Shown in pieces: positions 1 through 64,000 of a stretch of DNA of 64,000 nt. Origin of the DNA: Bugula neritina (Eukaryota > Animalia > Bryozoa); assembly GCA_964035545.1 (NCBI GenBank), contig OZ037766.1, forward strand, positions 16,420,722-16,484,721, in the 5' to 3' direction. The notes beneath the pieces were generated by a model. The model had not been told where the DNA came from and made no database searches. It saw only the letters and a program-made list of their open reading frames with translations. Position 1 is the stretch's first letter, and each line of letters begins with the position of its first letter. Position numbers and translations under genes: made by a program.

Positions 1-236
1 GTTATCCTGGAGTGTTGAGTAAGCAAAGCTAATACCAGCTGGTGATTTTTGTACTTACCTGCAATATGAACAAACCATGCAATTGCTGTAAGCAAATCAC
101 ATGTTTAAATATCAAAACCATGACAAAATGAAAATAAATTATAAAATCAAAGAGGAGTGAAAAAAATCACTAAAATCCTACATCATCTTCCCAGAAGAAA
201 CTACTGGGATTCTAGGCCAAGAATATAATTAAATCA

Positions 237-2654
<2,418 letters not shown>

Positions 2655-3781
2655 AACACAACATTATGATTATTACTAACTTAGCTCAGCTTTGACATCT
2701 AAAGTTAAATCGAATGTTAATACCATTGTTATGATATGGCGATATTTTATAGGAAGACGTCAAGAACGTTTCTGCTCAGGAACTCTGTAAATAAAACGTT
2801 TATAATTCGTTTATTTGTTGTTTTAAAACGATAGCTAATTTTTGTGATAGAACCGTCGCGGGCAAGCAACTCTTTACTTAAAAGAGAAACTGCGTTAACT
2901 CTAAATTTTATATTATGTGTGTTGGTAACTAATTATGGACTTGAAGACTAAAGGAATAAGTTTTGTATGTGTGTTTGTATTTGTTTCGCTTTTATATAAA
3001 ATGGCTTTAGACTAATTTATTTATTTTTGCTGAAACTACTGAACTGGGATACATTTTAGATTTTTAGTAACTGAAGCTGGATAATGGGCTGCACAACTTG
3101 CATAACCTATAGCTTCATGCATTTTAGGTACCTAAAAAGTGCAGTTTCATATATATGTTGTCCAAGATTTGAACTGCTATAATCAAAATATATTTCAACA
3201 GTTTCAATGCAGCATATGCTAAACACTGTCAGTCTCCTGGGATGCTTTGCCTCTAAAAGTTTGAAATAACTACATAATAAAATCAACATTGAAGCTTTAA
3301 GTATCATCTACCAGATTTATTAGAGTAGCTTTTAATTAGCTCTCCTGAGATACAATATGCTTTAATTCCTAATTTTTTTCTTGTCTTAAATGAAACGAAT
3401 ACATTATGTGCAAAATTTTATAGTTCGAATCAGAATCTAGATCTATACTAGCTGATATCTGGCTAAAGTCAATTATAGAAAACCAACCTACAGTAAACAC
3501 TCTTCACTCCCAGACCAACAGGCATTAAATGACAAAAGCATGCCCTTTCATTATAATTTTACATATTGCTACATATATTTATAAATGGTGCATATTGTAA
3601 AAATTGTTGAGTAGTTAAATGCTATTTATATAATCATTATGTAAAACACTTTTGCTGGATCAGAATTATGATCAGAGTTTGATTATATACATAATACTAA
3701 AATGGGATTTACTAACATATCATAATTTCCAGCTCGACTGGTGGTTGCTGATTACTCAGTGATGTGGCACATAGCCTAAGG

Positions 3782-6700
3782 TTAGACTAGTGAAGAGGCA
3801 GAGTCTCTTTCATGTGTAGGAGTTGTACTACCATCCCTTGTTTTGCAGTATTTTGAATACTTCATTTTCTGCTGGTACTGAATTCGAGGTTTAGCTATAA
3901 ACTTTCGAATTCGTTGAAATGCTCGTGTCATCACTTTCTCGTCCGTGTCTTGAAGCTACATGTATTCAAAAAATATTTGAGAGTCAAGCTACAGGCAAAT
4001 GTACAACATATATATTGACATAGCCAGAGATAACCATAATTACATATAAGAACAATTACTAAATTTTCTATAATATAAAAAGTATTTTATTTTATATTAT
4101 TTATAATATCACATTAAGCTGATAAATTTGCAAATAATATAGCAAAGTTAGATAGGCAAATTATATTGTGGGAGAATGATAGTATATAAAACAGCCTTCA
4201 AATTTTAGTCCTTAATCTCTCACTTAAAAAAATGATGCTACAGGCATTGCTAGATAATACAAGTACCACAACATATAAATTATAGATAATGCATTTTCGG
4301 TATATTGTATAAAAGAGCGATTTATTTATATAATTTTTATGTCATGTAATTTCAATTTTTTTTATTTTAATCAAGTTTAGCACCACTTGGACTTCAGATA
4401 TTTCATCTCAAATATGTAGAAAGTATAGCGCCATTTATTCTACTACATCAAAATAGAGCTGAGGCAGCATCAAGTGGGAACAATGTGGAGAGATAACTCT
4501 GTATATTTCACACTCACGTCAATGACATTGTCAGTGAGCAAAGATGTGAAAGGTGCTTCTATGGCATCTTCATTCAGCTTCTCTCGTACAATTATCAGAA
4601 TTTTGTTAGGTTGGTAATGCTGCTGTCCATATGCCTCTCTGCCTGCAGTTGGTAGGCAATCGCTTAATTAGTGCATCAACTGAAGCAGGTGCAAACTGAA
4701 AAAGCTTGTGTTTTAGATGAGAAATTTAGCAAAGTAAATTGACCTTGCAAGAAATTCAACCCGCACCAGAAATTCATTATGAAAAGTAGAAAGCCTAAAC
4801 TATCGGAATTTGTTCGTTGCTGCACCTAAATGATAATTTCCCCCATTTTAAAGTAAAATAAGGGGTTTTTGATACAAGTAAATCTTTGGCAAACTAAGCA
4901 GTGTAGATTAAAATGAATAATTATTTTATGCTCATCAAGCAGCTTATTCTCTAAATAGCATTGATGAATTGTGCAAAGTCAAATCAATACATATATTATT
5001 TAAACTCAATTGTGCTGAGATTATGCAAAATATTGAACTTTAGTATGTAGCATTTCAAGAGCTGCTAGAACTGCAAATGTCTGCCCGATCTCTACATTAC
5101 TCTTGAGTACTCATACCTGCTAGATCAGCTTGACCTCTACATTCAGCATCACCAAGAAACTCATTGCTTAGAACTATGATAATCTTCCTGCTTTTTTCCA
5201 TTCCAAGCAACATTTCTGTGTATTTATGTGACCCTGGTAAAGCTTCTCTGTCACTGATGTACAGCTTCAACTTGTTCTATAATAATAATTTAATTAGATG
5301 TGAATAGCAGATCTATGATCAGAGAGTAAACTAAACCAAATTATTATAATTATTATAATATAATTTGTGCTGATGCCGTATTTGAGTTGCAAGGTATAAA
5401 TATTAAACTAAGAAATTAGCTTATAGCACATTTGCATATAATTTACTCGTGATTTAATCATGAATATAGCTATACACCGTTTATGTTTAGGGTGCAATAG
5501 CTCCTTTATAACTTGGATATTTTAGAAGTGCCACTATAGTAATTATTCTAGTATATCAATGTAACGTTGTAATTAGGTTATAAATTAACTTTTTTCTTTT
5601 GTGAGATATTGCATTGCTTACTAACATTTTATTTTTTACTGCACCTTAGCTGAACATTAATAAAAGATATCCAGCTGTAAAGTTTGATTCCTTAAAAACT
5701 ATTGTATCAATTTCGAGATATTTACAAGTGAAAATAATAAGAGACTTGCCTTTAAATTCTTGTTTTCTTTTTCAGGATTTTCAATTGCTGGTATTAGACG
5801 GTTGACCACAAAAGCTGCGTCGTTTACTGCATTAGAATTGTACACGACAAAAGCATCATATAAGCATACGTGTTCAGAATGAACAGCAAAAATTTGATTC
5901 TTGACAGCTGAAAACACTACTTTAATGTGAGTTATGTACCAACGATATTTGTAAATCGGTATTGCTATCAGGACTACAGCAATTAAACCAAAGAATCCTC
6001 CGAGAAATCCAACAACATAGCGTTCAGCATCACATGCATAAGAATCTCTCTTGTACTTGTATACTTTCACTCCTTCTAACTTTTTTGATGGTCCATGGCA
6101 ATCAATTCTACCTGCTACTGGCACATAATTTGTATTTCTAATCCATGTCTGAACAAAATTTTGTGTGCAGGTGCATTGGAGAGCATTTCCTCGTAAGCCA
6201 AACTCCTCCAAAAAGTTTAGACTATCTAGGTGTTCAAGGAAACCTTCATCTAACATTGAAATAGAGTTGCTGTCATATAGCAACTTCCGCAAGTGTTTTA
6301 GATGTTCTATAGATTTAACATTTATTTCTCGCAAAAAATTATGGCGAAGGTCTAAGATTTCTAACAATGGATTATTTCTTACATAATCTAATTCAACGTG
6401 AGAAATTAAATTATTATGAACATATAATTCAGTCAATTTGGACATTTTTTCAAATAGCTGTTTTTTGAGGTAGACTATTTCGTTACCAGATATGTCTAAG
6501 ACAATCAAACTTTGCAAGTTTGAAATAAGTTTCTGGTTGTAGTCCCATCTAGTGATAAGTTGATTGTTCGCCAAATACAAATGAGTTAGAGAGTCACAAA
6601 GACCTTCAACTGTTGCAAGCTGGTTATGGTTAAAACGAAGTGTTCTTAAATTTACTAGATGTACGCAGCTCTCCTTGAAAAGACTGTTGTTAGCAAGTTT

Positions 6701-8328
6701 CAAGTGCGTTAAAAAGTTGTGGTCAAGATTAATCTCTTCTAAGTAGTCAAATGAAAAGCCATCTACAGTGAATGTTGGGATTCTGTGCAACTGGTTGTAA
6801 CTGAGATCCAAGTGTCTGATGGGAGCAACTTGAAGGTAAAATCCTACATTGTAGTTTCTCAAAAAGTCTGCATAGATGCTGTTACTGGCTATGGTCAGTG
6901 AATGTAATTTAGATTGATTTCGTGATGAAAACAACTTAACAGGTCTGTTGCCTAATGGGTTATCAATTAATGACAAGTATGAGAGATTAGGGCACCCATC
7001 AAAAATATTGTCTTCAACTATGGAGAATCTACACCAATCCAGATATAGCTCTGATAATTCGTTGAACCCATCGAATATGGACTTTTTCAAAATTGCACCA
7101 AACAGCAAATCACTATAACGAGTGTTCAGAACTCGAAGATGTGGTAGCCTTTTAAGTCCTGCTAAGGTGACATTTGTCAAGGTGCATACTGGGTCTGCTG
7201 GTGTGTCAGCTCGCCATCTTATTAGCGAGAGAGCTCTGATAGAAGAAGGCAAGTTTTCAAAGAGTTCTCTCACACTCATAGGACAGTTCAAATATTGTTT
7301 TGCAGCACTGATATCTAAATCTTCCAGGAGCCGGCAATTCTTGAATATGGTTTGATTGCCACCATAAATATTTGAGTAAGTTAAATTTAGAACTTTTATT
7401 GTATTTTGTATTGTTTCAAAAAATGTAGCAGGAATTTGATTCTCACACTTCTGTTCAACTGTAAAATTACTGAGGTTTATGTTTTTAATTTTAGTTAGCT
7501 GCTTGAATTCATTGCCAATAGTCTGGCAGTTGGAATGTTGGATGTGGTTGAATTCTAAGGATAGGTTTGTGAGGAGTGGCACTGTTTTAAACACTTGGTG
7601 AGGTATACTTGTTAGTTTGTTGAACTCTAGCTGCAGTACTTTTAATGAAGGAGGCAAAAAACATTCAGGTAATATTTTTATATTAGTTTCTCTGATTACC
7701 AACTGTTCAAGTTTTTTCAAATCTGTGAACACAAATTCTGCAACTGAAATAATGTTCTTTCCAGAAATGACAACTATCTTTAAGTCAGCGTATTTGGAAA
7801 ATTTACTTTTTTCAAGAGTAGCATTGGGACCAGTGTAAAACAGTTCCAAACTACTGATGCTAACTGGTAATTTTTGAGGTAAAATAGCCAAAGGATTGTT
7901 TGTTTCACAAATAGCAGTGTAATCACAGCGAGAGCAGAGTTCAGGCTCCTCAGAGCAGAAGAATGCTGACAAGCTAGATGTGAGCAGCATGATGATAACG
8001 CTTCTTAAAATATTCCACTGGAAAAACAACTCCTGGAACAAAGTGCAACTAGGTAAAGTGAAATTTTAGCAAAACAATATGGGCTACTGAGTCTAAAACA
8101 GTTATTAAAAAATTATTGACTTTACAGGCCTAGACTAGCATCGTATTTAAAAAGCATTTTCTTGCAACTCTGTTTATGAAAATAAACTTATTAGTACAAA
8201 GGATGAAGATTGTATTTTATAAAAAAAAATTTGTACCCAACACTGCTTCATTGTTTAAAACTACACAGACTAAAACAATTTAAATTCACTTACAAAATAA
8301 TATAATAATAGAGTCTTACCAGAAACAT
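3782..8328 (-). CDS. Toll-like receptor A (single-cysteine-cluster type, LRR-TM-TIR), about 916 aa; exons 8328-8320, 8032-5750, 5276-5117, 4642-4518, 3955-3782
   Basis: Signal-like N-terminus, many LxxLxLxxNxL repeats, LRRCT (NALQCTC...C...C), TM helix, TIR box 1 (YDAFVVYN). Spliced exons add KLYISDREALPG (BB loop) and SRKIIIVLSNEF, ending ...ERDSASSLV*. Intron 2 has a GC donor (AAG|GCAAGT). Confidence 0.93.
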
Positions 8329-10652
8329 GGTGTACTAGCTCCTGTTAAGCTCACGGGGACACGAAGCTCTCAATTATTAAGGTACTAATATAAAATGCTT
8401 ACTGTGTGCTAACAGGAAAACAGAAGACACTAGCATGACAGAATGTAAACACACTAATATAACAGCTGTCAAAGTTTTATCAGTTACTGACTAAAGTAGG
8501 AAATATTTTCTCAGCTTCTTTAGACTGATAATTGAATAGATAGCAAGATAACCTCTTTTTTAACATGTTCTATCATGTGAGAAAATCCAATTATCAATAC
8601 TTCATTGATCAAAACAAATATATGTCTCAAAATCTGTTTTCTGCAGTACCTACATTATACTGTGATTATTTTCAGCAACACTATAAATAAACAAGCTGTC
8701 ATAAATATAAGAAGACTTTAAAAGAATATAGATCACATACATTATGTGTGCAAATCATAAAACTGTACTAAAAAATAATGCCCTTGTAGCAAAATTTACA
8801 GAGATGACACACTAAGAAACTGTATTTTGCTTTTAGAATTATTTTTCAAAAGAGATTTGATCTACTGCATAAGGCTGCATGCTAGTTTAAGTGCACCTTT
8901 AACTTTTTTTATGTTTTTTATTTCAGTAAAATTGCATGATAACATTTAAATGTTTGAAATCTGTAACTAGAAGCCGTTGTTTAAGCACAATCTGTAATTT
9001 ACCAAAAACTCATATCAGCAATAATTTATATATGATGTAATGCAGAGTTGATCAATTATATTTATTATAATGGTATTTATTTGCCATGCTGAGTCATAAT
9101 ACTTATACTAACTTTACATCCAAATAGTCCAATTTGTCTATGACACACAATATTATATTTTGTTATTAAAATGTGATTGTGGCTTAAGGCTGTATCTGTC
9201 AATATTATTAGTTAAAGAGTAAAGTGAACTAGTTTGCTCTCAGCTTATTTTCCAGAAAGTATGCAATCCTTAAGATATTAGCCCAGTTTTATAATATTAT
9301 ACCTTGGATGACATCAAATTCTCTCAATCAGAATGGTTTACGGGGTAAGCACCTCAAAATGTACCCTGTATCAAACTCAGTGACCAAAAATCGCAGTTGG
9401 TTGCTACTTTTATAAAAATATTTATCTAAATTTTAACAACATATGAGAGATGCCAAGTTTTCTTTAATGTAACTTATAGCTATGTTAAGCTAGATTTCAC
9501 TTTTTATACTCATGCATGCATAATACATAGTTACCAGAGGTTTTGTAGTATACATAATTGGAGGCAGTTATAAACACACGCTAACTCCGGGCAGCAAATC
9601 TAGTAGCCTACTATAAGTCATACTAGCACATTTTCTGTTACTCTTTCTATTGTCATATATTTGTTATTTCACGATATATATTAAAGCTTTTAATAGAATA
9701 TTAAGTTATCATAAGAGATAACAGATTCAAAGGATTACCAATGCCAAATTAATTATAAAATGCAATATACATTGGTTCAGATGTTGATCTCACAAGCTGT
9801 GTGTTTGTGGAATAAACATTTGAAAGTAACAGATATTGTAGACATTTGCAGAAAGAATGATAAAAAACTTACATATTTGAAAAGAAAGTTCATCTGAAGC
9901 AATAAAATATTGTTTCATACCTTTTTGCTAAATTTAGTCAAGTTATAATTTATATAGAAGAGCATTTTCACTGCAGTTATTAGATTCAATATCCCTAACA
10001 GAAGTGCTTTTAGCTGAAAAGTTTAGACTGCGTCTGGCAAGTTTAGTGGGTTATAATGTAAATTCCATGAGTTATTTTGTATACAACAAATCCTTATTTG
10101 CTCGCTAAATATGAATTTAAATAGACTACAAAATTGTTCAAGTAGCTATTGGAACTTTTTTATTAATCAACGGTTTTTTTAAAAAAAGAGATAAAAATTA
10201 ATGTAGAACAAAAATTAGTAACGTATTCATCCACACACTAATAACCATCTTCATCATAACATTATTATACTGACTATACATGTTTACAATCAACATGAAA
10301 CTTTTTAGCAAAATGTTGCAAATCATCAGTTTATAGATCATGTTTGTGAGTAAAGTTTATATATATCTTTTTCTGTTTGTTTTGTGTTTCAATCTAAATT
10401 ATTTCAAATAGTTTAATTTAAAAAGATTTCAATCATTTCTTGACAGATGATGAAATTCCTAACTTGAAGCTTCCAATTATTGTAGTGTCCCTGGAAGGTA
10501 GGTGCAATAATCGAGAAATTGAGAAAAACCTATGTTCTAGATTAAAAATGTAGCAAAAGAAGCTATATTTTTGCAAGATTTTCAACGTATGCCCCAAGCC
10601 AGAATGAAAGAAGTTAGGCTATCTCAATTTCTCAACTACTGCTCCTAAATGT

Positions 10653-10723
10653 GTCCCCATGGTGTAATAGTTAGTGTGTATGCTTGCAAGCTGAAGTTCT
10701 TGGGTTCACATCCCAGTGGGAGA
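10653..10723 (+). mobile_element. tRNA-derived SINE head or tRNA pseudogene (tRNA-Ala(TGC)-like), degenerate
   Basis: A-box-like TGGTGTAATAGT, anticodon-loop-like CTTGCAA, B-box-like GGTTCACATCC; similar to the copy at 46972-47043; stems imperfect. Confidence 0.6.
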
Positions 10724-10976
10724 AGGAGTTTTTTATAAAAGTCTAAACAAATCTAGAAATATAAATCGTATTTTTTGTCATGTAGATCATTCTTAGCTAA
10801 AGCCATATAATTTAGAGTTTAGACTCATCGATCATGGCAGATTTTTAGCAATTTTTTTTTAGCAATTTTGATCTTATCTGTAAACAGCACACATTTGTTT
10901 TGATTGACAGTTGAGAACTATTAAGTGGCAAGTTGTATTCGTTTTATAGAAGCTTGAACCTTTAAACTTTTTGTGT

Positions 10977-16291
<5,315 letters not shown>

Positions 16292-18641
16292 GATAGCTAT
16301 AATATGACGCATTAATAGCAGAACTTTTTATTGCAAACTGACACTAACGCTGCTCTGCATCAATCTCAATGATATCTTGCAAGATTCTTTTACCATTTAT
16401 ATTACATGGTGAGATAATTTTTAGATCAATTTCTTGGAATTGGCATTTGAATTATCTTTTTTACATGCACTTTTGCCCCTCATATGATTATATCAGTAAA
16501 AGGATTTATCACATGCTATACAAGAAACAATGGATAGATAAGTTTTATCTTTCATGTACACAAGTATTAAACAAATAATTGTGATATGAACCAAGATCAT
16601 ACAATATATAATGACATATGCACAGGTGAGCTTGGTAGACTGCAACTAACTACAACATCTGCATGGCAAATTCTAACATTAATCTCCCAATATTTTTTGC
16701 TATTTGCAACAATTTGTTGTTCACTTGCATAAATAATCATTCTTGGTGTATTTTAAAGCAACAAAAAGATTATTTCTATTCTAATGTATTTTTTTAAAAT
16801 AAGGAAAGATTAGTTAAACTGTATTTCCTAACTTCTGAACTCTTTAATGGTAGAAATTTTTAGCAATTACAAATTTTTTCTGGCTTTATCTTATTCTTTT
16901 TAATTTTTATACAAGATGTCCCTTTATTTAAGAACCTTTGACCCTCTTCATTTACACATTTTGCATTTATATTCATATATACATCTTAGCTATGACCACC
17001 TACAGATTGAGGGATGTATACCCAAACTATCTTGTTTTACAATACATTTTGTAAACTAATTGGGGAATTTTTATCAATTGCAGATGAAGATTCCCAGGGG
17101 CTCTGGAGTCTGTGATATTATTGTTGCATGCTATTCGTAGCTGATGCAACCCACAGCTTAATCACTGAACCGGCTTAAATGTTTTAATAGTAAGTTATAA
17201 AATATCCTGCAAATTTCACACTAAGGCCACAAGAACACCGATTGATGCAGCTCATAGTTTGGGGTCTCAAGTTTGGAGTTCAGAGTTTAGACAATGGCTT
17301 GTATACAAACACTGCACTCAGTGACTGAAACTTTGTGCGTCATCTAACAATCCTCTTCAATATTGGGCACCCTTCTAGCACAATCTCGTGTTGAAGTAGT
17401 ATAGTAATATGATTATATTTCTTAGCCTGTGAACACTAACTATTTTATGGCCTGTCTGCGCTCCTCAGCACATGGCTTACGGACCAGTTTTTTTACAGAA
17501 GCTTTTAACCAGGCATACTTATAATGTGAATTAATTCAAGCCAGAGTTCTGAGGCATCTCTGGGGGTTATGAGCCTTGAAAGTATAAAACTGAACACAGC
17601 TATAGAGATAGTTGAGTTCAATTAACTTGCGAACAAAGCCTGAATATAGATTGCTGATTTGTAACAAATGTGAACATGTTGAAAGAGAATGGGTATACCA
17701 AACATTTCTTTCACTGATCTAGTGCTATTAATAATGACACAGCATATTGTTTTATACACACATTACAATGTATTTCAACTCAAATAACATTTTTGACATT
17801 TGTAAAAATTATAAAAAATTAAAATTTACCTAATTTTGACCAGAATAATAATTGACAAAGCTCCATTAAAATAAAAACCCCATATAAAATTTCCTATTTT
17901 ATACTGGCAACAGATACTATAAATGATATGCATTGGGCAATATAAGGAAATGAAGACACCAACAGTGTGACAATACAGGATGAAAACACCAACACTCAGT
18001 TAACGAAAGATCCACCAAGAAATCTCAACAGATAAGAATATACACAGCCTGTAACCATCCAATTATAATGTGCATTAAGAGTACATACTGAACATAAAAT
18101 GTATACAATAAACTTCACAAAATATAAAATTTTATATTTACATATTCCAAGTGTGTGTGGGGTTATAGTCACTGCAGTGTGCATACCGTTGTGCAATAGT
18201 AAGAGTGTGTAAGTCATATAGTGTATATCGTGCAGTTTTGGACCAGTCATGAAATAAAATGCAAATACAAACAAATAATTACAATTAATCAAATGTTTAA
18301 AACTATTCCAGCTGTTCCCAAATCAATCGTTGCCACCAACCAACGGCAATACCAATACTAATCACACTGAACATGAATGGAGTTTTCTGTTAAAAATTAG
18401 TGCAGCACTGCCTTCTTTTGAAATCAAAATAAAATTCACAACCACCTCCCACAACCCCTTGCCCAGCATACACAAAGGTACAGAGCATGCATAGGTCACT
18501 ACACAACACGAGTATAAGTAGCTGTAAACTGCAAGTGTAAGTTACTGTATGGTGTAAGTCTTAGTCACAGTATAATATAAGTGAATTGCCTACGTAGAGT
18601 AAGAGTTAATATCTGTACACATTGCCGAATCTCCGCTCAGC

Positions 18642-21600
18642 TTACGATGCTTTGTCTCTGCTGGAGGGCCTCTTGGGAAGGAAGACGACTGCTGCTAAAG
18701 CAAGGATATGCATCCAGCAGTACTGAGACCTGGAAACATACAAAGAGATGTAAGCTAACAGAACAAAACAGTTGCTTCTAACAGCATGATGGCAAGTATT
18801 AACTCATATATTAGCTGTCAAACATCTACTGCATGTTTCTCTCTATAACCTTTAGCTTCAGCAGCATAGTACAGAACTGCAGTATGCTTCAATATAATAC
18901 ATTATATATTGAAAACAAAAGTCATATATTACCAGCTATATCTTAGGGCGCTTTCGGATTCCCTACGCGTAGGGGTAACTGTAGGCCCTACGCGATGCCC
19001 ATTCGGTAACCATCACGCGTAGGGCGCAATTATTCGAGCAATTACAGTAATTTTACTCTGACATTGCGTCATTTTTGTAATCGAGTGTAAGCGATAGAAT
19101 AGGTAGTTACCCCTACGCGTACCCGGGGCACTCGTGGTTACCGAATGCGTCGATTACAATATTAGCCTTAGCAACCAACAGTATCTACTAAGATTCTCAA
19201 GCTACATTAGCGATGCCATAAATGTTTTGTAATTTTGCTGTGTATACTAGTAACGCCTGCTGCAGACGAATTCGTCTGCACAATATTTTCCCGTACAGAG
19301 CAACGACTAATCCTTCACGCATTCATTCAACTCAAAACTATGGAGTCTTCAAGCAACTGTAAGTAGCAATAACTTACCATGGTGTAAACTTACCCACGAA
19401 TATTAACGTCTATTGTCATTATGTATGTTATATTAATTTACAAGTTGATTTATAATAAAACATTACCACAAATTAAAAGTGAAGATTACTTATAACTTTT
19501 TAAGATAATGGAGAAGAAGCAACGTAAGTATATTATTGACCATGTTTGTGTTATGAGTTTTTATTTCAAATTTAATGTTTTGAAGAAAATTTTTCGTTAC
19601 TATATTTCATATAGCATAAATTATATCAAATATAGCATAGATACATGTATCCTGTAATAAGTGTTGGTCAAGGACTACTAGTACTATCGCTACTATGAGT
19701 ACTACGGTGTCCGTGTTCAGAAATGAAGAGAAGGCAAATCTATACTCAAGTTTCCCAACATTTTTAAGCTCCAACACTGAAGAAACAGACCAGCTGAAGC
19801 AGTTGCTTCCAATAATATTGGAATCGCTTGAAAGTAGCAGCAGCAGCTCTTCATCTGAGGATGATGACACCATGCCAAACATACCAAGGCACCTCCCCAA
19901 GAGCAGACGATATTTTGATATGATAAGAGATATGGATAATGAAGAGTTCTTTACTCATTTTAGAATGGGAAGGGGTTAGTGTGTTTCAAATTTCAGTCTG
20001 TAGCACTACATCACTTGATAACATTACTCATGCTAGCAATAATAACACTACACAATAATCAAAACAGCATGGTATGATCACTAAATGTAAGTTGCATAAA
20101 AAATATGATGTGCATAGATGTTAATGCTGAAATGTGGTTAACTTTGCAGATGCATTCAACTATGTTGTGCAAATGATGACAGAATCCAGGCTTACTCCGC
20201 ACAGCCACGGTCTAACCAGCCAACAAAAGTGCCTGGTAGCTTTATGGTATTTAGGCAGTGACAGTAGCTTTAGGTAAATCTACTAAGTTAAACATATTCT
20301 TATAGCTTACAAATTAGAATATCTATTCAAATACAATAATTTAAATGATAATAAAACTCAGGTTACAATATTTATAGGACGACATCGCAAAAATTTGGCT
20401 TGTCAATGAGCACTGCACACAGTAGTTTAGAAGAGCTAGTTGGTGCAGTCTTGAAGAATCTTTCTAAAATCATAAAAATGCCAGAAAGTGTAGAAGAATT
20501 AAGAGAAAGCACTCAGCTCTTCTACAAATACAAGTTCCCAAATGTGGTGGGCGCCATAGATGGCACCATGATAGAAGTGCATCCACCGCAAAGAGAAAAA
20601 TTGGACTTCTTTACTAGAAAATATAATACTAGCGTCAATTTGACAGCATTGTGTAATGGCAACAAAAAATTTTTATATATAAATGTTGGGCAGTCGGCAA
20701 GATGCCATGACAGCCATATTTTTCAGAGATCCAAGCTAGCTTCAAAGCCATTGAACAGGCAATATCACATCATAGGCGATGCAGCATACGGGCTGAGTGA
20801 GAACATGATGGTGCCATACGTAAAGCCAGAGGGTTCACCGATTAAGGAGATCTACAACAAAACGCATTCATCGACAAGAATGGTGATCGAAAGAAGCTTT
20901 GGAGATCTAAAGAACCGTTGGCTTAGACTTTCTAATCTGAAAACTAGCATCGAATTGGCAAATAAAATAATAGCAGTCTGCTGCTGTCTTCATAACATTT
21001 GTATTGAGTATGGAGACATAAAAGCTGTTCAGCCTACATTGGCTGAGGACAGTTACCGTATTTTGGACTTTGCAAATGCTGCAGAAAAAAGAGATGTGAT
21101 CGCAAATTATATTTTTAGCAATTAATATTATGTTAAACTTTTGATGTTAAATTTCATTCATTTTCAGTTTTGTTTTAATAAATTGTCTGCAACTTCAAAC
21201 AAATTAAATTTTTTTTCTAAACAATATTACCCAGTCTTGTATGCAGTATTGAACCAGATTAAATTATTAATCCTATAACTACATGACTAACACAAGGCAA
21301 TGATGGAATTTTGTTACAGTTACCAAGAACTACAGGATGTTGAAGATATGTCTTGGAGATTATGTGAAAGTTCATCTGAAAGTCAATGCAGAGGTAGGAA
21401 ATAAAACTTACCTTGTTTGCATTACACGAAGTCTAAACAGGAGCTATGAAATGCTTCACTTAATTCCATCTTCATATCTTTTTCAGTGAGTACTAAAGAA
21501 AAGCCAGGGGAAGACCCAAGTGAGGTAAGCAAAATTGTTATCACAAACAGCATTGTGCATCTCAGTTACAAGTTGTTACGAACAAAATACAGTTGAAAAA

Positions 21601-24600
21601 ATTCCAATTTTCACAGTTCACCGTTGAAGACACCAACAAGCTGCTGTGGTGGTGGCAGCACTCTGGCAAACAGCAAATGACACTGGCCAAAAATAATGTT
21701 GAGAAGTCAAAAGTTTTCAAGAATATGGCTGCTCACTTAGAAGAAAAGTATAACTCTAGAACTTATTCGATTACACGTCTACATATTCTTCAAAGATTAA
21801 CTCTGAAACTATAACTAATATGGTTTAAAATTTTAGATTTACTCCGACTGCAGTCAAAAACCGATTTAATTATATCAAAAGGAAGTACAAACAGTCCTTA
21901 ACTCACAACCAAAAGTCAGGCAATAGCCCAGTAAGAACATATTCCAATAATTTCCAAAAATACAATCTTTTATCAACTCAAATGAAGATTATTACATTTA
22001 CATATACCTCTAATTTTACCCTCTTTCCAGAGCAGTTTCCAATATGCTTCTCAGTGTGAAGAAGCTTTCTACAAAGACCGAGATGTAAATCCGATTGGGG
22101 TCATCGATTCTGAAGACGTAGAAACAAGGACACAAGAGAAAAGATCAAGACGTAGGCTCTCTAAGTACCAAGAGGAAAAGCTAAAAATAAAAAGAGAAGC
22201 TTTGCAATCAAAAATAAAATATAGAGAGCGCATTTCAAAAGCTTTAGAGCAGCTTGCACATAAACTTTAAACTTCAACTTATTACTACTTTCATAAAGTT
22301 CAACGCGTAATTATTTTTTTTATATTTATAGTTAATGTTGTACAGTTTAGTGTTTACAGTTTCAAGTTTGAGTTGAATTCGATATCATTATGATTGTGGT
22401 TATCGTATAAAATTATAAAAAAAATGTATTTAATTTCTATTATTAAACTAAGCGTAATAATACTGAGTATTATTACGCTTAGTTTTACTCTTAGTATTAC
22501 TATCACTATTACAAATTACAATTTTCAACTGTCACTCTTATATAAAATATAATATAAATATTATATTTAATATCAATATGAATATGACTATCAATATAAT
22601 TATAAAACTAAAATTCAATAACTAAAGGATTATGCTGCTGAATGTTAAATTGAAACTGGAACTAAGAGTGAAACTACTTATATCTGCAACTTTCATGTCA
22701 AACTCATTATTAAAATTAAAATTAGTTATAATACATGTAATTGTCATGCACAAATAGTAAAATTTCACGTTGTTGAAAAGTCCTGGAAAGAGATGAACTC
22801 ACTTAGTGTTAAACTTCCATCACGTGTTGTGAGAAATGCGTATACTTGCGTCAGTACTGCAGGGTGAAGGTTGTGTGAGATTTCAATACCGTACTCGATG
22901 GGTGTTACGGGTACCCCTACGCGATGCATTCGGTAGCCATCGCGTACCCCATCAAAAAATAAGCTCATCGAGGGGTACTCGACGGAGGAAAAGTGAGCAA
23001 ATTCATCGATGAGCCCAGTAGGCTACGCGTAGGGAATCCGAAAGCGCCCTTATACGCTTATATAGTGGCATCAACAGAAAGCCCAAACTATTATTTACAT
23101 CATAAACAGATTTTACTTACATGTATACTGCAACTGTAGGTTTAAATTCATAGATCAACATGGGTACAACCATATAGGCACAGCAACATCTTGTCCCAAC
23201 AAATGTAATAGCATCATAAATCAGTATGCTTATTTTTGATGCTTGAAAATATGGGCGTATAAACCGTCTAATCTACAGCATTAAAGAGAAATTTATAACA
23301 TATTATTTCGTAATTACTTCAGCCAATACTGTCTCTTCGTTGTTATAATTACTAAACTATATTCATACACTTTATCCACAATATACCAGATTACATAAAA
23401 CCAAAATGGCAACCAGTTGTCAATAATGCCATCTTGCACAACAAAGCTTTTGTATTTATGTTATATAATTAGACCAACAACTCCCATGTATATTACAAGA
23501 GACAACTACGTTGAAAGGCATCTTAAAAATAGAAGGCAAAGTTCAAAGATATAATAAAGCATTTAACTATATAGGGTGACTACATAAAATAACTAAAAAC
23601 ATGTTGAAAATCCTTCAAGAAACTGTGTCATGTTTCAACATCAAAACAGTAATGTGTAGTAATTTTAACATTAATTAGATTTTAGTAATATATTATTTTC
23701 AACTGTAGATTACTTTTTATCCTCAATACATGAGGCTTTGAAATACAGAGGTGAAAGTAGGAAAATGCATTATATTGGGACTTCTGCAAGAACTCAGTCT
23801 ACATTGTACTCACAGATCTGTTGGCCTCGATGAACAGAGCACCTGTGAAGAATGCCAGATAGTAACCAGGGTAGAAGCCATGCCAGAAAGCACTGACTGT
23901 AAAGACCGCTAGAGTGTTGAACTTATACGCCCTCTCATACACAGTTCTACGTAACCAGGCTAGTGTGCTGATATTCCAACTGTCCATACATATCTTCATA
24001 CTCGTACATGTCTGCATAATGATGTAACAGAACTTGATCAAGTTGATGTACCATAAATACTAATTCTTATCAGCCAATATAAAGCCACTATACAACATAG
24101 TGACAACCTTCTCCAGTTTGGTGAGTGGCATGATGACTATACTAGCTTGGACAATTGCAAATAACCACTTGTATTTAAAGTTAGTTACTAAACATGCTGT
24201 TGATCTGCAAAAATCTTTCACCAAACCAGCAGCCTACTTCTTGAAAATTTTCTAATTCAATTTTCTTTCCAATCACAATGAAAAATCGGTCAATGCGTCT
24301 TTAAGAAGGTAATCTTGAAATTCCTTAGGCATAAGCTTAACACCCAATGAAAACTGGGTGTTTGTAAATCTTCAAAATGCTAAAAACAATTAGGATCCCA
24401 ATGACTATCATGAGAGTTGAGCATATCACCTAATAGTAGCATTTCATTAGCAAAACCACGTTTTCTTTTCTATTAATTAAAAAATGAGTCATTCTAGTAT
24501 TTACAAGAGACCACTGTAAAGTATTCACCAACCTCTACTCCTAGTATGTTTGCATTCTTTATTATGCTCCAGTCCTCTGTACCATCTTCCAGAAGTCCAT

Positions 24601-27600
24601 TAAAACCTAACCCAGCTATTATATTGGTTAACTCGGCTAAAAACAACAGAAATCTGTTAGAACACTAATATTTACAACAAAAATTCATTTGTTGAAATAG
24701 TAAACTAAACTATTCAGTTGTGGAAGACCTTACAGTTTTTCACAACTGATAAAAACAAGCAAGTGAGAAAACAAAACTGCATTCTAATGTACTTCAAAAT
24801 GAATGTCACAGGTTCAACACCAAAAGTTAGCAATAGTTTTAAATTATAATAACTGAGGGAATTGAAAATAGAAACTTATAGTTGAATTTTAAACTGAAAT
24901 AAAAACCATAGAAGTAACGGAGAATAATATTCTTACCCAGACACCAGGCAAAGTAATACCTGGCTCTAACCAGTGTAATGGCAAATACCATGTACCCTAC
25001 TTTATACAGGAAACTGGCATTCAGATAGGACTCTCCTAAAACATATAAAACAAAGAACATGCAGTATAATAGAGCAACATACAACATATTCAATACATCA
25101 ATGAGGAGTTACTCACACGTGTCTAATATAAAACTGTATGAAAACTATCACTTGGTTGCTAGTAATTGAGACAATTTGGGAGTTATCAGCACGTTCAGCA
25201 TACAAACGAGTGCACAGTGGACACAAATTATAGCAACAGTGACATACCTCGAAAGTTTGGAGGGTATTGGGGGCTCAATATCAAAAAAATATACACACAC
25301 ACCCCACATATTACTGTGTTTTTCAGTGCTCTGGTCTACAAATACACATAGCAGTAATTTACTGTAACATTAAAATATCATAAAGCAGACATGTTCCCCA
25401 TGGCAGGATAATAGATGCAGAAATGTCATGAGAAAATATAACTTGCTTAGAATAACTTAAATGACACTCCCAAACAAAATACAAATGAAACATGAAACTA
25501 CAATATGCTTGTAAAACTACCTATTTACCAGTAACATGGTATGTACAAACATGTAATATAGCTTACAAGTTTAAATTAATCTTGAAAAGCATTTAATTTT
25601 AAAATTTAGACTGTTGAGGTATTAATAATGTCTACAAATAACAATAATACCTCAACATGCAGTATTGTTTCAGGTAGAGCAGACATAGCATCATTCAGCA
25701 TGCAGACACAGGAGTAACAACGTTTAATGTAAAACAGACTTCAATAATGAAGATATGCCAGGTTTTGTATGTGGGCAGTACATTTAGACACACCTAATAT
25801 GTTGATTATTGTAACAATAATACTATTGAAAAATGCTGGTCGAAGCTCTGATTAGTAACAAATGAAAAGAAATAGCAGTATAGCTTCCCATCACCAGCGA
25901 AGTAAGAACTAAGTACTACTTGGGTGAAAATAAGTAGATTTACTTACCACAAATTCTGGGGAGTCATACTCCCCTGTTTCCTATATTAACATTATAGACT
26001 GCACATTTTCGGCCAATCAAAAAACATTGTACTGCCGTAATATAATTAAAACTACATGTATATACTCAATTCAGTTCAATTCAAGTGGTAAAGAGCAGCA
26101 GATTAAAAGTTTGTCTAAAAATAACATCTTCTAGCTTTATGTCCATAGTTCAAAGACCTCAACAAACACAAACACACTGAATAAGGCATAATTGATTCAA
26201 AGGTCATATAACAAGGTTAAGTAATACTATTAAAAGGTCATGATTGTACTTGTATTTCATTAAAACCTATATTTTACTAAATGTATTCTTTATACTTCAC
26301 TATGCTAAATGCTGTTCATTTAGTGCTCAAACTTCTTAAAAATATCGTGGTTAAACATTTCTAGAAAAGTCAATGAAAAAAGCTATAATTTGTCAACTGA
26401 GACAGACTGCAACTTTAGTCACAGTTTGAAATCTTTAAAATAACACTTTCCCAAACTACACAGGATACATGCAACCTCCTAGTTACAGAGGAAGACAATA
26501 AAGTGCAAACACATACTTTATATTTAGCTTTTCCCAGTCCAATGTTCTTTCCAGTGATGAAGTCATAGTAATCTTTATAAAAGATACACGGTCCAATCAT
26601 TACGTTGTGAAATGACAGCACGTAACTCAGTAGTTCAATCAACGATGGATTTCTCCTGCAACCCAAAGTATAGTTTAAAACCCTACTACAGGTATGTTTA
26701 TGTATTAGCATATTTATAACCATTAACATGGGCCCTTTTAACCTTGAGTAAACTATGTTTGCAAAAACAGAGCAAATCCAATACATAAATACTGATAAGA
26801 ACATTGAATGGAATATTCTCTTAATATTTTTAAAGCAACAACTAGTAGGCATGTTCAGCTATCACTCAACTTGGAGAATAGTTAGGAATACATAAGGAGA
26901 TAGTAAGTTTAGCTGTGAATCTTACTTCAAAGCATATTTAAGTTGAGAGGGGTTAAGGTCCTCCTCTTTCTTTACCATACCATCGTGAAGAGAAAATGCC
27001 AAATCGCTAAGTTTCTGGGTAGTTATCATCAAAGGCCTGCAAAATGATAGCATATTCAATGAACTGATAGTAAATGGATTTATCTTATCTATAACTAATT
27101 TTAGATGCTCCAACTAGTAAATATGGTATTGCTGATGAGACTATAGGGTAAGGCATTAGGGTATAGCTAAATGACAAGACATTTACTTATTTCTTCTTCA
27201 GTAACTCGGTATACCAACAATTCATAGTAGAAAGTTTAAATCCATGCTATACAAATCTGCATTATATTTTATATTAATGATAAAAAGTAGGGTTCAAATG
27301 CTGAGAGAAAAATTGTTTGTAGTTGAGTATAAACTGTGTGGTGTCAGCTATCTAGCTATCCAGAAGTAAAGAATTCTCTAACAAACCCAAACATAAATGA
27401 GTCGCACAGGCTGTAATTGTAATTCTAAAAAACAAATCTTTAATAAAATTATAATAGAATATATTATAGATGATTGGATACATTGTAAAGCACTGAACAT
27501 AGAGTTTTCTATTACATTGTTGCAGTCACATTGTCACAGTTGTAAATTCTATCATCACACATAAACTTTGTACCATGAAAAAATGTTATCAAGACTTGCT

Positions 27601-29997
27601 ACCAAAATACTACACAAAAAGTAAATCATCCCCCCAATGCTGGTGACCCAGAGATGACCTCATTTGACAAGATAAAAGTTGGCAATTAAGAATTAGTACC
27701 ACTATAATACTAAATCACATAACCAGCTGCACAGGCAAAATAAAGATGACTAACCCAACATTGCAGAACTGTCACACAGAGTATTATATAACAGAGTAAC
27801 AGCTGCTGGCTGTATATAACATAATGTACCATATGAACACATCACCTCTCATCACTGAGAGAGTGAGAAGGGAAAGTTGCACAGCAATATACATACTGCT
27901 AGAGTTATATAACAACAGAACATGATTTACATAGTACATACCCAGTGATATCCAGTGTATAGCCACCATAGTCGTATACCATTCTATATATATGTAGAAC
28001 TGACAAGTAACCAAGGGAGATGATAAAACATACTACATGCACTTGGGAAGGTAGAATGTGCATAGCCGTGTAGCAGAGTATTGCTTGTAGGAACACATGG
28101 ATTGCCTGACTACAATATATAGCAGTCGTTACCTCAGTGAGAACTATACTGTCACAACTGCATTCCTTAAATATTAAATGCTAAAGAAGATGTGTAATAT
28201 ATTGAGTAACTCTGTATTTGGCCACATTATATTCTGTTTCGGCATGATAAATGTAAATAAATATATGAATATTTTGGTACCGCATAAAGATGATTAATAC
28301 TTAGTGTATTGCAGCACTGAAAATAACTTCAACGTATGAATTATAACAAAAATAGGTATATTATCTAATATAGAGTGTTCAATAACAGATAAGCATTGGA
28401 GCAAGATCAACTATAATGTTATTTTATTAAATGTATTGTTAAAAAGTTTTACTATTAATAGTTTCATATGCTTTTTGTATTGAGTGTAAAAAGATGTGAT
28501 AACGCATATTTAAAATGTGTTTTTATACTGTTGCAGTGTCAACATTGTACCAAACATCTTACTCCATAACTGTATAGCAACATCTAAACCTTACAGAATG
28601 CTGTGTATAATGCAGAAGCATAGAGTCATAATAATGTTATACATTCTAAATACTTCTACCATCGTCTATAACTATATGCCTAGTGGCATTGACACTTTGA
28701 TGTTGTGAACTTTAAAGCCAACTGTTAGGGTGATTTAGGATGGATAAAGTTCAATAAGTCTTATGATCAGTAGTTGTACTACACATAAGAATGCTAGCTT
28801 GACCAGGACTCAACAGTACATTGAACTTTATTCTAATTTCATAGTCAATACACAGTATACTAGTTTCAGAGTAGTATGCTATGTGCTATATTAGCATAAT
28901 GAATAACAAACAGAAGTTTATAATGTTGTAGCCTAATAAACCTACCTGCCGAAACAGAAGCTGAGAAGTATGAAGCCCATCATGATTTCAAATATATGCC
29001 TTACCATTGGAGAAACTTTTGCAGGATGTAATAATGATCGGAAAGGAATAGCTATGAGTATAGCTGCGAGTTGACAAGCTATAAAGTTTGTCTGAAATAA
29101 AGACAATAGTTTACGATCAACATACGGATGTCTGTCAAAACTGAGACAAAACATGCTAATAATCTAGAAAAATAGTAAATGACATTATAACCAGCCTTTT
29201 AATACAGCAGCTGGTTGATAGGTGGCCATAAGAGATCTAAAATTTACACAATAAAAATCATTATGCTTATTTTAATAATTTTGATTATCCATAAATAACA
29301 AATATATTAGATTAGCCCATTTATTTTTTCTAATAAAGTAAATTATAAAAAGTGGTAATAAAATATCTAAAATTTTATTTTCACATAACAAGCATTAGAT
29401 AGATATATGATAGGACTCCCAATAAAACTCGTGATACAGAAGGCTATCTATATTATTAGATATAACTATCATGAGAAATCTCATTTGGTGAATATTCTAA
29501 TTCAGTCGTTTACATAATATGCAGCATTAAATAGAGAAGAAGTGAAGGTTGCAAATTTTCTAATTTATAATTGATACAAAATTAGCAAAAAATCTGCTTA
29601 TATAGGGCACAGGTTTTTCATACTAAACATAGGTAGTGAGTAAACTATCTTATTTTTCAATAGAAAGCAAAACATTATATAAAAAAAGATGAAACTATAA
29701 TAAATTGCATAGACTTTTGATCTTCAAACAGTCCATATTCTTTATTCTTATTATAAAAATGCTACCAAATAACGTACAGCCAAATATGAGTAGTAGCTAT
29801 TGATATATAGATTTAAGTGAGCCCTATCAACTTTGCAGCCCTCGTAAGTTATGCTGTGCAGTACTTCAACTAAAGCAGATGAAATGACAGTTGAATTAGT
29901 TAGTACATACCTGATCTATAGAGAGCCCTAGTGCATCTCCAACAGGTTGTAGCAAACGGGATCCATAATAGAAGCCAGTACCAGCTTCTAGACTCAT
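18642..29997 (-). CDS. MBOAT1/MBOAT2-like lysophospholipid acyltransferase, about 470 aa; 12 coding exons (29997-29911, 29091-28946, 28109-27942, 27036-26926, 26655-26517, 25980-25948, 25335-25248, 25035-24937, 24636-24533, 24011-23814, 23272-23121, 18729-18642)
   Basis: Phase-consistent GT-AG joins give GSRLLQPVGDALGLSIDQTNFIACQL, DYGGYTLDITGPLMITTQK, RYYFAW, AGLGFNG, SWNISTLAWLRR and SAFWHGFYPGYY (catalytic His), ending ...HILALAAVVFLPKRPSSRDKAS*. Confidence 0.93.
19340..21125 (+). CDS. Harbinger (HARBI1-like) DDE transposase; exons 19340-19358 and 19505-19523 (leader, inferred), 19769 or 19721-19974, 20150-20273, 20378-21125
   Basis: EEFFTHFRM, HTH region (VALWYLG...FGLSMSTA), GAIDGTMI, HDSHIF, IIGDAAY, RMVIERSFGDLKNRW, CCCLHNIC; no stops after splicing; AATAAA at 21177-21182. 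An alternative in-frame ATG lies at 19695. Confidence 0.9.
21320..22270 (+). CDS. Harbinger Myb/SANT-like DNA-binding protein; exons 21320-21393, 21487-21524, 21617-21747, 21837-21930, 22031-22270 (probably preceded by leader exons 19340-19358 and 19505-19523; 204 aa in that model)
   Basis: Phase-consistent joins give FTVEDTNKLLWWW...KSKVFKNMAAHLEEKFTPTAVKNRFNYIKRKYKQSLTHNQKSGNSP, a trihelix Myb/SANT pattern, followed by a basic coiled-coil tail. This is the expected second Harbinger gene. Confidence 0.85.
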
Positions 29998-31629
29998 AGT
30001 TTATCCTCACTTGAAACTATTGCCTTATTTACTACCTCAGGAAGTTCTTCTATTTGTAGAGCCTAGAATGTTTGTTTTATTAGACAAATCCACAGACCTT
30101 GACTCACAAGCATTCTCTACTTCCCAATTAGAAAATTGGCAATTGTTCTTGGTGCTAGTTTGACATATAATTTCTGCCAATTGTGATAACATTTTTGATT
30201 AGAAATCACTTTTCATCCAATAATTAACCTTAGCTAATAGCCAACTTAACATAAATTGATAGAAAAATTCAAGCATATTAGTTTTGTTTTTTGGCTAATC
30301 TTTAGATATATAGATATTAAAGCTATCTCAGACCTATAGAGCTAATCTCCTTTTATTAAAAATTACCATTTTTTAATTCATAGCTAAGCCACTGAGTGAA
30401 TCAAAAAGACAAAGTTTGTAAAGTCAAAATATTTACTGAAAGTTTTTGTCAAAAATAATAAGCTAAAAATAACTTAAAACTAGGAAATGGGAAGCATAGC
30501 AATTTCTTACTTTAATAAACTAGCACATTTCCCATTATCAGTTGACAAATCTTAGTGATACTGTTTCAACCAGCCCTTGCTGCTTAATTTAGATTCCAGT
30601 AGCTGCAAGATAACATGTCCTTAATCAAGCACAGCCAACCATTTAAAAATGATCAACAAATGTGCTTTGGAATGAAACATTGTGACACACTGTGTCTGGA
30701 ATACACAGGCACAAATCAATCAACAATACATCACCACACACACAGCTAAAGGCTACACAAATTATTAATGGCTTACATCAAATTTAAGGTGCTAAAAATT
30801 ATAAATAAAATTCATTGAACACCGTTGAATAATTTATCTCAGCTATGCAGCTATAATTATATAACTATATAATGATAATAAAAATCCCTACAATGATTAG
30901 CACCTAAAAAACATAAACTATCAGCATCACTTCAAGTCTAAGTCTTGGTCTAAGTTTACGACTATCACTGTGATACTCATATCATAAGTCTATGACTATC
31001 ACTATGAATATGACTCAGCATTATTCAATATTTTATTATATTTTCGTCAAAATGACTCATTCTCCTTATGATTAAATGAGAACTTTGGCAGCACTTTCAA
31101 AACCTGTTGGTTCACAGGGACTCTAAATCTAAGAGCTTAAATTTAATATTAAATAGCACTAGCATGTCAAACTAAAATTTAAATAGTAAAACTTAAACAA
31201 GTACTAAAACTCCAAAACTTTAGAAGTAAATCACTAAGTAGTAAATGACTAATCTAATGTGAATCAGAATATCAACGATATTAATTTCAAATAATAATAT
31301 CAACATCATCATCATCATGATCAAGGAAATGGCGATGATCATGATGATGATGAATCATAAATGATCATAACAGTCAAGCTTAAAGTAAAACCTCAATCTG
31401 AATGTGTGTCACTGTAACTGTCTGGTGACTTTAAGTTTAGCCTTAGGCCTATTACAGTAATATTATTAGTAGTAGCATACTAATACCATTACTATTAGTA
31501 TTAATATTACTATTAGTCTAACAGACTACAACATTAAAATTAAATTTATTGATCAATGATTTATAATTTAATGATCAACAATATGAATATCATAATCATT
31601 ATCAATATTCATAACAGTGAAAAGTGTTT

Positions 31630-31870
31630 ACTGCTACTACTACTAGTAGTAGCAGTAGTACTACTACGTCTACTAGTACTACTAGTAATAGTAGTACAGT
31701 AGTAGTACTACTACTACTAGTACACGTGTGGCTGTATAGTAGTACTAGTACTTACTACTACTAGTAGTAGTACTACTAGTAGTAGTAAGTACTAGTACTA
31801 CTAGTACTACTATAGTAATAGTACTACTACTAGTACTACTACTAGAACTACTACTAGTACTAGTAGTGTT
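31630..31870. repeat. (TAG/TAC)-rich low-complexity tract containing a 67-bp palindrome (31737-31803)
   Basis: Interleaved TAG and CTA triplets; 33-bp arms around a single G at 31770. Confidence 0.9.
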
Positions 31871-32816
31871 ACATTTAGATTCACTTTGACTTTTAGTTTT
31901 ACCATTGATAGTTGACTTTGAGTATTACTAATAATAATAATAATATATTAATAGAAATAAAAATAGTATTATAATTATTACTACTGCTACTACCAGTAGT
32001 GATCGAATGCCAATATGAGTATTGCTCTGAATGTGTGTGACTATTACTGCGGTTGTTTTACTGTTTGACTTTGTGCTTGAGCTTTTACTTTCTGCTAGAG
32101 CAGTGCCATTGAACTAGAACCAAGTTACATTTCGGTAAGCACCGCGGGTTAATGCTAAGGCTACCGTGTGTTAATTTGACTCCTTGATCTAGATGCTAAG
32201 GTTAACAGCATGTGGATTATGGTTCGATTTGTGATTTTGATACGCAACTCCAAATAATATTATACTGTAAGTAAATTAATACCGATCTAAAACTATAATA
32301 ATATAATTTAATAATAAGCAAAGGACTATCGCGCGCGTATTTTAGTTAGGATCACTAGATGCAGTACAAAGTTTGGGGTCATCTAGTGCAAAATACACAT
32401 CATTGTCCAAACTAGATTAGTAGTCATGTTTGTAGTAATAGTAAATTACTATGTAAAAGTATCTTTAATTTTAAATTCACCTCTAAATTGCTAATAGTAA
32501 TACTAACACTAATAGTAATTATAATATTATTTATTAGTGTTACAAATTCTGTATTTAGTTTCACTTTTAGTTTATACTTTATTATAAAGTATAAACTAAA
32601 AGTAAAAGTTTACACGTGGTATCATGGCGATCCGACGCTAAATTTTTATGGTTTGAGTTCTTTACCAAATTGGGTTCAAAATTATACATAATTAGGGATA
32701 GCCTCTAGTTTAAAAATATTTTTCAAGCATTTATAGGTACCAGGGTATTTACGAAATTATTTAAATAATTCAATTAATTTATACAATTTATTTTACACTG
32801 CCACCACCGTACCAAG

Positions 32817-35800
32817 ATGACCAAAAGTAAAAAAATAGAATCTCAGCCAGTGAACTCTGAATCAAAACGACTTGAAGATGGGCAGGCGGATAATAGGGGT
32901 AGCAACATCGATATCAGTAGTAACCATGAGGAAAGATGTGCCACATGCAATGAGACAGATTGCACTCTTCAAGGGAGGAACAACAGGCAAATCAAGGTTC
33001 TCACTAAGTGGATTACCTGTGATCTCTGCAACCAATGGTACCATGGAATATGCCAGGACCTGCAGGCAGCTGATGTATCGTGCATAACTAAGTTGGCAGA
33101 GAAAGGCGTGAGCTGGAAGTGCAGTGACTGCAGAGATAAAACAGAAAACAGCCTACATGGAGAGAGTCTAACACAGCCCATGACTCAAAAAACAACACAG
33201 CAGATTGACAACATAGAGAGGATAATGAAGGTAATTGCTGAACAAAGCCATAAATTAAGTGAGATGGAACAGAAGTGGTCTGATGTCGTCAAGCAAAATC
33301 TTGAGAACATTGACAAGAATAAACAGATTGCGGCGGATGCAAAAACATTGATAGAAAAGAGTCACCAACTGAGGGAAGAAGAGAGTAGGAAGAGCAACGC
33401 TATCGTTACCGGGGTCACTGAGAAAGATGGTAAAACAGCAATGGAGCAGGTACAAGAACTAATGAGAATGGAATGTTTTATCAAAACCAACTCACCAACT
33501 CAGGCTTTTAGGCTAGGAAAAAAACAGAAAATGATGACTCAAGTGGTAAAAGGATCAACACACCTTCTTGGTAACACGCTGGACTTAATATGCACCAACC
33601 AGCCTAACGTTATATGTGACACTGAGATCATAAGCCCAGGTCTTAGTGATCATTCATTGATCATTGCTCATGTCCAAAGCGCAACCACCGCTACCCTGAG
33701 AAAACCACAAACTTTCAGGCTGTACAAGAAAGCCAATCAAGAAGCATTTCAGGAAGATATGCAAAAAACATCAGAGGCATTAGCAGTTTTGGAGGACCCA
33801 GAGGAAATGTGGAATCTCTTCGCGGAAAACTTACAAAGAAGTATTGGTCAGCACGTCCCAATCAAGCAGCTGAAATCACCCCACCCCTCTGTCCCAGAGT
33901 GGTTCAATAAAAAAGCTATGAAAATCAAAGAAAGATTAAGAAAGGCACATAGGCGATCCAAAGTCAGCTCAAATAGCTTTGATCGTGAACAGTACAAAAA
34001 ATTGAGAAGAGACGGGAAGAAGGAGCTGGAAGTAATACAAAAAACCTTTTACACAAACAGAATATATCGTCCGCTAAAAAGAGGGAACTCAAAGCCTATC
34101 TTCAAACTACTTAAAGCAGACAAAAACAAAAGACAAGAGCTATTGGTACTGAAGGACGATCAAAATATAGTGACGGGAGATCCTGTCCAATGCGCTGAGT
34201 TGTTGAACACTTTTTTCCAGGGTCAGTTCCAGCTGGGCTTTATGGCAGAAGACTACTCAAGGATCGAAACCGATGCCCAAGATTCTATTGATGTTACACC
34301 AGAAGGGGTTGCCAAACTTATCCAAAATTTGCCAAATGGAAAATCGCCAGGACCTGATGGAATTCGAAAGCCTGACATGCTCATAGACTTGGAGGGTACT
34401 GCAAGATGTCTTGCTCTGATCTACAAAAGTTCCTTAGACACAGGTAAACTGCCAAAACAGTGAAAACTTGCAAATGTCACACCAATACATAAAGGCGGGG
34501 ACAGTGAATCTCCAAACAACTTTAGGCCCGTATCCCTGACAAGTATTCCCTGTAAAATGATGGAGCACATCGTGCTTCATCACCTCAATGAAAAGCTTGA
34601 CAGTGTGCTTCACCATCGACAGCATGGTTTTAGGAAAGGACTGTCCTGCCAAACTCAACTGTGTGTTACCTACCATGACCTAGTAAAAGCAGCCGATGAA
34701 GGACATACTACCCATGCAGTAGTTATGGATTTCAAAAAGGCTTTTGACAAGGTACCTCACCTTATGTTACTCCAAAAATTACAAGAGATACCGGGTATAA
34801 ATGGATACCTCCTTAACTAGATACTCGATTTTCTTTCCGACCGACAGCAGTCTGTTGTACTTAGAGGGGCAAGCTCTCAAAAGTGCCGAGTAACCTCAGG
34901 AGTGCCGCAGGGATCTGTGCTAGGCCCAATCCTGTTTTTGTGCTATATAAATGATCTTCCGGATTTGTTGTCATGTAAAGTCAGCCTCTATGCTGATGAC
35001 ACTCTACTTTACCAAACTGTGAACACCACTAAGGATGCAGAACTATTCCAAACTAACATTAACGCTGTATATGAGTGGTCTCTAAAATGGAAAATGCCTT
35101 TCAATGAACAGAAATGCCAAGCAATTAATTTTGGTAAGGTAACCCCTATATCACACTACAAACTCGGTACCACATGCCTTGCGTGGGTACAAAGCACTAA
35201 ATACCTTGGGGTAACCATCCAGTCAAACCTAAAGTTTGATCAACACATAAATAACAAGTGTACCAAGTCCCGGAAAATTCTTGGCGGCATCAAGCATTTG
35301 ATGTATGATGCCCCAAAAGATGCTAAGCTATTGGCTTATACAAGTCTATGTAGGCCTATACTCGATTATGCGGATGTGGTTTGGGATTCTGCGGCTAGGA
35401 GTAAAGTGCATGATATAGAGCTGGTCCAGAACAGTGCCATACGATTTATAAGCAATATGAAGGGACGTGCTGACAGTGTTTCTGAGGCGAGGGATGAGTT
35501 AGGACTCCGGTCGCTAGAAGACAGACGAAAAAATCATCGACTGTGTTTACTGACCCGAATTCTTCAAAATGAGGATCAACACCAATCTCTATCCAGAGCC
35601 TATGACGAAATAATTGAAGGCAGGGAACTTGTAACTGTAACCACTCGAGCGGCTGCCAGAGGAGAGCTTATCTCTATATCATCTAGGAAAAACTTATTCC
35701 ACACTAGTTTTCTACCACGAACAATTCGTGAAATGCGCGGAGAATATAATAACTAATTACAAAACAGCAAATGCTGTAACTAGTGCTAAACCTGGTCCAA

Positions 35801-35887
35801 TGTAAGTTTTCACTAGAGGCTTCCCTATAGACTTTCCAGTTGCTGCGGAAGTCCTACCTCAACTGAGGTAATAAAACTGAGGTAATA
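32817..35887 (+). mobile_element. LINE-A: CR1/L2-group non-LTR retrotransposon, internally deleted and inactivated
   Basis: ORF1 PHD finger (WITCDLCNQWYHGIC...WKCSDC) joined near 33530 to the end of the APE domain (THLLGNTLDL), then RT (QHGFRKG, DFKKAFDKV, GVPQGSVLGP, YADD) in one frame to 35756 with stops at 34461-34463 and 34818-34820; tandem tail AACTGAGGTAATA x2 at 35861-35887. 5' end not defined. Confidence 0.93.
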
Positions 35888-36081
35888 CTATAACTATTAC
35901 TATAGTCAAGTTCAACAATCAAATTCAATATCCATATCAATATGAATATGATTCATTATGATTATAATAATAAATAATATGAATAGTGAATATCGTCAAG
36001 TTCAGCTAATATTAAAATAGAAATGAAGTTTGATCACTTTATTATTATAATTATAAAATAACAGTACTGATACTGTAATAC

Positions 36082-39000
36082 TAACTCACCTCGTAACTCA
36101 CCTCGTAAAAATTAGAACACTCTGCTAACACCTACAGGCGCAAAATTATGAGTGCCTCTTATGTTGTTTTTGTTTGGGTTTACCATGTGTTGAAATGTAT
36201 CTGTTCTAGCATGTAGCTAAGTTTGGATATTTTAATTGTAATGTAAAGTGGTTTTAGCACATAGCTAAGCTGAGTTTGTGTTATGAGGTGGTATCCTCAA
36301 ATCTCTGATGCTTCGAGGGAGAAAACTGTTGTGAAAGGTCTGTGAGGATGCAGAAATTGATGTTGGTTCTCCTCTCTTAGCAGATCGAGTGTTTATTGAC
36401 CGATTTGAATTTAATAGTTCATCATAAGCAGATGAAAGCGTTTCATGGCGCTCTTCATCTGAGAGTATTCTCATTAACAAAGTTATTCTATGGTCTCTTC
36501 GTCGGCTCGCAAGAGTTTTAAGCTGCAATTCAGTTCGAGCGTCACTGATGCCACATCTTCCTTTGAGGTTAGCGATAAACCTGATGGCTTGATTTTGAAC
36601 ATGTTCAATTTCCTCACAGGCACTTTTGTTAGTCGGATCCCACAACGTGTCTGCATACTCAAGGATAGGTCTACATAGACTAAGGTATGCAATTAATTTT
36701 GCCTTCATGGGTGCATTGTAGATTGTATGCTTAATACAGCCAAGTATTTTGCTTGCATTGTTGACTTTAGATGTAATATGTCTGTCAAACTTTAGGTTAG
36801 ACTGCATGATTACTCCAAGATATTTGGCCTCTTTAACGGTTCTAAGAGTGGTGTCACCAAGTGAATATAGATGGGACGTGTCATCATTTTTACCAAATAT
36901 AATCACTTCGCACTTATCGGTATTAAACGGCATTTTCCATTTAAGTGACCAGTTATAAAGTGAGTTTAGGTCTCTCTGAAAAGCTTCCTGTTGTATTTTG
37001 TTGTTAACTTCAGCATATAGAAGTGTGTCGTCAGCATATAGACTAACTTTGCATGAGACAGATTGAGGGAGATCATTGATGTAAATTAGGAAGAGTGTTG
37101 GTCCAAGAACTGATCCTTGGGGGACTCCAGATGTTACACTTAGTTCAGATGATTCTGTCCCTTTGATCACCACTTTTTGACTTCTGTCAGTCAAAAAGCT
37201 CTGTATCCAATTGGCAATAAATGGGTCAATTCCTTTAATTCGCCTGATTTTCTCTATGAGCAGTAAATGAGGAACTTTATCGAAGGCCTTTTTAAAATCT
37301 AGAATTACTGCGTGAGTAGTTGATGAGTTGTCGGCGGCTCTTGCAAAATCATGAAAAGTTGCACACAATTGAGTGTCACATGAAAGGCCACGTCTAAATC
37401 CATGTTGTCTATTAACCAAAATTGAATCTAGTGTTTTATTTAGATAGTGTAATATAATATGTTCTAGCATTTTGCAGGGGATACTTGTCAATGAAATAGG
37501 TCGATAATTGCATGGCTTCTCTTTTTCACCTTTCTTATATATAGGAGTGATGTTGGCAGTCTTCCATGCACCTGGGAGCACACCTTGTTTTAATGAAGCA
37601 GCGAAGATATGCTGAAGACACTCTGCATTGATATTGGGGTTTATTAGTAATTGGCATTTGCGGATCTGGTCTGGGCCGGGAGATTTATTATTTTTAAGGT
37701 CAGCAATAAGTTTTTCAACACCATCTAATGTGATGGGAAATGGTTCCGTTTGAGTTGAAAGAAGTGGGAGTTTTGATATACTTTCTTGGTGGCAGAACTG
37801 TGAGTGAAAGTATTTATTTAGTTCGTTGGTGATTATCTTACTGTCAGTGGTTGGAAGGCCATCCATAAGTGTCATAGTCTCTAAAGGATGCTGTTGATTT
37901 TGTTTGTACCTAAGATGTTTGTAAAAAGGTTTGCTGTTCCCCTTTTCCAAGGGCTTACAAATTTTATATAGCAAATAATTCTTCTTGAGCTTTTTGAGTT
38001 CTTTCTTGTTGTTCCGGCGGTGCTGCTTATATTTATTTAAGTAGTATGGATCTCCAGTTTGTTTGTACTTTCTGTGTGTATTGTGTTGCTTGTCTATCAT
38101 TTTTTTAATATGTTTGTTAAACCAAGGTGGTTGATCTTCATTTCTGACATGTATAGTTTCGAGTGGAACAGAATCAAGTATGGCTTCATCAAGTGATCTT
38201 TTGTAAATATCCCACATTTTATGAACGTCACTTAGGTTTTTAATTTGATGAAGAGCATTAGTCATTTTTTCAGTAAAGACTTGAACGTTTGCCTTCTGAT
38301 AGACAAAGATTTCCTTGGTATTTTTACAATTGTGTTGTTGGTGCATCATTGTTTCTACTTTAAGCTTCAGGGTTATAATATAGTGGTCGCTTAGGCCAGG
38401 GATTACCACATCTGGGGGATCTGTTGTAAGGGTGTTAGAGAGGCATATCAGATCAAGAGTGTTTCCGTGAATGTGTGTAGGTTCTGTAACCATCTGGTAT
38501 AAGTTATGTTCGTAAAGCATATTGAGAAATTGTAGATGGATAGCTTTGTAGGATGAATTGGGTTTAATAGTTTTGGTAACCCAGTCTAGTCCTGGGAGAT
38601 TCATATCACCAAGTAAAATTATGTTGCAGTTGGAATATTTATATTTGATGGAGCTAAGTATGTTACTTATTTGTTTGATATTTGGAGTTGATGTCCTCGG
38701 TCTATAGTAACAACATATAACTAGGTTAGTTGGAATAAGGATAATTACTATTTCTTCATTATAAGTTTCAACGGAAACATTTCTGGCTTTAAGCTTTGCT
38801 TTGATTGCAATCATAACTCCTCCTCCGTGTATGTTTCTGTCATTTCTAAAGAAGTCTAAACCAGGTGTTTCGATTACAGTCTTGCTGGGAATAGATTGAT
38901 CAATATGCGTTTCAGTTAAGCAGATCAAATCATAGTTTTTAGTTAGAGCGGTGATTTCCGCTGTTTTTCCTTTGACTGACCTGGCATTAGCAAGAAAAAG

Positions 39001-40014
39001 ATTTAGATCTGAGATAGTTTTGTTTGTTGGTCTTCCGGTTTCAACTTCTCCCAGTTTCCCGATTCAGCTTTTTTTTTAATGTTGAAATCCCGGATTCGAA
39101 ATTGTATGGTTGGCTGCTCCTCTTTAAGTTTTTTAACCTGTTGGCTAAGAGTGTACTCTTTGTTCCTGGTTTCTTTGTTCATGTCCAGCTTGCAGAATAA
39201 AGAGTCTGCGCGCAAGGCATGATTTACTCGTTTTAAAAATTCCCACTTGGACCTTTCATCTTCAAATCGCAGTTTTATAGGGCGATTTTTGTTTTCAGTC
39301 TTAGGACCAAGCCTAATTGCTTGAACTGGCTTGTTGAAATTCTTAAATAGTTCTTTGGACATTAAATTCATCACATCTTGTATTGCAGTATCTCTTTCAG
39401 TTAGGCCATACAAAATTGCATTGGATTTTCTCGCTTCGTTGTCCTTTTTGTCCATCTCTGATGCCAGTAGTGCTTGGCTGGTTGTGGTCATTTGCAGGGT
39501 TTTTTTTTGTGTTATTCGCAATTTCAGTGTTTTTGCTGGTAATATCAGCCCAGGTTTTTTGGAGGGTACTGACTTCGTCATTGCTGTGTTGATGGTATTT
39601 TTCTAACTTTCTCTCTAGTTTAGAAATTTGTTGATTAATGCTGTGAAGCATTTTCATATGTTGTGTATTGCCACCATCATCTTTTCGAGAGGAACACTCA
39701 TCACAAAACCATCTAACACCTCTGTCCGATAGTCTAGTGATGGAATTCACCTCAGATGGCTGGAGGCCCTGGCATGTTCCATGGTACCATTTTAGGCACG
39801 CATCACAAGATATCCATTTTGAAGCAGCTTTTTGTTGTTTTCCGCCTTTAGTGAGAAGAAAACATTCTTTTTTGGAGCATGATGCACATAACTCATTTAG
39901 GTCTGTATTGTTGTCATCTGTAGTAGATTCCAACTGAGAGCGTTGTAGAGGGGGAAAGTCACCTCCACTATGACCAATTTGGTCTTGAGACTGAGTGAGT
40001 GTGGGGAGTGACAT
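36082..40014 (-). mobile_element. LINE-B: near-intact CR1/L2-group non-LTR retrotransposon (ORF1 40014-39003 with one frameshift; ORF2 frame open 39063-36265)
   Basis: ORF1 PHD finger (WISCDACLKWYHGTC...WFCDEC); an extra A in an A9 run at 39500-39508 splits ORF1; tail (TTACGAGGTGAG)x2 at 36082-36108. The 5' UTR extends an undefined distance beyond 40014. Confidence 0.95.
36265..39063 (-). CDS. LINE-B ORF2: APE endonuclease plus reverse transcriptase, uninterrupted, with no AUG before the endonuclease motifs
   Basis: LFLANARSVKGK, LICLTETH, LLGDMNLP, GLSDH, QHGFRRG, DFKKAFDKV, GVPQGSVLGP, YADD, FHNSFLPRSIRDL. The frame is open from 39063, 135 nt upstream of the TTG start in the ORF track. Confidence 0.93.
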   Translation of the reverse strand: MGKLGEVETGRPTNKTISDLNLFLANARSVKGKTAEITALTKNYDLICLTETHIDQSIPSKTVIETPGLDFFRNDRNIHGGGVMIAIKAKLKARNVSVETYNEEIVIILIPTNLVICCYYRPRTSTPNIKQISNILSSIKYKYSNCNIILLGDMNLPGLDWVTKTIKPNSSYKAIHLQFLNMLYEHNLYQMVTEPTHIHGNTLDLICLSNTLTTDPPDVVIPGLSDHYIITLKLKVETMMHQQHNCKNTKEIFVYQKANVQVFTEKMTNALHQIKNLSDVHKMWDIYKRSLDEAILDSVPLETIHVRNEDQPPWFNKHIKKMIDKQHNTHRKYKQTGDPYYLNKYKQHRRNNKKELKKLKKNYLLYKICKPLEKGNSKPFYKHLRYKQNQQHPLETMTLMDGLPTTDSKIITNELNKYFHSQFCHQESISKLPLLSTQTEPFPITLDGVEKLIADLKNNKSPGPDQIRKCQLLINPNINAECLQHIFAASLKQGVLPGAWKTANITPIYKKGEKEKPCNYRPISLTSIPCKMLEHIILHYLNKTLDSILVNRQHGFRRGLSCDTQLCATFHDFARAADNSSTTHAVILDFKKAFDKVPHLLLIEKIRRIKGIDPFIANWIQSFLTDRSQKVVIKGTESSELSVTSGVPQGSVLGPTLFLIYINDLPQSVSCKVSLYADDTLLYAEVNNKIQQEAFQRDLNSLYNWSLKWKMPFNTDKCEVIIFGKNDDTSHLYSLGDTTLRTVKEAKYLGVIMQSNLKFDRHITSKVNNASKILGCIKHTIYNAPMKAKLIAYLSLCRPILEYADTLWDPTNKSACEEIEHVQNQAIRFIANLKGRCGISDARTELQLKTLASRRRDHRITLLMRILSDEERHETLSSAYDELLNSNRSINTRSAKRGEPTSISASSQTFHNSFLPRSIRDLRIPPHNTNSA

Positions 40015-40534
40015 ACCTATACTTATAATATTTAATTCTAAGTGATACACCAAAACTATCAAGTGTTAAGGCTATCAATGACCAAGCTAGGCACTATCAA
40101 TATCACTATGAGTATGAGTGTATGACTAGAGTACGACTATAATTACAAATTTAAACTTGATGCTAAAATAATACTAGTTGTAGTTAGGCTATGTAGGCGT
40201 AAGCAGAGTGTCTAATTTGAGGTACTTTTATCCTTTAGTCCAAGATGAATTCACACAAATAATTTAATTTAAAGTTCGGTTGTTTAAAATTAAGTAATAG
40301 TAATACTAATAGTAATACTAATAGTAATAATAGTAATAGTATTACTGTAATAGTAATACTAATTCTAATAGTAATAATAATAGTAATAGTCATAGTGATG
40401 GCCAATGACTAATTTCTAGTAGTATTACTAGTAGAATTAGTACTAGTAGCTTAGCCTTAAGCTAGTAGTAGTAGTAGTACTAATACTACTGTAATAGTAC
40501 TAGTACTACGTCTACTAGTACTACTACTAGCTAC

Positions 40535-41075
40535 CAGGGTTGGGGTCAGTTACATGTGAATGTAATTAATTACAATTACATGAACATTTGTCAATTACAA
40601 AGACAATTATAATTACAGTTAAAAAATAATGTAATTAATTACAATTACAAACGCATGGCAATGTAATTAATTACAATTACATGGCAATGTAATTAATTCG
40701 TAATTACATTTACAATTACTTTTGTTCTCACAAGGGATAAATAGAAGTTATACAATCTCACTTCTATAGTCCAACTACCAAAGGCAATTTTAACAGTGAT
40801 GAACCTCCTTTGTTCTCAACAGTGCTAACATACCACATTGACTTAATCTGAACTTGTTATTCAACAGTAGGCATGGTAGGAAAAGTATGAAATTTTTAAT
40901 ATTTTGAAGTTTGAAGTAATTGACATGTAATTATAGAGTAATTGTAAAAATCAATTTCATTAGCTATGTAATTAATTACAATTACAAGTACATTTTTATA
41001 CATCAATTACAAATTACATTCAATTACTTGATAAAATGTAATTAATTACAACCAATTACAATTACCCCAACCCTG
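40535..41075. mobile_element. Non-autonomous hAT-type element (541 bp)
   Basis: 12-bp TIR CAGGGTTGGGGT / ACCCCAACCCTG, perfect 8-bp TSD CTAGCTAC (40527-40534, 41076-41083), dense subterminal AATTAC/GTAATT repeats. Confidence 0.93.
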
Positions 41076-43196
41076 CTAGCTACTACTTCTACTAGTAGTA
41101 ATAGTAATACTAATTGTTTTTAGGCGTTCAAGGTTGAATACCTGAAATAAAAATAACAAATAATATTAAGTCATTTTCACTATTATATAAATAATAATAT
41201 ATTTTTGTATATGACATATTTTATCTGAACTGAAAGTGAAGGTTTACCTTAAATTAATGGCTTAATACTGAGTCAAAGCATTCAGAACTTCAACTTGCCC
41301 AACTTTGAAAAACTTTGCAGTCACTCAAGACTATTAGCTGAGCATCAGTATTAGTCATTTTTTTAGCATAAGCAAGTCTTGAGCCAGGAATTTTTAAGTA
41401 ATGCAGTCCGCAAGTAGCCTGAACGCTACTCTAATAACTGTTACCTACAGTTGTATCATAGCCTATAACTATAAGCTTGCTATTATTTGCCAACATGATG
41501 AAATTTTTTACCCATCAGGCTTTGTAACTGTAAATCTGTGCTATGATATAGTATATGTTTTATATTAAAATATATAAGGAATAATTTATTCTTGTGAAAA
41601 AATACTCCCTAGCATAATACTGTGTTTTCTACAACAATTTTATTAGGTAATGTCCAACAAAAGCAGCACATATATATTAGTAGCTCAATTAAGCTATAAC
41701 ATGTCTAAGCTACCAAAAGCAAATTTATAGAACCTACAACTTAGAGGCAGTTAAGAGAACGTTGGGTGAATTTGTAAATGCAGCTAATGCTTATAACAAT
41801 AATAGTTTCTGATCTAATATGTTTTACGCTCAAATCATTTGAATCACATTTATATACAAATTTTAGATAATTATCTGTAATCATGTATGAAAAACCAAAA
41901 TTTGTTATTAAAAGTATTACAGCAATATATTGAAGATGTGGAAGAGAAAATGAATATAATTTAACATAAGGATGGAGAAAAACGAAATTATTAGGCATTT
42001 AGCAGATTAAAGCCTGTAGGCTAGTGATAAAATATGATCAACATCTGGGAATAGGTAACCTAGAATTGTAGTAATTTATAGTCACACGGCATTTAAAATA
42101 AATAAACGGCAAATAGTTGAATTTATTCAACACATAAAGACTAGTGAGTAGCTTAATGAAGCATCACACTTGTTTGTTGGGAAGATGGTGCGACTTTCTA
42201 AAATCAGGCATCTATTTCTCACTGCGATCTGGCTTGATTCAAAATATCATCCAAGTCCTAAGAGCTTCTGCTAAATAAATACTAGTATATATAACATATG
42301 CTATTTAATTTATATAGAAAATGCTTTGTTAAATGCAGTTCTGTTTTTTTACTGTTGGGAAAACTTCTTAACCAACGAGGAAAAGCTCATCAAGTTTTTC
42401 ATTTTCAAAATTTTTTTCAAGTGCCTGTTCAGTTTTTACCTACATTAAAGAGACAGATTTTAAATTCGTTTTTAGTTTGCTGTGTTTGGCTATCAATTAG
42501 TCCATCACAGAGTGATTAAAACCCATCAAAATATTCATTTGTGCATTTAGCTTTCAAAGTTTGGTTACCAGTACTTCAAGTTTTGATATGAAAATATATT
42601 TTTTAATTCTTCATGGTACATTCATACAGATTATTGTGATAAAAAATTGGTACGTGAAGTTAGTCATGCAGAGTTTTAATTTTGTAGGTCCCACACACTT
42701 ATATTGAGTATGTTATTTGCTTTTAGATTTAAAAAATGTGCATCTAATTGGTGTAAGTAAAAACTTACATATAATATCTTGAAATTATTTTGTTTTGAGG
42801 CTTTATTACACCAATTATCCCTGCAATGTTGAATTCATACTGATTAGTTCCTGCTGCATTAAGTCAACCAGTTACATTTACTATGGTTATATTTAAAGTT
42901 ACCCAAGAAAGTCCAGTACTAGTATGTCTTTCATACATTGCGCAGTTTGAAGACATTTAAAGTAAATCAGGCTTTGTATTATGTCAATTTACTTGAAACA
43001 TTAGATCTGTATAATATAAAGAAGGCTATGGGGTAAAAATATAGAGCTTACAGAGTGTTTAAAAACTAAAAAGTTATTATAAGTCGTCAGTTTCCTACAA
43101 AACTTAAAAGGCTCTCTTACTACATTATCATTTGTCTATTTTGTTAAAATGTTGCAATATCGGTGTTTTTATGTCATCATTAGGCTGCTTTCTTAC

Positions 43197-46100
43197 ATGA
43201 TCAGAGTCAGCGGTATGAAAAAGATTTTTATAAGGAGTAATCAAGTTATAAAGCAAACAAAAAGGACAGAAAAAAGGCTTCGTCTAGATAAGCTGCCTTT
43301 TTATTTGTCAAAAATCAAAATTTAACTTCATAAAACAACATTTTTCTTAAAACAATCACTGGCAATACTGGTAATACTATTAAAATATTGGGAATTTCTT
43401 AGTTACTAAAACAATTGACAATTTCCTAGTATTTTATATAAAAAATAATACTTATTATAATGCATAATATAATCTCAAAGCACAAACAGCTGTTATTTAT
43501 TGAACAGTTTTAAATTAGTAAGTGTATTTAATAGAAAATAATATAGATTATTAGGCAGTTATGCTAAAAGTGATTTCTTTTGTAGCATTGGTGGACAACA
43601 AAAGTTTGGCCATTCAAATTAAAATATTTATTATGCTGTTTATTATTCTTCGTACATTTGCTGCAGAGAAAGATGATTTGCTCTTGTATAGCCTGGAAAG
43701 TTGTTATCATATCTTGCGTTGTGTTGCAACTAACTGCAGTGAATGGAACACTCTCTAAAAGTGATAAAAAAGCTAAGAAAGCTAAACTAAAAGTGAGTCA
43801 GATTAGTTTATGAAGTATACTTACTAACTTTTTAAATTCTTAGTTACTTAAATGAAGCCAAATGGTAGTGATAGGCTTTATGATTGCACAGCTAAAATAT
43901 TTACTAACAAGTATATTTAATTTTGATTAATATTAGAAAAAATTGTAATACAGTGCTCCCTCTATATCTCACAAATCCATTTCTCATGAAATTCCATAGG
44001 TCACAAGAAGGACTTGGCCCCCTGCTTTGTAGCTTTTGTATGTGTGCATAGGGGAAAGACGGTCAAATTTAACAGAACTGTGAGTTATTCTGGTATTCTT
44101 CTATGTCAGGAATTGAGGTTTCGGGACCTGCAGCTTAATGAGATACGGAGGGAGCATTGCATTTAGTTTTGATGCTATTATATTAATGTTGAGATAAATT
44201 TATGTAAAACGTTGATAAATACATTTTATATTATGTCTCAGGATAATTCAAATGTAAAGAATGTTTTTGAGAGAGGTTTAGTTGAAGCACAAACTCAATC
44301 AGCAGATATACTCAAAGAACATTCTAGATACTGTGAAGCTGAAAGAGATCAAACAGTTTTCAAAGGGAAAGTGTTAGCCTATGTAACTCCTGTAAGTGCA
44401 TATCTGTATATATATGTGTGTGTGCGCATGTGTTCAAGTCTTTGACTTTTGAAAGTGTATCTATGTGCATTAACCTTGATAATGTAAAAATATGAGATGA
44501 AATCTTTTCTAAGAGGCTTTTAATTTTGTGAATCTTTAAAATTTTTAAATTATTTATTATTTTATTTTTAAATTTATTTTAGTGGAATTCAAAAGGATAC
44601 GACATTGCAAAAATATTTTCCAAGAAGTTTGATTTGGTGTCACCAGTTTGGCTGCAGGTTGTGTCAAGGCCAAACAATGAGTTTGAAATTCTAGGAGGCC
44701 ACGACATTGATAGTGGTTGGGCAATAGAAGTTATGCAAGGGAGAGATAATCTAATGGGTATAAATTAGTTTCTTTAAACATAATATCTACCAGTTACTTC
44801 ATTTTTATCTTTTAATTTTTATCTCAGGAGATAAAAAACAATTTATACTCATGTAATAGCTCATTTCTGTTAAAAAATATTGAATTGATGTCTTTGGCTA
44901 ACCTTCACCAAGTCATCTAGGTTTACCATGTTGTAAAAAGTTGTTTAAAAAGACCGCAATTTTCAAAATAATATAAATTATTTTAAAAACTTTCATAAGC
45001 ATTTTATGAAATTCAATATGTTTGTACTGAGCAGAGCTAGTTCATTGTTTGCTTGTTTCTATGGCAACTTTTAGTGCCTCGAGTTTTGTTTGACAAATGG
45101 TCCTTGGAGGATTATGAGAATCTGTTTAGCAGAGAGGAGTTTATGGCTAAATGTGCAAAAGTTATCACGTCATTTATAAAGGTTTGTAAATTATTTCAAT
45201 TTTGAGTCACTGTTTAAATTTCTTCAATGGAATTTTGTGTAAGTGGTTCAAAACAGATTCACCTGCGGAAATAAGATTTTTTAAGAAATACATCTTTTGT
45301 TGACTATTTATTTTACTTTCTACATTATAGAAACACAATTTTGCTGGAATTACATTGGAGTTATGGAATCAAATGCCTACATCAATGCAGATGGATGCCA
45401 CTCACTTTATAATTGACCTCTCAGAAATGCTGCACAAGGCTGAGAAGTCGCTCACCCTTATAATTCCTCCTTTAGCTGTACAGCCTTCTTCCAGGTTTGT
45501 TCACATGTTTACATTTACGAGTATCAACAAGTAACAGTATTTGAACAAACAATATTTTAACAGATATTTTTGTGTAAAAGTATTTGTCTGGAACTTATTT
45601 TTGCTTTTCTGTGGTTGAATGCTGAACAATGATGTCATACGCAAATTTGCAAATTGCCACACGTATGTTAAGCCACAAAATGTAAATGTTAGATTGTATA
45701 TTTTTAGGATTCCACAGTTTACAAAGGAAAACTTTGAAGAATTAAAAAGTTCTGTTGATTACTTTAATATAATGACTTATGATTATCATATGCAGTCGTA
45801 AGTATTGACCTTTGAATACCTTGTATCTGGATCTAATCTCACAGTGTGTATAGCTTTAAAAACTTATTATAATATCTTCTTGTATGTAATGTGCAATGTT
45901 AGTAGTTGTTTTCTCTTTTTAGCATAACTACCCAACAAACACATCACTAATAACTAAATAACTAAAATTAGGAAATTGACCAATATAGATTGACATTAGT
46001 ACTAGATTTCGGTTTAATTTTTGGATGCATGGATGAAAATGCTCTTTTTATTCACGTAACAATTTTACATAACTTATTGCAGTCTTAAAAAATTATACAC

Positions 46101-48199
46101 ACCATAATTACTGTGTTAATTTGTAACATTTTTAGCAAGGTTTAAAACAATTGCATTAACTTATAATGGTTGAATGGTGTTTTAGTGAAAAATATTTAAA
46201 CCAAATCAAATAATTATCTATATTGGAGTAGTATTAATGGCTGTTCTAATTTGTTGTCAGCATAATGATGATTATTTAATATTATTTATTGACTCTTATA
46301 TGTAGATAAATATAAACTATCAATGTTTTCTTTTGCTTAAACTGCGTATTGCTGCAACTTTTTATCAAGTCCGTTACACATGTATATACAGTTATTTAAA
46401 TGAGCTTGTTTTAAAGACTTGTGAATGACTTGAAACATTACTTGGTTTGACTAGTGATTGGTATACTCACTTTGACTTGACTCACTTCTACACTTGATTT
46501 TGATATTTACATGTTTGTATAATATTTGAAGTATTGAGAGTTTTGCGCCTGGAGAACACTGGCAACTCTTTTTCATATAAAAATTTGTTTTCAACGGCAG
46601 TTTAATACATAATTTATATTCTGCTATACCACTTAATAATTAATTATCATTGTGTTTCATAGGGATATTACACATTTTACTTTAAATCACATCTATTGTT
46701 ACTGATACACGATTAGAATGTATCATTTCAAGGAATGTAGCAGGACCAATATCTCCTATAAAGTGGGTAGAGCAAAGTGTTACTGCTATTTGCCCTGAAG
46801 ATCATGAAATAGACCGGGCTAAAATTTTACTTGGCCTCAACTTTTATGGAATTAGGTTTGGAGAGTTCTCAGGAGCCCAACCAATTCTAGGACATGAGTA
46901 AGTACTAGTTCTAAAAAATTCAATAATATAGCTCTGGTTTTGAATATTTTGACTCTTAGTGTAAAATAATTGCCCCCACTGGGAATCGAACTCGAGTCCT
47001 CTGGCTTGCAAGCAAGTGTGCTACCATTACACCACTGGGTAAACTCAACACTACACTTGGGTTTGGTATTGTTGTTACATTCAACCTTACACATTTCTCT
47101 TCACAAAAAACAATTACTGAAATCAATATTGAAGTCTTTCTATCAATTGCTCATAGGGGCCAGTATGCTCTCTGTACAAATCTCCTTTTTCATGGTGTAG
47201 GATAATGAAAACATTATGCACAATTTTAAAATGTAAAAATATTGTAATAAGTTTAATCAATTTGCAATTAAATGTAACATAGCATTTAGTGTTGCCTGTA
47301 CAACTAACTGTTCAGAGAGATGCTCTTGCTTTTATTGGCAGCAACTGCAAGATGCGTCATCAATACAGTTCTTCTTGAAATAGTATGATTTTAGTGGACG
47401 ATTTCCTGCTATTTTACTTGTAGCTTTGTGGACATATTGAAATCTAGTTCACCAGCAGTAAAATGGCAACGTAACGAAGAAGAACATTTATATTTATACA
47501 AAAAGTAAGCATCAATAAAACTATTGTTCAACTACATTTATTCATATAGTTCACTCATATAATTAATCTGGAGTCAATTTCAAATAAATAAACAGATGAT
47601 GTAGTTATCACTGCCGTAAGTTTTAGATTTGACTTCAATAAAGTTTTGCTTAGCCTAGGGCCACACTGAGCGTATTTTCGCATGCGAAAATTGAAACCAC
47701 AAGTAGCAAAGGTGTCGACTGTAGCGTCAGTGATGCGTGATAAATAAAGCTTTCATTTTTAAATCGCACTCGCTTTCAATAAAACGCAATTTACTGGAAT
47801 TTAGCACTAAAATGATGAAAGTGGGCTCGCTGAATAACTACCAGCCAATTAGGTGACGACGACAGACGATTCGCACTTGCGTTGAGAATGCTGAGCCACA
47901 AGTGCGAATGTTTTCTCAACGCGTACAGTGGACACCTTTGCTACTCGTGTTTTCAATTTTCGCATGCGAAAATACGCACAGTGTGGCCCTAGGCTTAGCC
48001 TGTAATAAATTTTTATACAGTTAAAATTTAATAAAATCTGTTATATATTTGTAGCAGCAAAAATGGTGAAAATCTGTATCTATTTTATCCTTCACTGCTG
48101 TCTATCAAAAAAAGGATTGACTTAGCTAAGCGGCTTGGTACAGGCATTGGAATATGGGAAATAGGACAAGGTCTTGACTACTTCTATGATTTATTATAG
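43197..48199 (+). CDS. CHID1: Chitinase domain-containing protein 1 (non-catalytic GH18), about 397 aa; exons 43197-43212, 43692-43792, 44242-44391, 44583-44757, 45075-45181, 45331-45494, 45708-45797, 46733-46897, 47424-47504, 48055-48199
   Basis: Signal peptide plus [41 protein letters not shown] and the diagnostic end [15 protein letters not shown]; the DxxDxDxE motif is absent (FAGITLE). The first micro-exon is the least certain. Confidence 0.93.
43951..44159. mobile_element. Tc1/mariner-pogo (Tigger-like) MITE in a CHID1 intron
   Basis: 20-bp imperfect TIRs CAGTGCTCCCTCTATATCTC / GAGATACGGAGGGAGCATTG (3 mismatches); TA on the left and CA (decayed TA) on the right. Confidence 0.75.
46972..47043 (-). 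mobile_element. tRNA-derived SINE head or tRNA pseudogene (tRNA-Ala(TGC)-like) in a CHID1 intron
   Basis: Minus strand CCAGTGGTGTAATGGTAGCACACTTGCTTGCAAGCCAGAGGACTCGAGTTCGATTCCCAGTGGGGG: clear A and B boxes, poorly paired acceptor and anticodon stems; related copy at 10653-10723. Confidence 0.7.
47653..47994. mobile_element. PIF/Harbinger-type (Tourist-like) MITE, 342 bp, in the last CHID1 intron
   Basis: 71-bp TIRs starting GCCTAGGGCCACACT (4 mismatches), TTA TSD (47650-47652, 47995-47997); each TIR contains the palindrome ATTTTCGCATGCGAAAAT. Confidence 0.92.
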
Positions 48200-48442
48200 A
48201 AACATAGTTGACTGGCATGAATATTACATAATTATATTTTCATAGAATTGTAGGCCTCGAGAAAGACAGGCACTCAGTTATGTATCACACTTTGCTGAGA
48301 CATTTTATGAATGTGTACATAAATTATCAAAAAATACAATCATAAAAAATGTTTGATGAAATGGCTTTTGAAAAACCAACTAAAAATGAGCACCTCATAA
48401 GCATAGTTGAAATGTAGTATGTGAATTCAGCTTATTAGAGTT

Positions 48443-51400
48443 TTACAGACTCTTCATAATGGCATCAATGTCCAGTTTAAAATTTTTCCATTCTTTACAT
48501 GGCACAATTAATGGTGACTCCAGCCCAAGAAAAGCACCAGGTTTTCTTGTGTCTACAAAAAATTAGTTACAGTTCACAGTACAAGGAATAAAATAAAACT
48601 TCCCTGAATTAAGAGAGCAACTACACCATTACCTTAAGTTGATCATAAAACACGGAGTTATAATTTAGCTCAAGATCAATTGTAAAATATTGAAATGTGT
48701 TAATTGTCTCCACCTGCTTAAATTTTCCTGTATTGAAAAATATAGGTTTTTGCTTAATCTGTTTAGCATTAAGATATGGGATACAGAACAAAGAATTTTG
48801 ATATATAGAACTAATGTGTCCAATGCATACATCCTGCAATATTAAATAATACTTTTTGTACATTTTCATTTTCCTGTAATGTAGAATACAAATTTAAAAC
48901 AGGGTACATAAATTTAATAGCGAAATTTTCCATAAAAAAATGGAAAACAAAAAATATTTAAAAGCATATTGAATCTAGTGTTGACTAAAAAGGACTAATA
49001 AATACAAGAAATCAGTTTACTTGCCTTGTTCACCAATATTCAGTGATAGCTTTCTCTGCTCTATTTCTTTGTAGCCAGCCGATACTTGGTCTTTTTGCTA
49101 AAAAAAATGCTCATTAGTAAAAATTCTGCAAGTGCTGATTTTGATATAAAAACAGCAATAGACTTCTTCTATAGCAGAATGTTTATAACAGAATTTAATT
49201 CTTGAAGCTCCTCTATTGCACACTTCAATTTCTCAGTAACCAAATCAAACCAACACTCAAGAAAAATCAATTAGGAATTGCATACTTTCAAGTAATGATA
49301 TGTAGAAACTTACTAGAAGTCTTATTTGAGCAGGAGATTGAGATTTCCTTTGTGTTTTCGGGCCAGCCCTTCTCGCATGTCTTCGGGCCTTCGGAGAAAC
49401 GTGTGGAGGGGACGGACTGACACAGCTCAAGATTTCTTCAAGTATATAATAGTTCTATAAGCAAAAACAGATGAAGCTGAAACATGCAGGCTTTTACTTG
49501 TCCCCTATATTACATATTAAAATCAATTGAACCACTTTAACAATTATTTGCTGCTAGTTAACTACACGCCAACACCTTCTAAGGTTCAAAGTTCAGCACA
49601 TTTATAATAATATATATATTTGACCCATGGAAAGATTGGATTGCTAAAGTTATTGCTAAATTGGTACTAGCTATTGTATGAGGTACTGAGGTTATTAGTC
49701 GGTAGCTCAACTATAAGCATTATATACAATATGCATGCGTAATACAGAACTAAATTAGTGATAAATTAATTGTATTAAAATATATAGCTGCATTTAAAGG
49801 CCTAGAAAAAATAATTTTTTTACAGCTTTTATACACAAATATTTTCTTTTAGTTTTCCGTCGTCATTTATTAATTTGTAAACTTCACATTTTAAAAATTT
49901 TATTACCCCTCTCCCACCCCCCTGAATTGTGTAAATTTTCCCCAGTTGAAGTTGGGCTGTTTGCTTTCAAAAATGCTTGTAATGCATATTTTAACTCAAT
50001 AACTTAAGTAGAACTTGATAAGCTAAAAAACATTAGCCTCACTAAGCTACTTATGTGAAAGTTTAGAATGGGAGACAGGGAGGGAGGGAGGGAGGGAGGG
50101 AAGGAGAGAGAGAGGCAGGGAGGGAGAGAGAGAGAGCTCCTTGCATGTAAAATTATACTTTATTTATCATGGAAATTATGAACAATGATATGATACATTT
50201 ATCAAAGCTTATAGAAAAAAAATATATTTGCCAACAAACTTTCAATTTACATCGTAAAAACATTGTAAACAAAGTTTTCCCAAACAATCTCAAATAAAGT
50301 GCTTGTGACCGATAATGTAAATGCTGATAAACTTATGCAAACAACTTAAGAAAATGTTATATGACCATTGAACAATATTATTAACAGAACCTTCCAGAAT
50401 AACAAATTCATCACACCGACCTTGATACTGATTTAAGGACTTGAGAGCGAAATCTTTCTGAGCTTGAGTCCTAACTTTCTCAGGTACTGCATGTGGGTTG
50501 TAAGGATTCTCAGCAATCCATCTCTGCAGCTGTCTGAACACAATTTAATAAAGTTGAACTACACTGGTGCATCAACTAAACTGCAGTGCCTTATTGTGAA
50601 GAAAAGTTTATAAATTATGACTTATTAGATATAGAGCTTTTAGCTCTTACGTTTTTATCTAAAGATAGACATTTCTATGACAACATATAAAACTTAAAAT
50701 TGACAGTAAAACTACAGTGCCTTATTGTAAAGAAAAGTTTATAAATCGTGTATAAAATATAACACTTAATTTAGATATACAGCTTTTAGCTATTAAGTTT
50801 CCATCTAAAGATAGAAGATATCAAACTGATAGTAATAAATCCAAACTATACTCAAATATATAAATTTGAAAAGCTCCATATATCAATTAGTAATAGCAAT
50901 GTACATATATTCTAACAGTAAACCTAAAGAAATTAGCCAGAATTTCAAGTACTTTTATTTCTTAGTTTATGGGTTTTTATTCTTAAGTTTGTGAAAATAG
51001 ATTTAAAATAGTTGATGAAAATATTTCCTTACTTCATAAAAGGAATAATCATAAAAAAGGAGTTGGGTGACAGGCCTTGCAAAGCATCTTTATGACGGTA
51101 GTCCTTCTTATGTTTAGGTAAAAGCTCCACTGGAAACCACTGCATAGCTTTAATTTCATTTCTAGACTGCGACTGGAAGAAAGTATCTAATGACACACCT
51201 ATCAAATAACAAAAAATCACTCTGACTATAGTCAGTAACATAGTGAGCTCAAAGAAGGATTAAGGCATGTACCAACTTACACAGTAACTAGTAGAAAGCT
51301 GTGAAACTGCTGCAAAATCTAAGACTATGATTAGCACTTTAATTAATCAATTTTGATTAAGTTGAATGTATAATTTTGTTTAAAGATTGATCAATGCATA

Positions 51401-53280
51401 CTGTTATTAACAATCAGTTGTTTTACCTACATTTTGTAACAACTTCAGCATAAATTTATGCTAGCATTCCTTCATAGAATTAAACGCCTTTTACGCCATA
51501 CTATGTCGTAGGGCTTGAAATGCCACCTTTAAAATGCAAGCAATTACATAACCTAAAATTTAACTATATATTATACTAGTTATAAACATTGTTATACCCA
51601 CGCAAGTTTATAGTCACCATCAATGTGAGAAACTCCTGATGAAAATGATTTTTTGTTAAATCAGGCTAAGGACTTATTCAGATGGGGCACAAGAGCAATT
51701 ATGACTGGATGCTCTTCCTAATATCACCAATGGTGTTTACAGAGGTTCAAACCCATGACTTCATGTTTACTAAGCCAAACGCTCCAACCCCTAGACCACA
51801 GCTGCTCCCTATGAACATTGCTATACATGAGGGGCTAAAAGTTCTGTCAGTTACCTGGCACAATGTAAAGCCTGCAATACTGATCCCCTACTGTGTGCTC
51901 TAGATAGTGATTAGGATTGATTCTGTCAGATACATCGTGTCCAGTCTCTTCGAAAAGCTATGTGCACAAAAACATAAGCATGAAGTAAAGTGATCAACAG
52001 TTTGGAGTAGCTATTGAAAATGGTAGACTCAACAATACAGTGTGCACCATATGCAAACAGAGTTCTAAACATAACCAAATATATAGCATTTTTTTAGTAT
52101 AGTTCTTAGCAAAGCTCGTATTAAATTAATTATGAAAATTCTAAATACAACCTCTCGCTGGGCACACCGTATCGGCTCTTCCTTTTCATTTATTTTGCCT
52201 TTTGGAAATCCCCAAGATTTGGAAAACCCTTGAACAAGGAGCACATATTGTAAAGTGGGATCCAGTAAAATCACACCGTAAGTAGGAACGCTAAGCTTAT
52301 AAGCTTTCCAGTCCCGCAACATCTGTTCACAGTCGTCGGGGCCAGGGTGAAGAAATGGACAATGTTTAAATAGTTTACTATATGTTAAGGCCAAGTAAAT
52401 ACGCTGTATATACTAAATAATAAATAAAAAAATATTCAATTGTGTGTAAAATGCATTCAGGAAAAGGAAAAGTTCTAAAATAAAAAAATTAAAAATTGCA
52501 TGTGAAAGTCTGCTGCACAGATGTGAGTACTACCTCAAGCCTTATTCAAAATGCTGTCCACATCTAAAGCATAATTTAGAAATAAATGACTCCATAACCA
52601 TTAATGTTATATGTATGCAACTTAGATCATAATTAATCTTTCAACCGAAACATATGAAATAATTGTCAAACTAGATTAAATTTCATAAATTGAAATGTGA
52701 TCTATTTTACTACAGTAGTATTTTAGGGTACATCGTATTCTTCACACAAGAAGGATAACAAAGATGAATATTGACACTACTATACTACTATCAATAAACA
52801 TTAAGATTGCATAAATTTGGTTCACTTGAAAATTCTTATTCTATTGCCAAAAAGGATATTTTGTGTAGCAAACTCTTTTATTCCCACAGATGCCAACCCT
52901 TTATTTTCAGGAACTATGAAGTCTATATAAAACCAGTGGGCACTTTCAATCTGGAAGAAGAGTCTTATAGAGCTCTTCTTGTATTCATCAGGAATGTTCA
53001 GAATAAACCGGCTAAAACATAACGTTTTAGATCAAATAAACAAGTGTAAATATCATGTATGCAAAGCAACACTAAGCCATTACTTTAATAAAAACTAACT
53101 GTATGCTAAAACATTAATTACTAATAAAATATATAATAAATACATTACATAAAATGTTGGAATATCTACTACGTAATAAAATCCAAAGCAACACATTCAA
53201 CCTGATCACAACTTTCATGATATTACCAACCTGCATAAATCATCTAAAAAATGTGGGGGTATCCTAAAACTGCGATCCAT
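48443..53280 (-). CDS. DCP2: mRNA-decapping enzyme DCP2; exons 53280-53231, 53011-52860, 52372-52152, 51957-51855, 51198-51033, 50533-about 50420/50476 (donor uncertain), 49454-49314, 49097-49025, 48552-48443
   Basis: Box A ([14 protein letters not shown]...[13 protein letters not shown]), [12 protein letters not shown], Nudix box ([27 protein letters not shown]), FFMIIPFMK, and C-terminal [15 protein letters not shown] resembling the vertebrate Phe-rich tail. Confidence 0.93.
50070..50136. repeat. Polypurine (GGGA)n/(GA)n tract in a DCP2 intron
   Basis: gggagacagggagggagggagggagggagggaaggagagagagaggcagggagggagagagagagag. Confidence 0.9.
50578..50816. repeat. Diverged tandem duplication of about 130 bp in a DCP2 intron
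   Basis: CAGTGCC(C)TTATTGT.AAGAAAAGTTTATAAAT...TTAGATATA.AGCTTTT...ATCTAAAGATAGA occurs at about 50584 and again at about 50715. Confidence 0.8.
51672..51809 (-). mobile_element. tRNA-derived SINE of a second family, in a DCP2 intron
   Basis: Minus strand: A-box-like TGGTCTAGGGG, B-box-like GGTTTGAACC, then a non-tRNA body (AGGAAGAGCATCCAGTCATAATTGCTC). Confidence 0.6.
52373..52859 (-). other. U12-type (minor spliceosome) AT-AC intron of DCP2
   Basis: Donor ATATCCTTT starting at 52859, branch site CCTTAAC at 52390-52384, terminal AC at 52374-52373; removal restores ...EFATQIFKHCPFL. Confidence 0.95.
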
Positions 53281-56189
53281 TATCTAATACCACCCAAACA
53301 ACCTGGCATTTGATAACTGCTTTAGTACGGTATGAACGCTATTTTACCTGGCCAATTCTACAAAATAAATTAGTTTTGAAATTTTCCATTAAACATATTT
53401 AAGAACCATAACTTTATTAGGCTACTTAAAAGCACTGATTTCACTAGCATAAGTAGAAGATGCACCAACAGAACTTTTTATGCAACACAAGTTTATGTGA
53501 AGTATAACCTGACTGTGGTGAAAAGACGCTGAGTAGGAGCCAGTTATTGCTAGCTAATAATATTAGTTTAAATCAACCAAAAAAATCGTCAAGTAAATGG
53601 CAACTTGCATATTTAGAGAATTTTTAAGGTTTGTACTTTAAAATTGTGATAATCAACAAAGTGATAAAGCCCTTAAGTGCCACAAAAGTTTATAAGTTGA
53701 AAAAACAGTAATTGAATTGAAAGTGTTTAATACCACATTCTTGTTAGTAGCAATGTTATCGACTGATTTGTCATTAAAATTTTTATACAACATATGTAAC
53801 CAAAGGAACTAAACATATTTTCTATTATTATCCGCATTTCAATGACAAATGTAAAGTCTGCCTTTCCTCAGTTTTCATTAGCCTTAAAAACCTTGGCACA
53901 AAAGGAATATGTCTCATGGCAGTTTAACCTTCAATAAAATCTTTTGGTTCACAATAACATTTAGTATAAGACAAAGTAAAAGAATATTGCTATTATAACG
54001 ATAATCAGTAACTAGATTTAGTTATAAGTTACAAAAGCAACATAAATCTTAAATTTGATTTTAGTTTCAACTAACATCAATGATCAATGCAGCAACATAA
54101 GCATGACCATTAAAGACTGGAAATCAATGTCTTAAAGACTTGCTGTTCAAAATGATAACTGTGAAACTAAAATCAACAGTAAATTTACAAAGTAAAAGTC
54201 AAGTGCAACAGTAATTGAATTAGTCAAAATGTAATCAGTAATACTAATATAATAATATATAACTGCTCAACTAACTTAAGGTTGCAGTTAAAAGTACCAG
54301 TCTAAATATCAAATTTAAATTTTACAATCAATACATAATTATTAAATATAAATAGTTAATATTAACACTAAATACAATAACGATCAATACTGGTATTATT
54401 ACTTTTGAAAGTATTACTCTAAGTATTAGTATGACTACTCCGTATTAGATTAAGATTTACTTTTAGTTTTAGTATTACTATTATGATTATCACTAATTAT
54501 CCATTAAACATTTTGTCATAGCTTTCCTGATGTACTCATATTAATATTCACAATTCATAGACCATTGCGGTTGGTTTATTAAATTATAATACCTATTTAA
54601 TTCTGTAAATATAATTTTAATTCACTTTTAGTCTTAATCTTTTTCAACTTATTATTTTAATTTAATGTTATAATATTATAATTGTTAAGTACTACTATTA
54701 CCATAACAGTATAACTGTGAGTATAAGTTTTAAAGTTTTACACATACTCATAGTGATAGTCATACTCATACTGATACTGTATAAGTATAATTTCAAAAAT
54801 AGGTGTAAATATAGGTTTAAAATAATAATGGATTGATAACTTTTACTATCTCAATTTCAAGTATATTAAATAAATATAATTATACTATAATTTTAATTAT
54901 AATAGTTTATAATTATAAATTATTACTATTAAATTTACTATTAGTATTAGCAATATTAAGAATATCAATATTATTATTATACTTATAGTTGTTCTTAATA
55001 CTATTATTTATTAAGAGTTATTAAAAATCTATAAATTAAAATATTACAGTTTAATTTCATATTTATAACTTTCAACTTTAGTTTTTAAGTAGAGTTTAAC
55101 CTAAGTTACTCTTAGTCCTTAAGGCTTAACTTTATTTGTTCAACTTTATCATAATCGCTATTAGTATTACTATAAGTATTACTGTTAGTTTTACTACTAG
55201 TAGTACAATAACGGATAGCCATAAGTATAACAATAACTATGCCTATAGGCTATAAGTATAAGTATAAGTATAACATTAAGTGATTAACTTAAAGTTAATA
55301 ACTATAATAACTTACGACTATAAGTATAATTCATTAATTGTAAGTATAGTAATACTAATAGTAATAGTATAACTATAACTTATTAACTATAAGTTATACT
55401 GCATAAGTATAAGTGAATGCTCATAAATAGTGAAAACTAAATAGTAAATATCAATAACTAGGTATAGCTATAACAAATAAACAATTAAATTTATTCTTAT
55501 TCTTATTGAATTAGACTGATAGACACCAAGTTCAAGTTTAACTGATCAACTTCAAGCTTTTTCTTCGAGTTAATGTTATACTTAGTCATAATCTTATACT
55601 TATACTTATAGTTATAGTTATACAAAATCTTATAGTTATAGTTATACCTACATGTCAAACTTAATGTTTAGAGCATAGCAATACTAATAGTTTTGGGCAG
55701 AGTCTAAATCGACGCCTTTTTTCCATATAGGTTATACTCGTATAATCATGGCAAATTTAATGCTCTGTGGCTTCAAAGACAAATGTCTTTATTTAAAATT
55801 AGGTTTAGCTAGAAGTAATTCAAAAATTTATAATTATTACCGGAAATGAATAAGTGTGAGGGTAATATTGTATTTATTATTGTTGAACTCGGAAAAGTTT
55901 TTTAAAGCAAATGCAAAATTACATTTATAAATAAAATCTTTTGTAAAACTTAGTTAGTAAAAAATACAAAATCTTTCAAAAAGGATGCAACAAACTTCTT
56001 TTTCATAAAACCGATTCAACTTTTTGATTGCACCTAATAGATAATCATAACAAAAGCGAAGTCTTTGTTGGAGTTGTCAGCTTTGTCTTGTTTTGGTATA
56101 TCCATATACTGTTGACATTTTATATGGACATCAAATTTTTTGCCACTAATGAGAAAACACATTGGCATTAACATTGTGCTGCTTCAAGC

Positions 56190-59100
56190 ATGGCTGGCCA
56201 AACAGCGACTTGGAAAGATGTGCTTCTCGGTTCCCTTGTCGAAAGTGGTCAACTCACACCAAAGTACAATCACACACTGAATGTGTCTGTTGAAAAAACT
56301 GGAGACGGTGCTAAAATTATAGCTGGGCTTAAAGGTAGTAATTTTTTATTTTAAATTTTAATTTAATTTAAAATTAGTTATCATTTTGATTTTCATTTTG
56401 ATAATGATTTTCGTGTTTAGAATAAGAATTACTATTAAGTATTAGTATTGCTGTTAGTGTTACTATTACTATTAGTATTACTAATAGTATTATTACTATT
56501 GTAGTATAAGTGTAATACTAGTTCCAAGTATTAGTATACAATCAAGTATTTGAAAACATATTGATATATCATGATTATATCATATATGTTCTACATAGTC
56601 ATATAGTTAAACTTAATGTTATAGTATTAGTTATACTTTAAGTTTAACTTATAATTAATCTTATAGCATATATGCTGTAAGTATAACTATAAGTATAATT
56701 GAAAGTATAACTGAAAGTATCAGTATGAATAATCATAATGAATATCTTAGAAAGTGACGTTCAGTTTCAGTTTGAGTTTCATGATGATGATTATCATAAT
56801 GATTTTATGATAATCATTATGATTAATATTATTGTGGTTAATCAAGGTCGTTAGATTTTCTCCTTTAGACTTTCATTTTAGAGTAAAAAATACTGACAGT
56901 GAAATTTCAAATGAACACACAAAGTCAAGGTGAATTTGAAGTTGATAGCCATAACCATAATTATTGCTATGACTGATTATGAGGTAGTTATCCTCTTCTA
57001 CTTCTATCATATTAACTAGCGCTGTTAAGTTTAGAGTTGTCATCAGTAAAGGTATTTCTAAATTGAGTTACAAGTTGTATTAGATTTAGTAAATACTATT
57101 TAAAATAGAAAGTGGTAAGGTAAAACTTTGTAATGAAGTTAGATGAGAGGATTACACTTGTAAAAACACTTTAACAAAAGAAAGATGTACAGAGCAAATA
57201 AATAAAGGAGCAAAATCAGAGGCAAGGCACAATTTAGTCTTTTTGGCAAGCATTTTGCTGGCTATTTAGCCGAATGTAAGGCAAGTATTATTAAGTTCAG
57301 TTTGATATCAGGAACATATTCTCACCATTTTATGTGGAGGCTAGTTCAGAAAGGCTGTTGTCTACCAATTTTTAAATTTCGCTGCTGAATAAATTGTACT
57401 TTAAAGATAGTCGAAGCACTGCATTTAGTTTTGTGTGGTCACTTGAGACCTAATGGTAAATCCCACGTGAAGCTGGTTGATATAGAAAATCAGTTTTCTT
57501 CAGGCTTTGAGGCTAAAAAGTGCACAGAATTAGCAAAGCAAGAGTAGGGCTGACTCTATATGCAACTAGATCTGCATTGTCAACAAAAAGTATAGTATCT
57601 ACTATTTTATCTCGGCTGCCTAAAGTTGAAACAGTTGCCATCCAATAAATAGCAGCTAAAATATAGTCACGTCAATACTAAAATATCTAAGGATATCATC
57701 CATTAGAATACTAACTTAATAGTCATGGTACTATTATGATCATACTACTATCATTAGTTATTGTTTCATTATTATGATATGCTGATATAATGATTGAGCA
57801 CTTTTTGGTGGTGTCCCAGCTTAAGCTGGTGTAGTCTCCAGTCGTAGACCTAGTTCTGCTAGGCTGGGCACGAAAAGACTGTAAATTTATCTTGTCTGTT
57901 TTTCTCTTGTCGGCTTATCACAGAAAAATAACTATTATTGCTCCTGGAATACATTTGTATACTACCATGATAGCAGGCCTCCTTACGGTGTCATTAGTAT
58001 TTTAAAATAATCGCTCATTATTAGAAATTTTTATTATAAAAAAGTTCACTTTTTAGTAATTGTATAGTAATTATTAAACTTTAATTAAATGTTACTTATT
58101 TCCACTTTAATTCTTATAACTAGTCTCATCTTATATAAATTTAAATCAAGTTTATGCATATCAATAATTAAAGTGTAATAAATAATAGAAGTATTTTGTC
58201 ATTTATTTTAGGGAAAGTATTTGTAATTTACTAATTAAAATATACTCATACATTGACTACATTACATTGAACTATTAGCATTCTCATAGTCATAGTTTTA
58301 ATGGTAGTGAAGTGTGTTGGCAAATAGTAATATAATTATGCAAATGTTTTAATTCACATACATTAGTTTTATTTCGATTATATTTATAAAAAACATGGTA
58401 ACATTGGCAAATTAAAAGTTGATTTGCTTTTGTTTTTAGCCAGCTATTATTTGTAGTGAAATTTTATTTTAATTCATAGTAATGCTTATAGTTTGTTAAT
58501 ATCTGTATTATTGCTGTATAAAATATCATCATAAACTTTAGCAGTATTCAAGTTAGGCATGGAATAAGTAAATAGAATGTAATTTCTATTACATTAGAGT
58601 GTGTATGCCATATCATCAAGCGCAAAGTAGTCAGCAATTAGTAACTCAGTATTTGATTGAGGCATGATACTATTTTCTAATAATTTTATTTTCAATGTAT
58701 AAGGTTATTGGTGACGTTTTTTGCTGCAGCTGTTCAAAAAAGTTTGGATTGGTACTTTTTATTTCACATATAATAATTGGCAACTTACAGTTTGCTCTCA
58801 ACAATATTATCTCATCTTTAGTTTTTTGGTTACATGTTTAAAAGTTTCAATTCGCTGCAGTAACTATTTATTACAGGCGCTCAAAGTTTTTTCAGTTTTC
58901 AATTAACATCTGGTTTGAAAAGCCTATATTTTTCTGGAATATTTCCTTCAAACACCAACTTAAAGATTTCCCCAATGCTGCATTTACAATAAAAATGGGT
59001 TAAATGACCAAGATAACTATTTTTTGTTCACCTTTACCTTTTTATTAATAGGCTGGCCTACTTCAATTTATTTTAATAAATAACATCTCTTGATTACTTT

Positions 59101-62100
59101 TTGGTAAGCTTTCATAATTATTCATGAAGAACACTTTGGTTTTACGATTTGTAATTTCCTGTCTTTTTTATATTAAAAAATCTAGCAATTATATCTCTAT
59201 ACAATAAGCTAACTTTTTTCTGCCTACCTCTAAACTTCATTTGTTTTGCTGTGCAGATGGGACAGTCTGCGCCACAATGCTGGTGTTTACTTCCACCGAA
59301 ATTGCCAGAGTGGGTCGTTTAAGTATTGTATTGACTGGTGAAAATGACGCTGAAAGCAGTTTCATGAAATTTCCTAATGAAGCAGGTTTGTAAAGCAAGT
59401 TGTTCTAACTTTTTACATGCATATTCTCTGTTATAGGCTTGAAATATGTTTTAGTTGTTTTTATGTTCATTTGCTGCAAATTATTTATGCACTTATTTTG
59501 TATTATATTCTTCATAGCTAGATCATCTGTTATAGATTGCAAAAGCGCACATACCATGTTGAAAGAGCTCACTCATTCTGATCGGAAGTCTGTGTTTACT
59601 AATAGAACAGACAAAGACTCTGCCACACAATATTTCCAGGTTTTTTGTTTACTCACTTGTCTTGCATCAGTTATATTATTTTTATATTTTCAGGTATAAT
59701 GTAATAATATTTGTTAGATTGTGATTGACATTTATCAACCAACCAGCTGTTTCTATTATGGCATAACTTAGTAAAGTTGATTTCTTAAATTGACTGTTTC
59801 ATTGTAGTTTTACAGCTATTTGTCACAACAGCAAAACATGATGCAAGACTACGTCCGTACCAATACATACCAGCATGCAATGCTTGTTAATATGGCAGAT
59901 TTCTCAGGCAAGGTCGTGCTGGATGTTGGTGCCGGCTCTGGTATACTTTCATTTTTCGCTATACAGGCCGGAGCAAAAAAAGTATATGCTGTGGAAGCGA
60001 GTAATATGGCACAGCATTGTGAGGTAAGAACGAGTCTCGGGCAACAGCAATATGTCTTTTCTGGTTGCAATTTAACCTAAGCATAAAGTTTTTCGCCCAT
60101 ACATCTGTTTCTTAGTGAGCTATTAGCTGTAATTATTACATGAATAGTTTCTGTAAGAAGTTGTCACACCAAATGACATACATGCAGCAAAACACTGCCT
60201 CAAGTTAATTGAATTATTTTTTATATTTTCCATTCTAATCATGAGCTGCATTTTAGTATGGCTAAGCTTTAGCAGTGTGGGTAAATGCACATGTCTGTCT
60301 GATTCAATGCTTGTAGGCATTAGTAAAAGCAAATGGACTGGCCGATAAGATTCACGTAATAGCAGGAAAAATTGAAGAGACAAAGCTACCTGAAATGGTG
60401 GACACTATAATTTCAGAGCCCATTGGTTATATGCTTTTTAATGAGCGTATGATTGAAACATATCTACATGCTAAAAAGTTCCTGAAACCAAATGGTGCGT
60501 AGTGTTTTAGTTTATACCATCTGCTATCGATAGTAACTGAGTTTATTTGAAAATGGTTTTGATTTTTGAATTTTTAAATAAAAAGTATGTTATTGAAATA
60601 TACCAGTTCATTACTACATATAATTTATAATGTACATATAATTTATACTTTTCCAAACAACAAATAACTGTCATTAACCCTACTTTATTAGGGAATTGTA
60701 AGCATTTCAATTCAGCTTCTTGCAGTTGACTTGTATATGTAATTTCACTGTGTGCCTGTAAAATTCAGTTACTAATTGTGACCAAAAAGCTCCTGTTAAA
60801 CTAATGTCTCGCATGTAATTTCTTTTAATACAATCATAATTTCCTGATTGGGTTGTGTAAGTTGAAACTGCTTGTTTCGTATAAATGTAGGTAAGATGTT
60901 TCCTACAGAAGGTCACTTGTACGTAGCTCCGTTCTGTGATGAAGCTTTGTTTCAAGAACAGTCGATGAAGCCCAACTTTTGGTGCCACACTAGTTTCCAT
61001 GGAGTCAACCTCACATCACTGCGGGAAAGTGCATTTGAAGAGACCTTCAAGCAGCCCATAGTGGTTGGTGCTCTATGATCTACTATGTGTTGTTAGATAC
61101 AGTTTTGATGAGCAAGACACAGTCTTAAATGAAACAAAGGTTTCTTATCACAGCCAAAATTTAAATTTATATAAAACTGCCTAGGGTTCAGCCAATTTAA
61201 AATATTGCTAAGAAATTTTGGAAGCTGTAATAAACTCCACCCATTATGTCATTTCACACGCTGAACCTTCGTAGTTTTACAAAATAGACAATTTGTTGAA
61301 TTGTTGTTTTTTTAAACCTGTTACTGTAATTGACGTCATGTCTTGTATAATCATTTTCAGGACACATTCCATATATCATCATGTCTCGCGGCAGCCAACA
61401 AATATCCATGCGACTTCCTTGCTCTTAATGAACAAGATCTCTATGTGATTGATGTGCCGCTCATGTTTACCATCACCACCTCTGGTTACATTCACGGCCT
61501 AGCTTTCTGGTTTGATCTTGCTTTCAAAGGCTCCAGGTAAATTTATTGTCAACTTGCAGAGTTGTAGTTAAAGTCATTTTGTGGGTATTTGTTCTCAATT
61601 GTTAAGTCTTAATTGATGTTTAATTGTGCTACATTGATGTCTTATCCTGAATGAATGCTACCTTACCCTGTGACTGTGATAGCAGCTGGACTTGTTTCTT
61701 CAACACATATTATTGTTACAGTGAAACTGTGTGGCTGTCGACATCACCTATGGAGCCTCTGACTCACTGGTATCAGGTACGATGTCTACTCCAATCTCCT
61801 GTTTACGTTCACCAGGGCCAGAATGTCTCCGCTCACCTCACTATGCGTGCCAACTCCAGGTATAGTACATTTCTGTTACGTCATGGATTGCTATTCAAAA
61901 TGATTTCATCCTGCTTACGTCAGCTACTAAAACACCTTTGCCATGTATTAGTAAACTGGCATTTAACATTTAAACTGTATTTCAGTTTGAATGGTGGGTA
62001 GGTAACTTTTGAAATCGTTACTTAAAGTCTAGTTGCATTTATGTAGTATTAAGATATTCAAGAATCTTTTGGCTAGCAGCTAAATGCAGTTTTAGAGTTG

Positions 62101-63701
62101 TGTACCCTAGCAATTTGTTTTGTAAAGAGTTTTGTGTGCTTATGATGACATTTTGGTTCATATTGGCAGCATTAGAAAATAATACTGATTATTGCTAACT
62201 TTTATTGCTTGTTATTCTTAGCTGCTGCAATACACAGTTTAATAACTAAGATGTTCGTAAAGATTAAAACACGTGCTAAGTAAGAAAATGAATAAAGCTA
62301 CCTTGTTACTGATCTTAACAGTCAAAATGACTGCTTATTGAAACAGTGAAATCGAAAAATTTGAAGAGCTTTAACACGAGTGGTCATTCGTAATGACAAA
62401 ATTATTTGCATTGTAATAAAAACCTGGTCTAGCTCTGAGAACGGAAAAATGATAATGCACCATAAAATTTAAACTTTGTCATTTTGACCAATATTCTAGA
62501 CTAGTATTATAGCTATTAGCTACTGTAAGTATTATAAACATTGAACATCTTCAACACAAATTTTGATTGAGTAATCAAATTTATATTATTGCTATGGCAA
62601 CTCTTTTGTACAAGTATAACCACAATGCAAATGTAAGACTAAATACAGGTGACTTCAATCATAATGTAAAAATTCGTGCCAATCAGTTTGAACTTGAACT
62701 CGAAACAAATATCAATTAAAATTAAATATGTTAATATTATAATATCTAATTAGCCCCAATAAGAATTTTTTTATTATGCAATAGTATTGACTAAAATAAC
62801 ACAACAATTTGAGCTTGCCAGAGTAGTTATGTTTTGTAGTAGAAGATTGTTAGGGTCGTTATTGTCGAATAGTTTGCTACATATACACAATGGCTAATAA
62901 CATTTTTAATTTTATCCTGATCATTCTGGTTTATTAGTTGAATACACTATTATATGTATAATTTCTAAGTCAATAAAAAAACATTTGAAAGAGTGTTTAT
63001 CAATATAAAAAAGCAAAGTTATCATGTTTGACAAAACTTCTATTTGCCGAAAGTCTTATGGATACTTTTTGCCTATCTTCTTCACCAGACTGCAATGTTA
63101 CAATGCACCAAATTTCCTTGAAAACCAATTTGTTTGAGTATACAACTCCATAGTAAATTTGAGTTGTAGCCAAGAGATTTTTGTGGATTTCAATGATGTG
63201 TCAATGTTACTAGGAAGCCCTGCTTCAATTGTAATGTGAAATTCAAAGTATGTCATGTTCCCTCCATAAATGCATGATAGAGTTTTCTGGTGCACCTGAT
63301 GTACTCAGTAATGACTCCATTTGCAATTTGTCAACTGAACAGTTAGTTTTACAGTAACAATAATCTCCTTGTTTGAATACTCAATGCTAGTTAAGAGTAT
63401 ACCTGACTGATGAAGCTGGTGGAATCTTTCTGCAGGCAGAGTTATGACGTAGAGATATCTGTCAGCCACCCAGGAACTTCTGTGAAGTCTACCAATGTGC
63501 TGGATCTTAAGAATCCTTACTTCCGGTATGGTAATCAGGTGATAGCTCCAAGTCTGCAGGCTAACGAGGTGTCCCCTACCGAACAGTACTACGCTTCCAA
63601 TGGCTACCATACAAACATGGTCAACACCAAGCCACTGCCTGCTCATGAACAGCAAGTGCAGAACCTGGCCAACTTCACAGCCGTCAGTATTAGTGGGGGT
63701 G
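56190..63701 (+). CDS. CARM1: Histone-arginine methyltransferase CARM1/PRMT4; exons 56190-56334, 59257-59385, 59536-59639, 59808-60023, 60317-60494, 60891-61063, 61361-61536, 61722-61859, 63436-63701; 3' end beyond the window
   Basis: N-terminal PH-like region, [36 protein letters not shown], double-E loop [42 protein letters not shown]. Confidence 0.96.
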
Positions 63702-64000
63702 GTGAGTGTTGCTCCTCTCTTCTCTGCATGTGTTCTCTTGCATACCCTCAGCTATACCTGTCTCGTGGTGTCGTTACTCTAGCAACACTAGAGTATTCTA
63801 TGGTGCGTTTCCATTGTGTTCACATGTTTTAAAATGTGTACACTGAGCTTCATCAGGGTGTTGATGACGAATTCTATCTTCTTTTCATTTGTTAAAATTT
63901 GCTGAAGTTCCGTTTAGTTGATGCAGTAATTAAAATAGTCATCAGTTATTCTTTCCCATCTCACCACTTGTTAGGCTTGTTGGTTATTTTGTCAAATTTT

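Follow-up and report, generated by a model that had tools for sequence, protein, structure and literature searches.

Transposition of PIF/Harbinger elements requires two proteins, and the working assumption in the field is that these are encoded by two independent genes. How the amounts of the two proteins are coordinated is, to our knowledge, not known. Insertion typically creates a 3-bp TWA target-site duplication. In En/Spm, a CACTA element, TnpA and TnpD are produced from one precursor by alternative splicing, and in the Drosophila P element tissue-restricted splicing controls the transposase. The original prediction for the locus described here had set PIF/Harbinger genes, normally regarded as independent, against those of CACTA elements, and this is borne out by published work that regards the PIF/Harbinger pair as independent genes (PMC2836001). 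Neither exons shared by the genes of a PIF/Harbinger element nor alternative splicing between them is described in the literature searched.

We analysed a 64,000-nt stretch of the Bugula neritina genome (the window) that carries a PIF/Harbinger element. Like animal Harbinger (the reconstructed Harbinger3_DR of zebrafish), plant PIF and Ping/Pong, the element encodes a DDE_Tnp_4 transposase and a separate Myb/SANT-like protein, and it shares with PIF/Harbinger the TTA duplication, short terminal inverted repeats with subterminal repeats, and short non-autonomous (Tourist-like) derivatives. It differs from these in that its genes lie in tandem, transposase first and 195 nt apart, that it contains two 19-nt ATG-bearing putative leader exons, and that the conserved acceptor with which its Myb gene begins fits the phase of that leader. 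The comparison of copies suggests that transposase and Myb may have a shared two-exon start.

An intact PIF/Harbinger element

The element is a complete PIF/Harbinger DNA transposon of 4,104 bp (18946-23049), inserted in antisense orientation into an MBOAT intron. TTA is present as a 3-bp target-site duplication on both ends (18943-18945 and 23050-23052), and the 27-bp terminal inverted repeats (GGGCGCTTTCGGATTCCCTACGCGTAG at 18946-18972 on the plus strand; 23023-23049 on the minus strand) are 100% complementary. CTACGCG/CGCGTAG repeats and the CATTCGGTA motif occupy the 5' subterminal region (18963-19152), and CTACGCG and CATTCGGTA motifs the 3' subterminal region (22917-23022); all eight CTACGCG/CGCGTAG matches in the window fall within the two element ends. 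Those of the 5' region and the CATTCGGTA motif there are probably sites bound by the Myb-like protein. Membership of PIF/Harbinger is further indicated by the DDE_Tnp_4 (PF13359) transposase domain on exon T3 and by the second gene, of Myb/SANT-like (trihelix/MADF) type, for which the match is weak but consistent.

Comparison of copies across the genome identified the window element as the only fully intact member of its family. It has short non-autonomous derivatives: positions 1-274 of the element recur at 20 or more loci and positions 3944-4104 at 15 or more, as pairs of ends 0.25-2.4 kb apart with 85-97% identity. The element itself is intact, autonomous and probably active. Compared copies and relatives are designated below by L-numbers (L002, L003, L051a etc.). 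L006/L007, considered as a second autonomous subfamily with a leader, proved to be a 5' fragment cut short where something else had inserted, and the other DDE_Tnp_4 families of the genome, considered as replicates of the architecture, are THAP-bearing ISL2EU-like elements.

Putative leader micro-exons and the start of the transposase

Two 19-nt ATG-bearing micro-exons, each followed by a GTAAGT donor, had been proposed upstream of the transposase, and all coordinates and arithmetic of this proposal hold. Micro-exon u1 (ATGGAGTCTTCAAGCAACT, 19340-19358, plus strand) contains an ATG, the first after 19222, and is followed by its donor at 19359; u2 (ATAATGGAGAAGAAGCAAC, 19505-19523, plus strand) has the acceptor TTTTTAAG and a donor at 19524. 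Joined, they measure 38 nt and encode MESSSNYNGEEA plus two bases, ending in phase 2 as predicted. The frame compatibility with both genes could likewise be reproduced: 19720, 19768 and 21319 are each the last base of an AG, and exons beginning at 19721, 19769 and 21320 contribute one base each, the first two continuing the open transposase frame and the last the open Myb frame. By itself, such agreement of phase would arise by chance one time in three. The plus strand of the 64 kb holds 27 GTAAGT, so that for the 355 nt preceding ATG 19695 the expectation is about 0.15, and two are seen. If left unspliced, the leader would place nine AUGs ahead of ATG 19695. TATA-like strings occur at about 19217 and about 21272.

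In all six copies that cover u1 and u2 (76-94% identity), the lengths of 19+19 nt, the ATG and both AAG acceptors are kept, and neither exon contains an indel. The u1 donor is GTAAGT in 6/6 copies and the u2 donor in 4/6, with GCAAGT in L004 and, after a 6-nt insertion, GTACTA in L002. Within the leader region of 473 nt, the 19-nt windows with the highest conservation coincide with the u1 donor and with the u2 acceptor and exon. Among the copies, the 22 nt 3' of the u1 donor are 97% conserved, and identity reaches 0.965 in the u2 exon and 0.90 in the preceding 20 nt, compared with a background of 0.77-0.82. Conservation does not extend to the leader peptide, whose third codon encodes S, P, A or T. 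Taken as a whole, the copy comparison favours real leader exons that feed the transposase at 19769.

The likeness between u1 and u2, previously read as a sign of duplication, is present but modest (local alignment 28 versus 18.7±3.6 for shuffled sequences; 2.4% of shuffles equally good). RNA folding compared with shuffles revealed no structure 3' of the u1 donor (z=-0.45), in the u2 region (+0.73) or at the Myb acceptor (+1.56). Twelve matches of the u2 19-mer in metagenome contigs were all unrelated chance matches.

The transposase gene model, which comprises three exons on the plus strand, is supported. Exon T1 (19769-19974) has its acceptor at 19768/19769, an open frame and the donor GTTAGT. 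Exon T2 (20150-20273) ends in phase 2 at the donor GTAAAT and has a homologous exon in the relatives L042-L046. Exon T3 (20378-21125) encodes the complete DDE_Tnp_4 domain, matched along the whole profile (1-158 of 158; E=1.9e-31, 109 bits), and ends with the stop codon TAA at 21123-21125; relatives found by protein word search are 47-62% identical. The AATAAA claimed at 21177-21182 is present on the plus strand and would serve as the poly(A) signal of the transposase mRNA. It is kept in close copies and L037 and is variant in L003, L051b and L035. From the exons, the predicted lengths of 371/387 aa for the transposase and 204 aa for Myb follow.

The segment 19695-19768 (plus strand) is coding only with ATG 19695 (or acceptor 19721) and is probably intronic. 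Here L051a has a stop, L002 has a stop as well as a 16-nt deletion, and in L003 1 nt is inserted. Three of the six disabling lesions of close copies fall within this segment, 74 of 1152 nt (6%; P=0.0046), a statistic that, like the others of the copy comparison, rests on few events in mostly dead copies. Variants in this segment are distributed over codon positions as 5/1/5, without a coding signature, compared with 6/6/20 in T1 (P=0.0007). In 19769-19871 the distribution is 3/1/7, and the coding signature extends upstream of ATG 19872, the next in-frame ATG after 19695. The lesions and the missing coding signature argue against a start at ATG 19695.

The Myb gene and its acceptor at 21320

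The Myb gene lies downstream of the transposase on the same strand, and the 195-nt spacer contains the transposase poly(A) signal. A branch-site-like GACTAAC (A at 21290), a pyrimidine tract and the CAG acceptor of exon M1 occupy 21285-21319. CTAAC/CTAAT or CCAAT is found 20-30 nt before a pyrimidine tract and AG in the window copy, L002, L051a, L052, L003, L051b, L035 and L037, and every subfamily, including those only 66% identical, retains the acceptor and the branch motif. M1 (21320-21393) requires phase 2 from upstream and contains an internal ATG at 21348. Variants in 21320-21347 fall at codon positions 0/0/4, third only (P=0.012), and L003 and L051b have a 9-nt in-frame indel in M1. The copies speak for a genuine 3' splice site at 21319 that has long been conserved and is directly followed by coding sequence.

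The rest of the Myb gene model, also on the plus strand, is likewise supported. M2 (21487-21524) is defined by its frames and splice sites. M3 (21617-21747), in which the Myb/SANT-like domain starts, has variants at 1/0/5 and a homologue in relatives. M4 (21837-21930) matches Myb_DNA-bind_4 (PF13837) with E=0.0075 on the exon alone, and the near-identical B. neritina protein P0037 does so with E=1.7e-5 and 25.6 bits against a cut-off of 27 bits. M5 (22031-22270) encodes a basic coiled C-terminus, ends with the stop codon TAA and has a homologue in L042 and L047. In relatives, the homologous Myb exons are neighbours of the transposase gene.

Protein word searches were run exon by exon, and their matches were genomic open reading frames and two GenBank ab initio models. 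Queries with T3, T1 and the spliced Myb part of a B. neritina protein (P0032:228-393) yielded no spliced product with the leader in the protein collection. Of the GenBank models, EB796_004088, a transposase-Myb fusion, is in the wrong frame with retained intron sequence and looks like an ab initio artefact; EB796_024606 is also an artefact, its N-terminus being encoded by 810 bp that are inserted at the Myb acceptor.

One transcription unit or two

Real leader exons and a conserved acceptor at 21319 with coding sequence after it are the preconditions of the model originally proposed. In this model, transcription would start at about 19230-19330, within the 5' subterminal region, u1 would supply the first AUG, and splicing of u1 to u2 would give a 12-codon leader ending in phase 2. 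The u2 donor could then pair with either of two acceptors. Use of the near, weak AAG acceptor at 19769 would produce the transposase mRNA, ending after the AATAAA at 21177; use of the far, strong CAG acceptor at 21320 would remove the transposase cassette as an intron and produce the Myb mRNA. A single promoter would thus supply both transposition proteins, as in En/Spm. We assign a probability of roughly 0.45 to 0.5 to the reading that transposase and Myb both start in the u1/u2 leader. The transcription start, all leader splice junctions and the regulatory consequences (stoichiometry, tissue restriction) are what we infer under this model.

A somewhat less probable, though substantial, alternative is that u1 and u2 are real but serve the transposase only, the Myb gene having its own promoter in the 195-nt spacer. 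This agrees with the standard view of PIF/Harbinger genes (PMC2836001) and with the independent, convergent genes of the relatives, and a conserved block with the TATA-like CCTATAAC (about 21270-21277), 25-30 nt before 21300, is a possible Myb promoter; the spacer would also have to hold the transposase poly(A) site. Three Myb starts can be considered, two of which the original prediction had missed. The in-frame ATGATG at 21300-21305 reads unspliced into the Myb exon (MMEFCYSYQEL...) and is kept in all copies of at least 86% identity. The third-position signal in 21320-21347 is equally explained by this start, which is present in exactly the clade measured. ATG 21300 is absent from L003, L051b, L035 and L037, yet acceptor and branch motif are kept everywhere, and a start at about 21300 would leave a conserved 3' splice site useless. 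The other overlooked start, the in-frame ATG 21241, is followed by a donor (GTATTG) at 21246 and would be spliced from 21245 to 21320 across a 74-nt intron (MHYQEL...), but it was found only in the window copy and L002. ATG 21348, used after a non-coding first exon, is kept in the window copy, L002, L051a, L052, L031, L003 and L051b; it would leave unexplained both the third-position-only variation upstream and an out-of-frame AUG at 21337. Between the transposase stop and 21320, every in-frame ATG is missing from at least one of the compared lineages.

It is unlikely that u1 and u2 are not exons at all but promoter or protein-binding elements or chance strings, with transposase transcription starting at about 19650-19690, translation at ATG 19695 and a separate Myb gene. 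In the window copy, an uninterrupted frame of 93 codons begins at ATG 19695, which occurs in five copies; 19646-19694 lacks an AUG, AT-rich TATA-like strings occur at 19610-19640, and the transposase frames of relatives have their initial ATG immediately ahead of the conserved region; the variable leader peptide and the weak AAG acceptors point the same way. Against this stand the two perfect GTAAGT donors, conservation maxima located exactly on the predicted splice sites and micro-exons free of indels. Moreover, L051a, whose transposase exons are free of other damage along 356 codons, has its stop in 19695-19768, and the deletion and stop of L002, the enrichment of lesions and the lack of codon-position bias in this segment count against it as well. 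Finally, the T2 donor at 20273, not considered originally, is also in phase 2 and could feed the Myb acceptor, fusing the N-terminal region of the transposase to Myb, with or without the leader form. AG plus T followed by YQELQ would be in frame, and the same read-through of the transposase gene would be required. The sole fusion model in GenBank, EB796_004088, is in another frame, and we consider this reading very improbable.

In the closest outside relatives retrieved, whose terminal inverted repeats were not found with the repeat finder, the genes are convergent, with Myb on the strand opposite the transposase, and cannot share a promoter. A shared leader would therefore be a derived feature. 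The Myb gene of the closest relatives has an AT-hook N-terminal exon, unlike that of the window element. A tentative scenario, to which we give slightly less than even odds, is that in this Harbinger lineage Myb was turned into tandem orientation, losing the ATG-bearing AT-hook exon and its promoter, and that one promoter now serves both genes. The balance between the two proteins would in that case be set by competition between splice sites and poly(A) site.

If the shared leader holds, the likeness to TnpA/TnpD of En/Spm would lie in a single promoter at the 5' end and in one or more common 5' exons, which are spliced to alternative downstream acceptors to yield both proteins. En/Spm belongs to an unrelated superfamily with unrelated proteins, and its splicing was demonstrated with cDNAs, whereas the Harbinger of the window is known here from genomic sequence; its proximal product would also require an internal poly(A) site of its own, unlike in En/Spm. 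The likeness to the P element is limited to the idea that splice choice could gate the transposase. A shared spliced leader would mean that the En/Spm solution, one promoter combined with a splice choice, arose independently a second time, and it would be the first such strategy reported in the PIF/Harbinger superfamily; competition between splicing and polyadenylation would offer a simple handle on transposase dosage. Without a 19523/21320 junction, the element would be a well-preserved ordinary Harbinger with a spliced leader on its transposase. With a single intact master copy and many short derivatives in a small bryozoan genome of 216 Mb, the family is a tractable case.

The element, its two genes and its setting

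The two proposed micro-exons lie within a PIF/Harbinger DNA transposon that is complete at 4,104 bp (18946-23049) and whose membership of this superfamily is secure by every structural criterion. Its terminal inverted repeats are perfect over 27 bp (18946-18972 and 23023-23049), and TTA can be read from the sequence on both flanks. We built a gene model from the three reading frames of the plus strand and the splice signals, and both genes lie on that strand. The transposase exons are T1 (ending at 19974), T2 (20150-20273) and T3 (20378-21125), the last with a full DDE_Tnp_4 domain (E=1.9e-31). The Myb gene follows with exons M1 (21320-21393), M2 (21487-21524), M3 (21617-21747), M4 (21837-21930) and M5 (22031-22270). 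M4 alone matches Myb_DNA-bind_4 at E=0.0075, and the near-identical B. neritina GenBank protein P0037 does so at E=1.7e-5, slightly below the curated cut-off. The closest named proteins, EB796_004088 and EB796_024606, are both from B. neritina.

Of the copies in the 216-Mb genome, that in the window alone has all its exons intact, and at least 20 short derivatives carry the first 274 bp and the last 161 bp of the element. The element is inserted antisense within an intron of an MBOAT gene; exons of this acyltransferase family were found on the minus strand at 23802-24041 and 26418-26852 (PF03062, E=4e-16 and 8e-5). The motif CTACGCG/CGCGTAG has eight occurrences in the 64-kb window, none of them more than about 180 bp from an end of the element. 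Together with CATTCGGTA/TACCGAATG, it is restricted in this window to the subterminal regions 18963-19152 and 22917-23034, and these motifs are probably binding sites of the element's Myb-like protein. A 30-nt inverted duplication (22438-22485) is confined to the window copy, being absent from the copies L002 and L003. As a result, the presumed Myb 3' UTR holds a perfect hairpin of 20+20 nt, with its arms at 22445-22464 and 22466-22485.

The proposed two-exon leader and the start of the transposase

The original prediction placed two 19-nt micro-exons at 19340-19358 (u1) and 19505-19523 (u2), each followed by a GTAAGT donor and together ending in phase 2, and had them spliced to both genes as a shared leader. 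Every coordinate proved correct, including the acceptors that open exons at 19721, 19769 and 21320 and the AATAAA at 21177-21182. GTAAGT occurs 27 times in 64 kb, and two of these lie within the 355 nt before ATG 19695, against 0.15 expected. The resemblance between the micro-exons, read as a sign of duplication, exists but is modest, with equal scores in 2.4% of shuffles.

We aligned eight further copies with the window copy: L002 from the same genome (94% identity), L051a, a full copy in B. neritina GCA_010799875.2 (90%), L052 from a JGI metagenome contig (92%), L031 (86-92%), L003 (81%), L004 (81-86%), L006 (76%) and L051b (74%). In all six copies covering the leader, its ATG is retained, each micro-exon still measures 19 nt and the two AAG acceptors are present. 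The donors read GTAAGT throughout except at u2, where L004 has GCAAGT and L002, after a 6-nt insertion, GTACTA. Mean pairwise identity was 0.97 in the 22 nt past the u1 donor, 0.90 in the 20 nt before u2 and 0.965 in u2 itself, compared with 0.77-0.82 around them, and the top 19-nt conservation windows of the 473-nt leader region sit exactly at the u1-donor and u2 sites. The encoded peptide is not conserved (codon 3 specifies S, P, A or T), which places the constraint on signals and length rather than on protein.

Had the transposase its own start at ATG 19695, the interval 19695-19768 would be coding. It behaves as non-coding sequence. L051a carries a TAA there while its transposase exons stay intact across 356 codons, and in L002 the interval has lost 16 nt and contains a TAA. 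Three of the six disabling lesions of the close copies fall in these 74 of 1152 nt (binomial P=0.0046). Variants are distributed 5/1/5 over the three codon positions in this interval vs 6/6/20 in 19769-19974; the pattern is already of the coding type in 19769-19871 (3/1/7), and the next in-frame ATG past 19695 is not reached until 19872. This combination points to a start codon supplied by the leader and to 19769, in preference to 19721, as the functional acceptor. Nine AUGs would precede 19695 if the 5' region stayed unspliced. We consider splicing of the leader to the transposase likely.

Upstream of the leader, a perfect 20-nt palindrome, TGCAGACGAATTCGTCTGCA (19258-19277), lies between a TATA-like ATAAAT (~19217-19224) and the ATG of u1. 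It is partly retained in other copies and may act in regulation or fold into a hairpin in the 5' UTR. In L052 (1-3384) the element is interrupted 5 nt past u2 by a different mobile element with a 341-aa ORF and a DUF5641-like piece.

The start of the Myb gene

A pyrimidine tract and the AG at 21319 are present in every lineage compared, as is a branch-site-like CTAAC or CTAAT (CCAAT in L003) 20-30 nt upstream of the Myb acceptor. Acceptor and branch motif persist even in a decayed subfamily of 66% identity (L035 and L037), where most of the spacer hardly aligns and the M1 homologue lies downstream of T3 on the same strand. This subfamily forms a decayed tandem array (G000:C1:4307983-4313017) whose repeating unit runs from the 3' part of T3 through the spacer to M1 and M2. 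Between 21320 and 21347, four variants among close copies all occupy third codon positions of the Myb frame (P=0.012); the first, at 21320, would be silent in a codon AC+N. A 9-nt in-frame indel sets L003 and L051b apart in the same stretch. Acceptor conservation and third-position variation together suggest that Myb translation begins upstream of ATG 21348, itself widely retained among copies, and that the acceptor is real.

The original prediction had overlooked three more in-frame options. ATGATG at 21300-21305 runs directly into M1 unspliced. It occurs in exactly the clade in which the third-position signal was measured, so this signal fits a start at ATG 21300 as well as it fits the leader; ATG 21300 is missing from L003, L051b, L035 and L037. 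A second option, ATG 21241, precedes a GTATTG donor at 21246, from which a 74-nt intron would lead in frame to 21320; this ATG was found in the window copy and L002 only. The T2 donor at 20273 is in phase 2, like that of u2, and a T2-to-M1 splice would thus keep the frame and fuse the N-terminal region of the transposase to Myb. A conserved CCTATAAC at ~21270-21277 could be the TATA box of a separate promoter or just part of the conserved branch region.

The idea of a leader shared by both genes is thus partly supported: its preconditions hold, and conservation reinforces some of them, while the 19523/21320 junction on which it turns is a prediction. We give it a probability of somewhat under one half (about 0.47). 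That the leader serves the transposase only, with Myb starting independently, is a serious though less probable competitor; it could draw on CCTATAAC and on ATG 21348, ATG 21300 or ATG 21241, of which the last two are restricted among copies. Phase agreement between leader and M1 has a 1 in 3 chance of arising by coincidence. A non-functional leader would agree with the variable peptide and is improbable given the retained ATG, lengths and acceptors and the non-coding character of 19695-19768. Other arrangements, for which the phase of the T2 donor leaves room, appear very improbable.

Related families and known expression strategies

Three related families were taken from ENA and Logan contigs (transposase identity 62%, 50% and 47%). 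In all three the Myb gene is convergent, lying tail to tail with the transposase on the minus strand (L042 2620-2799; L043 6539-7222; L047 3216-4752), which argues that the tandem layout is derived in the Bugula lineage. The relatives' Myb gene has an N-terminal exon with an AT-hook (GRP; KRKGRPPGSKNKPK or EKRGRPAGAKNKPK), an exon that the window element lacks. As this exon has no ATG, a small upstream start exon must exist there too. Inversion may have cost the Myb gene its original first exon and promoter, in which case capture of the transposase leader would be plausible.

In the CACTA element En/Spm, TnpA and TnpD are made from one precursor through alternative splicing, and the strategy we propose for this Harbinger element from its sequence would work alike. 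If it does, the element is a testable and neat instance of a convergent expression strategy; if not, it is an ordinary, well-preserved Harbinger element. Unlike in CACTA, both PIF/Harbinger genes appear to be independent according to an explicit statement by Hancock et al. 2010 (PMC2836001), who presume that the intergenic region of Ping contains a native promoter. Full-text literature searches returned no report of exons shared between the two PIF/Harbinger genes.

The model was searched one exon at a time. Protein word searches with T3, T1 and the Myb part of a B. neritina protein found, apart from genomic ORFs, just two ab initio models in GenBank, neither of which carries the leader, and u2 alone gave only chance matches to metagenome contigs. 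Both models look like artefacts: EB796_004088, on L051, fuses transposase and Myb in a wrong frame, and the N-terminus of EB796_024606 derives from an 810-bp insertion exactly at the Myb acceptor (L031 245-1054). On L051 (B. neritina GCA_010799875.2) the 90% full copy (4128-8237) adjoins an inverted 74% partial copy (8279-10481). The 216-Mb genome also contains an abundant second DDE_Tnp_4 group with an upstream ORF carrying a THAP-like zinc finger (ISL2EU-like; e.g. L084 4935-6967 and L086 4949-7158). This group has many open 270-aa DDE frames and is unrelated to the two-gene architecture of transposase and Myb.
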